Of a stretch of 64,000 nucleotides of DNA, positions 1-64,000 are shown piece after piece. Source of the DNA: a virus (lineage: Duplodnaviria > Caudoviricetes). Location: the IMG/VR virus record IMGVR_UViG_637000224_000001, positions 1 to 64,000 of that record; one strand, written 5' to 3'. The position numbers and the translations under genes are program-made. Each line of letters opens with the position of its first letter. Position 1 is the stretch's first letter. The notes under the pieces were generated by a model, which had not been told where the DNA came from, did not search any database, and saw only the letters and a program-made list of their open reading frames with translations.

Positions 1-1071
1 ATGCCTGACTCGACTGCCATCAGCCAGCCCGCCAGTGAACTGCATTACGTAGACGACACTCAACCGGGTCTTACGCGCAAGGTACTGCGCGGCAAATTCG
101 CGTACTTTGACACCAAGGGTCAGCGCATCAAGGACGAGTCGGAGATCAAGCGCATCAACGCACTGGCAGTCCCGCCCGCCTACACCGAAGTGTGGATCTG
201 TGCCGATCCGCTGGGCCACCTGCAGGCCACCGGCCGCGATGCCCGCGGGCGCAAGCAGTATCGCTACCATCCGCGCTGGCGCGAAATACGTGATCAGGAC
301 AAATACTCGCGGCTGATCGAGTTCGGCCATGCGCTGCCCAAAGTGCGCAAGCAGATCGAAGCACAGCTCGCTCAGCCGGGCATGGGCCGGGAAAAAGTCA
401 TGGCGACGGTCATTTCATTGCTGGACGCAACACTGATCCGCATCGGCAACAGCCAGTACACCAAGGAAAACCGCTCGTACGGCCTGACCACCCTGCGCAA
501 CAAGCACGTCGAAGTCAAAGGCGGCCAGATCCTCTTCGAGTTCCGCGGCAAGAGCGGCGTCGAGCATAAAGTCAGCGTCAAGGATCGACGTCTGGCCAAC
601 GTGATCAAACGCTGCATGGAACTGCCCGGACAAAACCTCTTCCAGTACCTGGACGAAGACGGCGTACGCCACGCGGTGACCTCTTCCGACATCAATGCCT
701 ACCTGCAAAGCCTCACCGGCTCGGACTTCACCGCCAAGGACTACCGAACCTGGGCTGCCAGTGCGCTGGCACTGGCAACGCTGCAAAAACTGCACTGGGA
801 GCCAGAGGCCGACGCCAAACGGCACATCGTCGACATGGTCAAGGCAGTCTCGAAACAACTGGGCAATACCCCCGCCATCTGCCGAAAATGCTACATCCAC
901 CCGGCGGTTCTGGAAGGCTTCCTGCTCGGCAACCTGGCCAAACTCCCCCGCTCCCGACAACGCAAAGGCCTGCGCCTGGAAGAAGTTGCCCTGGCGAGCT
1001 ACCTGCGAATACTGGCTGACAAGGTCGAGGCCGTGGTGAACGATACGGTGGTGAAAGACAGCAAAGCCTGA
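1..1071 (+). CDS. Bacterial DNA topoisomerase IB (host gene)
   Basis: GRKQYRYH, LIRIGN, YGLTTL, FRGKSG, KDYRTW and LGNTPAICRKCYIHP motifs typical of TopIB. Confidence 0.93.
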   Translation: MPDSTAISQPASELHYVDDTQPGLTRKVLRGKFAYFDTKGQRIKDESEIKRINALAVPPAYTEVWICADPLGHLQATGRDARGRKQYRYHPRWREIRDQDKYSRLIEFGHALPKVRKQIEAQLAQPGMGREKVMATVISLLDATLIRIGNSQYTKENRSYGLTTLRNKHVEVKGGQILFEFRGKSGVEHKVSVKDRRLANVIKRCMELPGQNLFQYLDEDGVRHAVTSSDINAYLQSLTGSDFTAKDYRTWAASALALATLQKLHWEPEADAKRHIVDMVKAVSKQLGNTPAICRKCYIHPAVLEGFLLGNLAKLPRSRQRKGLRLEEVALASYLRILADKVEAVVNDTVVKDSKA

Positions 1072-1190
1072 GCCGCCTGACCATGGCACGTCAGCCTTTG
1101 CACCAATAAAATTTCGTAGCCTCATGATTTGCCAAGCATTTCTGACGGGCAAAAAAGCAGCGTCTTGTACCTTTCGGGACGCTTTCAAGC

Positions 1191-1219
1191 TTGCTTCATA
1201 GGGGCCGGGTGTATATATT
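1191..1219 (+). promoter_or_regulatory. Putative sigma70 promoter of tRNA-Leu
   Basis: TTGCTT(1191-1196)-17 bp-TATATT(1214-1219), 20 nt before the tRNA. Confidence 0.6.
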
Positions 1220-1238
1220 CCCTGCTCTTGGCGCTACC

Positions 1239-1324
1239 GCCCCGATGGCGAAATTGGTAGACGCAAGGGACTTAAAATCCCTCGTCCTTTGGACGTGCCG
1301 GTTCGACCCCGGCTCGGGGCACCA
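1239..1324 (+). tRNA. tRNA-Leu(TAA), prophage integration site
   Basis: GCCCCGA/TCGGGGC acceptor stem, AGGGA-CTTAAAA-TCCCT anticodon arm, long variable arm, GTTCGA T-loop, encoded CCA. Confidence 0.96.
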
Positions 1325-1338
1325 TTTAAAATCAAGGG
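1268..1338 (+). repeat. att core, left copy (71 bp)
   Basis: GGACTTAAAATCC...CACCATTTAAAATCAAGGG identical to 60597-60667. Confidence 0.95.
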
Positions 1339-1368
1339 GTTACGTGGCTTTAGTCACATCCCCCTTGA
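1332..1368 (+). terminator. Hairpin downstream of tRNA
   Basis: TCAAGGGG...CCCCTTGA inverted repeat. Confidence 0.5.
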
Positions 1369-1475
1369 GCTTCATGCTCCGCAATAAATAATGCTGCTCC
1401 GCAACTCGTCGTAAACCCTACCCTCCCGGCGTCCTGCCGACGAACACCACTCCCCAAACCAGAAGCACTCAACTA

Positions 1476-1491
1476 CTGTATGTCTATACAG
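1476..1491. promoter_or_regulatory. LexA (SOS) box
   Basis: CTGTATGTCTATACAG = CTG-N10-CAG, 20 bp upstream of ORF 1511. Confidence 0.85.
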
Positions 1492-1510
1492 CAACTGAGA
1501 ATCACTCATC

Positions 1511-1873
1511 ATGAACATCGACTACGCCGAAGACTGGCCGCTCTGCCCCACGGAGGAGCAGATGCTCAAGCAACACGCGCACCTGGTATCGGAAGAAAAT
1601 AGGCTGTTGCGCGATGAGGTAGACCGATATCGTAACCACGTCACCAAGCTGATTGACATGCACAATGACGCAGCCCTCGAGCGTGACAGGCTCCGGATAA
1701 AGCTGAGAGACGCGGACAGCCGGATATCTAATCTGCTGCGCGAAGCTTGCGACTCTTGGAAACAGACCAACTCTTTAGAGCAGGTCATAGAGCAACACCG
1801 CCTTTTGCTCAGGAACGCCAATGTCGATCCGGTAATGTGGGGGGGACGGTCGGATTCAGGTTCCCAGGCGTAG
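1511..1873 (+). CDS. SOS-regulated coiled-coil hypothetical protein
   Basis: 120-aa ORF with heptad-like L/I pattern behind a LexA box; a truncated homolog lies at 60836. Confidence 0.75.
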   Translation: MNIDYAEDWPLCPTEEQMLKQHAHLVSEENRLLRDEVDRYRNHVTKLIDMHNDAALERDRLRIKLRDADSRISNLLREACDSWKQTNSLEQVIEQHRLLLRNANVDPVMWGGRSDSGSQA

Positions 1874-1919
1874 CGGCACTTGAGCACGCGCTGCATCCTT
1901 CACCGCAAAGGGCGCACGG

Positions 1920-3200
1920 TCAGTACGCCCTGACTACCCACAGTTGATCCAATCGAGTCGTGTAGCTCTGGCTCATCATGTCCCTGCGCATTGCCCAGTC
2001 TGGATCGGACGGTACGCTCCCGGCCCTCAATGTCCCCCTCCCCCAGAGTGCATTGATTTCGTCGAGCACGCCCATCACCTTTTCTACCGCCGCTGGCTGC
2101 GACTCCGCAAACAGGTCATCCGTAAACTCGCCAGGTTGGCGAAGATCCAGCAGCAGCACTTCGGCCTTGCTGTACTTGTACCCTGGGCGGAAAAGTCGGT
2201 TGACCGCCTCAGTTGCACCCTTCGTCAGCAAGCGCACGTCATTGGTGGGATACGGCAGCTCGACCAGCGCACCATTCGCATATTTAGGTTCATCCGGGTT
2301 GAACATACCTGTGCGGATACTGACGCGCATCTTCTTGCACAGTGAATTCTGGGCACGCAGTTTTTCAGCGGCGCGCTGCGTGTAGGTGGCCACCGCTTCC
2401 TTGATCGGCTCGATAGTGGTCAGGCGCTGCCCAAACATTCGACTGCTGCAGATTTCCTGTTTGGGCGGATCAGCTTCGCTCATTTCCAAACACGACGTGC
2501 CGGCCAGCTCTCGCGCAGTCTTTTCAATGACGACACTGAACTTGGTGCGTAGGGTGCGCGCGTCAGCATTGGCCAAATCCATTGCGCTTCGGATGTTCAT
2601 GGCCTCTAGATGCGCTTTCATCTTCTTTCCCACTCCCCACACCTCTGACACACACGTATTGCGCAGCACCCAGTTGCGCTTGTGCAGGTCGCAGATGTCA
2701 ACGACTCCACCTGTTTGGGCCAGCAGTCTCTTAGCGGTGTGGTTCGCCAGCTTGGCAAGCGTCTTGGTAGGCCCAATGCCAACGCCAACTGGTATACCGG
2801 TGCATTTGAGGATTTTCGACCGGATGCGCCGGCCAAATTCTGTCATGTCGCCCGGTATGCCCGTCAGATCGGCAAACGCTTCATCGATGCTATAAACCTC
2901 CGAGGCGGGCACCATCGACTCGATGATCGTCATAACCCGCTCACTCATGTCGCCATACAGGGCGTAATTGCTGCTGAAGGCAATCACGCCGTTCTGACGC
3001 AAAACGTCCTTGATCTGAAAGTACGGTGCACCCATTTTCACAAATGGTTTTGCGTCATAGCTCCGGGCGATAACACATCCGTCGTTGTTACTGAGCACTA
3101 CGATGGGAGTCTTTGCCAGGTCGGGACGGAAAGCTCGCTCGCAGCTCGCATAAAAACAGTTGCAGTCGATCAGCGCGAAGACATTCTCATGACCGGCCAT
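1920..3200 (-). CDS. umuC: Y-family DNA polymerase V catalytic subunit (UmuC/RulB)
   Basis: ALIDCNCFYASCE, VLSNNDGC, YSIDEAF, C-terminal SQSYTTRLDQL; start placed at MAGHENV (3200). Confidence 0.95.
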   Translation of the reverse strand: MAGHENVFALIDCNCFYASCERAFRPDLAKTPIVVLSNNDGCVIARSYDAKPFVKMGAPYFQIKDVLRQNGVIAFSSNYALYGDMSERVMTIIESMVPASEVYSIDEAFADLTGIPGDMTEFGRRIRSKILKCTGIPVGVGIGPTKTLAKLANHTAKRLLAQTGGVVDICDLHKRNWVLRNTCVSEVWGVGKKMKAHLEAMNIRSAMDLANADARTLRTKFSVVIEKTARELAGTSCLEMSEADPPKQEICSSRMFGQRLTTIEPIKEAVATYTQRAAEKLRAQNSLCKKMRVSIRTGMFNPDEPKYANGALVELPYPTNDVRLLTKGATEAVNRLFRPGYKYSKAEVLLLDLRQPGEFTDDLFAESQPAAVEKVMGVLDEINALWGRGTLRAGSVPSDPDWAMRRDMMSQSYTTRLDQLWVVRAY

Positions 3201-3618
3201 GATCGCGCACGCTGTAACGAACGACTCCCAAGATGGACAGTTCATCGCCTTCCATGATGTGTCGAGGTGCGAAATGCGGATTTTCTGACTGAAGGATAAC
3301 GACGTCATTACGCATGTGCAGCCGCTTGCAAACGGCCTCGGCGTTGAGCGCAGCAACGACGATATCACCATGCTCGGCCTCAAGGCTTCGATCTACGATC
3401 GCAAGATCACCACTATGGATGCCTGCCCCCTGCATGCTCTCACCCAAGACAGTAACCAGGTAAACATGCGGCGCCCGAATGCTGAAAAGCTCATCGAGCG
3501 ATATATGCTTCTCGATGTGGTCTGCTGCCGGCGAGGGGAACCCTGCTGATACCAAAGATGAGAACCATGGGAGCTTCGCCCCCTCTTCTGCCAGGGTGCC
3601 GAGGTAAGTGACATTCAT
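3187..3618 (-). CDS. umuD: Pol V accessory subunit UmuD/RulA (S24 peptidase)
   Basis: VSAGFPSPAADH cleavage motif, GESMQGAGI, VCKRL. Confidence 0.95.
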   Translation of the reverse strand: MNVTYLGTLAEEGAKLPWFSSLVSAGFPSPAADHIEKHISLDELFSIRAPHVYLVTVLGESMQGAGIHSGDLAIVDRSLEAEHGDIVVAALNAEAVCKRLHMRNDVVILQSENPHFAPRHIMEGDELSILGVVRYSVRDHGRS

Positions 3619-3651
3619 GATGTTCGCCGTTTTTCGTGGGTGAGTGATTAA

Positions 3652-3667
3652 CTGTATGCATATACAG
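3652..3667. promoter_or_regulatory. LexA (SOS) box between umuD and SRAP
   Basis: aaCTGTATGCATATACAGtt, near-perfect palindrome. Confidence 0.9.
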
Positions 3668-3739
3668 TTAACTCTTTGCCCTTACCGTGGTCAATCGTAG
3701 AGACGGGCATTTTCGACGAGTGACATTACGGGTGACATC

Positions 3740-4429
3740 ATGTGCGGACGCTACTCGATCTATGAATCCATGGACCATTACCTAAAAGAGCTTGCGCCAG
3801 AGCAGCTGGTTATCAATGGCTATGACCTCTGGCCCATTGAGCGTTACAACGTTGCTCCGACGACTCGCGTTGAGATCATCCGACCGACGGAGACCGGCCT
3901 GAGTGTCGACAAGGTTCGCTGGGGATGGGCTCCGTTCTGGGCCCAGGGGAAACGTCCGGCCCCCATTAATGCACGCGTCGAAACGGTGATGACTGGAAAG
4001 TTCTTCAAAGAGTTGTGGCCGCACGGCCGTGCTCTCGCACCTGCAAATGGCTGGTTTGAATGGGTTAAGAATCCTGATGACCCCAAGAAAAAGCAGCCTT
4101 ACTTCATCCGACTCAAAAGCCAAAAGCCGATGTTTTTCGCAGCGCTCGCGCAAGTTCATGCTGGGCTGCAACCTCACGAAGGCGACGGGTTCGTGATTAT
4201 TACTGCGGCCAGCGATCAGGGAATGGTCGACATACACGACCGGCGCCCATTGGTCCTCAGCCCCGAACTGGCGCGCGAGTGGACAGACCCGTCCACTGCC
4301 CCATCGCGCGCCGCCGAGATAGCTCGGGAATGCTGTACTCCAGTCGATGAGTTTGAGTGGTATACGGTTGGCAAGGCCGTGGGTAACGTCCGGAACCAAG
4401 GGGCGGAACTGATAGAGGAAGTCGAATAA
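3740..4429 (+). CDS. SOS response-associated peptidase (SRAP/YedK/HMCES family)
   Basis: MCGRY N-terminus, RYNVAPT, NARVET, GWFEW, IHDRRP. Confidence 0.93.
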   Translation: MCGRYSIYESMDHYLKELAPEQLVINGYDLWPIERYNVAPTTRVEIIRPTETGLSVDKVRWGWAPFWAQGKRPAPINARVETVMTGKFFKELWPHGRALAPANGWFEWVKNPDDPKKKQPYFIRLKSQKPMFFAALAQVHAGLQPHEGDGFVIITAASDQGMVDIHDRRPLVLSPELAREWTDPSTAPSRAAEIARECCTPVDEFEWYTVGKAVGNVRNQGAELIEEVE

Positions 4430-4457
4430 ATTCATACGCCCAAGGCAGCCCAAGCAT

Positions 4458-5702
4458 TTAAACCTTGCGTATCCCGAACTGCGCGGCCTTGACCGTCGAG
4501 TCCTGCGGCACGCCTGCAGCCAGGTATAGGCCCATGCGCGAGGTGATAACGGTTTCAGTCAGGTCAATCGTGCCGCGCTGCGTTTCCAGCCCACCGGAAA
4601 AGCTGGCCGGCATGGTGAACGGTTCTTGGTACTTGTCCATCGACCGATAGTAGGACGTGGACGATGCGCCATTGACCGTCTTGGTGATGGTCAACTCAGC
4701 TTCCCAGGCCAGTATCCCGCGCGATGAGCCGTCGATCTCGACCGCCGACACCATTTCGATAACGTCGCCGGCCGCCAGGTTGGTCTGTACCACGTTGGCC
4801 GTGGGTTGCATGTAGATGTAGCCGCCCGCAGCCGCCATGTTGCCACGCAGCTCGATGCACTGCGCCTCACCATAGGCGGCAGGCTCCTTGTACCACCGCG
4901 TGGTGATCCCGGCCAGGCCAGAGCCCACAGCCTTGTAGCCGTCCGCCAGCACCGACCCGGCCACAGCGTTCACGCCAGCCGGTAGCGCGCCGCTAGCGCC
5001 CGCCAGCAGCGGGTTGGCATTGAGGCAGCCGAACGGACGGATGGCCGAGTAAATGTCGCCAGCGTCAGTGGGCAGCGGAATACCGGGAAATTCGAAGTTG
5101 GCGGTGATGATCGGCACCACACGCGAACTGATGAACTCGGCACCCAGGATATTGGGATGCAGGCCCTCGACAGTCATCGCTTCGGTGAAGCCGTCCCAAA
5201 TATTCACGACCGGTACGAACTGGCTGACATAGCTCACCACCCAGTCTTTGTAAGCGCTCGCATCGGCCAGCGCCTGCCCGGTCAACGCCCTGTTGCCGAA
5301 GCGCGGCGTGCCGGTGCCGACGATCAGGTACTTGCCGGGCGTGTCCAGGAACGCGGTGACGATCTTCATCACGTTGGCTTTCGTGTCGGCCAAGCTCATA
5401 CCTGCCGTGGTGCTGTCGTTGGTCCGCGACAGCAGCAGCCACAGGTCGGCAGTGGACGACGCAATGCAGGCCGGAAGTCTGGCCAGAAACTGCCCGGTGT
5501 GGTCGCCGAGCTTGCCCTGGTTGTCGAGGTAGCTGGGAAACAGGCCAGTGCGCGCCGCGATCCAGGCCGCGAAGCCATACGCCTCGGTACCGAAGGCCGT
5601 CGTCGCGATGGTGTGGCAGTTGCCCGAGAAGCTATCGCCGAGCAGGCCCAGGCCACGCCGGATCGGTTGGCGGCGTTGGATCGCGTTTACCAGAAGGCTC
5701 AT
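4458..5702 (-). CDS. SGNH/GDSL hydrolase family protein with C-terminal beta-rich domain
   Basis: LLGDSFS (block I), GKLGD, SRTND (block III), EGLHPNILG (block V). Confidence 0.8.
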   Translation of the reverse strand: MSLLVNAIQRRQPIRRGLGLLGDSFSGNCHTIATTAFGTEAYGFAAWIAARTGLFPSYLDNQGKLGDHTGQFLARLPACIASSTADLWLLLSRTNDSTTAGMSLADTKANVMKIVTAFLDTPGKYLIVGTGTPRFGNRALTGQALADASAYKDWVVSYVSQFVPVVNIWDGFTEAMTVEGLHPNILGAEFISSRVVPIITANFEFPGIPLPTDAGDIYSAIRPFGCLNANPLLAGASGALPAGVNAVAGSVLADGYKAVGSGLAGITTRWYKEPAAYGEAQCIELRGNMAAAGGYIYMQPTANVVQTNLAAGDVIEMVSAVEIDGSSRGILAWEAELTITKTVNGASSTSYYRSMDKYQEPFTMPASFSGGLETQRGTIDLTETVITSRMGLYLAAGVPQDSTVKAAQFGIRKV

Positions 5703-5911
5703 CGAGTCACCTCGAAGACAGCGCCACCATTGGGTGTAATGCGCGTCGAAGAATTTCCGAGCTGCAGCAGGTAGCCGCCATCTTTGGTGAAGGTGTCAGT
5801 CACCACCCAGCTACCGCCGGCCTGCTTTTCGACGGTCACGCTGCCGCCGTTCGCCTTGATGATCAGCATCGTCTGGCCCATGTATTTTTGAATCAGCTGG
5901 GTATTTGCCAT
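5699..5911 (-). CDS. Small hypothetical protein coupled to the SGNH gene
   Basis: 70 aa; 4-bp overlap with the SGNH start. Confidence 0.7.
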   Translation of the reverse strand: MANTQLIQKYMGQTMLIIKANGGSVTVEKQAGGSWVVTDTFTKDGGYLLQLGNSSTRITPNGGAVFEVTR

Positions 5912-5923
5912 TTTATTGTTCCG

Positions 5924-6451
5924 TTACTCGGAGGTAATCAGGGGCTTGGGGAGCGCATCAACAAAGCGGTTACACGCCAAGCCGGCTATTCGGGATTCGT
6001 CATAAGCCTTTGCCAGCTCTCCCGCTCGCGCGTCAGCCCGGCTGAGCAGTTCGGAGAGCACCATGGCGGCGCGGCTGGCTGCCTTGCCTCGTTCGGCAGC
6101 GCCGGTATCGCCGGGGGCGCAACTGGTGGCGGCTGCCAGCTTTTTGGCTTCGACACGCAGCCGGTCGCCAGCAGCGTCAGCGACAGCAGCATCAGTAAGC
6201 GCAGCGGTCTGTTCTTGTCTTGCATCGTTTGCCACCTGGTTGGCCGCTTTCTGGCGGCGTTGCTCTTCGGTTCGGTACTCGGTGGTCGTGGTGGCCACCG
6301 CCTCGGATTGGGTGCTGATCTGCTCGGCCCACTTCGCCTTCCAGGCCAGATCGGTGACGGTCACGCCTTGCCGGTATGCCCCGTACAACGCGCCGGCCAG
6401 CGCCAGCAGGATCAGCAGCAGGCCCAAAGCCCTCCACGGCAGGGCCTTCAC
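5924..6451 (-). CDS. Rz-like inner-membrane spanin
   Basis: N-terminal TM, Ala-rich coiled coil, C-terminal RIAGLACNRF; overlaps the endolysin stop. Confidence 0.85.
   Translation of the reverse strand: MKALPWRALGLLLILLALAGALYGAYRQGVTVTDLAWKAKWAEQISTQSEAVATTTTEYRTEEQRRQKAANQVANDARQEQTAALTDAAVADAAGDRLRVEAKKLAAATSCAPGDTGAAERGKAASRAAMVLSELLSRADARAGELAKAYDESRIAGLACNRFVDALPKPLITSE
5986..6225 (-). CDS. Rz1-like outer-membrane spanin nested in Rz
   Basis: Signal peptide with lipobox LATG-C, Pro-rich body, embedded in another frame of Rz. Confidence 0.8.
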   Translation of the reverse strand: MQDKNRPLRLLMLLSLTLLATGCVSKPKSWQPPPVAPPAIPALPNEARQPAAPPWCSPNCSAGLTRERESWQRLMTNPE

Positions 6452-6981
6452 GCCAGCACCTCAAGCGCTCGGGCGTACAGCGCCTGCCGATCAGCCAGTC
6501 CGTTCGTGCCGCCATTGATGCGACGGGTGATCGTCAGGAAATCGCCCTTGTCGGCCAGCGTGTTGAGCGCGGCCCGGTGCCAGAACCACGCAGCCGACAT
6601 CGCGGCGTGCTGCGCCAGCTCGAGCAATTCGGGATGGTTGATCAGGTCCAGGCCCAGCGCTTCGGCGCACTCGGCGTAGTTCGCCCGCCCGGTGATCTGG
6701 ATCAGGCCGCGCCCGCGGTATTTGGAGCCATCGCCCGGCACGGTATTGCCCAGGTCTTTACGCCCCTCGTACCCCAACTGCTGCGGAGTCGGCCCCCAAA
6801 TCTCGCGGACGTAGCGCAGCTGGCCGGATTCATGACCGACCTGGGCAATGAATGCCGCGATGCGCAGCGGTGTCACGATCTGGTACTTGCTCATCGCCGT
6901 ATTGAGAACGGGTGCAAAAACGCCGGCTTTCTGGCCGGCGTTCGGGAGGATCTGCAGCAGTTGCTGCGCTGTGATAGGCAT
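6448..6981 (-). CDS. Glycoside hydrolase family 19 endolysin
   Basis: AAFIAQVGHESGQL, YRGRGLIQITGRANY, TRRINGGTNGLADR. Confidence 0.93.
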   Translation of the reverse strand: MPITAQQLLQILPNAGQKAGVFAPVLNTAMSKYQIVTPLRIAAFIAQVGHESGQLRYVREIWGPTPQQLGYEGRKDLGNTVPGDGSKYRGRGLIQITGRANYAECAEALGLDLINHPELLELAQHAAMSAAWFWHRAALNTLADKGDFLTITRRINGGTNGLADRQALYARALEVLA

Positions 6982-7087
6982 TCGATTTTCTCCAAACAAA
7001 AAACTAGGTGCTACCGAGGAAAAACATTGATGTGTCCTCCCTATAACTGAAACCGTCAGTTAGGCATCAATTACACAAGGAGGCTTT

Positions 7088-7261
7088 ATGAAGATGAAGT
7101 GCGTGATGTTGCTGATGATTGCGCTGATTTCTGGATGTGCTAACTACAGCCCCGGCAAATTCGGTGGCAAAGAGAACCCTCGCAACATATCTTGCAACGC
7201 AACTCCGCCAAATCAGCCGGGATGCTACGAAGCACCGACAAAATACGGTCAGTTCAATTGA
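7088..7261 (+). CDS. 57-aa lipoprotein moron (not in ORF track)
   Basis: AAGGAGG RBS at 7077-7083; MKMKCVMLLMIALISG-C lipobox; TGA at 7259-7261. Confidence 0.75.
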   Translation: MKMKCVMLLMIALISGCANYSPGKFGGKENPRNISCNATPPNQPGCYEAPTKYGQFN

Positions 7262-7276
7262 ATATTGACTGAGACA

Positions 7277-7645
7277 TCAAGGCTGCTCTGGAAAGCTGTT
7301 CATGGGTGCGGCGGCTATCGTCGGAATGGCAGGAGCAGCAGGCCAGACAGCTGCCTGATGCCACGTAGCCTGGGCGGTCACTTTGCCCAGCGCGAACTTG
7401 TAGGCCTTCCACGTCTTGAGAACAGGGACGAGCGCTGCCGCCTCTTCCTCTTCCTGCTTGGTCGCCTCTCCGGCCTCGATTCCATAGCCCAGCGTTTCAA
7501 TACGGTCCTGAATACGGGCAATCTGCTGAGCTGCCGCACCGCTTCTATCGATCAGGTCGCTATTTGCCTTGGCTAGGGATCGAGCTTCAGCAGCCGCGTC
7601 TTTCATTTCTTTGGTAATTAATTGGGCCCAGTCAATATTGGACAT
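7277..7645 (-). CDS. Tail fibre assembly-like protein
   Basis: MSNIDWAQLITK..., WKAYKFALGKV...WP; follows the tail fibre genes. Confidence 0.7.
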   Translation of the reverse strand: MSNIDWAQLITKEMKDAAAEARSLAKANSDLIDRSGAAAQQIARIQDRIETLGYGIEAGEATKQEEEEAAALVPVLKTWKAYKFALGKVTAQATWHQAAVWPAAPAIPTIAAAPMNSFPEQP

Positions 7646-7658
7646 ATGTTCAGATCCT

Positions 7659-7973
7659 TTAAGCCGTTTCGATCAGAGGTAGAGCTTTCGGAAACTGGAC
7701 GATACCGTCAGGCACATCAGTTAGGTCCGCGGGGTACGCTTGCTCGGGACTGTAGTTTGCGGGAACAGGTAAAATCAGGCATACGATAAGTTGTCCGCCA
7801 TCAAAATTAACGTCATCCCATATCCATTCACATGCAATGGCGGACTTCGGCAACGTACCCCCTTCTTGCATTGGCGAAAAGTCGAACGTATCTCCATTAA
7901 TCTTCAATACCATGCCGTTTTTTTCTACAACAAATGCATCATCCCGTCGCTGGGGAGCTATTTTGATAATCAT
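7659..7973 (-). CDS. Tail fibre-associated hypothetical protein
   Basis: MIIKIAPQRRDD...INGDTFDFS; start overlaps the fibre stop. Confidence 0.7.
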   Translation of the reverse strand: MIIKIAPQRRDDAFVVEKNGMVLKINGDTFDFSPMQEGGTLPKSAIACEWIWDDVNFDGGQLIVCLILPVPANYSPEQAYPADLTDVPDGIVQFPKALPLIETA

Positions 7974-9076
7974 TAGAACCACCTGCCAACGGCTATATAA
8001 CAAAGGTACGAAGAAGCGGTACTCGACGGGGAAACAACTCGACCGATGATGCCCGTAGTAGTGGCACTACCATCGGATGCCCCCCAACAAAAGTAACCAT
8101 TAGAAGTCATGGCCTGCATCGTCACTGCCGGAACAGCAGCAAATGGCGCAGGAAATACGAAAGAAACGCCGCCTGAGTAGAAGATCGGTCCACCGCCCTG
8201 GCTAGCCGCCACTGGGGCTGGCGATATCCCTCGGCAAATCATCGTGCCGTCCAAATACTTCGTGAACGTGCCCCCATTCAAATTTCCAGTTTCTATTATC
8301 GCCCCGGTGGGCATGCCTCCCGACTGTGAAACGGTCCCTACTGCGTTACCCTCGTGGTATAAGGTCCGTGCTACTTCACCCATTGAAAACCCACCGATCT
8401 TGAATTTGTTGTCGGTGTCAACTCCAAGGTGAAGACCAAACGCCCCATCTCGAATAAATGTCATTACCGCGGATGCGCTATTGTTGTTGCCATTACCTAT
8501 TCGTAGCGCCGTGTTACCGTTATTGTTAGTGGGGCCTATTGAGGCTATGCCGGGCGGAGCTCCCGAAAAAAGACTTGTCCCAACGGAAGAATTAGCCGCC
8601 CCCAAGCGCACACCGCCCAATGCCTGGATGGCTTCGCCAGCACTCTTCTTGCCGGTCCCACCCTGCTCAATCGTCAGCGCCGTTGTCAGACCCGACAGGG
8701 AGAGGATGTCGCTGTTGTTCCCGGCGGCGGCAGCAGCAAGTGCTGCGCGCACACCTTCGCGCGTACCAGAAGTGCCCAACACCGCAAGGGTAGAGCCGAA
8801 CTGATTGACCAGCGCCCGGAGCGCATCAGCAGAATCCTTGACGTAGCCCTGCATCGGAGCAAGCGCGTACCCGCCCGCGTTGTTGGTGACTCCCTGATAG
8901 TTCGGCGCGATCGACATCGCGGTATTGCTGGCGATGTTGGTCACCTCATACCAGCCACCATCAGGCCCGCGAAAGCCATCACCTACCCGGCTGTTCGCGA
9001 TGAAGGCGGTATTGGTGCCAATGACCGCATTCGAATTTTGGGTGACGGAAACCGTACCCGACTTGTACCAAGGCAT
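7973..9076 (-). CDS. Tail fibre protein
   Basis: MPWYKSGTVSVT N-terminus, Gly/Ser/Asn-rich body, C-terminal YLDGTMICRG...YIAVGRW. Confidence 0.85.
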   Translation of the reverse strand: MPWYKSGTVSVTQNSNAVIGTNTAFIANSRVGDGFRGPDGGWYEVTNIASNTAMSIAPNYQGVTNNAGGYALAPMQGYVKDSADALRALVNQFGSTLAVLGTSGTREGVRAALAAAAAGNNSDILSLSGLTTALTIEQGGTGKKSAGEAIQALGGVRLGAANSSVGTSLFSGAPPGIASIGPTNNNGNTALRIGNGNNNSASAVMTFIRDGAFGLHLGVDTDNKFKIGGFSMGEVARTLYHEGNAVGTVSQSGGMPTGAIIETGNLNGGTFTKYLDGTMICRGISPAPVAASQGGGPIFYSGGVSFVFPAPFAAVPAVTMQAMTSNGYFCWGASDGSATTTGIIGRVVSPSSTASSYLCYIAVGRWF

Positions 9077-9101
9077 GATGTTTACTCAATCAGTTGATGT
9101 G

Positions 9102-9788
9102 TCAGACGTTCATCTTTGCAAAGACAGCCGGCAGAAAGAATGCTGTTGGATTGGCCGCTGCAATGGTGATCGCGTAAAGTTTGCTGTTCGGAAAGTCCCA
9201 CCAGCAATACAACGCCCTTGATATCGCACTACCCGAGTTCAACCCCATCCCAAACGAGTTAATCAATAGATACTCGTTCTCAGGGAAATTGAACGGCACT
9301 GAGTAATAGCAACGCACAAGGTTCTGACTGGTGTAGTCAAACCTCTCATAATTCCACGCTTGAAAAGAGCGCGTAAAGTTTGCACTTGAAGTCCCCGAAT
9401 CAAATAGCAGATTGGTTGAACCATCCCACAGTCGCATACCGAAATCCGCGACCGGTTGCGCAGCAAATTGAGCAACGAAATACCGGCCATTGGGCTGGGC
9501 AGTGTTCACGTCGTAGGCCCGAACATAGAAGCCGGTCCAGTTGCCTGCAGATCCTATCAAGCGCATAGCGCAAAGCCCCGCCACCGCATTTACGGTATCA
9601 GGCCTAACAAACACCAGTGGTGGCTCCTGCGAGGTTACTGGCCGAGGAAAGTAGGTGGTCGAACCAAGCCCGCTTTCCTCTGTAGGCTGATAACGCCCCG
9701 ACGCAATAACCATCAGTCGCGCATATTGCGAGTCAAGAACTACCACGTTACTGTTGTTAGAAAACTCTAGGCCGTATCCTTCCGCCAT
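9102..9788 (-). CDS. Tail tip accessory protein
   Basis: Tandem YGLEF/FGMRLWD-type repeats; position after J. Confidence 0.7.
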   Translation of the reverse strand: MAEGYGLEFSNNSNVVVLDSQYARLMVIASGRYQPTEESGLGSTTYFPRPVTSQEPPLVFVRPDTVNAVAGLCAMRLIGSAGNWTGFYVRAYDVNTAQPNGRYFVAQFAAQPVADFGMRLWDGSTNLLFDSGTSSANFTRSFQAWNYERFDYTSQNLVRCYYSVPFNFPENEYLLINSFGMGLNSGSAISRALYCWWDFPNSKLYAITIAAANPTAFFLPAVFAKMNV

Positions 9789-10108
9789 TATGAAAACCTC
9801 ATAACGATCAGGCGCATAGTTCCCGAGGAAACCGTGCTTGATCCATAAGTTCTGGTGTGGTTGTAAACCCTCGCGACACCGTCAACGAGTTCTGTTTCAT
9901 GCTGCCGTTGATTACTGTCATAGGTGCCGGCCGGAATCACCAATGCCACGCCGTTCCCCGGCCCCACTCCAGGCACAGCAAAGTCCTGACTGGTCTTTGT
10001 GGTGCCGGAGAATGTAACCAGCGTCGACAGAACAACCCGGATCGTGAACGAATTCTCGTCCAGTTGGAGAGCAGCATCTGCGCCCCACACCCTCATGCCA
10101 TTGCTCAT
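9788..10108 (-). CDS. Tail tip accessory protein
   Basis: MSNGMRVWGADAALQLD; start overlaps the J stop. Confidence 0.7.
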   Translation of the reverse strand: MSNGMRVWGADAALQLDENSFTIRVVLSTLVTFSGTTKTSQDFAVPGVGPGNGVALVIPAGTYDSNQRQHETELVDGVARVYNHTRTYGSSTVSSGTMRLIVMRFS

Positions 10109-13100
10109 TCGCTGAGGTCTCCCAACTGCACGCGTTTGACGTTGTTGATGTCGTAGACCCGGACTGATCGATTGGTTACCACCAGCCTGCCGCCGCCAGC
10201 GCCTGATCCGTTGATCTCGAGCGTCCCATCCTTGCGCAAGATCCAACCTCGCTGCCCGGCCACATAGTCAGTCGAGCTTATGAAACTGCCTATCTTGGCG
10301 TTGGTGATCGTCCCGTCCATGATGAACGTAGGGCCGAGGAACAGCTGGCCGTTCTGAGCAACGAAAGGTGTCGATATAGCCCCGCCCGCCATTGAGTTAA
10401 CGATGGCAAATCGATCAGCGCTCACCAAGAACTGGCTTTGCAGACCTGCCTCGGTGTTCTCAATACCAAAACCGAAGCCCGCCGCCACATAACGTCCGTC
10501 CTGCGTGACCTGCATTTTCACAGACCACATCGTGCTCAGCTTCCCTGCAGTGTCCGCATAAGCGGTAGCGGTTTGCTGAATCGCTGCTGTGTTCTGGGCA
10601 GCGGCATTATTTGCAGATGCGACCGAGGCCGAAAGCTGTTGAAGCGAGCTTGCGGTAGATGCCTGGTTGGTGCTGACTACCTCACGCAGATCAGTGACCT
10701 GGCTGGTGTTTGCACTCACCGTGGCCGTCAGTTGCGTTATTGTTCGTGCCGTGGCTTCGTTCTGAGCGGCTCGGGTAACAGCCTCCTGAACAATGCTGGC
10801 CGCGCTGTTGTAGCCCTTCAGCGCATCCGCCAGCGCGCCCTCTCCGTCATCCTCACGATACGCGGCCCGCAGCGCCTCCATATTCGACGCCTGGGCAGTG
10901 ACGACGCCATTCAACTCATTGATTTCGGTAGTGTGGGTCTGAACCTGAGCAGCCAAGCCGTTGGCCGTCTCTAGCAGCGTTCCGACGTCATCCCAGTACA
11001 CGGCGTTCGGTGGCGGCGTTCCTTTGGGCACTGCCCGTTCAGCTTGGTAAATCCGGCCATCGTCCACGACCATCTGACCTTTTTCATATGTCTCCTTTGG
11101 GTCGTAGGCCTTGAGTCCGTCTAGCGCATCAATCTGGTCTTGCAACTGCTCGATCAGCTCGATTTTTTGCAGCAGCTTCTGTCCGAGTTCGGTTTCGGTG
11201 ATCTGCCCAGCGATCATTTCAAGGATCGCCCCAGCATCATTGCTGGTCTGGCCCATCACGCCGGCGCCGGTCGGATACCACGGCCCCACGTTACCGGTCC
11301 GGTCCACCAGGCGCGCCCAGAAGAAAAACGTCACGCCCGCCAGCAGCCCCTGCATGACGTGTTCCGACTGCGGGTAGGCCAGGTCGCTGAGCTTCGTTGC
11401 CTTGGCCAGGTCGGTCGTCTGGCTGTACCAAATTTCAGTGCGCTGTGTGTCCTCCGCGCCAGGCGGGAAAGTCCACTTAAGATTGATGCCGAACATCAGC
11501 GACGCCGCAGTCAGCGACGTGACGGCAGGCGGTAGGCCCTCTTTCCCCTTGAGCTGCGTCAGGATCGAATTCCGCCAGCTCGACGAGATGTCATAGGCGC
11601 TGACGGCACGCACGCGGGCGAGATAGGCACCGGCATAGATGCCAGTGATGTCGACGCTGGTGGAGCCGGTGCGCTGCACCTTGATCCAGTTGCCGCTGTC
11701 CTTGCGCCACTCGACGTCATATGCCACGGCGCCGGCCACTGCTGGCCAGCTGATGGTCATCGTTGTAACGGCCAGACCTTGCGCAATCGCCGTCGTTGAC
11801 GCCAGCGAAACGCTGGCAGGCGATGCAACGACTGTAATCGGAATGACGCTGATCGGACGCTCTTCCAGTCGGGCACCGGAGTCGATGTAGCTGAACTTGC
11901 TCGGCTCATACTGAAGAGCGGTAATTGCGTACTCGCCTTCCGCACTGCGCTTCACGCTCAGCACCCGGTACAGAGGGATAGCTAAGTCATCGGCATCCAG
12001 CGCCCATTGCAGTTGCGTGGTCGGCGTCTCGCTATACGCGACGGTGACTGTGATCTCACGACCTGCCGCCGACTGCACGGTCCGACCTTCGGCCTGGCCA
12101 CTGGGCAGGTTGACGATCAAGCGGTCACCAGCCTTTGCCAGGGTGTCGCGATCGAGCGTTACTACTCTTCCAGCAGCACCAGCAATGCGTCCGCCGATCT
12201 CCCGGCCAGCCAGCAGCGAATCAGCGACGGGGATGATGTAGCCAGGAAGCGGAATAGCGCCTTCCATACCGGTGCTGAAGCTCACAGTACGGTCTTGATT
12301 GTTGCTCATCACGACCCACTTGCCGCGACGCTGCCCCTCGGAAGCGCGCGTGCAGCCGATCGCTGTCAGCTCAGTCGGCTTGTCACCGAAGCGGCGCTGC
12401 AGCACAGGGTCAGCGAACGGGATGACGTCGGTGTCGTAGTTGTTGTCCGGGTTGTCGTAACCAACGATTGCCCGGGTGTAGCGTGTCTTCGCCGAAGCGC
12501 TGCCGTAGGTGAATTTGCCGTCGATGACGTTGGCGCGAGTGAAGACGTAATCGAAGTCTTGGCTGCGCGGCATATCGGCTTGCGCAACCAGCTGGCCCTG
12601 AGCCCAGTAGGTCATGCCTCGATAAATGCCGGAGATATCGCGCAGCAGCGACCAGGCATTGGCCTTGCCCTGCAGGTTCATATCGCACAGGAAGCGAGGC
12701 TCTACGCCGCCGACTCCGTTCGGGACATCCTGATCGCAGTACTGCGCGATGCGGTACAACTCCCACTTGTCGACCATCCACGGCTTGATGCGCTTGCCCA
12801 GGCCAAACCGGTCTTGCGTGCAGACGCCGTATGTCACCCAGGCAGGGTTATTGGTCCACGCCTCTTTCATGGAGCCGTCCCACACGCCCGAATAGGTTCG
12901 GGTGAATGGGTCGTAATTGCTTGGCACCTGCCATTTCCGCGCCTTGCACTTGACCGTTACTGCGGGAATGTTGGTGAACTGCTCAGCATCAAACTCGATG
13001 TAGAGCAGCGCCGTGTTCGGGTAGCGCAGCTTTGCGTCGATGACCTCTGTGAGCCCGGCGACCAGCATGGTGTCGGCGATCTTGTTGGTGTTCTGGTTCG

Positions 13101-13689
13101 CGGTCAGGCGACGAACACGGATCTGCCAGCCTGATGTCGCGGCGGGCAAATCGATGCGGCGCGATCGCTCGTAGCGGGTGGTGGTCTTGCCGTCAACGGC
13201 CTCCAGCAGTGCCTGCTTGTAGCTCCCGCCGTCAGTCGCCACGTCGATGGCGTATTCAATGCGGTAGCCGCCTACACCATTGTCGTCTTGCTTCTGGAGC
13301 GCGGGCCACGCCAAGCGCACACGCACGGCAGACAGCTGCGTGTTGGTGATCGAGCGCACCCACGGAGAGTCGTTGCGCAGCTCGACGTTGACTGTCGTCT
13401 CGTTGTCGATCGACGGAATGCCAGGAATGTACGACTGATCAACTGAACCGGTTCGCCACTCCCACTTCACGTTTTGGAAATTCACGTTGCCGCTGGCATC
13501 GTTGATCGGCGTGTTGTCGAGGTATATGTCAGAAGCCGTCGGGGTGCCTTCGAACTCGCCCTCTCCTACGGCGATGAGCAGCTTTGCCAAGTTGGTGGAG
13601 CGCAGGCTATCGGAGGCCTCGGTCGGCGACTTCGGACTGCTGCTGCCGCCTTTTTCACCGCGGATATCGATCTTCAGTGCTGCGCCCAT
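10105..13689 (-). CDS. Central tail fibre / tip attachment protein J
   Basis: 1194 aa; GEGEFEG, WTNNPAW, FN3-like segments, coiled coil, FLVSADRFA. Confidence 0.93.
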   Translation of the reverse strand: MGAALKIDIRGEKGGSSSPKSPTEASDSLRSTNLAKLLIAVGEGEFEGTPTASDIYLDNTPINDASGNVNFQNVKWEWRTGSVDQSYIPGIPSIDNETTVNVELRNDSPWVRSITNTQLSAVRVRLAWPALQKQDDNGVGGYRIEYAIDVATDGGSYKQALLEAVDGKTTTRYERSRRIDLPAATSGWQIRVRRLTANQNTNKIADTMLVAGLTEVIDAKLRYPNTALLYIEFDAEQFTNIPAVTVKCKARKWQVPSNYDPFTRTYSGVWDGSMKEAWTNNPAWVTYGVCTQDRFGLGKRIKPWMVDKWELYRIAQYCDQDVPNGVGGVEPRFLCDMNLQGKANAWSLLRDISGIYRGMTYWAQGQLVAQADMPRSQDFDYVFTRANVIDGKFTYGSASAKTRYTRAIVGYDNPDNNYDTDVIPFADPVLQRRFGDKPTELTAIGCTRASEGQRRGKWVVMSNNQDRTVSFSTGMEGAIPLPGYIIPVADSLLAGREIGGRIAGAAGRVVTLDRDTLAKAGDRLIVNLPSGQAEGRTVQSAAGREITVTVAYSETPTTQLQWALDADDLAIPLYRVLSVKRSAEGEYAITALQYEPSKFSYIDSGARLEERPISVIPITVVASPASVSLASTTAIAQGLAVTTMTISWPAVAGAVAYDVEWRKDSGNWIKVQRTGSTSVDITGIYAGAYLARVRAVSAYDISSSWRNSILTQLKGKEGLPPAVTSLTAASLMFGINLKWTFPPGAEDTQRTEIWYSQTTDLAKATKLSDLAYPQSEHVMQGLLAGVTFFFWARLVDRTGNVGPWYPTGAGVMGQTSNDAGAILEMIAGQITETELGQKLLQKIELIEQLQDQIDALDGLKAYDPKETYEKGQMVVDDGRIYQAERAVPKGTPPPNAVYWDDVGTLLETANGLAAQVQTHTTEINELNGVVTAQASNMEALRAAYREDDGEGALADALKGYNSAASIVQEAVTRAAQNEATARTITQLTATVSANTSQVTDLREVVSTNQASTASSLQQLSASVASANNAAAQNTAAIQQTATAYADTAGKLSTMWSVKMQVTQDGRYVAAGFGFGIENTEAGLQSQFLVSADRFAIVNSMAGGAISTPFVAQNGQLFLGPTFIMDGTITNAKIGSFISSTDYVAGQRGWILRKDGTLEINGSGAGGGRLVVTNRSVRVYDINNVKRVQLGDLSE

Positions 13690-13705
13690 GCTTTTCTCCA
13701 GGCAT

Positions 13706-13730
13706 AAAAAAACCGCCTCGTGGGCGGTTT
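13706..13730 (-). terminator. Rho-independent terminator after moron
   Basis: AAACCGCC-TCGTG-GGCGGTTT with A-tract on the plus strand. Confidence 0.7.
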
Positions 13731-13744
13731 GAAAGTGTTTATTT

Positions 13745-14356
13745 TTATAGCGCGAGAGGCTCGGCGTAACTGACGTCCATCAAAATATCGCTTCCCTTTT
13801 CAAATAGCGCCTTTACAACCGACTTCTGATCCTCGTCTGCCGTCATATTGAAGGTAAGCTGTTTGCCCCCTGGGGCTCTCATGGGAACTCCAAGGAGATT
13901 TCCGCTGCAGGAATATTCCAGCAGCGTGAAGCCTTCCCATAACATTCTCTCAAGATCGTCCCATTGATGAAGCTCACGAAGATCATCAGACTTTGGAGCG
14001 TGCAGGTAATTACCTAGCCTTTCACCAATCGCACTCAGGCCCGGTGTCACAGGTGTGTACTTGCACAGAAGCAAAGGGAATCCGTCAGAGAATATCTTAA
14101 TGTTAACCTCCTGCACGCATCCGGCAAATGCCCGCTCCACCTCTCTACCAAGTGCAGCAATCTGCCATCCTTGTTTTTTTTTGGCCGTGACATCTTTTTG
14201 ATGCTCAAGATACTCTCGATATCTTGACTCGATTCCGAACCTTAGTTCCAATGCACTGTAGAAATAGTATTCTGGCTTTTGTGCCCCTCTAGCGAAAAGC
14301 TTTTTACCTCTCACCAAATGATTCTTCGCGCCCCTAAAATAACTGTTCGCTTCCAT
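13745..14356 (-). CDS. Moron, candidate HEPN-like protein
   Basis: 203 aa, AT-rich; YSALELRFGIE helix and RLGNYLH (R-x5-H). Confidence 0.7.
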   Translation of the reverse strand: MEANSYFRGAKNHLVRGKKLFARGAQKPEYYFYSALELRFGIESRYREYLEHQKDVTAKKKQGWQIAALGREVERAFAGCVQEVNIKIFSDGFPLLLCKYTPVTPGLSAIGERLGNYLHAPKSDDLRELHQWDDLERMLWEGFTLLEYSCSGNLLGVPMRAPGGKQLTFNMTADEDQKSVVKALFEKGSDILMDVSYAEPLAL

Positions 14357-14382
14357 GTTTTTCTCGAAAAGTCAAAGCTGTA

Positions 14383-14961
14383 TCATACCTTGTCTTCTGC
14401 GTAGATCGATGCAGAGATGATCGCCCCGCCCCAGCGCCGCTCACCGATACAGATTGGGACAGGGTTGCCGCTGGCAGTGGTGTTCTTCGCACTGCCGAAG
14501 GCATAGGACGGCTGATTCTCTGGCGCTGCGCTCTGCTTGATACCTGCCGCTTGAGGGCTGAGCATCTGGATTACGCCGCCAGCCAGCAATGCAATGCCTG
14601 CGGGGGCCGTGGGGGCTCCGAAGAAGCTTGCTGCAATCAGGACAACGCCAAGGACAGTCTGTATCAGGCCTCCCCGCTTGCTGCCCTGCAGCACCGGCAC
14701 AACCCTGACCTCGCGAGAACCTCCGAGTCCGAAGCCTTCCTCGCCGACGTTCTTGCCGTTGCGGAATATCGCGAAGCGCATGCCGAGTCGATCAAGTCGC
14801 CGGATCTCGTCAGCAAAGCCTTCCAGTGTCGCCTTCAGGGCTTTGAACACCTCCCAGGTCTGGCCGGAGTCGATCTGCCTGCGGTGCACCCTGCCGAACT
14901 TGCGCGCCAGTGATCCGGATAGCTTGATCGTGGTCATGGGTGAGTAGTGAATAGCTGCCAT
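14383..14961 (-). CDS. Tail assembly protein I
   Basis: IKLSGSLARKFG, VPVLQGSK, GNPVPICIGERRWGG. Confidence 0.9.
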   Translation of the reverse strand: MAAIHYSPMTTIKLSGSLARKFGRVHRRQIDSGQTWEVFKALKATLEGFADEIRRLDRLGMRFAIFRNGKNVGEEGFGLGGSREVRVVPVLQGSKRGGLIQTVLGVVLIAASFFGAPTAPAGIALLAGGVIQMLSPQAAGIKQSAAPENQPSYAFGSAKNTTASGNPVPICIGERRWGGAIISASIYAEDKV

Positions 14962-14978
14962 GTGTTTCTCCGGACATG

Positions 14979-14999
14979 AAAAAGCCGCCCGGAGGCGGC
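14979..14999 (-). terminator. Rho-independent terminator
   Basis: AAAAA-GCCGCC-CGGA-GGCGGC. Confidence 0.65.
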
Positions 15000-15017
15000 C
15001 TCATAGTTTGTTCGTCT

Positions 15018-15254
15018 TTAGGGTTTTCTGCCGTACTTGGCTTTGAAATCTGCTTCGAATTTTTCACAGGTTGGGACGACTATAGATAATGCTGCTGAGT
15101 TACCTGCGTGCTTACGCTCATCCTCACGGCAAAGCTCAATCGCTGTTTTGGCGCGTTCTTTTTCCATCCATTCCGGGTCGTTTTTAGCGGATGTGCCAAT
15201 AACTAAGAGCGCTCCCAGTCCGATGAGAATGGCGAGGACAATTTTCCAGATCAT
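15018..15254 (-). CDS. Moron, small exported/membrane protein
   Basis: MIWKIVLAILIGLGALLVIG hydrophobic N-terminus; two Cys. Confidence 0.7.
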   Translation of the reverse strand: MIWKIVLAILIGLGALLVIGTSAKNDPEWMEKERAKTAIELCREDERKHAGNSAALSIVVPTCEKFEADFKAKYGRKP

Positions 15255-15527
15255 GCATAGACCCCCTTTTAGATGGTCGCAATCTACCATCCCGAACAGG
15301 GCAGAAAAAGAAAAGGCACCAGAAGGTGCCCAATCGTTGCTGTGTTCGGCCATAACTTGCCGTACCTTACAGCGCCTCGCTTAGCCGCATCGAGCCGTGC
15401 CAAATCAAAGCGCATGATGGTTGCTCACCGTAATGCCGAATGACACCAATCGGCATCCTGTGGGGGCTCGTCCTCTTGAATGTACAAAGGCCGGTACGAC
15501 TCAGAAAGCGCGCTTCGTGGCGAGGCG

Positions 15528-15821
15528 TCATTTACGGAATACTGCCCAAAGCACGCCTATTACAATCAGAGCTGCAAAAACGTAAGAGCCGACGCCTGGC
15601 TTAGCGGCCGAGCCAGGGTCGTTTGGATTGGAGCGAGCCGTCTTATACAGTTTCGAGGTCGAAACACCCATACCTGGGATGCCCGCCGTGACCCGCGTTC
15701 CTTTCTTGCCAATATTAGTCGTAAATCCCTTACCGCCGATCGAGGTACTGACCCCGCTTTTACTCACGTTGAGACGAACACCAGGAGCGATTTTGAAGCT
15801 TTTACGTATGCGCAGGGCCAT
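15528..15821 (-). CDS. DUF4236-like protein (moron)
   Basis: MALRIRKSFKIAPGVRLNVSKSGVSTSIG; C-terminal TM. Confidence 0.8.
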   Translation of the reverse strand: MALRIRKSFKIAPGVRLNVSKSGVSTSIGGKGFTTNIGKKGTRVTAGIPGMGVSTSKLYKTARSNPNDPGSAAKPGVGSYVFAALIVIGVLWAVFRK

Positions 15822-15990
15822 GGATTCAGTTCCTTTGAATAACCAATATCACGGAGCCACCATTATACGCTCGTTTTCGAGATCAGGAAGGCTGTCCACA
15901 CATCCAGCGTGGATGGAATGCCAGTGGCGTCAAAACAGTTCGAGTAGTAGCGTCTTGCCTCGCTTGACGCTTACCCAACGAGTTCCACTT

Positions 15991-16293
15991 ATGAACGATC
16001 CAAAACAGGCTCTCGATAAAATAGAGGATCTCCTCAGCGCCGCACGCGGCACTGACGATCTGTTTCAGCGTGCTGCGGCCTTCAGTGCGATATCCATCCT
16101 TGTGAAGAACTTGGATGACTATTTCAAAGAGCGTGCCCCATACGCTGGTGAAAATATTGAGCGTCTGCGCTCTCACGCATCGTCAATGCTCGGATACGAC
16201 GTGACGCTTGGCCACAGCACAGAGCAGCATCACGTCTGGGCTCTATCTGCAATTTCGGCGCTGAGCGAAGCTCTCGACAAGCTCGGTAGATAA
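15991..16293 (+). CDS. Moron, helical hypothetical protein
   Basis: 100 aa from MNDPKQ, opposite strand to the tail operon. Confidence 0.6.
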   Translation: MNDPKQALDKIEDLLSAARGTDDLFQRAAAFSAISILVKNLDDYFKERAPYAGENIERLRSHASSMLGYDVTLGHSTEQHHVWALSAISALSEALDKLGR

Positions 16294-16322
16294 AGGATTT
16301 TCCGGTCACTGGCCCTGTCGCA

Positions 16323-17087
16323 TCACGTGGTCGAGTATGCTTCTTTGTGCCTGAGAATCAGGCGAGTCCTGTCCAGCCAAGGGCCGCCGAAGACGATTAT
16401 CTCGCTGCGCCTGCCGTACAGGTGGTGCAGCAGGAAAGGGCCGGGGCCGAATACCCCGCCTTCCTCACCGGTCAGCGAAGCGTCCCCGCCGAGATAGATG
16501 CCAGCGTGGTTCGGGTGCTTCGTCCGCCCTACCTCCATCACGATCATGTCGCCGCGCTGCGGCTGATCAACCCTGACGAACCCGGCCGCCTCGTAATTGG
16601 CTTCATACAGGCTTTCCGCATCCGCACTTTCCCACCATCCGTCTGTACGCTCAAATGCTTCGAACTCCAGGCCGAACTCGCGCTTGTACCAATCGGCGCA
16701 GACCTGCCAGCAGTCCCACGCACCATGCACGAACTGGCGTTTCAGAAGCGGTGTATTCCCACTCGGCACGATGGTGCGCAGGTCGCCTTCGGGCCAGCTG
16801 AGGATATGCCAGGGCAGTTCCGTCGCTTCGCACATCGCCAGGTCGCGAGGTGACGGCCTGCTGGTCGCGTCGGGGTGCGAGTGGACAACTCCGATGATGG
16901 CGCCCAGTTCTTCCGCCGCTGCGTAATCCTCGGGGCTGATGCGGAACTCTTCGTTTGGATCGGTCGCCGAGTTGGAGCAAGGAAAGTACTGCTGCTTTCG
17001 CCCCACGCTCAGGAGCAACCCGCAGCACTCGCGCGGGTACTCAGCCGCCGCATGCGTCTGCACGGCCGCCAAAATGTATTTCAGCAT
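16323..17087 (-). CDS. Tail assembly protein K (JAB + NlpC/P60)
   Basis: YPRECCG, VHSHPD, HGAWDCW, NHAGIY. Confidence 0.93.
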   Translation of the reverse strand: MLKYILAAVQTHAAAEYPRECCGLLLSVGRKQQYFPCSNSATDPNEEFRISPEDYAAAEELGAIIGVVHSHPDATSRPSPRDLAMCEATELPWHILSWPEGDLRTIVPSGNTPLLKRQFVHGAWDCWQVCADWYKREFGLEFEAFERTDGWWESADAESLYEANYEAAGFVRVDQPQRGDMIVMEVGRTKHPNHAGIYLGGDASLTGEEGGVFGPGPFLLHHLYGRRSEIIVFGGPWLDRTRLILRHKEAYSTT

Positions 17088-17089
17088 GG

Positions 17090-17839
17090 TCAGCTCCGAG
17101 CGATCAGGGATACGGCGGGGAAACCGCCAAAGGGTACTTCGTTGCCAGCCCCGAAGCGCGGCGTGCAGCCGCGCGTCAGCGTGGCATCGCAGACATCAAG
17201 TTCAGGGTTATCGGTGGGCTGACCGTCCTTGTCGACGTATGGCCCGGTGTAGCCGCAGTTTGGCCCGCGATATCCACCAGTGAGGCACCAGTGACAAAGC
17301 GTGGTCATCTGCCGGCCAATCGATTCGCCGCCGACGTCGCCCGGGCTGGCCAGCTCCCAGCTGACCGTTTCACCGTCCTCATTGGTTTTCTGATCGAGAT
17401 ACCAGACCTCGATAGACTCCTGAGTAGGATCAGCGTCGGGGTTGCCGCCAGGAAAGTTCTCGGCGTCCAGGTACCTGCCGAGCGTATGGCGCATCGTAAG
17501 CTTGAACTCGAGCAGATCCTCGAATGCCAAACAGAGCGCCGTGATGCGCCCGTTGACGTTACCCACGGAAAGCGTGGGCCGGACTGCCGTACCGTCGCCA
17601 TTCGCTTCAATGCCGTCAATCTGCATGGGCCAGGCCCCATACTCATTGCCTTGCCACCAGATTGATTTGGCGGGCAGCTGATCAGCCTCAAGGCCGGCTG
17701 CTATCAATTCAGCGGCAGTGTGCGGGATGGCATGACCGTGGAAGCGCAAAATGTCTGCGCCGTAATCAGAGCCATCGAGCTCAAACAGCAATGCTTCGCT
17801 GCCTGGCTCAAGCGCCTGGATGTCAGCAATCAACGGCAT
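17090..17839 (-). CDS. Minor tail protein L
   Basis: WQGNEYGAWP, Cys cluster CHWC..C...C...C, FGGFP. Confidence 0.92.
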   Translation of the reverse strand: MPLIADIQALEPGSEALLFELDGSDYGADILRFHGHAIPHTAAELIAAGLEADQLPAKSIWWQGNEYGAWPMQIDGIEANGDGTAVRPTLSVGNVNGRITALCLAFEDLLEFKLTMRHTLGRYLDAENFPGGNPDADPTQESIEVWYLDQKTNEDGETVSWELASPGDVGGESIGRQMTTLCHWCLTGGYRGPNCGYTGPYVDKDGQPTDNPELDVCDATLTRGCTPRFGAGNEVPFGGFPAVSLIARS

Positions 17840-17848
17840 GAGATGTCC

Positions 17849-18187
17849 TTAAGGGTGGAAGGCCCGGTCGAACGTGGCCGTCAATTTGAATACGTTGCCA
17901 CCCATCGGGGTCGGCACTGGATTTTTGCAGGTGAACAGACCCAGCTGGCCGAGCGGTGTGGTCCAGAGGAACGCTTTCGCTCCGGCGTGCTTGTCGAGGA
18001 ACTCCATAATCTTCAGAATCCTATCCTTCGTTCCGGTGAATGTGATCGGGTATGAGTCCTCCTTGTTATTCGGCCCGTCTCCGACGTCCTGCTTGTAGCC
18101 ATTGCCGAACTGGGAGGTGCGCACCCGATAAGCGATATCGGGCGCGTCTCCGTGCTGGGTAGGCCAGGTAAAGGTTTCAATCGCCAT
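17849..18187 (-). CDS. Minor tail protein M
   Basis: ETFTWP, QFGNGYKQ, AFLWTTP. Confidence 0.9.
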   Translation of the reverse strand: MAIETFTWPTQHGDAPDIAYRVRTSQFGNGYKQDVGDGPNNKEDSYPITFTGTKDRILKIMEFLDKHAGAKAFLWTTPLGQLGLFTCKNPVPTPMGGNVFKLTATFDRAFHP

Positions 18188-18189
18188 AA

Positions 18190-21100
18190 TTACCTGCCAT
18201 TTGTGAGCCTCCAGATCGAACCACCAGGTTGCAGCGCGCGAGCGATTGCAGTCTCGGCCTCGGTTTTTGCCGCCTGCTGAATGCCCTTGCCGAGCTGAGT
18301 GGACGCTTCCTGCGTGCTTGAGCTGCCCGAATCGCCAGACGTCTGGACAGATACCGAGACGGGGAAGTTGTAGGTGTTGCTTTCGCTACTGCCGCCTCCG
18401 CTCAGCGCGCGGACGCCAAGCTGGCCGCTGGGAGTGCGAGTGAGCGGCATGATTGCCTCGTCGCCCGCCTCACCCATAACCCCAACTCCGCCGCCAGAGA
18501 TGCCGAACGCTGTTGGCTTGCTGACGATGCTGTTGGTGAACGCCCCGCCGTTGGCGAACATCTGCACGCCGTTGGACCAGGCACCGCCTTTGGCCTGGGC
18601 CACTCCTGACCAGCCGCTCAATGCTGAGTTGCTGTAGCCTGCCGCGCTCGCGCCAGCGTTTGATGAGATAGCGCCTGCCGAGCCTGATGCAAGCCCGTTG
18701 CCGGTGCCGCCAGTAAAATAGCTGGTGGCAGCACCTACCAGACTGCTCAGCAGCGCTGAGCTTGCTTGACGGGTAGCAATCCTTGCCATGTCGGCCAAGA
18801 TTGATTTGGTAAAGTCTGAAAACGACCCCTTGCCAGTTATCGCGAAGTTTGCGACCGAATCTTCCATGCTGCTGAACGCACTCGTGAACAGGCTCTTGGT
18901 CTGCCCGGCCACGTCCCTGGCCGATTCCAGATAGTTCTGGAAGGCCGATGATGCGCCAGCACTCCAACTGCCCTGGGCAACGGTCATGTAGTCATAGCTG
19001 GCCTGGACCGCGTCGCGTAGATCCTGCTGATTTTTGTTGAGCGCAGCCAGCTTCAGGTTGTACTCGTCGAGGCTCATCCCCCGAGAGCCATCACCGTATT
19101 GGTTGGCCAGCTCGACCTTCTGCTGGTTAATCCGGTCATCTACGGAGTTCTGCTGGTCCGTCAGCCCACGCTGACGATCCCCCATGCCAAGAGAGGAAGC
19201 AGATCGCTGCCCCTGCTCGCGCAAGGTTTTTACCTGCTGCTCCAGTGCTGCGGTATAGGCAGCCACAGCCAAACGCTGTTTTTCGAGCCTGCCCTTTTCT
19301 GATGTGGCAAGAACTTCCTGTTCAGTCTCAGCTTTCTTCTGCGCCTCCAACATCGAAGTTCGAGCGTCGGCGATCTTTTGGTCGAGCTGGATTCGCTGCT
19401 CAGCGCTGGTAGACGCCTTGCCCCTGAGCGTCTCAAGCGCATCAATTTCAACCTGATAGGCAGAAGTGATATCGCCTTTCTGCTGATCTATGATTGCTGC
19501 ACGCTGGCTGGCGTAAGACTCAGCGGAAATCAGCCCGGCTTTCTGCGACGCCTCCAACTCCTTCTGGATGCCGTCGTAATAACCGTTTATCGACTTGAGC
19601 TGATTTTGCGCTGTGTTGAACGCGGTCATATCCAATGCGGACGTAGGTTTCGCCGGATCCTTGAATTGATCGGCGATGTTGCTCTTTATCTTTGAAACGT
19701 TTTCCGGCTTGAGGCGATCGTCTGTCGGGTTGACCTTTCTAATCGCCTCCAGATTTCTCTCATATGCCTTGAGAGCCTCTGACCTTTTCTCCGCATTAGT
19801 CCTGGACGACTTTTCCAGCTCGTCGACCTTCGTCGCAGCAAGCACCGCGGCGCGCTGTGCGCTTTGTTGTTCACCAGTTTTCTTGGCCTCTCCTGCCTGA
19901 ACGTCTCGAGCTTTCTCGAGAAGCTTAAGCCGATCCTGCAGCACCCTTGTGGATTCGCTTCCCTCAAACAGACCGGACAGCCAGCCTGTTTTCCGATCCT
20001 CAAGAATCTTTTTGGTGTTGGTTATTTGCTCGTCGAGACTTTGATCTCGCCCGACATCCCGCATCGCGTCCCAAGCAAGTTTCGCGTTGTCGCCTACTTT
20101 TTTCCAGCCAGCCTCAAGAATCCCAAGGTTCGCGGTTATTTGTTCGGTCCGGGTATTTGTCGCGTCGGCATACGACTTAAATGCCACCTCTGCTGCTGCC
20201 TGGGTCTGCCCTTGGCGCTCAAGCGCGGCAATCTGCGAATAGGTCGCCGCAGTCAGGTAGTTCAACTGCTCCGTGAACTCCAATGAGGCCTTCAGAGGCT
20301 CCTTGGCGAGCTTCTCGAAGTTCTTAACGGTCTCCGCAGTCGACTTCCCTGTCGCGTCTTCCATGTTGGCGGCGGCAGTAGCAATCATCTGAAAATACGA
20401 TGCTGAGATCCGGGTCGACCCAGAAAGCAAGGTAAGGGTCTGCGAAGCTTCATTCACTGTCCCATTGGCGCTGGAAACAGCTCTCGCCATGTCGCTGAGC
20501 TGTCCAGCGGTTGTGCCTGCTGTGTTGCCTGTCATGATCAAGGCAGTGGTATACGCGGTTGCCTCGCTGCTCCCCTGCTTATATGCCACCCCCAATGCAA
20601 CGAGCGCGGCGGCTGCAGCTGCGGCACCTACGAGGACTGCACCAATACCAACGCTAAGACCACCCCCTGCCGCCCTGAGCGCATCAGCTGCCTCTTTGGC
20701 GTTCTTGCCAGCGTCAGCTGCCGTGTTCGCCCCCTCCGCAAGGCTTCCGATACCATCGCCCGCAGCCTCAGCACCTTCTGCAGCAGCCTTACCGCCGCTA
20801 CCTACTGCTTGCAAGGCGTCACCAATCGAACCGATTCCACCGCCTATACCGAGAATGGATTTGATCTTTCCGCCGAGGACATCAATCGTCGGTCCAATAC
20901 CACCGAACGAGTCTTTGATCTGCATACCTTGCTGGAGGAAAACCTGCAGCGGATTTTGCCCACCTATGAGGCTTGTGAAGATATCGCTGAACTGACTGGG
21001 CAACTGACGCAACGCAGCCTGAGTCTGTGCAGCTGATACGCCCGCGCTTTTGACGCTTTCACCGAACTCACCAAGCTTCTGACGGGACGCGTCAATCCGG

Positions 21101-21675
21101 GTGGAGTACTCCTTGAACGTATCGGCATCGATGAGCCCAGCGTTCTTGTATTTCTGGAGCTGTGCCTGCTGCTCATCAAGTTTGCCGAGCGCTGTCAGCG
21201 TAGGGTTGATTTTACCCAGCAGCGCTTGAAGCCCTTCAGCCTCAACGCCGGTAGCAGCCGCTGCCTTCTTCGTGGATTCAGCAAGTTGGTCGGTCGACCC
21301 TACCAAGGCATCAGAATCAGCCTGCAATCGACGCCGAAGCGCTGCCAGGCTGCTGGCAGAAGAGCTTGAAGCGTCCACAGCCGCCGTGTTTCCGGTGACA
21401 CTGGTTGTAAGGCGCTGGTAGTACTCGCTCGAATCCAGCGAAGCCTTGGCCATCGCTGTGAGGCGAGCGATCGCCTGATCCGTAGTTTCGTTGAGCTTCC
21501 CCTCGGCCGAGGACAGGCTCGACGCCGCAGTCGATGCTTTGTCGAAGCCCGAGGAAACCCCATCAGCGGCTTTCTCTGCCCGGCCGCCAGCGGCAGCCAG
21601 CTTGTCCAGATCGGTAGCGGCCTGCGCGGCATCGCCGGAATCAACCTTGATCCCGAGTTCTGCAATGGTCGTCAT
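18190..21675 (-). CDS. Tape measure protein
   Basis: 1161 aa, Ala-rich; QNPLQVFLQQG, C-terminal FANGG...MGEAGDEAIMPL. Confidence 0.93.
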   Translation of the reverse strand: MTTIAELGIKVDSGDAAQAATDLDKLAAAGGRAEKAADGVSSGFDKASTAASSLSSAEGKLNETTDQAIARLTAMAKASLDSSEYYQRLTTSVTGNTAAVDASSSSASSLAALRRRLQADSDALVGSTDQLAESTKKAAAATGVEAEGLQALLGKINPTLTALGKLDEQQAQLQKYKNAGLIDADTFKEYSTRIDASRQKLGEFGESVKSAGVSAAQTQAALRQLPSQFSDIFTSLIGGQNPLQVFLQQGMQIKDSFGGIGPTIDVLGGKIKSILGIGGGIGSIGDALQAVGSGGKAAAEGAEAAGDGIGSLAEGANTAADAGKNAKEAADALRAAGGGLSVGIGAVLVGAAAAAAALVALGVAYKQGSSEATAYTTALIMTGNTAGTTAGQLSDMARAVSSANGTVNEASQTLTLLSGSTRISASYFQMIATAAANMEDATGKSTAETVKNFEKLAKEPLKASLEFTEQLNYLTAATYSQIAALERQGQTQAAAEVAFKSYADATNTRTEQITANLGILEAGWKKVGDNAKLAWDAMRDVGRDQSLDEQITNTKKILEDRKTGWLSGLFEGSESTRVLQDRLKLLEKARDVQAGEAKKTGEQQSAQRAAVLAATKVDELEKSSRTNAEKRSEALKAYERNLEAIRKVNPTDDRLKPENVSKIKSNIADQFKDPAKPTSALDMTAFNTAQNQLKSINGYYDGIQKELEASQKAGLISAESYASQRAAIIDQQKGDITSAYQVEIDALETLRGKASTSAEQRIQLDQKIADARTSMLEAQKKAETEQEVLATSEKGRLEKQRLAVAAYTAALEQQVKTLREQGQRSASSLGMGDRQRGLTDQQNSVDDRINQQKVELANQYGDGSRGMSLDEYNLKLAALNKNQQDLRDAVQASYDYMTVAQGSWSAGASSAFQNYLESARDVAGQTKSLFTSAFSSMEDSVANFAITGKGSFSDFTKSILADMARIATRQASSALLSSLVGAATSYFTGGTGNGLASGSAGAISSNAGASAAGYSNSALSGWSGVAQAKGGAWSNGVQMFANGGAFTNSIVSKPTAFGISGGGVGVMGEAGDEAIMPLTRTPSGQLGVRALSGGGSSESNTYNFPVSVSVQTSGDSGSSSTQEASTQLGKGIQQAAKTEAETAIARALQPGGSIWRLTNGR

Positions 21676-21685
21676 GAGCGCTCCG

Positions 21686-22006
21686 TTATTTCGATTCGCT
21701 CATCACGAGCAATGCTTCGACTTCCAGTGTGCGGAGGTCGGGAAAGATGCCAGGTAGTTCGTGCCGTTTGATGCCCACCATGTGCGCCGTGGCGGGGATG
21801 GCGGAGTAATCAAGGCCTGAAGCGCCGCCCGGCCCGGTACGCCACTGAGTGGAGAGCGATTCGAACAGGCGAAACGCCTTCCATGAGTCGGGCCAGACCT
21901 CGACCTCTTCGACGGGAATGTCAGCCAGCGTCATGCCAAAAGCGGCGAGCTCCTGCTCCGACGGACCGGGCTCATACAGCGCCCGGGCCGCCGCCTTCAG
22001 TTTCCC
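21686..22006 (-). CDS. Tail assembly chaperone GT extension (by -1 frameshift)
   Basis: GKLKAAARALY...QWRTGPGGASGLDY frame entered at the slippery site. Confidence 0.8.
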   Translation of the reverse strand, partial: GKLKAAARALYEPGPSEQELAAFGMTLADIPVEEVEVWPDSWKAFRLFESLSTQWRTGPGGASGLDYSAIPATAHMVGIKRHELPGIFPDLRTLEVEALLVMSESK

Positions 22007-22380
22007 AGGCGTGCGGGGTCGTAGGCCGACTGGTATGCGTCGATGACTGCCTGAGGCGCGCCAACACAAGTGGTCACCAGCGCGGCAACGGCCTCGTCGG
22101 TGAACTTGTCGTCGAAGGACCAGCCGGTCACGACGTCCTTGATCTGCTCGACCTGCAGAGCGATCTCGGAAGCGGTTACTTCCTGCCAGGTGATGCCGTC
22201 GTCGGTGTGCTTCGAGTTCAGCTCAGCACGAACCTTATTCCAGCGCCCGAACATCTCGGCCAGCTCTGTGCGGTCCATATATTTGAATTCGAACTCCACC
22301 TTCACCGCGGCTTCGCCGATGCGGGGAATCATCACCGGCGCTTTGAACGTCGGGTTCTGGGCGATCTTGATCTTGGCCAT
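21997..22380 (-). CDS. Tail assembly chaperone G
   Basis: MAKIKIAQNPTFKAPV...; ends RLGN. Confidence 0.85.
   Translation of the reverse strand: MAKIKIAQNPTFKAPVMIPRIGEAAVKVEFEFKYMDRTELAEMFGRWNKVRAELNSKHTDDGITWQEVTASEIALQVEQIKDVVTGWSFDDKFTDEAVAALVTTCVGAPQAVIDAYQSAYDPARLGN
22000..22006 (-). other. Programmed -1 ribosomal frameshift heptamer G-GGA-AAC
   Basis: Minus strand CTG GGA AAC TGA; the -1 frame is open into GT. Confidence 0.8.
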
Positions 22381-22383
22381 GGG

Positions 22384-23040
22384 TTACGCCACCAATGCCG
22401 AGTAACGGGTTGGACGACCGGCCAGTGACAAGGTCATCACGCGGGTCATCAGGTTGTTTCGGCCCAGCGTCGGCGTCGTGGTGATGGACACGTAAGCGTT
22501 GTAAACGATGCTGCTGCCGCCTGGCAGGTTCAAACGAAGCACGCGGGCCTGCTTGTCATCATCGGCAGCCTCCACCACAGCCACATAGGGAAGGTCTGGA
22601 TCGTCCGCCACGGTAAAAGACATGCTGATCGGGTTTTTGGTGGTTGGCATCTGACGATCATCGTCGTCGGCGAGGAAGCCAAAGGTCAGAAACTGCTGGT
22701 CACCACCACTGGTGTTTACCTCGGTGATTTGAGGCACCTCGACAAAGCTGGTCACCTTGCGCACTGAGCCGGTGCCTGAACCAGCCGGGTATGGCTGCAG
22801 ATTGGTGGTGTTGATGTTTTCCAGCGCAAACGTCCCGCTCAGGCTTTTGGAAACGCGAGTGGCGCGATCATTCAGGCGAGTCCAGCCCGACGTTACGGCG
22901 ATGATGTCACCGTCAGCCAGGCCGTGCGCAGCGGCGGTGGCAACAGCCGGATTTGCATTGCTCAGTGCAGTTACCGGGATTGCCGCGCCATAGGCGGAGG
23001 CGATCTGAAGGGTTGCGCCGTTGGGGAGTCTGAAGCCCAT
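22384..23040 (-). CDS. Major tail (tube) protein
   Basis: MGFRLPNGATLQIA, VPQITEV, GGDQQF. Confidence 0.88.
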   Translation of the reverse strand: MGFRLPNGATLQIASAYGAAIPVTALSNANPAVATAAAHGLADGDIIAVTSGWTRLNDRATRVSKSLSGTFALENINTTNLQPYPAGSGTGSVRKVTSFVEVPQITEVNTSGGDQQFLTFGFLADDDDRQMPTTKNPISMSFTVADDPDLPYVAVVEAADDDKQARVLRLNLPGGSSIVYNAYVSITTTPTLGRNNLMTRVMTLSLAGRPTRYSALVA

Positions 23041-23111
23041 GTTGGTTTTCCTCTGTGCAGAAATGACAAAACCCGCTCAATGGCGGGCTCTGGGTTTGCC
23101 CAATGGGCGAA

Positions 23112-23522
23112 TTAGTTGGTATCGGCGCGGTACTGAAACGAGGCAGAGACTGTCAGCGTACTGTCACCGGTGATCGGCGGCCCGGGCTCAACTGGCGTGA
23201 GCACAAGCACCTCTAACGCGTCTTGCTTGAGCCTGAGATAGGCCGGGAACAGAGCGGCAATGTCATCGACAAGGCCTTCAACTTCGCCAGTCCCATTGCC
23301 TGCTGGGGTGACAACGTTGACCTGGAACACGCCGGTATAGACGCGGTGATCGCCCGACAAGGTGTCGGTACCGGTCCCAGCCGGAAGCATGAATGCTGCC
23401 AGATACGTTTCGTCTGTCTCTGGTGTGAAGCTGACGCCCTGATAGGCGATCCTCAGGTTGCGCCCACCTGCCCACGTCGTGAGTCTCTGCTCGAACAGTG
23501 AGCGGATTATTTTGTGGCTCAT
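23112..23522 (-). CDS. Tail terminator protein
   Basis: YTGVFQVNVVTPAGNG; position before the tail tube gene. Confidence 0.75.
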   Translation of the reverse strand: MSHKIIRSLFEQRLTTWAGGRNLRIAYQGVSFTPETDETYLAAFMLPAGTGTDTLSGDHRVYTGVFQVNVVTPAGNGTGEVEGLVDDIAALFPAYLRLKQDALEVLVLTPVEPGPPITGDSTLTVSASFQYRADTN

Positions 23523-24175
23523 ACCTGATGATTCCTGATGGCAGCCTCAACAATCTGCTGGAAGCGCGCCACGGTGATTCGAACCATACCGCCCGGTGCC
23601 TGGGTCGAATGCCCAAATTCCAGCGGGATGGCGTACGGCAGGCTGTTGGTGATGTAGGCGACGTCGCCGGCGTGGAATTCCAGCACACCGTTGACGATGC
23701 GCGCCGTGGACTTGCTGCCAGTCGGGTCGACCTCTTCTGTAGTCGTGCCATCTGGCGCGCCAATCCCGAACATCCAGTTGCCACGGAACCGGCCACCGAC
23801 GTAATCCTGGCCAGCTACGAGTCCGTTGACGTTGAAGTTCTGGACACGCTCGGTCTTGGTCAACGGCTTGGCGTATTTCACGCCTCGCTTCAGCTTGCCG
23901 GACTTCGTGAAGTTCGACTCTGTCAGGTTGATGACCGTATTGCGCAGGGAAACCTTGAAGTCGTATTCGTCGGCTGCGCGGGTGTTGGCATCACGAAACG
24001 CCAGGTTGGCCGCCCATATCTCAGGATTGCCCACTGGAGACATCCGGATGACGCTGCTGCCGATCTCGATGATTATCTCGCGAAGGCTGACATCAACCGC
24101 TTCCTTCGCCTGCTCGGCAAATCTGGCGAGGTCGAGAGCGAAGCTACCGGACTGACCAGCGCCTGCGCGGCTCAT
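23519..24175 (-). CDS. HK97 gp10-like tail completion protein
   Basis: SPVG..GRFRGNW..YITNSLPYAIPLEFGHSTQAPGGMV. Confidence 0.8.
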   Translation of the reverse strand: MSRAGAGQSGSFALDLARFAEQAKEAVDVSLREIIIEIGSSVIRMSPVGNPEIWAANLAFRDANTRAADEYDFKVSLRNTVINLTESNFTKSGKLKRGVKYAKPLTKTERVQNFNVNGLVAGQDYVGGRFRGNWMFGIGAPDGTTTEEVDPTGSKSTARIVNGVLEFHAGDVAYITNSLPYAIPLEFGHSTQAPGGMVRITVARFQQIVEAAIRNHQV

Positions 24176-24555
24176 GAGCGCACCTGCAGCTCGTAGAGCA
24201 GTGGCGTGCCTGCCGGGTTGATCTCTTTCAGCGGTGGAATGATCGACCAGGTGCGACCCTGGACCACCACCTTGCTGAGCAGAGTCGGTGGCTGCTCAAG
24301 ACCCTTCGCGGCAATCTTCAGCTTCTTGTCGCCCACCTTGATCAGGGTATTGGTCTGAAACTCCTGACCGGTGAAGTCGAGCAGGATGCCTTGAGCTATT
24401 TGCTCGGTGACAGTTTCTTGAGAGGTGGTGCCGGTGGTTGGGTTGTAGCCGCCTTTGACAGCGTCGCGAATTGTAACTGGCTGACCGAACTCGGTAATTA
24501 GCTCAAGAGCCACAACGGCCATTTCGTCATAGAATTCCAAATCTATCTCCAACAC
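24172..24555 (-). CDS. Head-tail adaptor
   Basis: FYDEMA..ITEFGQ..INPAGTPLLYELQVR; start may be TTG at 24540. Confidence 0.75.
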   Translation of the reverse strand: MLEIDLEFYDEMAVVALELITEFGQPVTIRDAVKGGYNPTTGTTSQETVTEQIAQGILLDFTGQEFQTNTLIKVGDKKLKIAAKGLEQPPTLLSKVVVQGRTWSIIPPLKEINPAGTPLLYELQVRS

Positions 24556-24570
24556 CTTGCAGGACGCAAA

Positions 24571-24870
24571 ATGAATAACTCACAAAAGGCCGCGTACATT
24601 CTTCGGTCTTTAGATCAATACCTACTGCAGGCCGGGAGAGAGGCTTATTATCATGAGGTTCTGCGCTTAGCCATCAGCGTGGCTCTTGAGCAGACTCCAG
24701 ATGAGCGGCACATTGAGGACGCGCAGCTTAGATGCTGTCCTTTTGGCGGCCCTCCAAGCCCAGTGGACGCTGCGGCGACGCAGCATCTTGCTGCGATGAT
24801 CGCGGCGTCCTCCACTTGGCCTGAACAGCTTTTCTATAACTTAGATATGGGGAGGCTGTTGGGTTATTGA
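24571..24870 (+). CDS. Moron, hypothetical protein
   Basis: 99-aa ORF on the opposite strand, filling the gap between two adaptor genes. Confidence 0.55.
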   Translation: MNNSQKAAYILRSLDQYLLQAGREAYYHEVLRLAISVALEQTPDERHIEDAQLRCCPFGGPPSPVDAAATQHLAAMIAASSTWPEQLFYNLDMGRLLGY

Positions 24871-24871
24871 G

Positions 24872-25372
24872 CTATGCCCTTACCGCAAAGAGGCCGCGCC
24901 TCTGCAGATAGTCCGCGAACTGCGTAGCGCTGGGCCTGTCCGGGGCAGCAGGCAGCAGTCGCTTGCTCGTGTTGCTGATGGTCGCGTATTCACGCTCTAC
25001 CGCGCCGTCGACCTTTTCCTTCGTGACCGCGCCCTTGCGCTTGTCGATAGGATCAATGTCGTCGGCATGAATCTCTGCGGCCAGAGCCATCTGACCGTAC
25101 TGAATGCGTGCCGGAAGGTAACGCTCCGGCTTGTTCTCACCATCCAGGCGAATCTCCCGGCGAGGCCAGGACAGTGCCTGATCGCCGGTGGATTTGCGCC
25201 CCTTCCAGGTCATGCCGTCCATCACCAAGGCGGCCCGGCGCAAAACAGCCTCTTGCGCAGCCTCTTCAGCGGGAATGGCCACGCCGAATTTCCCGGCGTA
25301 AATGACCAGTTCAGCGGCAGTGGCGTAGCTTTCAGCACCCGGTACGCCGGTGCCGTCCTCGATGATGAGCAT
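24872..25372 (-). CDS. Head-tail connector (DnaT-like domain family)
   Basis: LIIEDGTGVPGAESY, QALSWPR, VDGAVEREY. Confidence 0.8.
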   Translation of the reverse strand: MLIIEDGTGVPGAESYATAAELVIYAGKFGVAIPAEEAAQEAVLRRAALVMDGMTWKGRKSTGDQALSWPRREIRLDGENKPERYLPARIQYGQMALAAEIHADDIDPIDKRKGAVTKEKVDGAVEREYATISNTSKRLLPAAPDRPSATQFADYLQRRGLFAVRA

Positions 25373-25375
25373 GAC

Positions 25376-25804
25376 TTATTCCTTGGTTTCGTTCAGGCGA
25401 TCTGCTTCGGCCTTGGCCTGAGCTTCATCACCAGCAAAGTCGCTGAATCGTACACCGTCGCGGGTGATGATGATCCACTGGTTATCTGCTTCCAGCTTGG
25501 GGATGTAGACCGGTTCTTCCTTGGTGCCATCCTTCTGGGTTCCGTTGGACTCAGGCTTGGTTGGGCCTTTACCCGGCTTTGCAGGAGTTTTGTCAGCGGC
25601 CTTGGCCTTGCCTTTCACCGGCGTCTTGCGTGTCTCGATCTCCACGTCAATCTCGACCGCCTTGTAGGCATCGACGATTTCCGGGTAATCGCCAACCACG
25701 GTGACCTTGGTCACGCCGCGCTCGACGTTCCGGAACAGATCCGGGTTGCGATAGCGCTTGCTGGGATCGAAGTCGCCGCGCTGGTTGCTGTAAACGAGTT
25801 CCAT
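25376..25804 (-). CDS. Head-associated hypothetical protein
   Basis: MELVYSNQ..; GGAG RBS; follows the capsid gene. Confidence 0.7.
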   Translation of the reverse strand: MELVYSNQRGDFDPSKRYRNPDLFRNVERGVTKVTVVGDYPEIVDAYKAVEIDVEIETRKTPVKGKAKAADKTPAKPGKGPTKPESNGTQKDGTKEEPVYIPKLEADNQWIIITRDGVRFSDFAGDEAQAKAEADRLNETKE

Positions 25805-25849
25805 GATGTTCTCCCTGGCGGCCATTTCTGACCGCACCTGTCGGATGGC

Positions 25850-26800
25850 TTAGGCAGCCGGAGTGAGTTCGATCATCACGCCTGCAGTGACCTTGTCGCT
25901 GGCAGAGTGCTTGACCCAGTTGGCGGACGAGCCGACAGCGGCGAGCGATGGGTTCGCACCACCGGCAGTTTCCTTCCAGCTGTAACCCAGAACATCGATG
26001 TTCACGACGCCTTCAGCGCGGTAGCCGATGGCGAGGTTTTCCTCATCGTTGACTTCGTAAGAGCGGAAGCCAGGCGCCTGGGATTCGGTGATGGTCACTG
26101 CGCTTGGCAGCAGGCCGAAGATCACGTCAACCGGAGCGGTATCGGTAACCAGTACCGGCTTGCCCAGAGTGCCTGGCAGGCCGCCGTAGATCACGACACC
26201 CGCCTCTTCGTACAGCTTGTTGGTGATCGCTTCGTCGACGATGTCGAAGTAAGCCGAAGAGTGCATGACCCACAGCGCGATACGGCCGAATTTGTCACCG
26301 AACTTGCGCATGCCGCGAGTCAGCGTCTTCTTGCCGTCTGTCTCGATGCTGGCCTCAACGACCATTGCTGGGTTGGAACCAATCGACGCGCGCAGTGCGG
26401 CTGTGGCGTACTGGACGAAGCCTTCCAGCGTGGCATCGGCAACGTCCTGGCCGATGATCTGGGAGAACTCGTCTACCGGGCGACCGCGACGCTTGAACGC
26501 CTCTTCGGTCGTCTGGTAAGGGCCGTACTTCCACGGAGCCTTGACGCCGACTGCCTCACCGGCGCCGATTTTCTTGGCGACGACTTTGGCTTCGGAGTTG
26601 ACGTCACGATGATCCAGCGAACCTGCCAGCTTGTAGAAGGCACGCTTGCGGAAGTCGCCTTCGATCAGCTCGTTGTCGAGGATGATTGCGCCGTTGGAGG
26701 ACGCGTTGAAGATGTCCAGGTTGTCCTGAACACGCTCCAGATATGCGGTCTGAGCCTCATCGTTGTAGATGATCAGATCGCTGTTCACAGTTGTTGCCAT
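25850..26800 (-). CDS. Major capsid protein
   Basis: 316 aa after the scaffold gene; ALWVMHS, GTLGKPVLVTD. Confidence 0.88.
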   Translation of the reverse strand: MATTVNSDLIIYNDEAQTAYLERVQDNLDIFNASSNGAIILDNELIEGDFRKRAFYKLAGSLDHRDVNSEAKVVAKKIGAGEAVGVKAPWKYGPYQTTEEAFKRRGRPVDEFSQIIGQDVADATLEGFVQYATAALRASIGSNPAMVVEASIETDGKKTLTRGMRKFGDKFGRIALWVMHSSAYFDIVDEAITNKLYEEAGVVIYGGLPGTLGKPVLVTDTAPVDVIFGLLPSAVTITESQAPGFRSYEVNDEENLAIGYRAEGVVNIDVLGYSWKETAGGANPSLAAVGSSANWVKHSASDKVTAGVMIELTPAA

Positions 26801-26812
26801 GGGTGAATCCCC

Positions 26813-27541
26813 TTACTTGGGCAAATTGAGGTATGCGGTTTGGCCGTGCTTGCGCTGGTAGTCGCGCTTTTGCGTGGCTGTCATTTCGGAGCGCTTCAGT
26901 GCAGCCTGGCCGCCACCCCCGCCCGGGGCATTCGTACCCGAGGCCCTTGGCCACAGGTGAGGAGCGCTTTCGCGCAAGGATTCCGCCCATTCGAGCGGGG
27001 TCAGAGGGGTCTTGCCGTCCTTGCCAAGGATGGTCTGGCCAGACTCATCAACGGCGACCGCTTCGCCCTCCTCGTTCAGTGAGAACACGCCTTTGGCGCG
27101 CAGGATGATGTCGTCAGTTGCTTCAGGCAGCGCGCCGGCTTTGAGAGCTGCGCCGCGCACCGAGTCGCCCAGGACCTTGCCCTGAAACTTGGCGGCGAAT
27201 GTTTCAGCCTTCGTCGCGCGCTCGCTGATTGCCTTCAACTGCTTTTCATAGTCACCGCGCAGACGCTCGGTGCGCTTGTTAAAAACCTCATCCACCTTGC
27301 CCTCTGTAAGCAGCTTGGTTTCCTCGTCCTGACCGGCGCGGCTCAGCAGCCCTTTGACGGCGTCGATGTCGATGCCCTCAAACTGGGTTTCGAACTGGGT
27401 CAGCTTGGTGGAGGTGTCTTTCAACTTGCCCAGCAGCTCGGTATTTTTGGTTTTCAGACCCGAAACGGATGCTTCAACGGCAGTCGCGATAGCGGCCTTG
27501 ATTGCCGGGTTTTCCAGGTCGATTTCGTTTTCTTCTGCCAC
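26813..27541 (-). CDS. Capsid scaffold protein
   Basis: Coiled coil, GLKTKNTELLG, C-terminal YLNLPK. Confidence 0.8.
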   Translation of the reverse strand: MAEENEIDLENPAIKAAIATAVEASVSGLKTKNTELLGKLKDTSTKLTQFETQFEGIDIDAVKGLLSRAGQDEETKLLTEGKVDEVFNKRTERLRGDYEKQLKAISERATKAETFAAKFQGKVLGDSVRGAALKAGALPEATDDIILRAKGVFSLNEEGEAVAVDESGQTILGKDGKTPLTPLEWAESLRESAPHLWPRASGTNAPGGGGGQAALKRSEMTATQKRDYQRKHGQTAYLNLPK

Positions 27542-27583
27542 GGTGATGCGCCCCTCGGGTTTGTAGGCCTACTTTGCAGGCAT

Positions 27584-27607
27584 AAAAAAACCCGCTCTTG
27601 CGGGTTT
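27584..27607 (-). terminator. Rho-independent terminator after moron
   Basis: A7-CCCGC-TCTT-GCGGG-TTT. Confidence 0.7.
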
Positions 27608-27624
27608 GGAAAATATAGAAAGCC

Positions 27625-28065
27625 TCAACCATAACGCAGTCTTAACTGATTAAAATTATCTTTCGAATATGTTTTTCCGCTCGAAACCATATCTAAATAC
27701 CTCTCAACCTCTAACAAGGCTTTTCGATTTTGGCGGGAGGCTTCTTTAAACGCTTCCACAAATACTTTTGAATTGACTACTCCAACCTCTCCGACAAGCC
27801 TAACTATTTGATATTCCGTCATATAAGAATGACGAGCCCGGTAGATACCAGGAGTTTTCCCCAGAACGAAAGCCGCACCGATAAATTTTCGAAAATCAAT
27901 AATCCTGCTCAAGTTTCTCAGGCGAATCACCTCGTTGAGAAAGGTATTTCGAGCTTCTTTGTACACGGTGCGCCTGAAGGACCCGCGTGCTCCTCGCTCT
28001 GGTAATACACGCAAAATATCTTCTATAACTTTATAAATATGTGGATCTACCGGGAACGCTAGCAT
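27625..28065 (-). CDS. Moron, basic hypothetical protein
   Basis: AT-rich 146-aa ORF with its own terminator. Confidence 0.6.
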   Translation of the reverse strand: MLAFPVDPHIYKVIEDILRVLPERGARGSFRRTVYKEARNTFLNEVIRLRNLSRIIDFRKFIGAAFVLGKTPGIYRARHSYMTEYQIVRLVGEVGVVNSKVFVEAFKEASRQNRKALLEVERYLDMVSSGKTYSKDNFNQLRLRYG

Positions 28066-28126
28066 CACAATTTCCGTATCGTAAGTTTGTCGGCAACCCA
28101 AATTTAGTTTTTAGCCTCCAAAGGTG

Positions 28127-29215
28127 TCAATCTAATTTGGCTCGTTCGAATGCCAGCGGCTCAAGCCTTTTCATCTGCTCCAGCGTCAGCGGCTTGAAGT
28201 TACGGTCTAGCTGGAGCTCCGCGAAGCGCTCTAGTGTTAGCCCGCCATCGCGGAATAGCCTGCCACGAGTCGGGCCAAGCGCCTGATCCTGAAACGCCGA
28301 AGGTTGGAGCTTCAGCCAATCGTAATAGCTCAGATCGGCCGCCACCTGGCCTCCGCCGTTCGGCCCCACCGAGGCGCGGGTAGCATCCTTGCTGAGGAAC
28401 TTGGTCCATTTGGTCACAGGCACGAAGGTCGTCCGGCACCTGATATGAAACGGTGGTCGCGGCCCAGAATCGACTGGAAAGCGGCGCTTATCCATCGACC
28501 TACAGGTCTGGGTGGTCTTGCTATCGAGGGTCGCGACGATCTCAATCTCAGCGACAACATCAGGATTGGCCTTGATCGTCTCCATCCGGGCCTGCGATGC
28601 CACATGCTGCACAGCCGTGTGCACTACTGCACTGGCATTGCGCTTGGTCGTCGCCAGTATCCCGTCGCTGTACCCCGCAGCCTTGGTGCCGCGAATCTTG
28701 AGGATGACCTGAAAGTTCGTCTGCCCTTCAAAGAATCCTTGCCTGATTGCACCACTGACGCGCTCGCGCTCGGTAGTTGCCCAATCCTTGATGAATGGCT
28801 CCAGCAGCTTGCCGCCGCCGTTGTCGCGCACGCTGAGCGGGTTGTTGAGCACCGCCGAGCGGATCGCGCGTGCTGGCGGGACCAATGCATCAAAGGTAAC
28901 ACCGACAGGCGCGGACCGGGATAGCACCGTTGCTTCGAACTGAGCCTCGTAGTTGGCCAGGTCGATCAGATCAAGATTCAGCGTCGTGGTATAGCGGTCG
29001 AAGATGCCGAGCAGAAGGCTGTCGACCTCGTCGAGCAGCTGGTTCAGCCGCTTGATGTTGTACTCACTCAGGTCGGCATTGGTGAGCTGCTCGCGCACCG
29101 CCCGGTCGATCTCTTTGAGGAAAGGAGCGAATTTCTCGACCTCACCAGCCTTCAGTTGCTCCAGGAACACCGAGTGCCGAATCGTGGCATCAAGTACCGC
29201 TTGGTTGACGGCCAT
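28127..29215 (-). CDS. Head morphogenesis protein (SPP1 gp7/Mu F-like)
   Basis: ATLDSKTTQTC, PPFHIRCRT. Confidence 0.9.
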   Translation of the reverse strand: MAVNQAVLDATIRHSVFLEQLKAGEVEKFAPFLKEIDRAVREQLTNADLSEYNIKRLNQLLDEVDSLLLGIFDRYTTTLNLDLIDLANYEAQFEATVLSRSAPVGVTFDALVPPARAIRSAVLNNPLSVRDNGGGKLLEPFIKDWATTERERVSGAIRQGFFEGQTNFQVILKIRGTKAAGYSDGILATTKRNASAVVHTAVQHVASQARMETIKANPDVVAEIEIVATLDSKTTQTCRSMDKRRFPVDSGPRPPFHIRCRTTFVPVTKWTKFLSKDATRASVGPNGGGQVAADLSYYDWLKLQPSAFQDQALGPTRGRLFRDGGLTLERFAELQLDRNFKPLTLEQMKRLEPLAFERAKLD

Positions 29216-30611
29216 CGTTTAAGTCCTCGTCATCATCCAGGCCGAGGTTGTCGGTCTGTTCCTGAAGCTCTCCGTCTATCTGCTTGTCGGTTCGCTCCGG
29301 TGCGATCAGTCCCAACTTGCGCAGGTATCCGCGCAGATCGGCCTTAGCGAAGCCACCGCTCTGCCATAGCTGCACAAGCGCGGTGATCATCTGAGGGTCA
29401 GCACTGAGCTCGACGAACTCTTGATTCACCAGATAAGCCGTCTTGCCGGTGACTCCCAGGAACTGAGCGCACCAACCCAGCGCCCGGGTGTAGGCCTCGT
29501 TCACGTTGGATACGCAGATTGCGAGCACCGACGTGGACGCCGACTGGTCGCCTCTCGACTCGGTAGCTGTTTTGGCCGTTATGGACGACACAACCATGCG
29601 CGCGCCCAGCTCGATCATCATCTGGTTCTTGTCGGCCATCGCCTCTTTCACCAGCGTATTGGGCTGGGGTTGAGCAAAGGCGAAGGTTTCGCCAGCCGGC
29701 ACAGGGATCGGCGCCCGGGAGCCTACGTAAACGCCTTCTTTGCGGGCCATCTCAAGCCATTGGTCATCCACGCCGCTGATCCAAGGCTGAGCCTGGCCAC
29801 ACCAGAACACGCTGTCTTCGTAGTCCGCGCTGTTCCGGTAATGCCCGAGGTTGATCATCGCGATGTCGTAAAGCGGCGACTCGTCAATGCTTGGGTCGTT
29901 GTTCTGGGCGCCGATGAACGTGAAAGGGATCTCCTTGATACGTCCGCCCTTCCCCTTTGGCATGTACTCCTCAACCACCTCAAGAGGGCCACCGCCGCGC
30001 GGGCCTTTACGACGCCAGACGCGACAGACGTACAGTCCAGCCTCGTCCAGGGCCAGCTCGCGAAACTGCTCCGTGCACTTCAGCCCAAACCCATCTGGCT
30101 CTTCGTTCATCTCACGCAGGACGACCATGATCAGGACGTTGTGGCCGTCCACCATGCCGGTGCGCCAGTTGATGACGTCTTCAGCCGTGTAAGTGAGGAT
30201 GACCGAATGCCCGCCGATACCGCTGTCTTCGTGAAAGTCCACGAAAAGACCATGACGACCGGCCTCCAAGACCTTCTCAAGGGAGCCCTGCGACTGCTGA
30301 TAGATGCTCACGCCTGCGCCGTTGGCATTGTCCTGCAGGTACTCAAGGTTCTTGGGAACCGTCAGCGTGGGGTCTTTGTGGAACGCCAAACCAATCAGCC
30401 CGTTTCGGGTGTGGCCGGTGGCGTTCTTGAACACCGCGCGCTCGCGGTACGCATTGTTGCGCTCGACGTTCTCTTCTGACTTGTCGTGCCGGTTGATGTA
30501 AGGCAGGCGGTCAACAACACGGTGCTGGCCAGCACAGACGTCGCGCACAGTCAGCCAGCGATCCAACGCCTCGATGTATTCGGGCCGTTTGAAGGAAACG
30601 TCGTTGTTCAT
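29190..30611 (-). CDS. Portal protein (DUF4055-type)
   Basis: 473 aa after terL; YRERAVFKN, NLGHYRNSADY. Confidence 0.88.
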   Translation of the reverse strand: MNNDVSFKRPEYIEALDRWLTVRDVCAGQHRVVDRLPYINRHDKSEENVERNNAYRERAVFKNATGHTRNGLIGLAFHKDPTLTVPKNLEYLQDNANGAGVSIYQQSQGSLEKVLEAGRHGLFVDFHEDSGIGGHSVILTYTAEDVINWRTGMVDGHNVLIMVVLREMNEEPDGFGLKCTEQFRELALDEAGLYVCRVWRRKGPRGGGPLEVVEEYMPKGKGGRIKEIPFTFIGAQNNDPSIDESPLYDIAMINLGHYRNSADYEDSVFWCGQAQPWISGVDDQWLEMARKEGVYVGSRAPIPVPAGETFAFAQPQPNTLVKEAMADKNQMMIELGARMVVSSITAKTATESRGDQSASTSVLAICVSNVNEAYTRALGWCAQFLGVTGKTAYLVNQEFVELSADPQMITALVQLWQSGGFAKADLRGYLRKLGLIAPERTDKQIDGELQEQTDNLGLDDDEDLNDGRQPSGT

Positions 30612-31909
30612 CGGGCGTATCCCAGGTTTAGAGAGGTGACCGGTTTTATGATCGGGTACTCGCGATGGATGAAATAACCGCCGCCATCGTTCGCGTGGTC
30701 GTTGCCTTGTGATTTGTCGGGTTCGCCATTGGCCGCCCAGACCTGCTGCTCAAGGCCATCGGCATATGTCGGGCAGGTGAAAGGGTTGACCAGGTATCGG
30801 CGCTCGCCCTGCGCGTTGCAAAACATCGCGTTCATGGCGTTGATTCGATCCTTCACCGGAGGGTTGGCCGCAGGTGCGATCACTGTGAAACCGGCCTGTT
30901 TGAGCATGGCGATATCCGTGACGCTGGCATTGACTGACTTACGCGAGTCACCGGAGGCGTCTGGGTAAACCCTGATTTCGCAGGACTTGATGTATTTATC
31001 GCCATCGTGGCGCCAGTAGCGTTCCTTGATGCGCCGGATCATGTCGGGCGTGTCGTAGCCGTCCATGAACTCGTCCACGGCTCGGGGAAGGCCCTTGTCA
31101 CGCTTCACATGCGTGATCGCTGCCATCTTGCCGACGTTGAAGTCCATGCCGATGAACAGAGGCTCACCGGCCTGCACCGTGTCGAAACACTGGTTCAGCT
31201 TGCGGTCATACGCGTGGTAGATCGACCCAGACGTCAGGTTGACGAATTGGCCGTTCAGGTACGCCCTGATCAATTGCTCGGGGTATGACTCCATCAGCGA
31301 CGGGATGTAGTCGTCCGGCAGGTTCAGCTCGTTGTCGAAGGTGCTGGCCTGGATGAGCCCATACATCTCTTTGAGCGCCGGCTTGTCACGCAGCTGCTTC
31401 ACGAACTGCAGGAAGACGAACTTGAAGCCTTCCGGTGTCGTGGTGACGTCCACGCCGTTCTTCAGCCCGGGCAGGTTGTAACGCATTCGCGCGATGATCT
31501 TGCGCCAGGCCTGCTGCGCCTTGATTGAGGTCAGAACGTCCAGCTCATCGACGAGGGCGTGTCCGACCTTGAAGCCGACAATGGTCTGTGGCTTCTCCAT
31601 CGAGCGACAGATCACGGTGCCGCGATACTGTCGACCGCTGTAGATGTGAACCTCATGGTTCGCCTGATTGATCTTTGTCTTCAGGCCCCACTCGTAGGCC
31701 ACCTCTTCCATCGTTGGATAAAAGATGTCCCTGATCTGCGGGTAAGTCGGTGCAAAGTAACCAGCGTTGACGCCAGGCCACTCCATGAAGTGCTTGCTCA
31801 GCGCCGAGCAGCCGACCCACGTCTTACCGGAGCCGAACCCGGCAACGAATGCACGAAACTTGTGGGGCAGCAGCAGGAACTTCGATTGCGGAACGTTAAG
31901 GCTCGGCAT
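30608..31909 (-). CDS. Terminase large subunit
   Basis: Walker A AGFGSGKT, Walker B LVDELD, IGMDFNV, DHANDG. Confidence 0.93.
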   Translation of the reverse strand: MPSLNVPQSKFLLLPHKFRAFVAGFGSGKTWVGCSALSKHFMEWPGVNAGYFAPTYPQIRDIFYPTMEEVAYEWGLKTKINQANHEVHIYSGRQYRGTVICRSMEKPQTIVGFKVGHALVDELDVLTSIKAQQAWRKIIARMRYNLPGLKNGVDVTTTPEGFKFVFLQFVKQLRDKPALKEMYGLIQASTFDNELNLPDDYIPSLMESYPEQLIRAYLNGQFVNLTSGSIYHAYDRKLNQCFDTVQAGEPLFIGMDFNVGKMAAITHVKRDKGLPRAVDEFMDGYDTPDMIRRIKERYWRHDGDKYIKSCEIRVYPDASGDSRKSVNASVTDIAMLKQAGFTVIAPAANPPVKDRINAMNAMFCNAQGERRYLVNPFTCPTYADGLEQQVWAANGEPDKSQGNDHANDGGGYFIHREYPIIKPVTSLNLGYAR

Positions 31910-32357
31910 CAGGCTTCCTCGCGTCCACTACATCGACCTGGATGCGAGTCGGAATTGCTGGCTCGTCTCCCGCCTCATCCTTGCGGTGGCGGTTGACGTA
32001 CATATCGCCTGATTCTTTGGCAGCCTGTTCCAGCACCTGAAGGGCCAGCGCCAGGTTGCGCATGCCCTCTGCCTTCTCAACGATCCTGCCGAGGGCACGC
32101 AGACGATAGGCCCGGTTGGCGATCGGAATCTCTGCCGTGTCTTCTCGGAAACGCTTGCGTGTGTCGTGAAACAGTGTCACCCATCTGGCCGCAAGGGTTG
32201 CCCCAGCACGTTTGGTTGGGTCGTGCGACTCACACTGTTGGCGGGATATCTCAATGCTGAATTCTTGCTTGACCTGCTCTACGACTTGCGAGGGAGTGTC
32301 GAAGCAAGCCAACGCCTGAACGATGAAGCTCTTCACCTCATGCTTCAGGGCTGCCAT
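31896..32357 (-). CDS. Terminase small subunit (DUF2280-type)
   Basis: IVQALACFDTPSQV, IPIANRAYRL, LEQAAKE. Confidence 0.88.
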   Translation of the reverse strand: MAALKHEVKSFIVQALACFDTPSQVVEQVKQEFSIEISRQQCESHDPTKRAGATLAARWVTLFHDTRKRFREDTAEIPIANRAYRLRALGRIVEKAEGMRNLALALQVLEQAAKESGDMYVNRHRKDEAGDEPAIPTRIQVDVVDARKPDAEP

Positions 32358-32388
32358 AGGTTGGATTCCGTCTAATGCCTGTCAAATT

Positions 32389-33012
32389 TCAGGCCGACTT
32401 GAGCAGACAGGTTCCGCAGGCCCTCGATATATTCAATTTACCTACCTCAGCAGGCTTGTTTGCAGCGTCGACCAGCAGCTGGACGTCTGGGCTTGCCCCA
32501 TAGCGACGCACCACACCAACGAACTCCTCGACGTCGTGGCCGCGCATCTCAAGCTTCGGTAATCCGTCTTGCGTGAACTTGGGTGCGCCGTACTGATCGG
32601 TTGCCTGGGCGATGTGGTAGAGCTCATGCTCAACCAGTGCGCAGAAGTCTGCATCGCTGCACTGTGAGCAGTAATCGGCGGCCAAGGTGATGATGTAGCT
32701 CGGTACGTAGCCGAACCAGTCACGCATCTGCTGTTCCATGCGGGCCTTCTGCCAACCGCCTGCGCGGAAGGCGACGTGCTCAGCCTGCCCCAGCACTGTG
32801 CGACCCTGTTTTGTGAATGCAGATGAGGCCCACATGATGCAGATGTCGGCATCGATCAGATGGGCGTGGTCTTCATTGTGAATGCTGCCGGTGTCGGCAA
32901 TGATCTCGTTTTGAATCCATCCCCATACCTCCTTGGCTGGCACCAGGCGCATGAAGACGTCTGCCTCGTCAGACAGCTTGAGCGACTCAACTGGGGGCGC
33001 TGGCCTGTTCAT
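32389..33012 (-). CDS. Putative phage metallopeptidase
   Basis: LVEHELYH (HExxH), GHDVEEF. Confidence 0.8.
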   Translation of the reverse strand: MNRPAPPVESLKLSDEADVFMRLVPAKEVWGWIQNEIIADTGSIHNEDHAHLIDADICIMWASSAFTKQGRTVLGQAEHVAFRAGGWQKARMEQQMRDWFGYVPSYIITLAADYCSQCSDADFCALVEHELYHIAQATDQYGAPKFTQDGLPKLEMRGHDVEEFVGVVRRYGASPDVQLLVDAANKPAEVGKLNISRACGTCLLKSA

Positions 33013-33052
33013 GCTGCCTCCCAGTAGAGTTGCTTAATCATTGACTAACCTG

Positions 33053-33562
33053 TCAGGTAGTGGGTGTTGCTGTGGGAGCGTAACCAGGGTCTTTAGCGAT
33101 AGCGTAGAGAGCGGATAACGCTATCGTCGTCAAACCGTTTTTTTGCTTCTGGGGAGAGCGATCATGCAAGCTTAGAATCTGAACTTCGCGATCGTCCGAA
33201 AGCACCTGCCCATCCTGGCTAACCAAGACCGCCCAGACCGGGCGATAAATTGCTGCGCCATTATCGATGATAACGAGTTTCTCAAATATGTAGCGAGCTT
33301 GTATTTTTCCTTCGGCCAATCGTACCGCGATTACAGCTCTCGCTTTGCCGAACGGTGAGTCAATGTCAGCACCAAGACCATCCTTGCTGAGAGTGAGCTT
33401 CAGTCCCCAGGTATCTTGGGGATAGGATTCTTCCAGGTATTCGCTCAGCATAGCGTTAAACTGATCGGCATATTTCCTAACACCCGCAGCCTCACTATTC
33501 GCGTATCTAACCTGATCGAATTCGCTTTCCAATATTTGTGAAAAAATCATAGCCACCTCCAT
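33053..33562 (-). CDS. Moron, hypothetical protein
   Basis: 169 aa, lower GC, GGAGGT RBS region. Confidence 0.6.
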   Translation of the reverse strand: MEVAMIFSQILESEFDQVRYANSEAAGVRKYADQFNAMLSEYLEESYPQDTWGLKLTLSKDGLGADIDSPFGKARAVIAVRLAEGKIQARYIFEKLVIIDNGAAIYRPVWAVLVSQDGQVLSDDREVQILSLHDRSPQKQKNGLTTIALSALYAIAKDPGYAPTATPTT

Positions 33563-33597
33563 TTGATGAAGGCTGAGTATGCGTTTAACAAAACCTC

Positions 33598-34047
33598 CTA
33601 GGTAGTGGTCTTTTCGCCAGTATTTAAAATGACCAGCAGTCTGACCTGGCCGCCGGTTCCTGTGTCCCGTTTTAGAGCCATCTCGACAGCTTCACCGGCA
33701 GTCGCCCCCATATCCATAGCTGTTAGCGCATGATCTGCACCACTGCCAATGGCATACGTGCCTTTGCAGTCAACCGGGCACTTCCAGAATCCAGAATCGG
33801 TATCAGCGCCTATGTACCAAAGCCTTTCGCTATCGAACACAATCGCAGCCGCTTCAAGGTTGCGCGTCACGGAAGCTCCGAACCATGCGCTCTGCAAATC
33901 CTCGAAATCTAAGGTCTTACCGCTCATCACGAACTTGACACCCTTAACCTCATGACATTTTTCGTAATCGTCATAGGTGATCGTGTTTCCGGTGGTGATC
34001 TGCGAGTCATAGGCGATCACGCCGTCTTTGTAGGCGATGGTCGTCAT
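33598..34047 (-). CDS. HslV/proteasome-beta-like Ntn hydrolase
   Basis: M-T-T-I N-terminal Thr, DSQIT, YEK, AIGSG, RDTGTGG. Confidence 0.8.
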   Translation of the reverse strand: MTTIAYKDGVIAYDSQITTGNTITYDDYEKCHEVKGVKFVMSGKTLDFEDLQSAWFGASVTRNLEAAAIVFDSERLWYIGADTDSGFWKCPVDCKGTYAIGSGADHALTAMDMGATAGEAVEMALKRDTGTGGQVRLLVILNTGEKTTT

Positions 34048-34177
34048 GCGTTACTCCGCTGTGCAGCAATACCAGATCGACGGGGCATAGGCAGGGTGAC
34101 CGCCTGACCGGACCGCAAGGGTTGAAAGACAAAATAAGATTGTTTATAAGATTGGATCCAAATACGAGGATCTACCT

Positions 34178-34447
34178 ATGAAACCAGGCTTCGAAATAGG
34201 AATTTTGAGCGTCGCCCTTCCACTGGCTTTCTGCCTCTTGTATCTAGCCGGTCGCCAATTGCGGACGTTTGCCGCTTGGGCCGACAACACTGATCGCCCC
34301 AAAGAACGAGCCAAGGCCTACCTGGTCATGCTCGCTATTTTGGGCTTCGTCGCCGGGAGCATGATGCAGCCCCTTTACGACCGAACCAGCGATTGCTCGG
34401 CAGTAGGCCAAGCTCTAATTCCATGCCTCTTCAATAGCGCACACTGA
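34178..34447 (+). CDS. Moron, two-TM membrane protein
   Basis: Two hydrophobic segments; opposite strand. Confidence 0.65.
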   Translation: MKPGFEIGILSVALPLAFCLLYLAGRQLRTFAAWADNTDRPKERAKAYLVMLAILGFVAGSMMQPLYDRTSDCSAVGQALIPCLFNSAH

Positions 34448-34520
34448 CTAGGTAGCCCGATTGGCCCCTTACTACCGATCGGGCTGTATAGCCCTGTCCA
34501 CCATCAGAGCCTGTCGACCA

Positions 34521-34751
34521 TCAGCTAAACGGGTCGGCAGGCTTGGCGATCGAACGCACAAACCACATGAAGCCCTGCTGGAGATTGGTTTTGGCCAGAG
34601 CCAGAATGCGAGGGTCAACGCCTTCAATTTGGCCGATCTGCTTGAACAGTTCGCCGGTATCGGCCTCCAATGCCTTGATCGAATTCATGCCATCGATCTC
34701 CGACTGGCTCAGGTCGCGATAGCCGGTGATTTTCTTGTGCTGGTTATCCAT
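34521..34751 (-). CDS. acb2: Acb2-like anti-CBASS cyclic-nucleotide sponge
   Basis: [26 protein letters not shown] and [24 protein letters not shown] match the N- and C-termini of Pseudomonas phage Acb2 as recalled. Confidence 0.8.
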   Translation of the reverse strand: [76 protein letters not shown]

Positions 34752-34897
34752 GATCTTTCCTCTGTCGTTCGCGCCACGAAATGGCAGTGCCTGAAGTTGT
34801 GGAGCGCTACCGTGGTGCCAGAGTTTCTACGCAGCGCTTGAAATGATGGCCGTTAGCCGGTATTAGTGGCGACTTTTAAAGCAAGGTAGCTAACGTA

Positions 34898-35347
34898 ATG
34901 CCGTTTACACGCACCCGCATCACTGCAGTATCAATCCTCGCATCTTTGGTTCTCAGCGGCTGCGCCACGCAACCTCAGGAAACGTGGACAAACCAAGGCC
35001 CTTCCAAGATCGTCACTGAAAATGGGCGATATGTCTGCTATACAGATGCGCAGATCGTTGACGGCAAACGTACGCGCTTCAATTTATGCGCGACTCCCTC
35101 GTCAGGGCTGATTAGTGCTAATGGGCCGCAGATTTGGGTAGGGGCTGGCTACCGGAGGCCATTCAAGTACCCCCTTAACGAAGCCATTAATGGAACCGTA
35201 GTGCCGCTTGAAGACGTGGATAACGTGCAGCTTAAATGCGAATCGTTGAAGAAGGTTGCTGGGGGCTCGACTCCCGAGACGTTCTGTAAGGTCACTCTTA
35301 AAGATAGAGTGCTCGTAAGCGCTCAGATAGTTTTCGAAGGAATGTAA
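34898..35347 (+). CDS. Moron lipoprotein
   Basis: Signal peptide with VLSG-C lipobox; four further Cys. Confidence 0.75.
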   Translation: MPFTRTRITAVSILASLVLSGCATQPQETWTNQGPSKIVTENGRYVCYTDAQIVDGKRTRFNLCATPSSGLISANGPQIWVGAGYRRPFKYPLNEAINGTVVPLEDVDNVQLKCESLKKVAGGSTPETFCKVTLKDRVLVSAQIVFEGM

Positions 35348-35382
35348 GGATGTCTGCGCGCCATGCTTTTTAGTTTGGCGCG

Positions 35383-35721
35383 TTAGGGCGTCTGCCGCTC
35401 TACCGCCTCGTTGACTTTATCGGCGGCCTTGCTGGCCACCTCTGCCGCTTCCGTCGCCTTGCCCGCAGCACCCTCAACCTTTACGGCTGCTTCGGTCGCG
35501 GTCTTGGCCAGCTTGTTCAGGCGCATGTCGCGCTGAATGGTGGCCTCGTCGTAACCCCGGCGTACTTCCGCGACCTGGGTGGTGTACCAGCTCGACAGTC
35601 GCCACTCGGCAACCTGAAAGCCCAGCATTGCACCACCGGCCAGCAACAGAATGGCGATCAGCCAAACCTCTACACGCCTCCACCAGTGGCGGGCGACGAA
35701 GTTGATAGCACATCTGTCCAT
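35383..35721 (-). CDS. Holin-associated membrane protein
   Basis: Single TM (VWLIAILLLAGGAMLGF); coupled to the upstream gene. Confidence 0.65.
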   Translation of the reverse strand: MDRCAINFVARHWWRRVEVWLIAILLLAGGAMLGFQVAEWRLSSWYTTQVAEVRRGYDEATIQRDMRLNKLAKTATEAAVKVEGAAGKATEAAEVASKAADKVNEAVERQTP

Positions 35722-36092
35722 CAGTTCATTCCTCCGAGCTTGGTGCGCAGACGAGCGATCTCAGCGCTTTGAGTAGTGACCTTGTCAGTGAGCTGGGCCA
35801 CCTGGCTGGTCAGGGCTTCGATCTTCCCTTCCATCCGGCCCACGGCGGCAGCCAGCTCATTGCGTTCTTTGGCGAACTGGTCCGCCCGAGACTCGGCTTC
35901 TTTGCGGGCCACGCGCTCAGAGTCGAGCAGTTCATTGAGCCGTCGGACGGTGCCGATATCGGCGTTGTCCATGGCGCGGTCGGTCGCATCCCGGGAGAGG
36001 AATTTCCTCAACCACAGGAAGCCACCCAGCAGGATTGTGCCCGTACCGCCCAGCCAGGTAGCTGTGCCTGGGCCGAGGTCGGTTGGGTCCAT
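35721..36092 (-). CDS. Putative holin (N-terminal TM + coiled coil)
   Basis: MDPTDLGPGTATWLGG..; first conserved late gene after Q. Confidence 0.6.
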   Translation of the reverse strand: MDPTDLGPGTATWLGGTGTILLGGFLWLRKFLSRDATDRAMDNADIGTVRRLNELLDSERVARKEAESRADQFAKERNELAAAVGRMEGKIEALTSQVAQLTDKVTTQSAEIARLRTKLGGMN

Positions 36093-36261
36093 CTTTACTC
36101 CGGAAATAAAAAACTCTCCAGAATGGAGAGCATCAGAAAGCACGCAGATATCTAACGCCGTGCTCCACCACCAAACATCTGTACTGTACGAGCCAGTAAT
36201 CTAGCCCAATAATATGAGGAATATCACGAAATGGTATCTAACTAAACTTTAGGGGTGAGGG

Positions 36262-36618
36262 ATGGACAACCGAAACAAATCTGGTCTTGATGACATCAAA
36301 ACCCTGTTCGATGGTGTTAAGAACTTAGCGCTTTGCGCGGCGCTTGCAGTGGGGCTAAAAGAGTTCCAAGCGCCGATGGAAAACCTCGGCATGAGCTACC
36401 AAGCCCGACAAATGATAAACACCAGCGGAATGTTGGTTGCGAGCGGTTTTACAACGCTCGCTATAGTCTGGCTGTGTTTTAGCTTTAAGGAAAAACCTGC
36501 TTGGCCGATTATGTTTAGACTCAGCCTAATTGCTCTTGGCACTGTAACTCTGATTGTGATGGCGATAATCATCGCTTCAGCGACGGAGTCTATCCCTAGC
36601 TTTTTCCTATTTTTATAA
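36262..36618 (+). CDS. Moron, multi-TM membrane protein
   Basis: AT-rich, about 3 hydrophobic segments, opposite strand, own terminator. Confidence 0.65.
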   Translation: MDNRNKSGLDDIKTLFDGVKNLALCAALAVGLKEFQAPMENLGMSYQARQMINTSGMLVASGFTTLAIVWLCFSFKEKPAWPIMFRLSLIALGTVTLIVMAIIIASATESIPSFFLFL

Positions 36619-36640
36619 AGCTCGCCATTCAATCATCCAT

Positions 36641-36669
36641 AAAAAAGCCCGACAACAAGGTCGGGCTTT
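36641..36669. terminator. Bidirectional terminator (tR'-like)
   Basis: AAAAAAGCCCGAC-AACAAG-GTCGGGCTTT. Confidence 0.75.
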
Positions 36670-36718
36670 CAGTGCTTCCTGAGCGAGTTGCCGTAGGCAA
36701 AATACTCAATATGGCAAA

Positions 36719-36747
36719 ATAATGCCCTCAGCCGCACGGGAAGTCAA
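36719..36747 (-). promoter_or_regulatory. Late promoter pR'-like
   Basis: Minus strand TTGACT-17 bp-CATTAT overlapping the Q stop, followed by a -10-like CATATT element and a terminator. Confidence 0.65.
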
Positions 36748-37325
36748 GCCGCTTCTCTAATCTCGTAAATCACCGCTCCAATTGGGCTCAAAGCCATGCG
36801 ATCCAGGTCCTCGCAGCAATCGAATGAAAGACGCACGAAGCACTCCCAATCCCGGTCCCAGTTGCACGATTCCAGCCTCACGCCGAACTCGCCCATCAGC
36901 CACGAACGGAAAGCCTCTGGCTTGATCAGAGGATCGTCATTAGCCGACTGCCCGCCCTGATGCATGTAGCGATACCGGCGCATTACGCCCTTCACCACGT
37001 ACTCCAGCTTCTCCCTCTTGCCGGCCGTCATGCGCTTCGACTTCGACATAACCATGCCAAACACAACGCCTTCTGCCGCTTCGTTGATGTCGTCGTCACG
37101 GTTAGCTGAATACATGTACTCGCCGAACACCCGTACTTGCGGGTGAAGTTTGGCGATCGCCGATTGGATGTGCCCGGCCAAGGCGCTATGCATCGCGTGG
37201 TTTGCTGTTGGCCCTCGCTCCGTGCCCTGCACCACCACGCCGAGCTGAACGACGTCAGAGGACTGGCCAGGTGCTGGAATGTAGGTGCAGTCATGCCACG
37301 CCTGACGTGCCGAGTGGATTTTCAT
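36744..37325 (-). CDS. Late antiterminator Q-like protein
   Basis: MKIHSARQAWHDC; last gene of the nin region, before the pR'/tR' arrangement. Confidence 0.7.
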   Translation of the reverse strand: MKIHSARQAWHDCTYIPAPGQSSDVVQLGVVVQGTERGPTANHAMHSALAGHIQSAIAKLHPQVRVFGEYMYSANRDDDINEAAEGVVFGMVMSKSKRMTAGKREKLEYVVKGVMRRYRYMHQGGQSANDDPLIKPEAFRSWLMGEFGVRLESCNWDRDWECFVRLSFDCCEDLDRMALSPIGAVIYEIREAA

Positions 37326-37906
37326 GCTGCTTGCCCCTTTTTCAATTCTTTTGTCAGTGCCCGGTACTTGCCTGTCAGGGCTTTCAATTCTTCGATGGTG
37401 TACTTCTGAGGCTCATGAGGGCCTTCGAGCCATTCCACGTTGGCGATGCCGATGCGGCGCACCAGCTCAGCGCGGTAATTCACCAGGTCGCCAGACTTGT
37501 GTGTGTTGCACGGCGCGCACTGTCGCCATACGTTGAGCGGTTCGAATCTGAGGGCCGGGTGACCACCGACGGACCGATAGTGCCCGGCGTGCCACTGGCC
37601 GTTGTGATGCCGTCCGCAGCTCACGCATGGCTCGCCCATGTCGCGGTGACGAACCCACTCGTTGAAAGCCTGCTGGGTATCCTTCATGTGGTCGCTGCGA
37701 GACTTCAGCTTCTCCTTGCGAGCCCTGAGCTCAGACCGCTCGCGCTGCGCAATAGCCTTGCGCGCCCGATCCTGATTCGCCGGAGCGATAGCCAAACCGC
37801 ATGCCCAGCCACAGACTTTCTGGCCAAGTTGAGCAGGCACAAACTGGATACCGCATGCCGGATTGTCGCAGGTCTTCTTTTTGCGCTCCTTGATGGTCTT
37901 GAGCAT
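37322..37906 (-). CDS. ninG: NinG/Rap recombination endonuclease
   Basis: TQQAFNEWVRHRD, CVSC, HAGHYRS, QCAPCN. Confidence 0.9.
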   Translation of the reverse strand: MLKTIKERKKKTCDNPACGIQFVPAQLGQKVCGWACGLAIAPANQDRARKAIAQRERSELRARKEKLKSRSDHMKDTQQAFNEWVRHRDMGEPCVSCGRHHNGQWHAGHYRSVGGHPALRFEPLNVWRQCAPCNTHKSGDLVNYRAELVRRIGIANVEWLEGPHEPQKYTIEELKALTGKYRALTKELKKGQAA

Positions 37907-38304
37907 CAGTAACGCCCTCCCCACCTGTCCGGCTCGGTCCAGCGGACGCCGCGCTCAGCGCCGAACGCATGGATGACCTCGAACAGATCGCTAAACCACT
38001 TGGCCGACTGCTTACGGGTCGAGGTGGCCATGACGACGAATCCGCCATCGAGCCCAGGTTCTGCACGCTGCTTCTCGACCGAGGCGCTGAACAGGCACTT
38101 CCAGTCCTCATCAGTGAGCTTCTTGCCGTACCACTCAACCTGCTCGGATACGTCGCGGAGCATTGCCCACATCTTGCGGTTGAGGACGTCAGGACGCTTC
38201 TCGTCTTTGATGACCACTACCTTCGGCTTGGTCAGGTCGATGGCGTGCAGTGCGCCGTATAGGCGATTGAGGTCTCGAGTACTGCGAATAGCGAACTCAG
38301 TCAT
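37906..38304 (-). CDS. ninB: NinB/Orf recombination protein
   Basis: LNRKMWAMLRDVSEQVEW, DWKCLF, FSDLFEVIHAFGAERGVRW. Confidence 0.9.
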   Translation of the reverse strand: MTEFAIRSTRDLNRLYGALHAIDLTKPKVVVIKDEKRPDVLNRKMWAMLRDVSEQVEWYGKKLTDEDWKCLFSASVEKQRAEPGLDGGFVVMATSTRKQSAKWFSDLFEVIHAFGAERGVRWTEPDRWGGRY

Positions 38305-38394
38305 GGCGCGCCTCCAAGAACGAATACCCACCTCGCCCATTGGGCAGAACTGTTGTGGTGTTGAGCAGGGTTCGGAGTTGCTCCCAGGTGCGGA

Positions 38395-38676
38395 TCATTC
38401 CGTCACCTTCACGCCAGCGGACTCAATGGCTTCGCGGCAATCTTTGATTGCGTGGAATGCCTCTCCTGGATCGTCATACCCGTAGTGGTCCGGCAGCTTA
38501 ATAACCAGCGCCTCGCGGGAGGCCTGCCAGCCGGCTTCGAAATCAGAAAGGCTGACTCGCTCAAGCACTTGGCGAACGCGAGCCCCTTCACCGCCGCCGA
38601 TCATGGCTGTCGCGATCCGGCTCTTGTGTGCCTCAAATGCTGCGAGCAGCTCACCACGGTTCTTGTCGTTGCTCAT
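38395..38676 (-). CDS. Hypothetical nin-region protein
   Basis: 93 aa, overlapping start/stop; CREAIESAGVKV. Confidence 0.7.
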   Translation of the reverse strand: MSNDKNRGELLAAFEAHKSRIATAMIGGGEGARVRQVLERVSLSDFEAGWQASREALVIKLPDHYGYDDPGEAFHAIKDCREAIESAGVKVTE

Positions 38677-39470
38677 TGCCCCGCCCTCCTCAATTCCAGT
38701 TCCTCAGCCTGCCGCTGAAGCAGCGCGAGGCGGTCTGCCAAATCATTGGCAGCCTTGATCTTCAATTCGTGCCTGCGCTTGGCCGAGGCCTTGCTCATTT
38801 CGCGCATGCTGTCTCTCACCGCCTGAAGCTTTTCGCGAACGTCCGGGCTTGGGTTGGCAACCTGGCCGGTGATCAAGCCAGCAATGGCCTGGCCGTCCTG
38901 CGTGATGGGTACCACGTTCAAATCGGCCAGGTACAACTGCCCGCGCTCTTGCGGGATGCGCTGCATCTGCACGGCTTTGGTGATGGCCTCGACTCGGCGA
39001 TTGGCGTCGAAGCCGACTGAAACGCGCCAGCTGACGCCCTTTTGATCATTGCGGGCTTGGCTCACCAGTCGTTCGTATGCGCTGATGAAGGCCATGCGTG
39101 CGCCGATCTTGTCTCCGGCATCCAGGACGGGTTTTGCGGCAGCCAGAGCGAGGTGGATCTCGTCGGTAAGCACGACAGTCTCGTACTCGTCGTTGGTGGT
39201 CATGGCGATAGCCCACGCCTCGTCCTTGCCCGGGCGGCCGTCAGAAGACTGCACGCGCTGAAGGATGTCAGCCATTGCCAACTTTCCCTTCACTTCGAAA
39301 CGGCATGCCTTCAGAGCGGCTTTGACGATCGGCACCGAGTAAGCACTCAGGTCTTCAGCCATGATCGCTGCCGTGCCGGGATTCATTTCCTGACCCATGG
39401 CTTCAGCGGTTGCGCAGATGGCGGCCGCCAGTCCTGCGACCTGCTGATCGTTCATTTCAGAGGTATTCAT
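38673..39470 (-). CDS. Replication-associated protein (P position)
   Basis: Directly after O; GRPGKDEAWA; no Walker A visible. Confidence 0.7.
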   Translation of the reverse strand: MNTSEMNDQQVAGLAAAICATAEAMGQEMNPGTAAIMAEDLSAYSVPIVKAALKACRFEVKGKLAMADILQRVQSSDGRPGKDEAWAIAMTTNDEYETVVLTDEIHLALAAAKPVLDAGDKIGARMAFISAYERLVSQARNDQKGVSWRVSVGFDANRRVEAITKAVQMQRIPQERGQLYLADLNVVPITQDGQAIAGLITGQVANPSPDVREKLQAVRDSMREMSKASAKRRHELKIKAANDLADRLALLQRQAEELELRRAGQ

Positions 39471-40434
39471 TGCGGTCACCTGCTTGGCGTTTGGCCAGAA
39501 CCATCTGGGCGGCCTGCTCCGCTGCGGATAGATTCGCCTCGGTCCTTTCCATCTGGCGCGCAGTTGTGCCGTTGACGCGCTGACCGGTTACCCACTGGGT
39601 GTGATAACTCTCTGCGTTTGCCAGCAGCTCGTTGAGGCTGTGGCATTTGCGCAGGACGGCGGCATCGCTGGTCTTCAGGAAGTGGGCAGCTACGTGGTGA
39701 GCGACATCAGCGCCGAGACGGTCGACCAGTTGGCCGAGCTGACCGCCGACCTTCGCATTCCAAACCGGCCAGGCGCTGTAACGCTTGCGGTAGGCCATGG
39801 CGTAGTTCGCCCAGACCTTGAAGGTTTTGCAGGTCCTATCTTTCGGTCCAGGCATGTCGGCGGGAATCTCAACCCGTGGCGTGTCGGCGCGATCGTCAAC
39901 CACAGCCAAACCGCAGGACTGACCCGGCTCGCCGGGAGGGTCTTGCAAGTCCTGACTTGTACCCTGATTGGTATCCTGATTACTTGTATCCTGATTTGTC
40001 GGAGATTTTTCCGACCCTTGCCCGGATTTTTTTCCGACCTTGATCGGATTTTTTTCCGAGGTAGCTCGGATTTTTTTCCGAACCTTGCCGTCTGGTAGGG
40101 TCGGATATTTTTCCGACCCATCGAGCTTCTGATTCCACTCGACGGCCTTCGCTGTCAGACGAAAAAGTGTGATATTTGAAGTGCTGGAAAGCTCAATCAA
40201 ACCGGCGTCCTCCAAAGCTTTCAGCATGCGGTAAGCGGTATCAGGCTTGTCAGTGAGTAGCGGAAGCTCCTCGATGATCTTCGCCTTGCTCAGCGCGAAG
40301 AAAATCCCGCCATCGGTCTTGATTGGCTTGGTCCAGCTGGGGCACCCATAGACGAAGGCAAACAGCAAGGCCTGCTGAGAATTCAGCCCCCACTCCAACG
40401 CCTTCACCTGATTGATCGTGACGGTGTACTGCAT
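39457..40434 (-). CDS. Replication initiator (O-like)
   Basis: N-terminal wHTH (DTAYRMLKALEDAGLI); internal iterons. Confidence 0.85.
   Translation of the reverse strand: MQYTVTINQVKALEWGLNSQQALLFAFVYGCPSWTKPIKTDGGIFFALSKAKIIEELPLLTDKPDTAYRMLKALEDAGLIELSSTSNITLFRLTAKAVEWNQKLDGSEKYPTLPDGKVRKKIRATSEKNPIKVGKKSGQGSEKSPTNQDTSNQDTNQGTSQDLQDPPGEPGQSCGLAVVDDRADTPRVEIPADMPGPKDRTCKTFKVWANYAMAYRKRYSAWPVWNAKVGGQLGQLVDRLGADVAHHVAAHFLKTSDAAVLRKCHSLNELLANAESYHTQWVTGQRVNGTTARQMERTEANLSAAEQAAQMVLAKRQAGDRNEYL
39999..40116. repeat. Replication origin: five 16-bp iterons TCGGA-N6-TCCGA
   Basis: Copies at 39999, 40022 (CCGGA variant), 40044, 40066 and 40101. Confidence 0.85.
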
Positions 40435-40467
40435 CTCAGGACTTCCCGACCTTTTTGGTCCGGCTCA

Positions 40468-40890
40468 TCAGGCAGCCTTCAGCGATTCGCGAAGCACTTG
40501 AAGCGCGTCGATCGCTTCTTGAATGGCTTTGTCACCCTGGGCTTTCTCGTGCTGGCTGATGTGGTTGTCGATAGTGGCGTCGTAGACCAGGCGCTTTACG
40601 TCACCCGACTCGGCGGCGAGATGTGCCAAGGCCGCAAGCAGAGGTTTAGGCGCTGGCCGCAGGCGTGCAACGACATCGCAACCGAACTCGTCAGCAAGGG
40701 CCTTCAGCGGCCGCAAATCATTCGTGTGCAGCAGAATCCCGAACAGGTGCTCAATTGTCAGGTGATGAGCATCGTTATCTGGGTTGGCTCGCTGGAGAAG
40801 GCTCACGTGAGCAACCCCCATTTTCGCTGCCAAGCTCTTGGCCTCGTTTTCGAGCACTGCGCTCTGGCAGGACCGCAAGAAATTTTCCAT
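40468..40890 (-). CDS. CII-like regulator
   Basis: LAAKMG..LLQRANPD..HHLT; after cro. Confidence 0.75.
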   Translation of the reverse strand: MENFLRSCQSAVLENEAKSLAAKMGVAHVSLLQRANPDNDAHHLTIEHLFGILLHTNDLRPLKALADEFGCDVVARLRPAPKPLLAALAHLAAESGDVKRLVYDATIDNHISQHEKAQGDKAIQEAIDALQVLRESLKAA

Positions 40891-40988
40891 TCGTAAAGCC
40901 TCAGATTTGTTTCAGTGGTGGCGAACTGCGTGGTGCAGCAGAATCCGACTCGCGCTCTGGTCACGGCTCAGCCGTTGGTTGACTTGAG

Positions 40989-41198
40989 TTACGCGGCTGA
41001 TTTTCTAGGCTGAGCAGCACAGAGCTGACGGGCAGTTATCTGTCCACCAGTGAGCTCTTCAGCCAAAAATGCTTTGTTCGCACCCATGGCGTGCGTGCCG
41101 TTGAACCAATAGGAAACGGCGGCCTGGGATACGCCCAGTGCTGCGGCGGTCTTTGCTTGCCCGCCAAGGAACTCGACGAGCTTTTCAATGGGGGTCAT
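40989..41198 (-). CDS. cro: Cro-like repressor
   Basis: GGQAKTAAALGVSQAAVSYW HTH; divergent from cI. Confidence 0.85.
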   Translation of the reverse strand: MTPIEKLVEFLGGQAKTAAALGVSQAAVSYWFNGTHAMGANKAFLAEELTGGQITARQLCAAQPRKSAA

Positions 41199-41212
41199 AG
41201 CGTCAACTCCTG

Positions 41213-41273
41213 ATAAGCATGCTTATATCGTATTGATAAGAAGGCTTATTTGCAAGCATATAAGGGACCTTAT
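41213..41273. promoter_or_regulatory. OR: three ATAAG-N4-CTTAT operators; pR TTGCAA-17-TACGAT (minus strand)
   Basis: Palindromes at 41213-41226, 41236-41249 and 41260-41273. Confidence 0.85.
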
Positions 41274-41285
41274 AAGTTGCTATGC

Positions 41286-41936
41286 ATGACTACACTCGCC
41301 CAAAGACTGAAACTCGCTCGAGCGCACGCCAAGATCACCCAGCGAAAGCTGGCGGAGCTCGCGGGCGTAGAGCAGCCCGCTATATCCCAAATGGAAAGCG
41401 GAAAGACGCTCAAGTCCGCGCATCTCGTCGCGCTGGCCAAGGCTTGCGGCGTGAATGCTGACTGGCTTGCCACCGGTACTGGTCAAATGGCCAGCGAGCA
41501 GTCAAACGTGGAGATAGTCGAACAGCCCTCGCGCATGTACCGCTACCCTGTAGTGAGCTGGGTCGCAGCTGGCGAGTGGTCGGAAGCGGTTGAGCCTTAT
41601 GCGCCAGGTGCTGCTGATGAGTACGACGTGTCTGACTACAAGGCCAAGGGCCCGGCGTTTTGGCTGATGGTTAAAGGGGACTCGATGACGGCACCTACTG
41701 CCCCTTCGATTCCAGAGGGCTCACAGATACTCGTAGACACCCGGGCAGAAGTACTCCCAGGCAAGCTGGTGATCGCGAAGCTGGGCGGCAGCAACGAGGC
41801 GACTTTCAAGAAGCTGGTAGAAGATGGCGGCGTCAGATACCTGAAGCCCCTGAACTCTGCCTATCCGACCGTGCAGTGCTCGGATGACTGCAGGATCATC
41901 GGCGTGGTGGTCAGGTCGCTGACTAAATTTGCATGA
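41286..41936 (+). CDS. cI: CI repressor (HTH + S24 autopeptidase)
   Basis: LAQRLK..ITQRKLAELAGVEQPAISQME; VAAG, VKGDSM, ATFKKL. Confidence 0.93.
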   Translation: MTTLAQRLKLARAHAKITQRKLAELAGVEQPAISQMESGKTLKSAHLVALAKACGVNADWLATGTGQMASEQSNVEIVEQPSRMYRYPVVSWVAAGEWSEAVEPYAPGAADEYDVSDYKAKGPAFWLMVKGDSMTAPTAPSIPEGSQILVDTRAEVLPGKLVIAKLGGSNEATFKKLVEDGGVRYLKPLNSAYPTVQCSDDCRIIGVVVRSLTKFA

Positions 41937-41981
41937 AAGCCGAGTCATATGGCCCGGCGGGAATTCGTAGGGGTACCAGTC

Positions 41982-42221
41982 ATGGGATTGACGAAGCCGA
42001 ATCAACAATTGGCACGCGACCTACAGGGCCTCGCCTCTGACTTGAAGTGGTCGGCCGTGGAGTTGCTGCGGATCGTCGAGCGATTGAGCCTTGCGGGTAA
42101 CGAGCCTGATGCCCAGGCCATCCTGAAGATGATCATTTTGTTCCAGGCCGACGAGGACAAGCTGGCTGGGTATGTAGATGAGGTTAGGCAAGGACGGATT
42201 GTACGGGAACGATCTGAGTAG
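41982..42221 (+). CDS. Hypothetical protein downstream of cI
   Basis: MGLTKPNQQLARDLQG, helical. Confidence 0.65.
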   Translation: MGLTKPNQQLARDLQGLASDLKWSAVELLRIVERLSLAGNEPDAQAILKMIILFQADEDKLAGYVDEVRQGRIVRERSE

Positions 42222-42255
42222 CCGGGTCATCTGGCCCATCATTATGGAATGTGAA

Positions 42256-42564
42256 ATGAATGTCTTTAGAGTCGCGGTCCTGATAGTCGTTTCCCTTATT
42301 GTCTCAAGCTGCGCCAGCAAGCCAGAAACTGAATACGAAAAAAAAATCGAAGCGATCCCAATGCCAGCGACGGAAGCCGAGAGAGCTGAGCAATGTCAGG
42401 CGGTTCAGGATCTCGCAAGATCAGCCTTTATTGAAGACGTGCTTCACGACGCCCAGCGCACAGACCCAGGCCCTGGCTTCCCGGTTTACGATGAGTCGGT
42501 GTATCCAGCTCTCATGCGACGCCATCATGCAATGAATTGCCCTAGCTTTAATTTGCTAAAGTGA
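42256..42564 (+). CDS. Lipoprotein downstream of cI
   Basis: MNVFRVAVLIVVSLIVSS-C. Confidence 0.65.
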   Translation: MNVFRVAVLIVVSLIVSSCASKPETEYEKKIEAIPMPATEAERAEQCQAVQDLARSAFIEDVLHDAQRTDPGPGFPVYDESVYPALMRRHHAMNCPSFNLLK

Positions 42565-42776
42565 TGAGCGAATGGCGAGAACAGGGTTTCCGGAGCAAGG
42601 CCGGGGCCATTGCCTGGCTGGCGCTACTTATGGTTATTGGCGCCTCCGACTCGGCTTGGCTGAGCGGAGGCTCATCCGGCCGCAAGCGGGTCTACAGTCC
42701 GGGTTTCGTCGTATTGTGCGTTTTCGTGGCTGTGGTTGAGCTGATAGCACTGAATCACTTCTATGGTATGCGGTGA
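42561..42776 (+). CDS. Small two-TM membrane protein
   Basis: GTGA/ATGA-type overlap with the lipoprotein gene; two hydrophobic segments. Confidence 0.6.
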   Translation: MMSEWREQGFRSKAGAIAWLALLMVIGASDSAWLSGGSSGRKRVYSPGFVVLCVFVAVVELIALNHFYGMR

Positions 42777-42867
42777 GGTGAAGGCCGGGCAGATTGTGCG
42801 GGAAAAGGTTTGAGTAGGCAGCAAGATGTAATTGGGAGGCCCCTAGCGGTAAACCTCCCAGCGCCTC

Positions 42868-43902
42868 TTATGCGTCGATAAGCAGCTCGTCGTACTCACC
42901 GGCCGCCAAAGCATCCTCGTCGTATTTGTAGCCGAGCGATTCGATCTTCAGGCGCTTCTTATACAGCCCAAGCTCTTGCCGGGCATGACTTAGAGCCTCT
43001 TCCTTGATGTAATCCTCGTACCCACTGAATACCGGGTAGTCGTTAAATATCAGCAGAGCATCAAGCTTTTCATGAAGCGAACTCATGGTCATAGGACGCT
43101 TAGTAAGGGCGGTGCTTTCGGCATAAAGCATGAACTGCTCCGAGAGCAAATGGAGACGATACAGCTCTTCATTATTTAGGTAGTTCTTACCTGTCTTCGC
43201 TTCTTCCGCCGTGGGGTTTGTGCCCTTTATAGCTAGCATGCCCATATTTTCTAAATGGTGGTCCGCGCGATCAAGAATCAGCTTTGAGCTGGTCATGCCT
43301 GTGACTGCGTGGTGGAATTTGTCTTGCAACAAGGCGTAAAAGCTCCTTACCTCCTTGGAGTTTGGGTCATAATCTGATGCGCAAATCTTGAAGCATTCTC
43401 TAACCTTGGCGTATACCTGCTTCTCTTCGGACCGGAGCGCCCGAACTGCGGCGGCCAGTTTGTTCAGCTTTTCAGGAGACTCACGCAGAGCCTTCTCGTT
43501 GATTACATACCCTTGCTCGATGTAGGTTCGCAGAGCCTGCGTAGCCCATTGCCGGAACGCAACAGCATTTTTGGCGTTGACTCGATAACCGACCGAGAGA
43601 ATAGCATCCAGATTGTAGTGTTTTATGCTACGTTCGACGAAGCGGCCGCCCTCCCTTCGAACTACCGAGAAATCCTCGGTAGTTGCCTTTTCATCCAGCT
43701 CCCCAACAGCAAATATGTTTTTTAGGTGAAGTCCGACATTGTCTGCTGTGGTCTCAAACAGGTCTGCCATGTTTTGGGCGGTTGCCCACATTGCTTGCTG
43801 TCCAGGCTCGAACCTAAGCTTTACATTTGATCCATCGCGCACGAAAGAAATTGTATTTTCGGCTGCCGCATCCTTACTACCAACATCTGCATCCTTTGAC
43901 AT
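42868..43902 (-). CDS. RhuM-family protein
   Basis: MWATAQNMADLF..NVGLHLKNIF..ELD; HYNLDAILSVGYRVN; FRQWAT; KTGKNYL..EL. Confidence 0.85.
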   Translation of the reverse strand: MSKDADVGSKDAAAENTISFVRDGSNVKLRFEPGQQAMWATAQNMADLFETTADNVGLHLKNIFAVGELDEKATTEDFSVVRREGGRFVERSIKHYNLDAILSVGYRVNAKNAVAFRQWATQALRTYIEQGYVINEKALRESPEKLNKLAAAVRALRSEEKQVYAKVRECFKICASDYDPNSKEVRSFYALLQDKFHHAVTGMTSSKLILDRADHHLENMGMLAIKGTNPTAEEAKTGKNYLNNEELYRLHLLSEQFMLYAESTALTKRPMTMSSLHEKLDALLIFNDYPVFSGYEDYIKEEALSHARQELGLYKKRLKIESLGYKYDEDALAAGEYDELLIDA

Positions 43903-44003
43903 CTCATACCCTCGGTACGCTAGGCCGGGTTCGGCGAGGTGCCAGTTTGCCACCAAATGGACCGCCATGCCCGCTACCGTCCCTAGCGCCGGGCTTTTTC
44001 GTT

Positions 44004-44276
44004 CTACCCCTTGCACGCCCTCTGCTGCTGATCAGACGCAAGCCGTCTCAGCCTCATCTCCCCTTTCACCTCAAGTACGAGCCCGACGATATCCCGGATC
44101 GTAACCAGTGCAGCAGTATCGATGCCTGTGACGGTGAACGCCTCCGCCTCGCTGCTCGTGTCGAACACCTGGATCGTCATTGACGCGTCAGGCGCGATCA
44201 CGCACACGCACTTCATTGGCAAAAACGCTGCCTCTATGCAAGGCCTCAGATCCATTTGGGAATTCATTCGGTCCAT
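44004..44276 (-). CDS. DUF1652-like protein
   Basis: IEAAFLPMKCVCVIAPDASMTIQVFD. Confidence 0.7.
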   Translation of the reverse strand: MDRMNSQMDLRPCIEAAFLPMKCVCVIAPDASMTIQVFDTSSEAEAFTVTGIDTAALVTIRDIVGLVLEVKGEMRLRRLASDQQQRACKG

Positions 44277-44418
44277 CCTGGTTGCAAGCCAGGAGAATTC
44301 CTGAGGCCTACGTTGCGCCGAGTGTAGTTGGGATATTGGATAGTGCTGGCGTTATGCCCGATCCACCCTAAATGACCTCCTGGCCCTCGCGCAGCCCGCC
44401 CTTCCTGATCCGACCTGA

Positions 44419-44441
44419 CCCGCCACTGAGCGGGGTTTTTT
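44419..44441 (+). terminator. Rho-independent terminator upstream of OL
   Basis: CCCGC-CACTGA-GCGGG followed by T-tract. Confidence 0.6.
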
Positions 44442-44459
44442 ATAGACTCGAAAAATAAT

Positions 44460-44501
44460 ATAAGCATGCTTATTGACCAGAAAGATAAGTGGGCTTATAT
44501 T
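44460..44501 (+). promoter_or_regulatory. OL operators and pL promoter
   Basis: ATAAGCATGCTTAT (44460), ATAAGTGGGCTTAT (44485); TTGACC(44473)-17-TATATT(44496). Confidence 0.85.
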
Positions 44502-44551
44502 TTGCTCATCGAGACGCGAAACAGCCCCTCAACAGGCCCAGCGGATCGATC

Positions 44552-44563
44552 CGCTCTTTAACA
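44552..44563 (+). promoter_or_regulatory. boxA antitermination site
   Basis: CGCTCTTTAACA ~45 nt after the pL start. Confidence 0.8.
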
Positions 44564-44585
44564 GCCCGCGCAACAAGCAACAGAC

Positions 44586-44792
44586 CGCATTGCCTCTACC
44601 GGCGACCGGCGATCAGACAGCCCCGAAAGGCTGCCCACGACAGGGAGAACTCTGTACGGCTGACGATGGCGAAACGCCAGAACCGAGTGAATGACCTGGC
44701 AAGCAATGCGCCCCGCGAATCCCAGCGGCAGAAGGGAGAGACAACTACCGCTTACGCAGCAAGCCGCGACCGACGCCAGTAGCGGGTCGCGG
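44586..44792 (+). ncRNA. Candidate structured leader RNA
   Basis: CGCATTGC/GCAATGCG outer stem enclosing three hairpins; further hairpin at 44764-44792. Confidence 0.45.
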
Positions 44793-44869
44793 TGCAACAC
44801 CGGATTTCACTGGCTGGCCTTGGCGACAGGGCCAGACGGGAAATCACCATATCCAGCAAGGAGCATCAA

Positions 44870-45649
44870 ATGACCGAGCAAACCCTTCAGCAACTGCTGG
44901 CCGAGCGCGTCAGCACCTACGCCCTATCAGATCGCCCTCGCGAGCTGATCGATGAAGGCATCGACAAGATGTTTAAAAGTGTCGTCGAGGATGCTTTCAG
45001 GTCCTACGGCACCATCGGTGAGTCAATCAAAGCGGCGGTAAAAGAAGCCTTTCCGGCAAATGTCACCGACATGTTCGAGCTTCAACGCTACAACGCTTTG
45101 ATCGCCAATGCATTGCGCGAGCGCTGGGAGGCTGCCGGTATGGAGTCGGCAATCATGAAACAGGCCGACGCATCCATCACCGAGGTTCTGACCGGTGACG
45201 GCCTGCTCACAGGTGAGATTTCGCTCAAGGATTTACTCGAAGCGTTCATTGATGAGCACAAGGAAGAGGCCGCTGAAGAGCGGTGGAGCGCGCCTGAGAT
45301 TCGCATCACTGAAGATGACAGCCATTCTCGCAAGTTCTACCACGTTTACTTCGACGCGCAGCCCGAGGGTGGCAACCGGTACAGCTTCAGCAATGAACGA
45401 CGCGGCGATTACGGCCTGAAGCACAACCTGCATGTCATGGTTGAGGGCGAGCGGGAGACTGGCGACCGCTGGAGGCCGAAGGTTGAATTCGGGAAGGTAT
45501 ACAGCGCCCAGCTCGACGAAAAGAAAATCTCGGTGAAGATGGAACTGCGCACGAAATGGGAGCGGATTCTTGCTTCGCTTTATTTTGGCGATGCCGTCCT
45601 GTTGATCGATTGCGAGGAAAGCGATTTCTCGTACGGCTTCGACGACTGA
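44870..45649 (+). CDS. Early hypothetical protein
   Basis: AAGGAG RBS; MTEQTLQQLLAERV, 259 aa. Confidence 0.8.
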   Translation: MTEQTLQQLLAERVSTYALSDRPRELIDEGIDKMFKSVVEDAFRSYGTIGESIKAAVKEAFPANVTDMFELQRYNALIANALRERWEAAGMESAIMKQADASITEVLTGDGLLTGEISLKDLLEAFIDEHKEEAAEERWSAPEIRITEDDSHSRKFYHVYFDAQPEGGNRYSFSNERRGDYGLKHNLHVMVEGERETGDRWRPKVEFGKVYSAQLDEKKISVKMELRTKWERILASLYFGDAVLLIDCEESDFSYGFDD

Positions 45650-45654
45650 ACAAC

Positions 45655-46170
45655 CAGCGCCAGCGTCAGCCTGACGAAAACTGCCCGATCCCTGTCATAG
45701 CGCCAGGCTGCATCGGAGTGTGATCTGCAGCGGAGCAAGGCACCTGACTCGTAATCAGGCGAGCCACTGAGCACCGTCGACATAGCGCGGCGGCAGGCAA
45801 TGCCAGAGGTGACGACCTCGCGTAGATCACACCCCGATGCGGATGAGTACATACCGCGAAAGCGGCCCCCTGCGTCAACCCTTGGGAATCAACACGGCGG
45901 TGCAAGTCCGCGCTGGAGACGTAACCAGCAAAGCAGATGCGGCGTTGAAAGCTGGGTTGAACGCTTCGGCGGCCCTGGAGAAACGCGGTTAAAAGGCACC
46001 AGCTTTGGCTGATTGCTCCTCCGAGCGGTCGTGCCGAAAGGCTCCGCTCTCGCCGGATTCGCGCCCGGCCATCTGCCCCCCTCCATCCCGCGAACCTCTC
46101 CGACTGAACCCTCTCCGGTGCCTGTATGGCCTATATCCGTTCTTGAGTGTTCAGTCGAAGAGGTTCACTG
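45655..46170 (+). ncRNA. Candidate structured RNA cluster
   Basis: Two 17-bp one-mismatch stems, GNRA/UUCG hairpins, anticodon-arm-like and T-arm-like hairpins; no convincing ORF. Confidence 0.45.
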
Positions 46171-46189
46171 CTCAAGGAGCATGAAGATC

Positions 46190-46480
46190 ATGGCTCGAAC
46201 CAAATACACAGTTGAAAAGGTTCTGTATTTCGCCAATCAGAAAAGCGCGCTCCACGTCGGACCGAACGAAGAGAAGATCGATTCGGACCTATACCGGACG
46301 GTTCAAGCTCTCGTTGAGAAAGGCGACATTCACCTGTGTGGGACAGACGACTCTGGCGAGTATTTCAAAACCACCAAGTCAGGCGAAATTCATCTTCTGA
46401 AATTGCAGATCGCATGGCGCAAATCTCATCAGAAAGACGTCGCCGACCACCAGGCGGCACTTACCTTGCTCACCGCATAG
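46190..46480 (+). CDS. Early hypothetical protein
   Basis: AAGGAG RBS; MARTKYTVEKVLYF. Confidence 0.65.
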   Translation: MARTKYTVEKVLYFANQKSALHVGPNEEKIDSDLYRTVQALVEKGDIHLCGTDDSGEYFKTTKSGEIHLLKLQIAWRKSHQKDVADHQAALTLLTA

Positions 46481-46500
46481 CCCAGCCCCTGGAGACGACC

Positions 46501-46908
46501 ATGAACGCAGCAGCAAAGGTGTTGCCTCTTGCGGGCGCGTCAGTAAAGCAACTGACGCCCGCCGAACGATTTTGGGTTGCCAACAGTGCGCACGCTCTGC
46601 TCCACGGAGACGACATCAAGTTCAAGCGACGCCTGCAGGAGCCCCAAGGCGTCACGTTCGAACGCTTCCTGATTGCTGTCGATGAGTTCGCCATGGAGAA
46701 GCTCGGCGCATCTGGTGCGAGCCAGTCAGCGCTGGGGCGACTGGTCTACATGGCCAAGTTCGGTTCGCCCGCCTGCGCCAGAGAGGCCGCAGACGCCGTG
46801 TTGAACTGCCCCAACCCCAAAGACGCTCTGTTCGAAATCGCAGAGGGACTTTTGCGGCCTTTGGCGGCAGACGGAGTGATCGCCCAGCGCGAGGATGGAG
46901 AACTGTGA
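46501..46908 (+). CDS. Early hypothetical protein
   Basis: GGAG RBS; MNAAAKVLPL. Confidence 0.7.
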   Translation: MNAAAKVLPLAGASVKQLTPAERFWVANSAHALLHGDDIKFKRRLQEPQGVTFERFLIAVDEFAMEKLGASGASQSALGRLVYMAKFGSPACAREAADAVLNCPNPKDALFEIAEGLLRPLAADGVIAQREDGEL

Positions 46909-47096
46909 GCCCGCACATCCTGATCGACGAGGCGCTCGAAACCCTCAAGCACCCCGCCAGCACACGCGGCGAGGTTGTTCTGGTCCAGCGCATGATCACC
47001 AAGATGATGACCGACGAGCTCATCACCCTTGAAGAGTTTTCCCACTACTGCAGTCGCCTGCTGAGGCACTGCCAACAGCGCAAGGAGGCGGCATGA
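46905..47096 (+). CDS. Early hypothetical protein
   Basis: MSPHILIDEALE; overlapping coupling. Confidence 0.7.
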   Translation: MSPHILIDEALETLKHPASTRGEVVLVQRMITKMMTDELITLEEFSHYCSRLLRHCQQRKEAA

Positions 47097-47263
47097 GCCA
47101 GCCAATCGTTAAATCCCTCATCGATGAGCAACTTGACGAGGTGAAAGCCCGCGCCCAGGTTCGGGGAACGATCACCTATCCAGTCGGCATGCGAGTTGCT
47201 GACCTGCCCTACCCGATCAAAGCTGACTGGCTCAAGCGTCGGCCGGTGGGTGCACGGTTATGA
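47093..47263 (+). CDS. 56-aa early protein (not in ORF track)
   Basis: AGGAGG RBS, ATGA overlap; MSQPIVKSLIDEQL. Confidence 0.65.
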   Translation: MSQPIVKSLIDEQLDEVKARAQVRGTITYPVGMRVADLPYPIKADWLKRRPVGARL

Positions 47264-47376
47264 CCCGCAAGCAACGTCAGTTGCGCATCTACACCTGGCG
47301 AGGCTCATTCGTCGCTCTGGCCCTCGCAACCGCTTGGATGCTTGCCAGCGCCTACGCATCGCACATCACTCAGTAA
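47260..47376 (+). CDS. 38-aa membrane peptide (not in ORF track)
   Basis: ATGA overlap; MTRKQRQLRIYTWRGSFVALALATAWMLASAYA. Confidence 0.55.
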   Translation: MTRKQRQLRIYTWRGSFVALALATAWMLASAYASHITQ

Positions 47377-47425
47377 GCCCATTTTTATCCAATCGCAGCG
47401 CCCGCATGGAGCGCGAGGATTTCCT

Positions 47426-48313
47426 ATGTCCGCAAGAAACGTTGCGTCCGTATCGCACGATCAAAATTTGCATGTGCTTCCGCATGCGGCCACCTCGACC
47501 AGCGCCTTGGTCCTAGACGGCGACAGCCTGGACAAGATGATGCGCCTGGCCGAGGTCATGGCGACCGGGCGAGCAACTCTGCCGAAGCACTTCAACGGCA
47601 ACTCCGCCGATTGCCTGGCCGTCGTCATGCAGGCCATGCAGTGGAGGATGAACCCGTTTGCCGTCGCACAGAAAACCCATCTGGTGAATGGCGTGCTCGG
47701 TTACGAGGCGCAGCTGGTCAACGCCGTGATTACAACCTGCGCACCTGTCGTGGATCGCTTGCACTACGAGTGGTACGGCAACTGGGAAAAGGTCATCGGC
47801 AAGTTTGTGATCAAAAACAGCGACAAGGGTGAGTACCGGCAGCCAGGCTGGAAGCTTGCCGACGAGGAAGGCCTGGGCGTGAAGGTTTGGGCGACATTCC
47901 GCGGAGAAGACGAGCCCAGGGTGTTGGAGCTGCTACTGGCCCAGGCGCGTACACGCAACAGCACGCTCTGGGCCGACGATCCTCGCCAGCAGCTCGCGTA
48001 CCTGGCAACCAAACGCTGGTCCCGCCTCTACTGCCCGGACGTGATTCTGGGGGTTTACAGCCCAGATGAGCTGGAGGAAAGCACCCCTCGGTACCGTGAT
48101 GTTTCCCCACAGCCGGAGCAGCAAGGGTCCGAGCTTCCCGCCTACGAGGACGAAAAGTTCAAAACGATGTTTCCCAAATGGCAGGAGGGAATCGACACCG
48201 GAAAGACCGACACCGAAAGCCTGATCGCCTTCTTGGAATCGAAATACACCCTCAGTGCCGATCAGATCGACCGAATCAACCAGATGGCTCCTATCGCCGG
48301 AGAAACCGCATGA
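47426..48313 (+). CDS. recT: RecT-family single-strand annealing protein
   Basis: DCLAVVMQAMQWRMNPFAVAQKT, QQLAYLATKRWSRLYCPDVILG. Confidence 0.85.
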   Translation: MSARNVASVSHDQNLHVLPHAATSTSALVLDGDSLDKMMRLAEVMATGRATLPKHFNGNSADCLAVVMQAMQWRMNPFAVAQKTHLVNGVLGYEAQLVNAVITTCAPVVDRLHYEWYGNWEKVIGKFVIKNSDKGEYRQPGWKLADEEGLGVKVWATFRGEDEPRVLELLLAQARTRNSTLWADDPRQQLAYLATKRWSRLYCPDVILGVYSPDELEESTPRYRDVSPQPEQQGSELPAYEDEKFKTMFPKWQEGIDTGKTDTESLIAFLESKYTLSADQIDRINQMAPIAGETA

Positions 48314-49971
48314 AGACGCATAAAGTCACCCAGGGCAGTGCCGAATGGCACGCGCTCCGCGCCAACTATCGCACCGCGTCTGAAGCACCGGTTATGATGG
48401 GCGCATCCAAGCAGATGAAGCGCACCGAGCTGCTTCATGCCAAGAAGACCGGGCTCGACCGGGACATTTCGTGGTGGGTCCAGAAGTACTTGTTCGACAA
48501 GGGTCACGAAGCCGAAGCGCTGGCGCGACCAATTCTCGAAGGTCGAATCGGCGAAGACCTGTTCCCGGTTGTGGGCACCGAAGGTGACCTGCTGGCCTCC
48601 CTCGACGGCTGCACAATGATGGGCGAGATCGTTTTCGAGCACAAAATGTGGAACGAGCAGCTCGCCGCCGACGTGCGTGCGGGCGATCTGGATGCGCATT
48701 ACTACTGGCAGCTGGAGCAGCAACTGCTGGTGTCAGGTGCTGAGAAAGTGATTTTCGTTTGCTCGGACGGGACCGAAGACAACTTCGTCTCGATGGAGTA
48801 CTTCCCGGTGAACGGTCGGGCGGCGAAACTGGTCGCCGGCTGGAAACAGTTCGAAGTCGACCTTGAAGCGTATGAGCCAACTGAGGCCGTGGTGGAGGCA
48901 GTTGGGAAGACTCCGGACGCGCTGCCAGCGCTGCGCATCGAAGTAACCGGAATGGTCACTGCGAGCAACCTGGAGCAGTTCAAGGCCCATTCGCTGGCCG
49001 TGTTTTCGGCGATCAACACTGACCTGCAGACCGACCAGCACTTCGCTGATGCAGAGAAAACAGTGAAGTGGTGTGGCGAGGTCGAGGAGCGCCTGGAAGC
49101 AGCCAAGCAACATGCGCTGAGCCAGACGGAAACCATCGACGCCCTCTTCCGCACCATCGACGAAATATCGGAGCAGGCCCGTCGCAAACGGCTTGAGCTG
49201 GACAAACTGGTGAAAGCTCGCAAGGTGGCCATTCGCGAAGAGATCGTTCTGAAAGCGAAAGCAGCGCTGCGTGATCATCTGGACAAGATCAACACCTCGT
49301 TCGGCGGCAAGGTGCGGCTGCCGGAGATCCCCGCGGACTTCGCCGGCGCGATCAAAGGCAAAAAAAATATCGCCAGTCTGCGTGACGCCGCCGACTCTGA
49401 ACTGGCCCGGGCCAAGATCGAGGCCAGCCAGATCGGCGACGGTATCCGCGCCAACTTGGAAAGCTTGCGCTCGCTCGCCGTGGATCATGCGTTTCTGTTC
49501 AACGATGCTCAGCAGATCGTGCTCAAGAACAATGACGACCTGGTGGCCCTCATCAAGGTGCGGATCAACGAGCACAAGCAGGCCGAGGAAGCGAAAGAGC
49601 TGGCGCAGCGTGAACGTATTCGTGCTGAAGAATCAGCGAAGCTTGCGGCTGCCGCCGAAGCGGAACAAGTTGCCGAAGCGGAAAAGGCAACAGCCAACGC
49701 GCCCGCGCCGCAAGCTGCTGAGGCATCCAAACCAGTCGAACAACCAGCTCCGAGAATGTCGGCCGTCACCCCATCTGCGAAGGTGCCGCCCAAGCCTACA
49801 AAGCTCGAAGCGAACGTCACCGACCTTCATGCGCTGGTAAAAGCCGTCTACGAAGGTCGTGCGCCGATATCGGTCCTCACAGTGAACTGGGGCGCGCTGG
49901 ACGACCTTGTCCACATTCAAGGCGCTGACTTCCAAATGGACGGAGTAACCATCACGCAGGTGGCAGCATGA
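48310..49971 (+). CDS. YqaJ-like viral recombinase exonuclease with long helical C-terminus
   Basis: QGSAEWHALR, TASEAP, LLASLDG, FEHK, YYWQLEQQL. Confidence 0.9.
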   Translation: MKTHKVTQGSAEWHALRANYRTASEAPVMMGASKQMKRTELLHAKKTGLDRDISWWVQKYLFDKGHEAEALARPILEGRIGEDLFPVVGTEGDLLASLDGCTMMGEIVFEHKMWNEQLAADVRAGDLDAHYYWQLEQQLLVSGAEKVIFVCSDGTEDNFVSMEYFPVNGRAAKLVAGWKQFEVDLEAYEPTEAVVEAVGKTPDALPALRIEVTGMVTASNLEQFKAHSLAVFSAINTDLQTDQHFADAEKTVKWCGEVEERLEAAKQHALSQTETIDALFRTIDEISEQARRKRLELDKLVKARKVAIREEIVLKAKAALRDHLDKINTSFGGKVRLPEIPADFAGAIKGKKNIASLRDAADSELARAKIEASQIGDGIRANLESLRSLAVDHAFLFNDAQQIVLKNNDDLVALIKVRINEHKQAEEAKELAQRERIRAEESAKLAAAAEAEQVAEAEKATANAPAPQAAEASKPVEQPAPRMSAVTPSAKVPPKPTKLEANVTDLHALVKAVYEGRAPISVLTVNWGALDDLVHIQGADFQMDGVTITQVAA

Positions 49972-50330
49972 TGACTACCGAGCTGAGCGCCATCCTGCGC
50001 AACAGTGCCAAATCATCCGAGCTGGCCGCCGCGGTTAGAGAATTCCAGCGCAGCGGTGGCACGGTATGCGACCTTGGCTCATGCAGGATCGCGCCCCGCC
50101 CACCTCGTAAAGAGCCGCCGCCCCGGCAGACACGTTACAACGGTGCGGATCACCGGAAATATGTCGAGGAAGAGGAAGACCTGAAACTGCTTGAGCGCAT
50201 CAAGGCGATGCGCGATCTGGGCGTCAGCCACTTCCAGGCCGAGAAGCAGACCGGGATCAATCGAACCACCATCAGGCGGATCGTTCAGAAGTACGGCATG
50301 GACTACCCCAGCAGCAGCCGGGCGAAATGA
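49968..50330 (+). CDS. Early hypothetical protein with C-terminal HTH-like segment
   Basis: LAAAVREFQRSGG; GVSHFQAEKQTGINRTTIRRI. Confidence 0.7.
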   Translation: MMTTELSAILRNSAKSSELAAAVREFQRSGGTVCDLGSCRIAPRPPRKEPPPRQTRYNGADHRKYVEEEEDLKLLERIKAMRDLGVSHFQAEKQTGINRTTIRRIVQKYGMDYPSSSRAK

Positions 50331-50411
50331 AGCGCCTGCAAATGCGCGTCCGCCACGGCAGACGCCAGCAACACATTCACTTGCCGCCCAGCGGCTACAC
50401 GGAGCTGATAA

Positions 50412-50795
50412 ATGGCCCTGACCCAGAAACAGCGGGACGAGAGGACGGCGCTCAAGCGGCAGAAGGCCGGGGAAGAGGAATTGCGGCTCAGGGTGCGGCC
50501 CGGAACGAAGCAGGCCCTGAGTGAGCTGATGGAGTGGGCAGGCATCGAGGAGCAGGGAGAGGCGCTGACCCTGATGATTCACCACCTGCATGCGCTGGGG
50601 CCTGGCGGCGCGCTGCCCATGCTTGAGGTTCCGCGCCACGAAATCACAGTGTCGAATATCGTGGCGTTGGAGTTTCACCGCAAGAGCATGCTGATGATTC
50701 ATCAGGATCCGGGGTGTGAAATCATTTCGCCAGCAATGGAAGCAAATCGCCTTTGTAGCGATGCACATTCAATGCTCCATGATGGCGAACATTGA
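50412..50795 (+). CDS. Early hypothetical protein
   Basis: MALTQKQRDERT..ELRLRVRPGTKQAL. Confidence 0.7.
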   Translation: MALTQKQRDERTALKRQKAGEEELRLRVRPGTKQALSELMEWAGIEEQGEALTLMIHHLHALGPGGALPMLEVPRHEITVSNIVALEFHRKSMLMIHQDPGCEIISPAMEANRLCSDAHSMLHDGEH

Positions 50796-51015
50796 TACAG
50801 CCCGCTGGTACCATAAATATCCGTCCTTTCTCATTAAAGAGACCACCTTCGATCAGAGATCTAAGCGTCTTTTCATCAATGCCCTCAAATGATTTGTTAT
50901 CGGCCTCAAGTGTGAAGCTAAAGAGCCCTTTCTTCGGCCCTCTCTGAAACTTGTATGGATGGCAGACCAAGCCAGCCTCGTTGAGGCCGATCACATCCTC
51001 AATGACTTCAAGCAT
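50722..51015 (-). CDS. Moron, hypothetical protein
   Basis: AT-rich 97-aa antisense ORF. Confidence 0.55.
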   Translation of the reverse strand: MLEVIEDVIGLNEAGLVCHPYKFQRGPKKGLFSFTLEADNKSFEGIDEKTLRSLIEGGLFNEKGRIFMVPAGCINVRHHGALNVHRYKGDLLPLLAK

Positions 51016-51322
51016 TTTTAAATCCTCAAGACCCCATGCCGGTCACCCGTAATACCCCATCCCCAGCCAATTTGCCACCGCCGGATACGGAGACGGCGAA
51101 TGCAATGGAGATTGACATCAAGTTCGAAGAAAGCGTCATCACAAAGTTGTTGATATCTGGCGCCCTCTACCTAGATCCCGTAACGTTTTACTTTAAGGCT
51201 TCAATCGTCTTAAATGGACGACTGAGTATGCCTCGGCTAAAAGTTGCAGTCACCGGCCAAGATGACGGCTAGCACGCGCGACAAAAGAGCTGAGTGCTTG
51301 CTATAAATCAGCCAAATCTATA

Positions 51323-52105
51323 TCAACGTTTAAAGTCTGGTATGACGAGCCTATAATGCCGATCATGCATTTTAGCCTTATAAAGTTCGACGCGCGCATT
51401 CCACTTCTTATTGAATGCCTTTACAGCATTTTTAAGCAACTTAAGATGAGCATCAGATATATTCACCCCTGCAATGACACTTTTTAGAATTCTAGGCTCA
51501 AATTCTTGAGCACTAGCACCGTTAACAAAATCAATTACGCGCTCTTCCTCTTCATAACTCCACTCCGTACTTTTTGCCATGAATATCTTTTCTACTTCGT
51601 CCTCCATACGGTCAGACCACATATTAACTGTAGGTCTTTCAGTACTATACCGTACAGGAAAAGAGACCAGATGAGAGTCATCTCTAGAACTTTTATCACG
51701 CGGAAGCCAATCTTGCTGAAAAAATTCTACAACGAACCCCGTATGATGCTTAGCATAGTGGGCCCACATCAACACATGCCAAGGAGACCTCGACAATGAA
51801 AGAACGCCCACATTTCTCATTGATTTAGCTTGAAAGGTTCCATCTTTAAATGCGGACTCAATCCGATTCAGCCCCTCCTGTTTTCTCTTGATTTTATCTG
51901 CGGGACTACCCGATCCATCTGCAAACCTAAATAGATCAGGACGACTCTTGATCGGATCCCGATTTGTCACGTAGCAGGGATTACAATCGAAAGGGTCGTT
52001 GAAAGCAGATGGCGCTGAAAACTTTATTTTATTTTCAGTTAATATTTTCAAAACATTCAACTCTTCGTCGAATGCTACATACTTATATAAATATTTACCT
52101 GACAC
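51323..52105 (-). CDS. DUF2971-family protein
   Basis: LYKY, FNDPFDC, VLSLS, MWAHYAKHHTGFVVEF, KSTEWSYEEEER. Confidence 0.85.
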   Translation of the reverse strand: MSGKYLYKYVAFDEELNVLKILTENKIKFSAPSAFNDPFDCNPCYVTNRDPIKSRPDLFRFADGSGSPADKIKRKQEGLNRIESAFKDGTFQAKSMRNVGVLSLSRSPWHVLMWAHYAKHHTGFVVEFFQQDWLPRDKSSRDDSHLVSFPVRYSTERPTVNMWSDRMEDEVEKIFMAKSTEWSYEEEERVIDFVNGASAQEFEPRILKSVIAGVNISDAHLKLLKNAVKAFNKKWNARVELYKAKMHDRHYRLVIPDFKR

Positions 52106-52201
52106 GCTCCAGCCTCCTGACGTTGATCTCCTGATTTAAACGTACATCCAGTCAAATTGCCACTATCCGATTCGACTTGTGGCGCAAACTTGGAATTCGA
52201 T

Positions 52202-53323
52202 ATGAGCCAGCTCCACCAGATACTGGTAGGCGACTGCATCGACATGATGCGCACGCTGCCAGATGAAAGCGTGCATACGTGCGTGACCAGTCCGCCCTAC
52301 TACGGTCTGCGTGACTACGGCGTCGAGGGCCAGATCGGCCTGGAGGAAACCCCTGCCGAGTTCATCGCTCGGTTGGTCGACGTGTTCCGCGAAGTGCGCA
52401 GGGTGCTACGCGCTGACGGCACGATCTGGGTGAACATGGGAGACAGCTACGCCGGCAGCTGGGGCTCCCAAGGCAGGCCCCAAGGCGATGGCCAGATGTC
52501 CGGGCGTAGCGTTACGTCTGCTCGGCAGATCAATGAGCACCCCAGCTTCAAATCCGGTACCGGTGTACGCGGACGCGAGATGAGCATGAAGCCCAAGGAT
52601 TTAATGGGCATGCCCTGGCGCCTGGCATTCGCCCTGCAGAACGACGGCTGGTATCTGCGGCAGGACATCATCTGGAACAAACCGAACCCGATGCCTGAGA
52701 GCGTGCGGGACCGGTGCACCAAGTCGCATGAATACATCTTCCTGCTGAGCAAATCGAAGAAGTACTACTTCGACCAGACGGCCATTCTCGAACCTTGTTC
52801 CCCGAACACCCATGCCCGTCTGTCTCAGGACGTTCAAGCGCAGATCGGCAGCGAGCGCGCCAACGGCGGAGCTAAGAGCAACGGCAACATGAAGGCGACT
52901 ACGCGGAAGTCAAACGGTGTGGGCTGGGGTCACGGCACAGACGCCGACGACCGCCAGCGCGGTAGGGTCAAAGACAACGAGTCAATGAACTCAGCCTTGG
53001 CGATCATGCCAACCGAGCGGAACAAGCGCAGCGTTTGGACTGTGGCCACACACAGCTTCAAGGGCGCCCACTTCGCCACCTTCCCGCCCGACCTGATCAG
53101 GCCCTGCATCCTTGCCGGTGCGCCGCGCGGTGGCGTGGTCCTGGACCCATTCGGCGGTGCCGGTACCACATCGCTGGTTTCGATGCAGGAAGGACGACGC
53201 TCAGTCATCTGCGAGCTGAACCCAGAATATGCGGCACTCGCCCGCGCCCGGATAGACGCAGCTTGGCTGGATGGCGCTGCTCAGATGGACGTGTTTCGGG
53301 ACTCGGTACACGGGGCGGGATAG
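52202..53323 (+). CDS. DNA N4-C/N6-A methyltransferase (beta class)
   Basis: TSPPYYG, IIWNKPNPMPES, HFATFP, VLDPFGGAGT. Confidence 0.92.
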   Translation: MSQLHQILVGDCIDMMRTLPDESVHTCVTSPPYYGLRDYGVEGQIGLEETPAEFIARLVDVFREVRRVLRADGTIWVNMGDSYAGSWGSQGRPQGDGQMSGRSVTSARQINEHPSFKSGTGVRGREMSMKPKDLMGMPWRLAFALQNDGWYLRQDIIWNKPNPMPESVRDRCTKSHEYIFLLSKSKKYYFDQTAILEPCSPNTHARLSQDVQAQIGSERANGGAKSNGNMKATTRKSNGVGWGHGTDADDRQRGRVKDNESMNSALAIMPTERNKRSVWTVATHSFKGAHFATFPPDLIRPCILAGAPRGGVVLDPFGGAGTTSLVSMQEGRRSVICELNPEYAALARARIDAAWLDGAAQMDVFRDSVHGAG

Positions 53324-53330
53324 CTGATTG

Positions 53331-53978
53331 TCACCATTTTCCATCACGGTTTCTAACCATTGCGAAAGATTTGAATGCCGGTCTTACTTTATAGCACTCG
53401 ATCTTAGATAAGTTGTGGCCCAAAATATCTTGTATTTCCTTGCGACTGATATCTGAAGCAAAACCAACTACGACTTCAGCAAGGCAGATGCTGTCGCTAA
53501 ATGACTCAAAATAAAGACCTGACTCTGGATCGGGTTTTCCTAGAGAGCCGAACAAACGAACTTCCTCTTCGTATCTCCAGTGGTCAAATTTCGTGAGAAA
53601 TGCCTCCTCGACCCTCTGGTCTACTTTCTCTGAGTCCCAAGGACGATCTGGTCTGAAGTCGAGACGCTCGGAGACATAGTTTACAGCTGTAACGAACTTG
53701 TCGGGAATATCAAATCCCAAGCATATTCCGTTGTGCCTACCTGCGTAGTGTGCCCACTGAACCGGGCTGCTCATTGCTCGACTAAAACAGATCATGCCAG
53801 CTTCGGCAGCCGTAGACTTTTTGAATGACCCCATGCGTTTACGAAGTTCACGATTATCTAGAGAGTGACAGAACAGCTCAAAGGGATCATTTACCGAGTC
53901 AAAAGTGGAAACTTTCAACCTGTTTTTTTCGAGAGCTTCGAGTCCGTATTTTTTGTTGAGGAAGTGATAGCAACGCAT
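53331..53978 (-). CDS. DUF2971-family protein (second, divergent)
   Basis: CYHF, VNDPFEL, MICFS, QWAHYAGRHNGICLGF, KFDHWRYEEEVR. Confidence 0.85.
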   Translation of the reverse strand: MRCYHFLNKKYGLEALEKNRLKVSTFDSVNDPFELFCHSLDNRELRKRMGSFKKSTAAEAGMICFSRAMSSPVQWAHYAGRHNGICLGFDIPDKFVTAVNYVSERLDFRPDRPWDSEKVDQRVEEAFLTKFDHWRYEEEVRLFGSLGKPDPESGLYFESFSDSICLAEVVVGFASDISRKEIQDILGHNLSKIECYKVRPAFKSFAMVRNRDGKW

Positions 53979-54063
53979 TTCAAACTCTCCTGACTAAAAA
54001 TATTGTCCTTTACAGACTAATACCCCACTTCAACGGCTCACGCCACCCCGGCGAGGAATCTCC

Positions 54064-54921
54064 ATGTCTCCCTACAAAATGTCCGGGACGACGGTTGTCA
54101 GCTTTTCCGGTGGCCGGACCAGCGCTTACATGCTGCGCCAGGTGCTGGACGCCAACGATGATCTGGACGATCTGATCGTCACGTTCGCCAACACCGGCAA
54201 GGAACACCCCGCCACCCTCGACTTTGTGAACGAGTGCTCACGGCGCTGGCAGGTGCCCATTATCTGGCTGGAGTATCGCGACGATGATCAAGGCTTCGCC
54301 ATTGTCACCTACGAAACCGCCAGCCGCGACGGCGAGCCGTTCGAGGCTCTTATCCGCAAGCGCAGCTATCTGCCCAACCCGGTCACACGGTTCTGCACCA
54401 TTGACCTCAAAATCAGGGTGATCCACAAATATCTGCGGATGGTTGGATGCTCCACTGAGGAAACCCCGGTCGACATGATGACCGGCATCAGGGCAGACGA
54501 GCCACGGCGCGTGGCGAAGATCCGGCACCGCAAGACCACGACAGAGAGCAAGCACGCGACGATGGTGATGCCGCTCGCAGATGCCGGTGTCGGAGTGCAG
54601 CAGATCGGAGAGTTCTGGAAGGCTCAGCCGTTTGATCTGGAACTACCGACGATCAATGGCCGCACCCTGGAAGGCAACTGCGACCTGTGCTTTCTCAAAG
54701 GTGCAAAGCAGGTCTACTCAATCATCGCCAGTGACCGGAGCAAGGCCGACTGGTGGGCTCGGATGGAGCGCACCGCGACCCAGAGTAGCGCCGCCACAAC
54801 TGACGGCGCGCTGTTCCGTTTCGACCGACCGAGCTATCAGCAGATGCTCGATTACTCGGACACCCAGTTCGATATGTTCGCCGACCACGACGAAGCCATA
54901 GCCTGCTTCTGCGGCGACTGA
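54064..54921 (+). CDS. PAPS-reductase-family (PP-loop) protein
   Basis: VSFSGGRTS, FANTGKE, FCTIDLK, GIRADE, GNCDLCF, terminal CFCGD. Confidence 0.85.
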   Translation: MSPYKMSGTTVVSFSGGRTSAYMLRQVLDANDDLDDLIVTFANTGKEHPATLDFVNECSRRWQVPIIWLEYRDDDQGFAIVTYETASRDGEPFEALIRKRSYLPNPVTRFCTIDLKIRVIHKYLRMVGCSTEETPVDMMTGIRADEPRRVAKIRHRKTTTESKHATMVMPLADAGVGVQQIGEFWKAQPFDLELPTINGRTLEGNCDLCFLKGAKQVYSIIASDRSKADWWARMERTATQSSAATTDGALFRFDRPSYQQMLDYSDTQFDMFADHDEAIACFCGD

Positions 54922-54965
54922 CCCCAAACTTCAACAACTTCACGCCGCCTCGGCGAGGATGAACT

Positions 54966-57020
54966 ATGTCCGCTCAACAGAAGAAACACCCCTTCGATTT
55001 TAAAACCCAGTACGGCCTTGGCTTCAATCCGCAAGACGATGAGATCGTTGTGGACTTCTTCTGCGGTGGCGGCGGCGCCGGTACCGGGCTGGAAATGGGC
55101 CTTGGGCGCACCGTCAGCGTAGCCAAGAATCACAGCCCGGCAGCGATCAGCATGCACACCGTGAATCACCCAGGTGCGAAGCACTTCACGACAGATGTAT
55201 TCGACGGCGATCCGGATACCGAATGCGGAGGCAAGGCCGTGGGCTGGTTCCACATGAGCCCGGATTGCACCCACCACAGCCAGGCCGCTGGCGGGCAGCC
55301 GCGCAAGCGTGAGATCCGCAACCTGTCTTGGATCGGCTTGAAGTGGGGTGGCAAGAAGAGACCCCGCGTCATCAGCCTGGAGAACGTAAAGCAGATCCTG
55401 CAATGGGGGCCGCTGGTGGCAAAGCGTTGCAAGTCGACCGGGCGGGTCGTGAAGCTGGGCGGCGGCATTGCCGCACCTGGTGAGGTTGTGCCGGTCGATC
55501 AGCAGTTTCTGGTGCCAGACCCTGGGCGGCGCGGCCAGACGTGGGCGGTGTTCGTGGCCGAGTTGGAGCGCCTGGGCTATGTGGTCGAGTGGCGCGTGAT
55601 CCGAGCGTGCGATTTCGGTGCGCCCACCAGCCGGGAACGCCTGTTCATGATTGCCCGCTGCGACGAACAGCCGATCGTGTGGCCAGAGCCGACCCACGCC
55701 AAGCGCCCGGCCAAAGGCCAGAAGCCTTGGAGGACAGCCGCCGAGTGCATAGACTTCACCGAGTTGGGCAAAAGCATATTCGGACGCAAGAAAGACCTGG
55801 CGCCGGCCACCTTGCGGCGAGTGGCCAAGGGCATGAAGAAGTTCGTCATCGACAACCCGGCCCCGTTCATTGTCCCGATTGCGAACTGGTCGGGCGAGAC
55901 GGTGCAATCGGCCAAAGAGCCGCTGCGCACGGTGACTTCATATCCAAAAGGCGGCGCTTTCTCGGTCGTCAGCCCAGTCATTGCGCCGGCGACCCACCAG
56001 TGCAGCGATCGCATCAACGATCCGTTGGAGCCATTGCCGACAGTTACTTGCGCCAACCGTGGCGAGCTGACGCTGATCAGCCCTACCCTGATCCAGTCTG
56101 GCTACGGCGAGCGCGAAGGCCAACAGCCCCGTGTGCCAGGAATCGATCAGCCGCTGGGCACCGTTGTTGCTGGCGGCGTCAAACACGCGCTTGCCGCTGC
56201 GCACTTGGTGAAGTTCCGGTTTGACGATTCGGGCAAAGCGCTTGATGAGCCTCTGCCAACTATCACCAGCGGCGGCAACTACCAGCGGCCTGCTGGTGCA
56301 GCCCACGCGATGGGAGTGTCTACGGTGTTCATGGCTCAGATGAACGGTGGCTTCAACACGACGCACGCCAAGGGCGTCGACGAGCCAATGACGACGGTCA
56401 CCAACACCGGAAGCCAGCAGCAACTGGTGGCCGCAAGCCTGGTGCACCTACGCGGCAACTGTAATGCGCGGGACCCCGCCGATCCGCTGCACACCATTAG
56501 CGCCGGCGGCCAGCACCACGGCATGGTGACAGCGTTCATGGAGCGGCAGTTCGGTGCCAGCGTCGGTCAGTCGCTTGAAGAGCCTGCGCCCACCGTCACG
56601 GCCGGAGGCGGAGGTAAAAGCTCTGTCGTATCGCTCAGACTCTCCCCAGAGCATGAGGAAGGCGCACTGCGCGTCGCCGCGTTCCTGATCAGCTATTACG
56701 GGACCGAGAACGTCAGCAGCGCGGGCGAACCAGCGCCCACGATCACGACCAAGGATCGCTTGGCGCTGGTCACCGTCATGGTCAAGGGCACTCCCTACGT
56801 GATCGTCGACATCTGCCTGCGGATGCTCAAGCCGTCAGAGCTGTACAAGGCTCAGGGCTTCCCCGCCGACTACGTCATCACCCACGGCGCCGACGGCAAA
56901 CCGTTCACTAAAACTCAGCAGGTTCACATGTGCGGCAACAGCGTGAGCCCGCCGCCGATGGCAGCCTTGGCCAAGGCTAATGACCCTTGGCGGGCAACCA
57001 TGGCAGCTTTAGCAGCCTGA
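54966..57020 (+). CDS. DNA (cytosine-5) methyltransferase with large insertion
   Basis: DFFCGGGG, SPDCTHHS, LENV, TSRERLF, GNSVSPP. Confidence 0.92.
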   Translation: MSAQQKKHPFDFKTQYGLGFNPQDDEIVVDFFCGGGGAGTGLEMGLGRTVSVAKNHSPAAISMHTVNHPGAKHFTTDVFDGDPDTECGGKAVGWFHMSPDCTHHSQAAGGQPRKREIRNLSWIGLKWGGKKRPRVISLENVKQILQWGPLVAKRCKSTGRVVKLGGGIAAPGEVVPVDQQFLVPDPGRRGQTWAVFVAELERLGYVVEWRVIRACDFGAPTSRERLFMIARCDEQPIVWPEPTHAKRPAKGQKPWRTAAECIDFTELGKSIFGRKKDLAPATLRRVAKGMKKFVIDNPAPFIVPIANWSGETVQSAKEPLRTVTSYPKGGAFSVVSPVIAPATHQCSDRINDPLEPLPTVTCANRGELTLISPTLIQSGYGEREGQQPRVPGIDQPLGTVVAGGVKHALAAAHLVKFRFDDSGKALDEPLPTITSGGNYQRPAGAAHAMGVSTVFMAQMNGGFNTTHAKGVDEPMTTVTNTGSQQQLVAASLVHLRGNCNARDPADPLHTISAGGQHHGMVTAFMERQFGASVGQSLEEPAPTVTAGGGGKSSVVSLRLSPEHEEGALRVAAFLISYYGTENVSSAGEPAPTITTKDRLALVTVMVKGTPYVIVDICLRMLKPSELYKAQGFPADYVITHGADGKPFTKTQQVHMCGNSVSPPPMAALAKANDPWRATMAALAA

Positions 57021-57026
57021 GATACT

Positions 57027-57278
57027 TTACTCAGGTGTGGCGTATAGATGGCTAACACACGTACCGCAAACAGATCGCCCAAGCACGGCCGCTTTCGCTC
57101 TAGCGGTCTCCTCGGCAAGACAGCTCAGATTAATGGTCGATGTTTCATCAAATTTGGCTTTATTGCAGATCGAAGATTTTCGCGTAGAACACTCTCTTGG
57201 ATCTGTACTGGTGAGCGTACCTTCGAATATATGGTGCTCGTTAGTTTCATTTCGCTTCCGTATTGAGTAAGTGATCAT
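57027..57278 (-). CDS. Moron, small Cys-containing protein
   Basis: HIF..C..SIC..CGTCVSHLY; AT-rich, antisense. Confidence 0.65.
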   Translation of the reverse strand: MITYSIRKRNETNEHHIFEGTLTSTDPRECSTRKSSICNKAKFDETSTINLSCLAEETARAKAAVLGRSVCGTCVSHLYATPE

Positions 57279-57391
57279 TCCATAACCTCCACTAATAATG
57301 GCATTGCGCCAGTCTCGATAATGCCACTACCAAACGGTTATTCATACCCCTCCCAAACAACCTGAGCCCCTAGTGAGGCAAGGACAAACTC

Positions 57392-57706
57392 ATGCCCGAA
57401 GAAACGTTGATAGGTCCCGTCGAAGTCACCCGCGACGAGGACGGCTACTGGTATCACCCAGGCGTTCCGGATTTCGATGAAGACCATGCGGCCTACAAAG
57501 CCTGGCTTGATGCTCAGCAACTGAAGGTGGTCGGCTGGCACATGGACTCCGACCTTGAGTCGCCCCCCTACTGGGAAGAAGGCGCAGCCAACTGCCTCGG
57601 CTGGGAACCTGAAACACCCACTGCACCCGGCTGGTTTCTTCTGGGCATCTTCGATACGGACGACGGCCCATACGTGCAGTGGGCGCAGCGGCTGGTGACG
57701 CCATGA
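57392..57706 (+). CDS. Early hypothetical protein
   Basis: RDEDGYWYHP, GWFLLGIFDTDDGP. Confidence 0.75.
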   Translation: MPEETLIGPVEVTRDEDGYWYHPGVPDFDEDHAAYKAWLDAQQLKVVGWHMDSDLESPPYWEEGAANCLGWEPETPTAPGWFLLGIFDTDDGPYVQWAQRLVTP

Positions 57707-58347
57707 GCCAGGTCAAGGAAAGACCGATCCTGTTCAGCGCGCCGATGGTGCGCGCCATCCTGTCCGGCCAGAAGACAGTCACGCGGCGCGTGCTTAAGGT
57801 TCAGCCGCACATTGATGCGAGCGGTAATTTCTGCGTAGGTGGGGCCAACTACGGGCAAGACATTTACGGCAAACCTGTGACAAACCACTTTGTCAGCAGT
57901 GACTGCCCGTACGGCCAACCCGGCGACCGTCTATGGGTGCGAGAGGCCTGGCAGGCTGATGCGCAGGTCAATGAGGTAGCGCCGCGAGAGCTGAGCCATG
58001 GTGAGCCGATCCGCTACCCGGCAGATGGTGCCTCAAGGCGAACGGGATGCTCGATGATCACGCCGGGTAAAACTCGGCCATCCATCCACATGCCGCGCTG
58101 GGCCAGCCGCATCCTGCTGGAGATCACCGCCGTGCGGGTCGAGCGCCTGCAAGAAATTTCCCGCAGCGACATCCGGGCGGAAGGATTGGAATGCCCGCCA
58201 GAACTGGCGAGCGACGACGTATCGCCGAATTATCGCGACTGGTATCCCGCCGCGTGGTGGGAGCTGTGGGAATCAATCAACGGGGCCGACTCTTGGAATA
58301 GCAACCCTTGGGTCTGGGTCGTCGAGTTCAAGCGCGTGAAGACCTGA
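57703..58347 (+). CDS. ASCH/PUA-like early protein
   Basis: ILFSAPMVRAILSGQKTVTRR, GDRLWVRE, PSIHMPRWASRI, NPWVWVVEF. Confidence 0.75.
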   Translation: MSQVKERPILFSAPMVRAILSGQKTVTRRVLKVQPHIDASGNFCVGGANYGQDIYGKPVTNHFVSSDCPYGQPGDRLWVREAWQADAQVNEVAPRELSHGEPIRYPADGASRRTGCSMITPGKTRPSIHMPRWASRILLEITAVRVERLQEISRSDIRAEGLECPPELASDDVSPNYRDWYPAAWWELWESINGADSWNSNPWVWVVEFKRVKT

Positions 58348-58349
58348 GC

Positions 58350-58562
58350 CTACCGCACTATGAATATCAGCTCTCCCCTGTCAGTCATCGCCATGCCGTA
58401 CTTGAGCCGGCCCAGGTACTGCTGGTGCATTGAGTAGACCCGGTCATCGATGATTCTGAAAATCATCGTTGTCTCAGACCAGATATTGCCGTCCACCGCC
58501 CGCCTGCCGAGCCTGGCATTGCGCGGGCCGTAAACCTCATCCGCCGTTGTGGTGCATTCCAT
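58350..58562 (-). CDS. Small hypothetical protein
   Basis: 70-aa antisense ORF filling the intergenic gap. Confidence 0.5.
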   Translation of the reverse strand: MECTTTADEVYGPRNARLGRRAVDGNIWSETTMIFRIIDDRVYSMHQQYLGRLKYGMAMTDRGELIFIVR

Positions 58563-58686
58563 GACCTCTCCTTGGTGGTGTACCAGCTCCTGCTGGCTGC
58601 GTGGACCATAGCAGTGATCAGAGGCAGCTGCCTGATATCCCCTTCCCTACAGAGCCTGCCGGCGATCGGCGGGCGGAGATGTGCGC

Positions 58687-59148
58687 ATGAGCAAAGCACC
58701 TATTGAGCCCCAGGACTACCTGTACGGCGTCAAGGTAGTCCAGATCGAAGACCTTCGGGTAGCGCGCGGGCTGACTCGCCGGCCAGCATCTGCCTGCAAG
58801 CACAAGAAACTGGTTTACGACCACAACGAGCGGCGCGTCTGGTGCAGCGACTGCGAGGCGGAGGTCGAGGCCTTTGACGCGTTTTTGGGGTTGGTCGAGG
58901 TGTTCAGCGCCGGAATGAACAACCTCGCGCGGCGCCGCAGCGAATTGGATGAGGCGGAAAAATTCCAAATCCGTAGCCGGGCAGCCAAGGTAATGGACGA
59001 CGCCTGGCGCAGCACAAAACTGGCCCCGCTTTGCCCGCACTGCAATACCGCGATCCTGCCCGAAGACGTAGCGGGCGGAATCGCCAAAACATCCAAAGCC
59101 CTGGTGAGTGCCGCACGTAAACGCCAAGGCCAAAAAAAACCGACTTAA
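58687..59148 (+). CDS. Early hypothetical protein with Cys pairs
   Basis: CKH, CSDC, CPHC. Confidence 0.75.
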   Translation: MSKAPIEPQDYLYGVKVVQIEDLRVARGLTRRPASACKHKKLVYDHNERRVWCSDCEAEVEAFDAFLGLVEVFSAGMNNLARRRSELDEAEKFQIRSRAAKVMDDAWRSTKLAPLCPHCNTAILPEDVAGGIAKTSKALVSAARKRQGQKKPT

Positions 59149-59228
59149 CCCCTTCCGCCGCCCAGCGCGGCCCACACTCATTTCAATATCTAACAATGGC
59201 GGTCCTGAGCGGGCTGCAGGAGCTACTT

Positions 59229-59444
59229 ATGGACGAAATTCACTTTCTGTCGCACGAAGAGGTGTGCACCCTAACCGGTGCCAAAACGAAAGCCGGGCAA
59301 ATAGCCGTGTTAAAGCGAAACGGGATTCGGCACACGATCAAAAGAAGTGGTTGGCCGTGCGTCATAGCATCGGCGCTGACTGGCGAAGCCGTGACCACCA
59401 CGACTTCAGGCAAACCTAAATGGCAGCCACGGCTGGTGGGATAA
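59229..59444 (+). CDS. xis: Excisionase-like protein (DUF4224-type)
   Basis: FLSHEEVCTLTGAK..Q..L..NGI; abuts the integrase. Confidence 0.8.
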   Translation: MDEIHFLSHEEVCTLTGAKTKAGQIAVLKRNGIRHTIKRSGWPCVIASALTGEAVTTTTSGKPKWQPRLVG

Positions 59445-60479
59445 ATGGGAAGGAAGCCGATTAATCCCGACAGCGTCACACGCCTCAGAAAGCGTAAACA
59501 GCGCAGCGGGGTCGTCTATTACTACTATGACATCGGAGGCTCACCGCGAAAGGAAATCCCACTCGGCTCGGACTATGGCATGGCGATCGTCGAGTACGCC
59601 AAGCTGGAGAAGAGCCGAACATCCTCGGCTCTCGTACAGCAGGTGCTGACCTTCGCGTATGTCGCGCAGAAGTACATGATCGAGGTCGTGCCGACCAAAA
59701 GCCCGGCAACGCAGAAAGACAACGCCAGGGAGCTGAAGCAGCTTCTGAAGTTCTTCGACGATCCGCCAGCACCGCTGGAAGCGATCGAACCTCAACACGT
59801 CGTGCAGTACCTGCGCCAGCGCGGGAAGACTGCCCCTGTACGAGCAAACCGGGAGAAGGCGCTACTGAGTGCTATCTGGAATTTTGCGAGGAGCGCCGGC
59901 TACACAGCGCTGGCCAACCCATGCGCGGGCGTAAAGGGTCACAAGGAAGTTGGGCGAGACCATTACATCGAGGACGAGATGTTTGCTCTGGTTTACGGCC
60001 ATGCGGAGCAACCTCTACGCGATGCTCTGGATCTGTTCTACCTGACCGGACAGCGGATTGCGGACACGCTGAAAATGGACGAGCGCGATATACGCGACGG
60101 CCGGCTATGGGTTCAGCAAGGTAAGACGAATGCAAAAAGGAGGATTGAAATTACAGGTGAGCTGAAGGTGGTCATTGACCGCATTATGACCAGAAAGGAA
60201 GGACACAGGATCCGCACCTCCAGGCTGATCGTCATGGATAACGGCCAGCCCATGACGAGCAGTATGTTGCGGGGAAGATTTGACGCGGCACGCGAGGCGG
60301 CCGGTGTGGAGAAGGGAGAATTTCAGATGCGAGACCTGCGAGCGAAAGCCGGCACGGATAAAGCTGAATCGAGCGGCGATATCCTTCAAGCCCGCGATCA
60401 GCTCGGGCACACCACCGTGGTGATGACCGAGAACTACATCCGCAAAAGGATCGGGAAAAAGGTCACTCCAACCAAGTGA
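59445..60479 (+). CDS. int: Tyrosine integrase
   Basis: LTGQRIAD, QGKT, RDLRAKA, LGHTT..MTENY; next to att. Confidence 0.95.
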   Translation: MGRKPINPDSVTRLRKRKQRSGVVYYYYDIGGSPRKEIPLGSDYGMAIVEYAKLEKSRTSSALVQQVLTFAYVAQKYMIEVVPTKSPATQKDNARELKQLLKFFDDPPAPLEAIEPQHVVQYLRQRGKTAPVRANREKALLSAIWNFARSAGYTALANPCAGVKGHKEVGRDHYIEDEMFALVYGHAEQPLRDALDLFYLTGQRIADTLKMDERDIRDGRLWVQQGKTNAKRRIEITGELKVVIDRIMTRKEGHRIRTSRLIVMDNGQPMTSSMLRGRFDAAREAAGVEKGEFQMRDLRAKAGTDKAESSGDILQARDQLGHTTVVMTENYIRKRIGKKVTPTK

Positions 60480-60596
60480 ATTCTGCACCGCAATTATTTT
60501 TACCCCCTTGAATTTAAAGGGCTGCAAGGCAGGTAATTAACGTGTCATGCGGTGCAGGATTATTGCTAACCATCTGTTTATAAAGGATGAATTCAC

Positions 60597-60667
60597 GGAC
60601 TTAAAATCCCTCGTCCTTTGGACGTGCCGGTTCGACCCCGGCTCGGGGCACCATTTAAAATCAAGGG
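60597..60667 (+). repeat. att core, right copy (3' part of tRNA-Leu)
   Basis: Identical to 1268-1338. Confidence 0.95.
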
Positions 60668-60698
60668 CTTACGCGCTTTATGTGCGTAGGCCCTTTTT
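60664..60698 (+). terminator. Rho-independent terminator
   Basis: AGGGCTTACGC...GCGTAGGCCCT followed by T-tract. Confidence 0.65.
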
Positions 60699-60835
60699 GT
60701 TTAAGTTGCCGCAATTTTATATTCTTGCCGCAATTCTTTTTCGGATCCATGCCCGCATTCCGCCGAAGAACGCCACTCCCCAAATCTGAAAGACTCAACC
60801 GCTGTATGCCATACAGAAATTGAGAATTACTCATC

Positions 60836-60955
60836 ATGAACATCGACTACACCGAAGGCTGGCCGTTCTGCCCTACGGAGGAGCAGATGCTCAAGCAACA
60901 CGCTCATCTGGTATTGGAAAAAAACAGGCTATTGCGCGATGAGGTAGACCGATAG
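60836..60955 (+). pseudogene. Truncated homolog of ORF 1511
   Basis: MNIDYTEGWPFCPTEEQMLKQHAHLV..DR then TAG; upstream SOS box shortened to CTG-N9-CAG (60802-60816). Confidence 0.85.
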
Positions 60956-61011
60956 CTGCCCGCCGCCATGTTGCCAAGCAGCTCGACGCACTGCGCCTCA
61001 CCATAGTAAGC

Positions 61012-62031
61012 ATGGTCACGGCAAGCAACCTTGAACAGTTCAAGGCCCATTCGCTGGCCGTGTTTTCGGCGATCAACACTGACCTGCAGACCGACCAGCA
61101 TTTCGCTGACGCAGAGAAAACAGTGAAGTGGTGCGGCGAGGTCGAGGAGCGCCTGGAAGCAGCCAAGCAGCACGCGCTGAGCCAGACGGAAACCATCGAT
61201 GCCCTCTTCCGCACCATCGACGAAATATCGGAGCAGGCCCGTCGCAAGCGCCTTGAGCTGGACAAGCTGGTGAAAGCTCGCAAGGTGGCCATTCGCGACG
61301 AGATCGTCCTCAAAGCGAAAGCAGCGCTGCGTGATCACTTGGACAAGATCAACACCTCGTTCGGCGGCAAGGTACGGCTGCCGGAGATCCCCGCGGACTT
61401 CGTCGGCGCGATCAAAGGCAAAAAAAATATCGCCAGTCTGCGTGACGCCTCCGACTCTGAACTGGCCCGGGCCAAGATCGAGGCCAGCCAGATCGGCGAC
61501 GGCATCCGCACCAACCTGGAGAGCTTGCACACCCTCGCCGTGGATCATCCGTTTCTGTTCAACGATGCTCAGCAGATCGTGCTCAAGAACAATGACGACC
61601 TGGTCGCCCTCATCAAGGTGCGGATCAACGAGCACAAGCAGGCCGAGGAAGCGAAAGAGCTGGAGCAGCGTGAACGTATTCGTGCTGAAGAATCAGCGAA
61701 GCTTGCGGCTGCGGCCGAAGCAGAGCGAGTCTCTGAAGCTGAAAAAGCGAAAGCCAGCGCGCCTGCGCAGCAAGCTGCTGATGCACCCAAACCAGTCGAA
61801 CAACCAGCTCCGAGAATGTCGGCCGTCGCCCCATCTGCGAAGGTGCCGCCCAAGCCGACAAAGCTCGAAGCGAACGTCACCGGCCTTCATGCGCTGGTGA
61901 AAGCCGTTTACGAAGGTCGGGCGCCGATATCGGTCCTCACAGTGAACTGGGGCGCGCTGGACGACCTTGTCCATATTCAAGGCGCTGACTTCCAAATGGA
62001 CGGAGTAACCATCACGCAGGTGGCAGCGTGA
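61012..62031 (+). pseudogene. 5'-truncated YqaJ homolog (nuclease domain missing)
   Basis: Near-identical to the C-terminal ~340 aa of 48310-49971. Confidence 0.9.
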
Positions 62032-62108
62032 TCAACCTGGAGCTGAGTACAGCTCGGCAAAACCGAGAACGGTCTGCCTCAATCGATGCGGCCGTTGCTG
62101 CCTTCCCC

Positions 62109-62168
62109 GCCTGACGAAAACTGCCCGACCCCTGTTATAGCGCCAAGGCTGCATCGGAGAGTGATCTG
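62109..62168 (+). repeat. Second copy of the pL-leader element at 45669-45727
   Basis: GCCTGACGAAAACTGCCCGA..ATAGCGCCA..GCTGCATCGGAG.GTGATCTG. Confidence 0.85.
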
Positions 62169-62257
62169 AACGCCCGCAAGTGAGTGTGTCAGAGGACAGA
62201 ACGGAGCCTTCTAACTTGAGACGACCGTAGCGGAATGATTAAATAGTACATAGCCTT

Positions 62258-62704
62258 TTGCCATGGAGATATCTGTTGAAGCAGTACCGCGGGTTGATCG
62301 TTTTTTTCATAACAGTGGTCTCGGTCTTTGCTTTGCTCCAGGTCTGGCATGCGCGCGTAGCTCCGGAAGAAGCAAAGCTGGAGCGCGAACGGAAGCTAAC
62401 AAGTATGGCCAAGTACTTTGATATAGGTACTCCCAAAATGCTCGACGACTCAGTCCGCCTAGACTCAGTAAAATACGAAGAAGGAACGATGCGGATCTCT
62501 TACACACTTACAAAACGGGCGAAAAGTGAAATCGACTCTGAAGAGTTTACGAAGCAAGCAAGAGACCGGACCATAGAGCCGTCCTGCAATGAAAAAGGCT
62601 TAGGCCCATTTGTGAGGTCAGGGCTCATCATAAATTACAAATTCAATGACTCAAGCGATTCACCTATCAGCGAATTTCAGATAGAAAAGTCCGACTGTCT
62701 ATAA
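62258..62704 (+). CDS. Membrane-anchored exported protein (moron)
   Basis: N-terminal TM; AT-rich; own terminator at 62718-62742. Confidence 0.7.
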   Translation: MPWRYLLKQYRGLIVFFITVVSVFALLQVWHARVAPEEAKLERERKLTSMAKYFDIGTPKMLDDSVRLDSVKYEEGTMRISYTLTKRAKSEIDSEEFTKQARDRTIEPSCNEKGLGPFVRSGLIINYKFNDSSDSPISEFQIEKSDCL

Positions 62705-62947
62705 AAGCCAGCACCTGAAGCCCGCCTCCCGCGGGCTTTCTTATGCCTTGCGCACCCGCTGTGCCATCAGCGCTATTAACCATAACTGTTTCGACACCAT
62801 CAATGGCCACCGCCATTGTCGTGGACCGTCATAAGTGTCCCCTCTTCCATAATCAAAACGACCGCACCGGCAGGTGCCAGGCCAGTCTCACGGCTGGGTT
62901 TGGTCACCCGTGCCTCGCATCTGGCCAATGCGGTCAAGGAGCCTCAT

Positions 62948-63333
62948 ATGCATCAGACAATCAGCCAATCAGACAATCAGACAATCAGCCAATCAGCCAA
63001 TCAGCCAATCAGCCAGCGTCGTGCAACCTCGAAGGCCTGCGCCAACGCTGCCCCCTTTCCACTGCCGAGTTTTACGACAAGGTCGGCCGCAAGAACCCGG
63101 CAGCTCTGCCGCGCTTCACGGTCGTGCCGAACGGCAATAACGAGTTCGGCATCGTCGAGCGCTCGACCGGCAATGTACGTGGCGTGCATCGAGGCCACAG
63201 CGCGACGTGCAAAGCCGCTGATCAACTGGAAGCCCAGCCTGTACGTCAGCGGTCGTTCGCCACTCACATGCTGCGCTGGACTGCTGCGATCGCCACCGGC
63301 CTGGCGCTGTTCGCGCTGTACGGTGCCAGCTGA
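62948..63333 (+). pseudogene. Frameshifted phage early gene
   Basis: AAGGAG RBS + MHQTISQ.. in one frame; LEGLRQR..TM C-terminus in another. Confidence 0.7.
62952..63015 (+). repeat. Tandem repeat, 8 x ATCAG(A/C)CA
   Basis: Units read directly, starting 1 nt after ATG 62948. Confidence 0.95.
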
Positions 63334-63959
63334 TGATCAGTCCAGAGCTGAGCACGATTCAGCGCAACAAAGAGCGGTCCGCCATCCTTGAGGCTGAGGT
63401 GGCTGCGTTTCTCAAGCGCGGCGGCGTGATCGGGACGCTCAAAGGCTTCCCGGTCAGACCGGAGCCGAAGCCATACGGCCGCATGATCGCGCCAAGTGCT
63501 CCCCAGCCCGCACCACGACGCCGCACAAAGGAGGCTATGCGCGCCGCCGCCCCTCGAGACGCCATCCAAGACCGCTGCCACGCTCGGACTGAACAGGTGG
63601 AAGTCGTCCGCAAGCTGGCCGAGACGATGACGATCACCGATGTCATGCGCGAAACCGGCCTGAGCATCTACAGGCTTCGGAAAATGGCCCGCGTGCATGG
63701 CTTCGAATACAAAGCGTTCAGCCCGGCTTCCAACCTCATTCCGTACCAACACGATCCGGTGGCCGACGCATTGAACGTGGGCCGGATCAAAGCCGCCCGC
63801 GACCGCGGTATATCGCGGAAGGCAGCCGTCGTTGAGCTGGGACTGAGTAACACGATGATCAATCGGCTGATCCGTGATTTCAAAATCGATTATCCGCTGG
63901 AAGGACCAAGCCGAAAGTTAGGCGCGTGCTCTGACGCTCCAATCCTGAAGAATATCTAA
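63333..63959 (+). CDS. Phage early protein with two HTH-like segments
   Basis: N-terminus resembles ORF 49968 (ELS.I.RN...L.A.V..F...GG). Confidence 0.7.
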   Translation: MISPELSTIQRNKERSAILEAEVAAFLKRGGVIGTLKGFPVRPEPKPYGRMIAPSAPQPAPRRRTKEAMRAAAPRDAIQDRCHARTEQVEVVRKLAETMTITDVMRETGLSIYRLRKMARVHGFEYKAFSPASNLIPYQHDPVADALNVGRIKAARDRGISRKAAVVELGLSNTMINRLIRDFKIDYPLEGPSRKLGACSDAPILKNI

Positions 63960-64000
63960 TATTCAGCGTATCACGGGATAATAGCTGCCTTTTTTATCAG

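Follow-up and report, generated by a model that had tools for sequence, protein, structure and literature searches.

The 76-residue protein encoded at 34521..34751 on the minus strand is a genuine member of the Acb2 (T4 Vs.4) family by both sequence and fold, and it is best explained as a short-hairpin Acb2 sponge that sequesters the cyclic dinucleotides of CBASS (probability about 0.88). Its gene, acb2, lies in a stretch of 64,000 nucleotides (referred to here as the window) that belongs to a 77-kb provirus record in IMG/VR. The family is already known and labelled in public databases, and the short form is its common version. A sequence-only reading of the same DNA had arrived at an Acb2-family sponge for cyclic oligonucleotides, and this core assignment is supported by the HMM and fold matches presented below.

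Gene and Family Assignment

The coding sequence comprises 76 codons and a stop, with an ATG start. Direct inspection of the reverse complement places a Shine-Dalgarno-like GAGGA at 34758..34762 (minus strand), 6 nt before the ATG. The encoded protein is the same as that called in the sequence-only reading. A longer ORF of 126 aa overlaps acb2 in antisense (34461-34841, plus strand); it was regarded as a side effect of the G+C-rich coding strand and set aside because the homology evidence lies wholly in the minus-strand frame.

A single Pfam-A family, PF24729 (Acb2_Tad1_hairpin), matches the protein, with a score of 66.3 bits (E = 2.7e-18) against a curated cutoff of 27 bits, thereby providing the HMM match to the Acb2 family that had been named beforehand as a check on the assignment. 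The profile is covered in full (1-58 of 58) by residues 10-70, and a genome search gave the same result. In PHROGs, the protein is assigned to two families without known function. Several of its close homologs are already named "Acb2/Tad1 domain-containing protein" (NCBI, UniRef) or "DUF7681".

A phmmer search of the PDB sequences returned PaMx33 Acb2 (8H2J, E = 8.2e-14; 8IXZ, E = 4.2e-13) and T4 Vs.4 (7UQ2, E = 0.011), and the significant matches are Acb2 or Vs.4 without exception. The alignment to 8H2J is in two pieces, with query residues 1-39 aligned to chain residues 1-39 and query residues 39-71 to chain residues 57-90, such that ~17 residues at the tip of the PaMx33 hairpin are unmatched in the 76-residue protein. 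The ends of PaMx33 Acb2 as given in the sequence-only reading agree with the 8H2J chain and with the sequence tabulated by Hadary et al. 2025.

Predicted Fold

The AlphaFold2 monomer model, for which 64 diverse compact homologs served as the alignment input, has a mean pLDDT of 91 and consists of a short N-terminal turn and two antiparallel long helices (residues 16-40 and 47-69). In a Foldseek search against the PDB, the best nine matches are all Acb2 (8H2J, 8H2X) or Vs.4 (7UQ2), with TM-scores of up to 0.78, and the E value rises above 1 after the ninth match. VIA-align superposes 73 of the 76 residues on 8H2J with a Z score of 8.7, an rmsd of 1.8 Å, and 47% identity in the structural alignment. 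The corresponding superposition on Vs.4 extends over 73 residues with a Z score of 8.5 and an rmsd of 2.3 Å; the next unrelated helical hairpins reach Z scores of 6.5 at most. Foldseek and VIA-align thus agree on 8H2J and Vs.4, which is the fold match that had been proposed as a second check.

Tad1 has an N-terminal beta-sheet region ahead of its helical hairpin and a larger protomer. The AlphaFold2 model of the 76-residue protein contains no beta strands. Although Tad1 is also in PF24729, it was rejected as an assignment on the basis of the length of 76 aa, the strand-free model, and PDB sequence matches that comprise only Acb2 and Vs.4.

Ligand Pockets and Proposed Mechanism

In PaMx33 Acb2, Y11 stacks on the base of the cyclic dinucleotide and K26 forms a salt bridge to it, and mutagenesis has established that both residues are required for cyclic dinucleotide binding (PMC10312549). 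The cA3 pocket is separate. R67 and T74 make phosphate contacts to the cyclic trinucleotide, and cA3 binding is abolished in the R67A variant and weakened in T74A (PMC10312549). In the alignment to 8H2J, all four of these mutation-validated ligand residues are kept in the 76-residue protein, as Y11 (codon 34719..34721), K26 (34674..34676), R48 in place of R67 (34608..34610), and T55 in place of T74 (34587..34589), all on the minus strand. The retention of Tyr11 and Lys26 noted in the sequence-only reading is therefore correct. Of the other pocket residues, L14 is kept, A70, I71, and P90 correspond to A51, L52, and P71, respectively, and the kink E64-P65 corresponds to D46-P47 in the same alignment. 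The hairpin turn is placed at residues 41-46 (34614..34631, minus strand) from the helix ends in the model and the split in the 8H2J alignment.

The pocket residues are widely conserved. Among the 64 diverse compact homologs, which are 42-96% identical to the query, Y11 is present in 63, L14 in 60, K26 in 63, R48 in 57, T55 in 54, and P71 in 61. Y11 and R48 do not vary among 24 close homologs, and K26 and T55 hardly vary.

By homology, the protein would assemble as a homo-hexamer, interlocked as in the Acb2 family, in which the N-terminal segments of paired protomers (Y11, L14, and K26), together with the C-terminal P71, would form three pockets. These pockets are proposed to sequester CBASS cyclic dinucleotides, e.g., 3'3'-cGAMP and 3'3'-cUA, such that CBASS effectors would be kept from firing during the replication of an induced prophage or an infecting phage. 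Both the sequestration of cyclic dinucleotides and the inhibition of CBASS by the 76-residue protein are very likely. The two three-fold pockets probably also bind cA3 and cAAG, since R48, A51, L52, and T55 match R67, A70, I71, and T74 of PaMx33 Acb2. Judged from these residues, trinucleotide binding is plausible, with the balance somewhat in its favor.

PaMx33 Acb2 binds cA3 and cAAG, whereas it binds neither cA4 nor cA6. For this reason, the anti-type III CRISPR role that the sequence-only reading had considered possible is unlikely beyond cA3 systems; what stands of that proposal is a weak case, limited to systems of the cA3/NucC type.

Selection, Distribution, and Hairpin Length

The gene has a median dN/dS of 0.029 against 33 orthologues of equal length from named genomes, with synonymous differences that are near-saturated (pS 0.5-0.78) and an amino-acid identity of at least 90%. 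The acb2 gene is under strong purifying selection and is clearly functional. Relatives are encoded in at least 178 species-representative genomes, mostly of Pseudomonas, with the best match in P. trivialis (99%). Lytic jumbo phages of about 350 kb that infect Enterobacterales (Erwinia, Serratia BF, Yersinia, Salmonella, Klebsiella, and Cronobacter) also carry short Acb2 homologs with 55-63% identity, and the same compact form thus spans temperate siphoviruses and jumbo myoviruses.

A word-indexed search identified 1,063 clusters (90% identity) at E ≤ 0.001, and most of the best 120 of these are exactly 76 aa in length, with Pseudomonas, Stutzerimonas, and Azotobacter as their sources. An exhaustive search of 50%-identity representatives identified 1,114 proteins at E ≤ 0.001. 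For a census of hairpin length, defined as the residue spacing between Y11 and the arginine of the trinucleotide pocket, the best 150 of these 1,114 were aligned to two sub-HMMs, and 145 of them could be anchored. The census was ranked by similarity to the compact query and leans towards compact forms; within it, the spacing is exactly 37, as in the 76-residue protein, in 80 of the 145 relatives, at most 40 in 106, and greater than 48 in 14. The corresponding values are 56 in PaMx33 and 71 in JBD67. The Acb2 homologs tested by Hadary et al. 2025 (bioRxiv 10.1101/2025.08.24.671296, Table S2) are mostly 60-90 aa long. A reading of JBD67 Acb2 as a compact form, based on the 228-bp deletion coordinates (PMC10312549), was rejected, as the protein has 108 aa and an even longer hairpin.

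The compact form also fills the whole PF24729 profile, and a 74-aa member already blocks CBASS; it is not a derived oddity. The earlier description of the protein as compact and lacking part of the central helical insert holds relative to PaMx33, JBD67, and T4, but not relative to the family at large, where its length is the commonest among relatives. The textbook proteins from PaMx33, JBD67, and T4 represent the long-hairpin minority of the Acb2 family.

Prophage Context and Expression

The window encodes a tyrosine integrase (59445-60479), a CI-like repressor (41250-41936, plus strand), a CII-like regulator, an O-like replication protein, NinB, and NinG. NinB and NinG are followed by the terminase genes (a DUF2280 small subunit, TerS, and a large subunit, TerL) and the portal gene. 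The integrase, the CI- and CII-like regulators, and the O-like and Nin genes bear out the assignment to a temperate prophage made in the sequence-only reading and identify it as lambdoid.

The acb2 gene is on the late strand, with a holin-like pair (35383-36143) on one side and an HslV-like peptidase, a metallopeptidase, and terminase on the other. In the P. aeruginosa phages 5400 and U2, a 92%-identical gene directly follows the holin and endolysin genes and precedes the small terminase subunit. Among 67 full-length loci from species-representative genomes, the Pseudomonas copies lie downstream of NinG and are in turn followed on the same strand by the genes for the metallopeptidase, TerS, TerL, and the portal, even where the terminase identity is only ~35%. 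On the basis of this orientation and conserved synteny, it is reasonable to infer that acb2 is transcribed as part of the late operon. No sigma-70-like promoter was detected in the 146-bp region upstream of acb2. Scanning its surroundings for promoters and terminators yielded nothing above the shuffled expectation, and a promoter of its own is thus neither supported nor excluded.

The HslV/proteasome-beta-like peptidase (33598-34047, minus strand; phrog_1040, E = 5e-42, with a weak Pfam Proteasome match) is encoded downstream of acb2. In 5 of the 67 loci, all Pseudomonas prophages (L010, L012, L024, L041, and L056; gene coordinates about 4239-4690), the HslV-like gene starts ~8 nt past the acb2 stop, and it lies within 4 kb of acb2 in 9 of the 67. 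This adjacency could reflect plain synteny or functional pairing. The putative phage metallopeptidase (32389-33012, minus strand; PF18894, E = 3e-43) contains an HExxH motif and is located directly upstream of the DUF2280 TerS, and 19 of the 67 related loci retain the metallopeptidase-TerS pair. The PHROGs label of "transposase" on the metallopeptidase family looks to be a mislabel.

Several ORFs on the opposite strand accompany acb2, two of which, of 149 and 89 aa, flank it in the window. A 149-aa lipoprotein ORF (34898-35347, plus strand), which harbors a signal peptide and an LSGC lipobox and has no Pfam or PHROG match, diverges from acb2 in a position that recalls lambda bor. It is probably a real moron gene, since homologs (34-49% identity) adjoin acb2 on the opposite strand in three other loci (L013, L025, and L041). 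Two membrane-like ORFs without a family match, one of 89 aa flanking acb2 (34178-34447, plus strand) and one of 118 aa (36262-36618, plus strand), may also be morons; the latter is in a stretch of lower GC content (0.45-0.49 vs about 0.58-0.63 in the neighboring genes). Elsewhere in the window are a RhuM-family gene (42868-44016, minus strand), an N6/N4 DNA methylase gene (52157-53323, plus strand), and a gene for a 684-aa C5 cytosine methylase (54966-57020, plus strand), a cargo that could be related to defense or counter-defense.

Alternative Explanations

The shorter hairpin raises the question of ligand range. A tentative alternative is that the protein is an Acb2-fold sponge for cyclic dinucleotides only, countering cGAMP/cUA CBASS but not cA3 systems, because the shorter hairpin would leave the three-fold pocket too open or misshaped, as in T4 Vs.4. 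The trinucleotide pocket takes its geometry from the hexamer. For the T4 protein, cA3 binding is decided by helix geometry too and not by the residue pair alone: it keeps the threonine, yet it does not bind cA3 even with the D61R substitution, since its helix is unkinked and its helix angles differ (PMC10312549). The turn of the 76-residue protein falls exactly at the E64 kink of PaMx33 Acb2, such that the arm preceding the kink is missing. However, the four listed trinucleotide contacts of PaMx33 lie after the kink, and their counterparts (R48, A51, L52, and T55) are all retained. In addition, the frequency of the arginine and the threonine in the 64 diverse compact homologs suggests selection for a trinucleotide pocket, and JBD67 Acb2, in which the same residues occur, has an affinity of about 3.5 nM for cA3 and of about 99 nM for cGAMP (PMC10312549). 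The loss of the pre-kink arm, which rims the three-fold pocket in PaMx33 Acb2, is shared by the short-hairpin clade, and it is unlikely, on the whole, that this clade is functionally distinct. Such a distinction could take the form of altered ligands or stoichiometry at the three-fold pocket (e.g., an inability to bind trinucleotides, or the binding of different oligonucleotides) or of action together with the HslV-like peptidase.

More distant readings separate the protein from CBASS altogether. Type I Thoeris is inhibited by 10 of 46 tested Acb2 homologs, and Acb2_43, a binder of 3'cADPR, fails to inhibit CBASS, but a similar retargeting of the 76-residue protein to another signal, e.g., the 3'cADPR of type I Thoeris, is highly improbable. 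Acb2_43 relies on extra N- and C-terminal beta strands and on other residues (T4, H5, L6, V7, K19, and K55), whereas the model described here is strand-free and the CBASS-type Y11, L14, K26, and P71 are kept; an Acb2_43-type assignment was rejected on the absence of strands and the retention of Y11 and K26. Furthermore, the closest tested homolog, Acb2_26, inhibits both CBASS systems but not type I Thoeris. The possibility of a lysis-cassette accessory protein (a spanin or lysis regulator) without an anti-defense role is suggested by the position of the gene directly after the endolysin gene in phages 5400 and U2 and by a call of "Rz-like spanin" on the opposite strand over the same DNA in U2. 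The chances of this reading are very slim: it is a soluble, helical protein in which a signal peptide, a lipobox, and transmembrane segments are all absent, its sequence and fold match Acb2, its close homologs are also found elsewhere, in jumbo lytic phages, and the longer JBD67 acb2 follows a capsid gene. A short-hairpin Acb2 sponge directed at CBASS cyclic dinucleotides is thus the preferred explanation.

Significance and Annotation

A Pseudomonas prophage that carries a standard counter-defense gene against CBASS adds little new biology. The practical point is one of annotation, as acb2 is often left "hypothetical" or mislabelled in phage records. In Pseudomonas phage vB_Pae_U2 (PP003914.1; L004 3980-4675), the acb2 homolog is unannotated beneath the opposite-strand "Rz-like spanin" call, and phages MR5, MR6, and MR7 carry the annotation "NAD/FAD-utilizing enzyme" over the matching DNA (52.6% protein identity). 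A high-affinity trinucleotide pocket, if kept in short-hairpin Acb2 proteins, would matter for cA3-based CBASS and for the sponge-sensing Panoptes. Panoptes systems fire once Acb2 depletes 2'3'-c-di-AMP or cA3, making the sponge a potential liability (PMC13712596). If a distinct pocket or a partnership with the HslV-like peptidase were true, the short-hairpin protein would be a functionally distinct subtype and not a trimmed copy.

Comparison with Characterized Acb2 Proteins

Acb2_26 is a 74-aa protein from an IMG/VR metagenomic phage (Hadary et al. 2025, bioRxiv 10.1101/2025.08.24.671296). It is 51% identical to the 76-residue protein over 72 residues in a gap-free alignment, and both have the short-hairpin architecture; however, Acb2_26 falls in another subclade, and its helix 1 and C-terminal tail differ. 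In culture collapse and plaque assays, it inhibited CBASS from Yersinia (3'3'-cUA) and from E. albertii (3'3'-cGAMP), while the Thoeris systems of types I and II and two Pycsar systems were unaffected, a profile shared by the PaMx33 control (Hadary et al. 2025). The type IV Thoeris strain could not be transformed with Acb2_26, and the CBASS systems in the screen are dinucleotide only (Hadary et al. 2025).

T4 Vs.4 (Acb2; PDB 7UQ2, 89 aa) shares its fold and the type of its cyclic dinucleotide pocket with the 76-residue protein, at an identity of about 24-26%. It differs in having no trinucleotide-pocket arginine, and it does not bind cA3 (PMC10312549). JBD67 Acb2 (108 aa), from a temperate Pseudomonas phage, shares the N-terminal motif and the C-terminal pocket residues, but its hairpin is far longer (spacing of 71 vs 37). 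The genomic positions also differ, as the JBD67 gene follows the major head (capsid) gene, whereas acb2 of the window is located between the lysis and terminase genes. In PaMx33 Acb2 ("p26", 93 aa; PDB 8H2J, 8H2X, and 8IXZ), the hairpin tip is ~17 residues longer, with a Y11-to-Arg spacing of 56 vs 37, and the position of its E64 kink is occupied by the hairpin turn in the 76-residue protein. Residues 1-26 of the two proteins are nearly identical.
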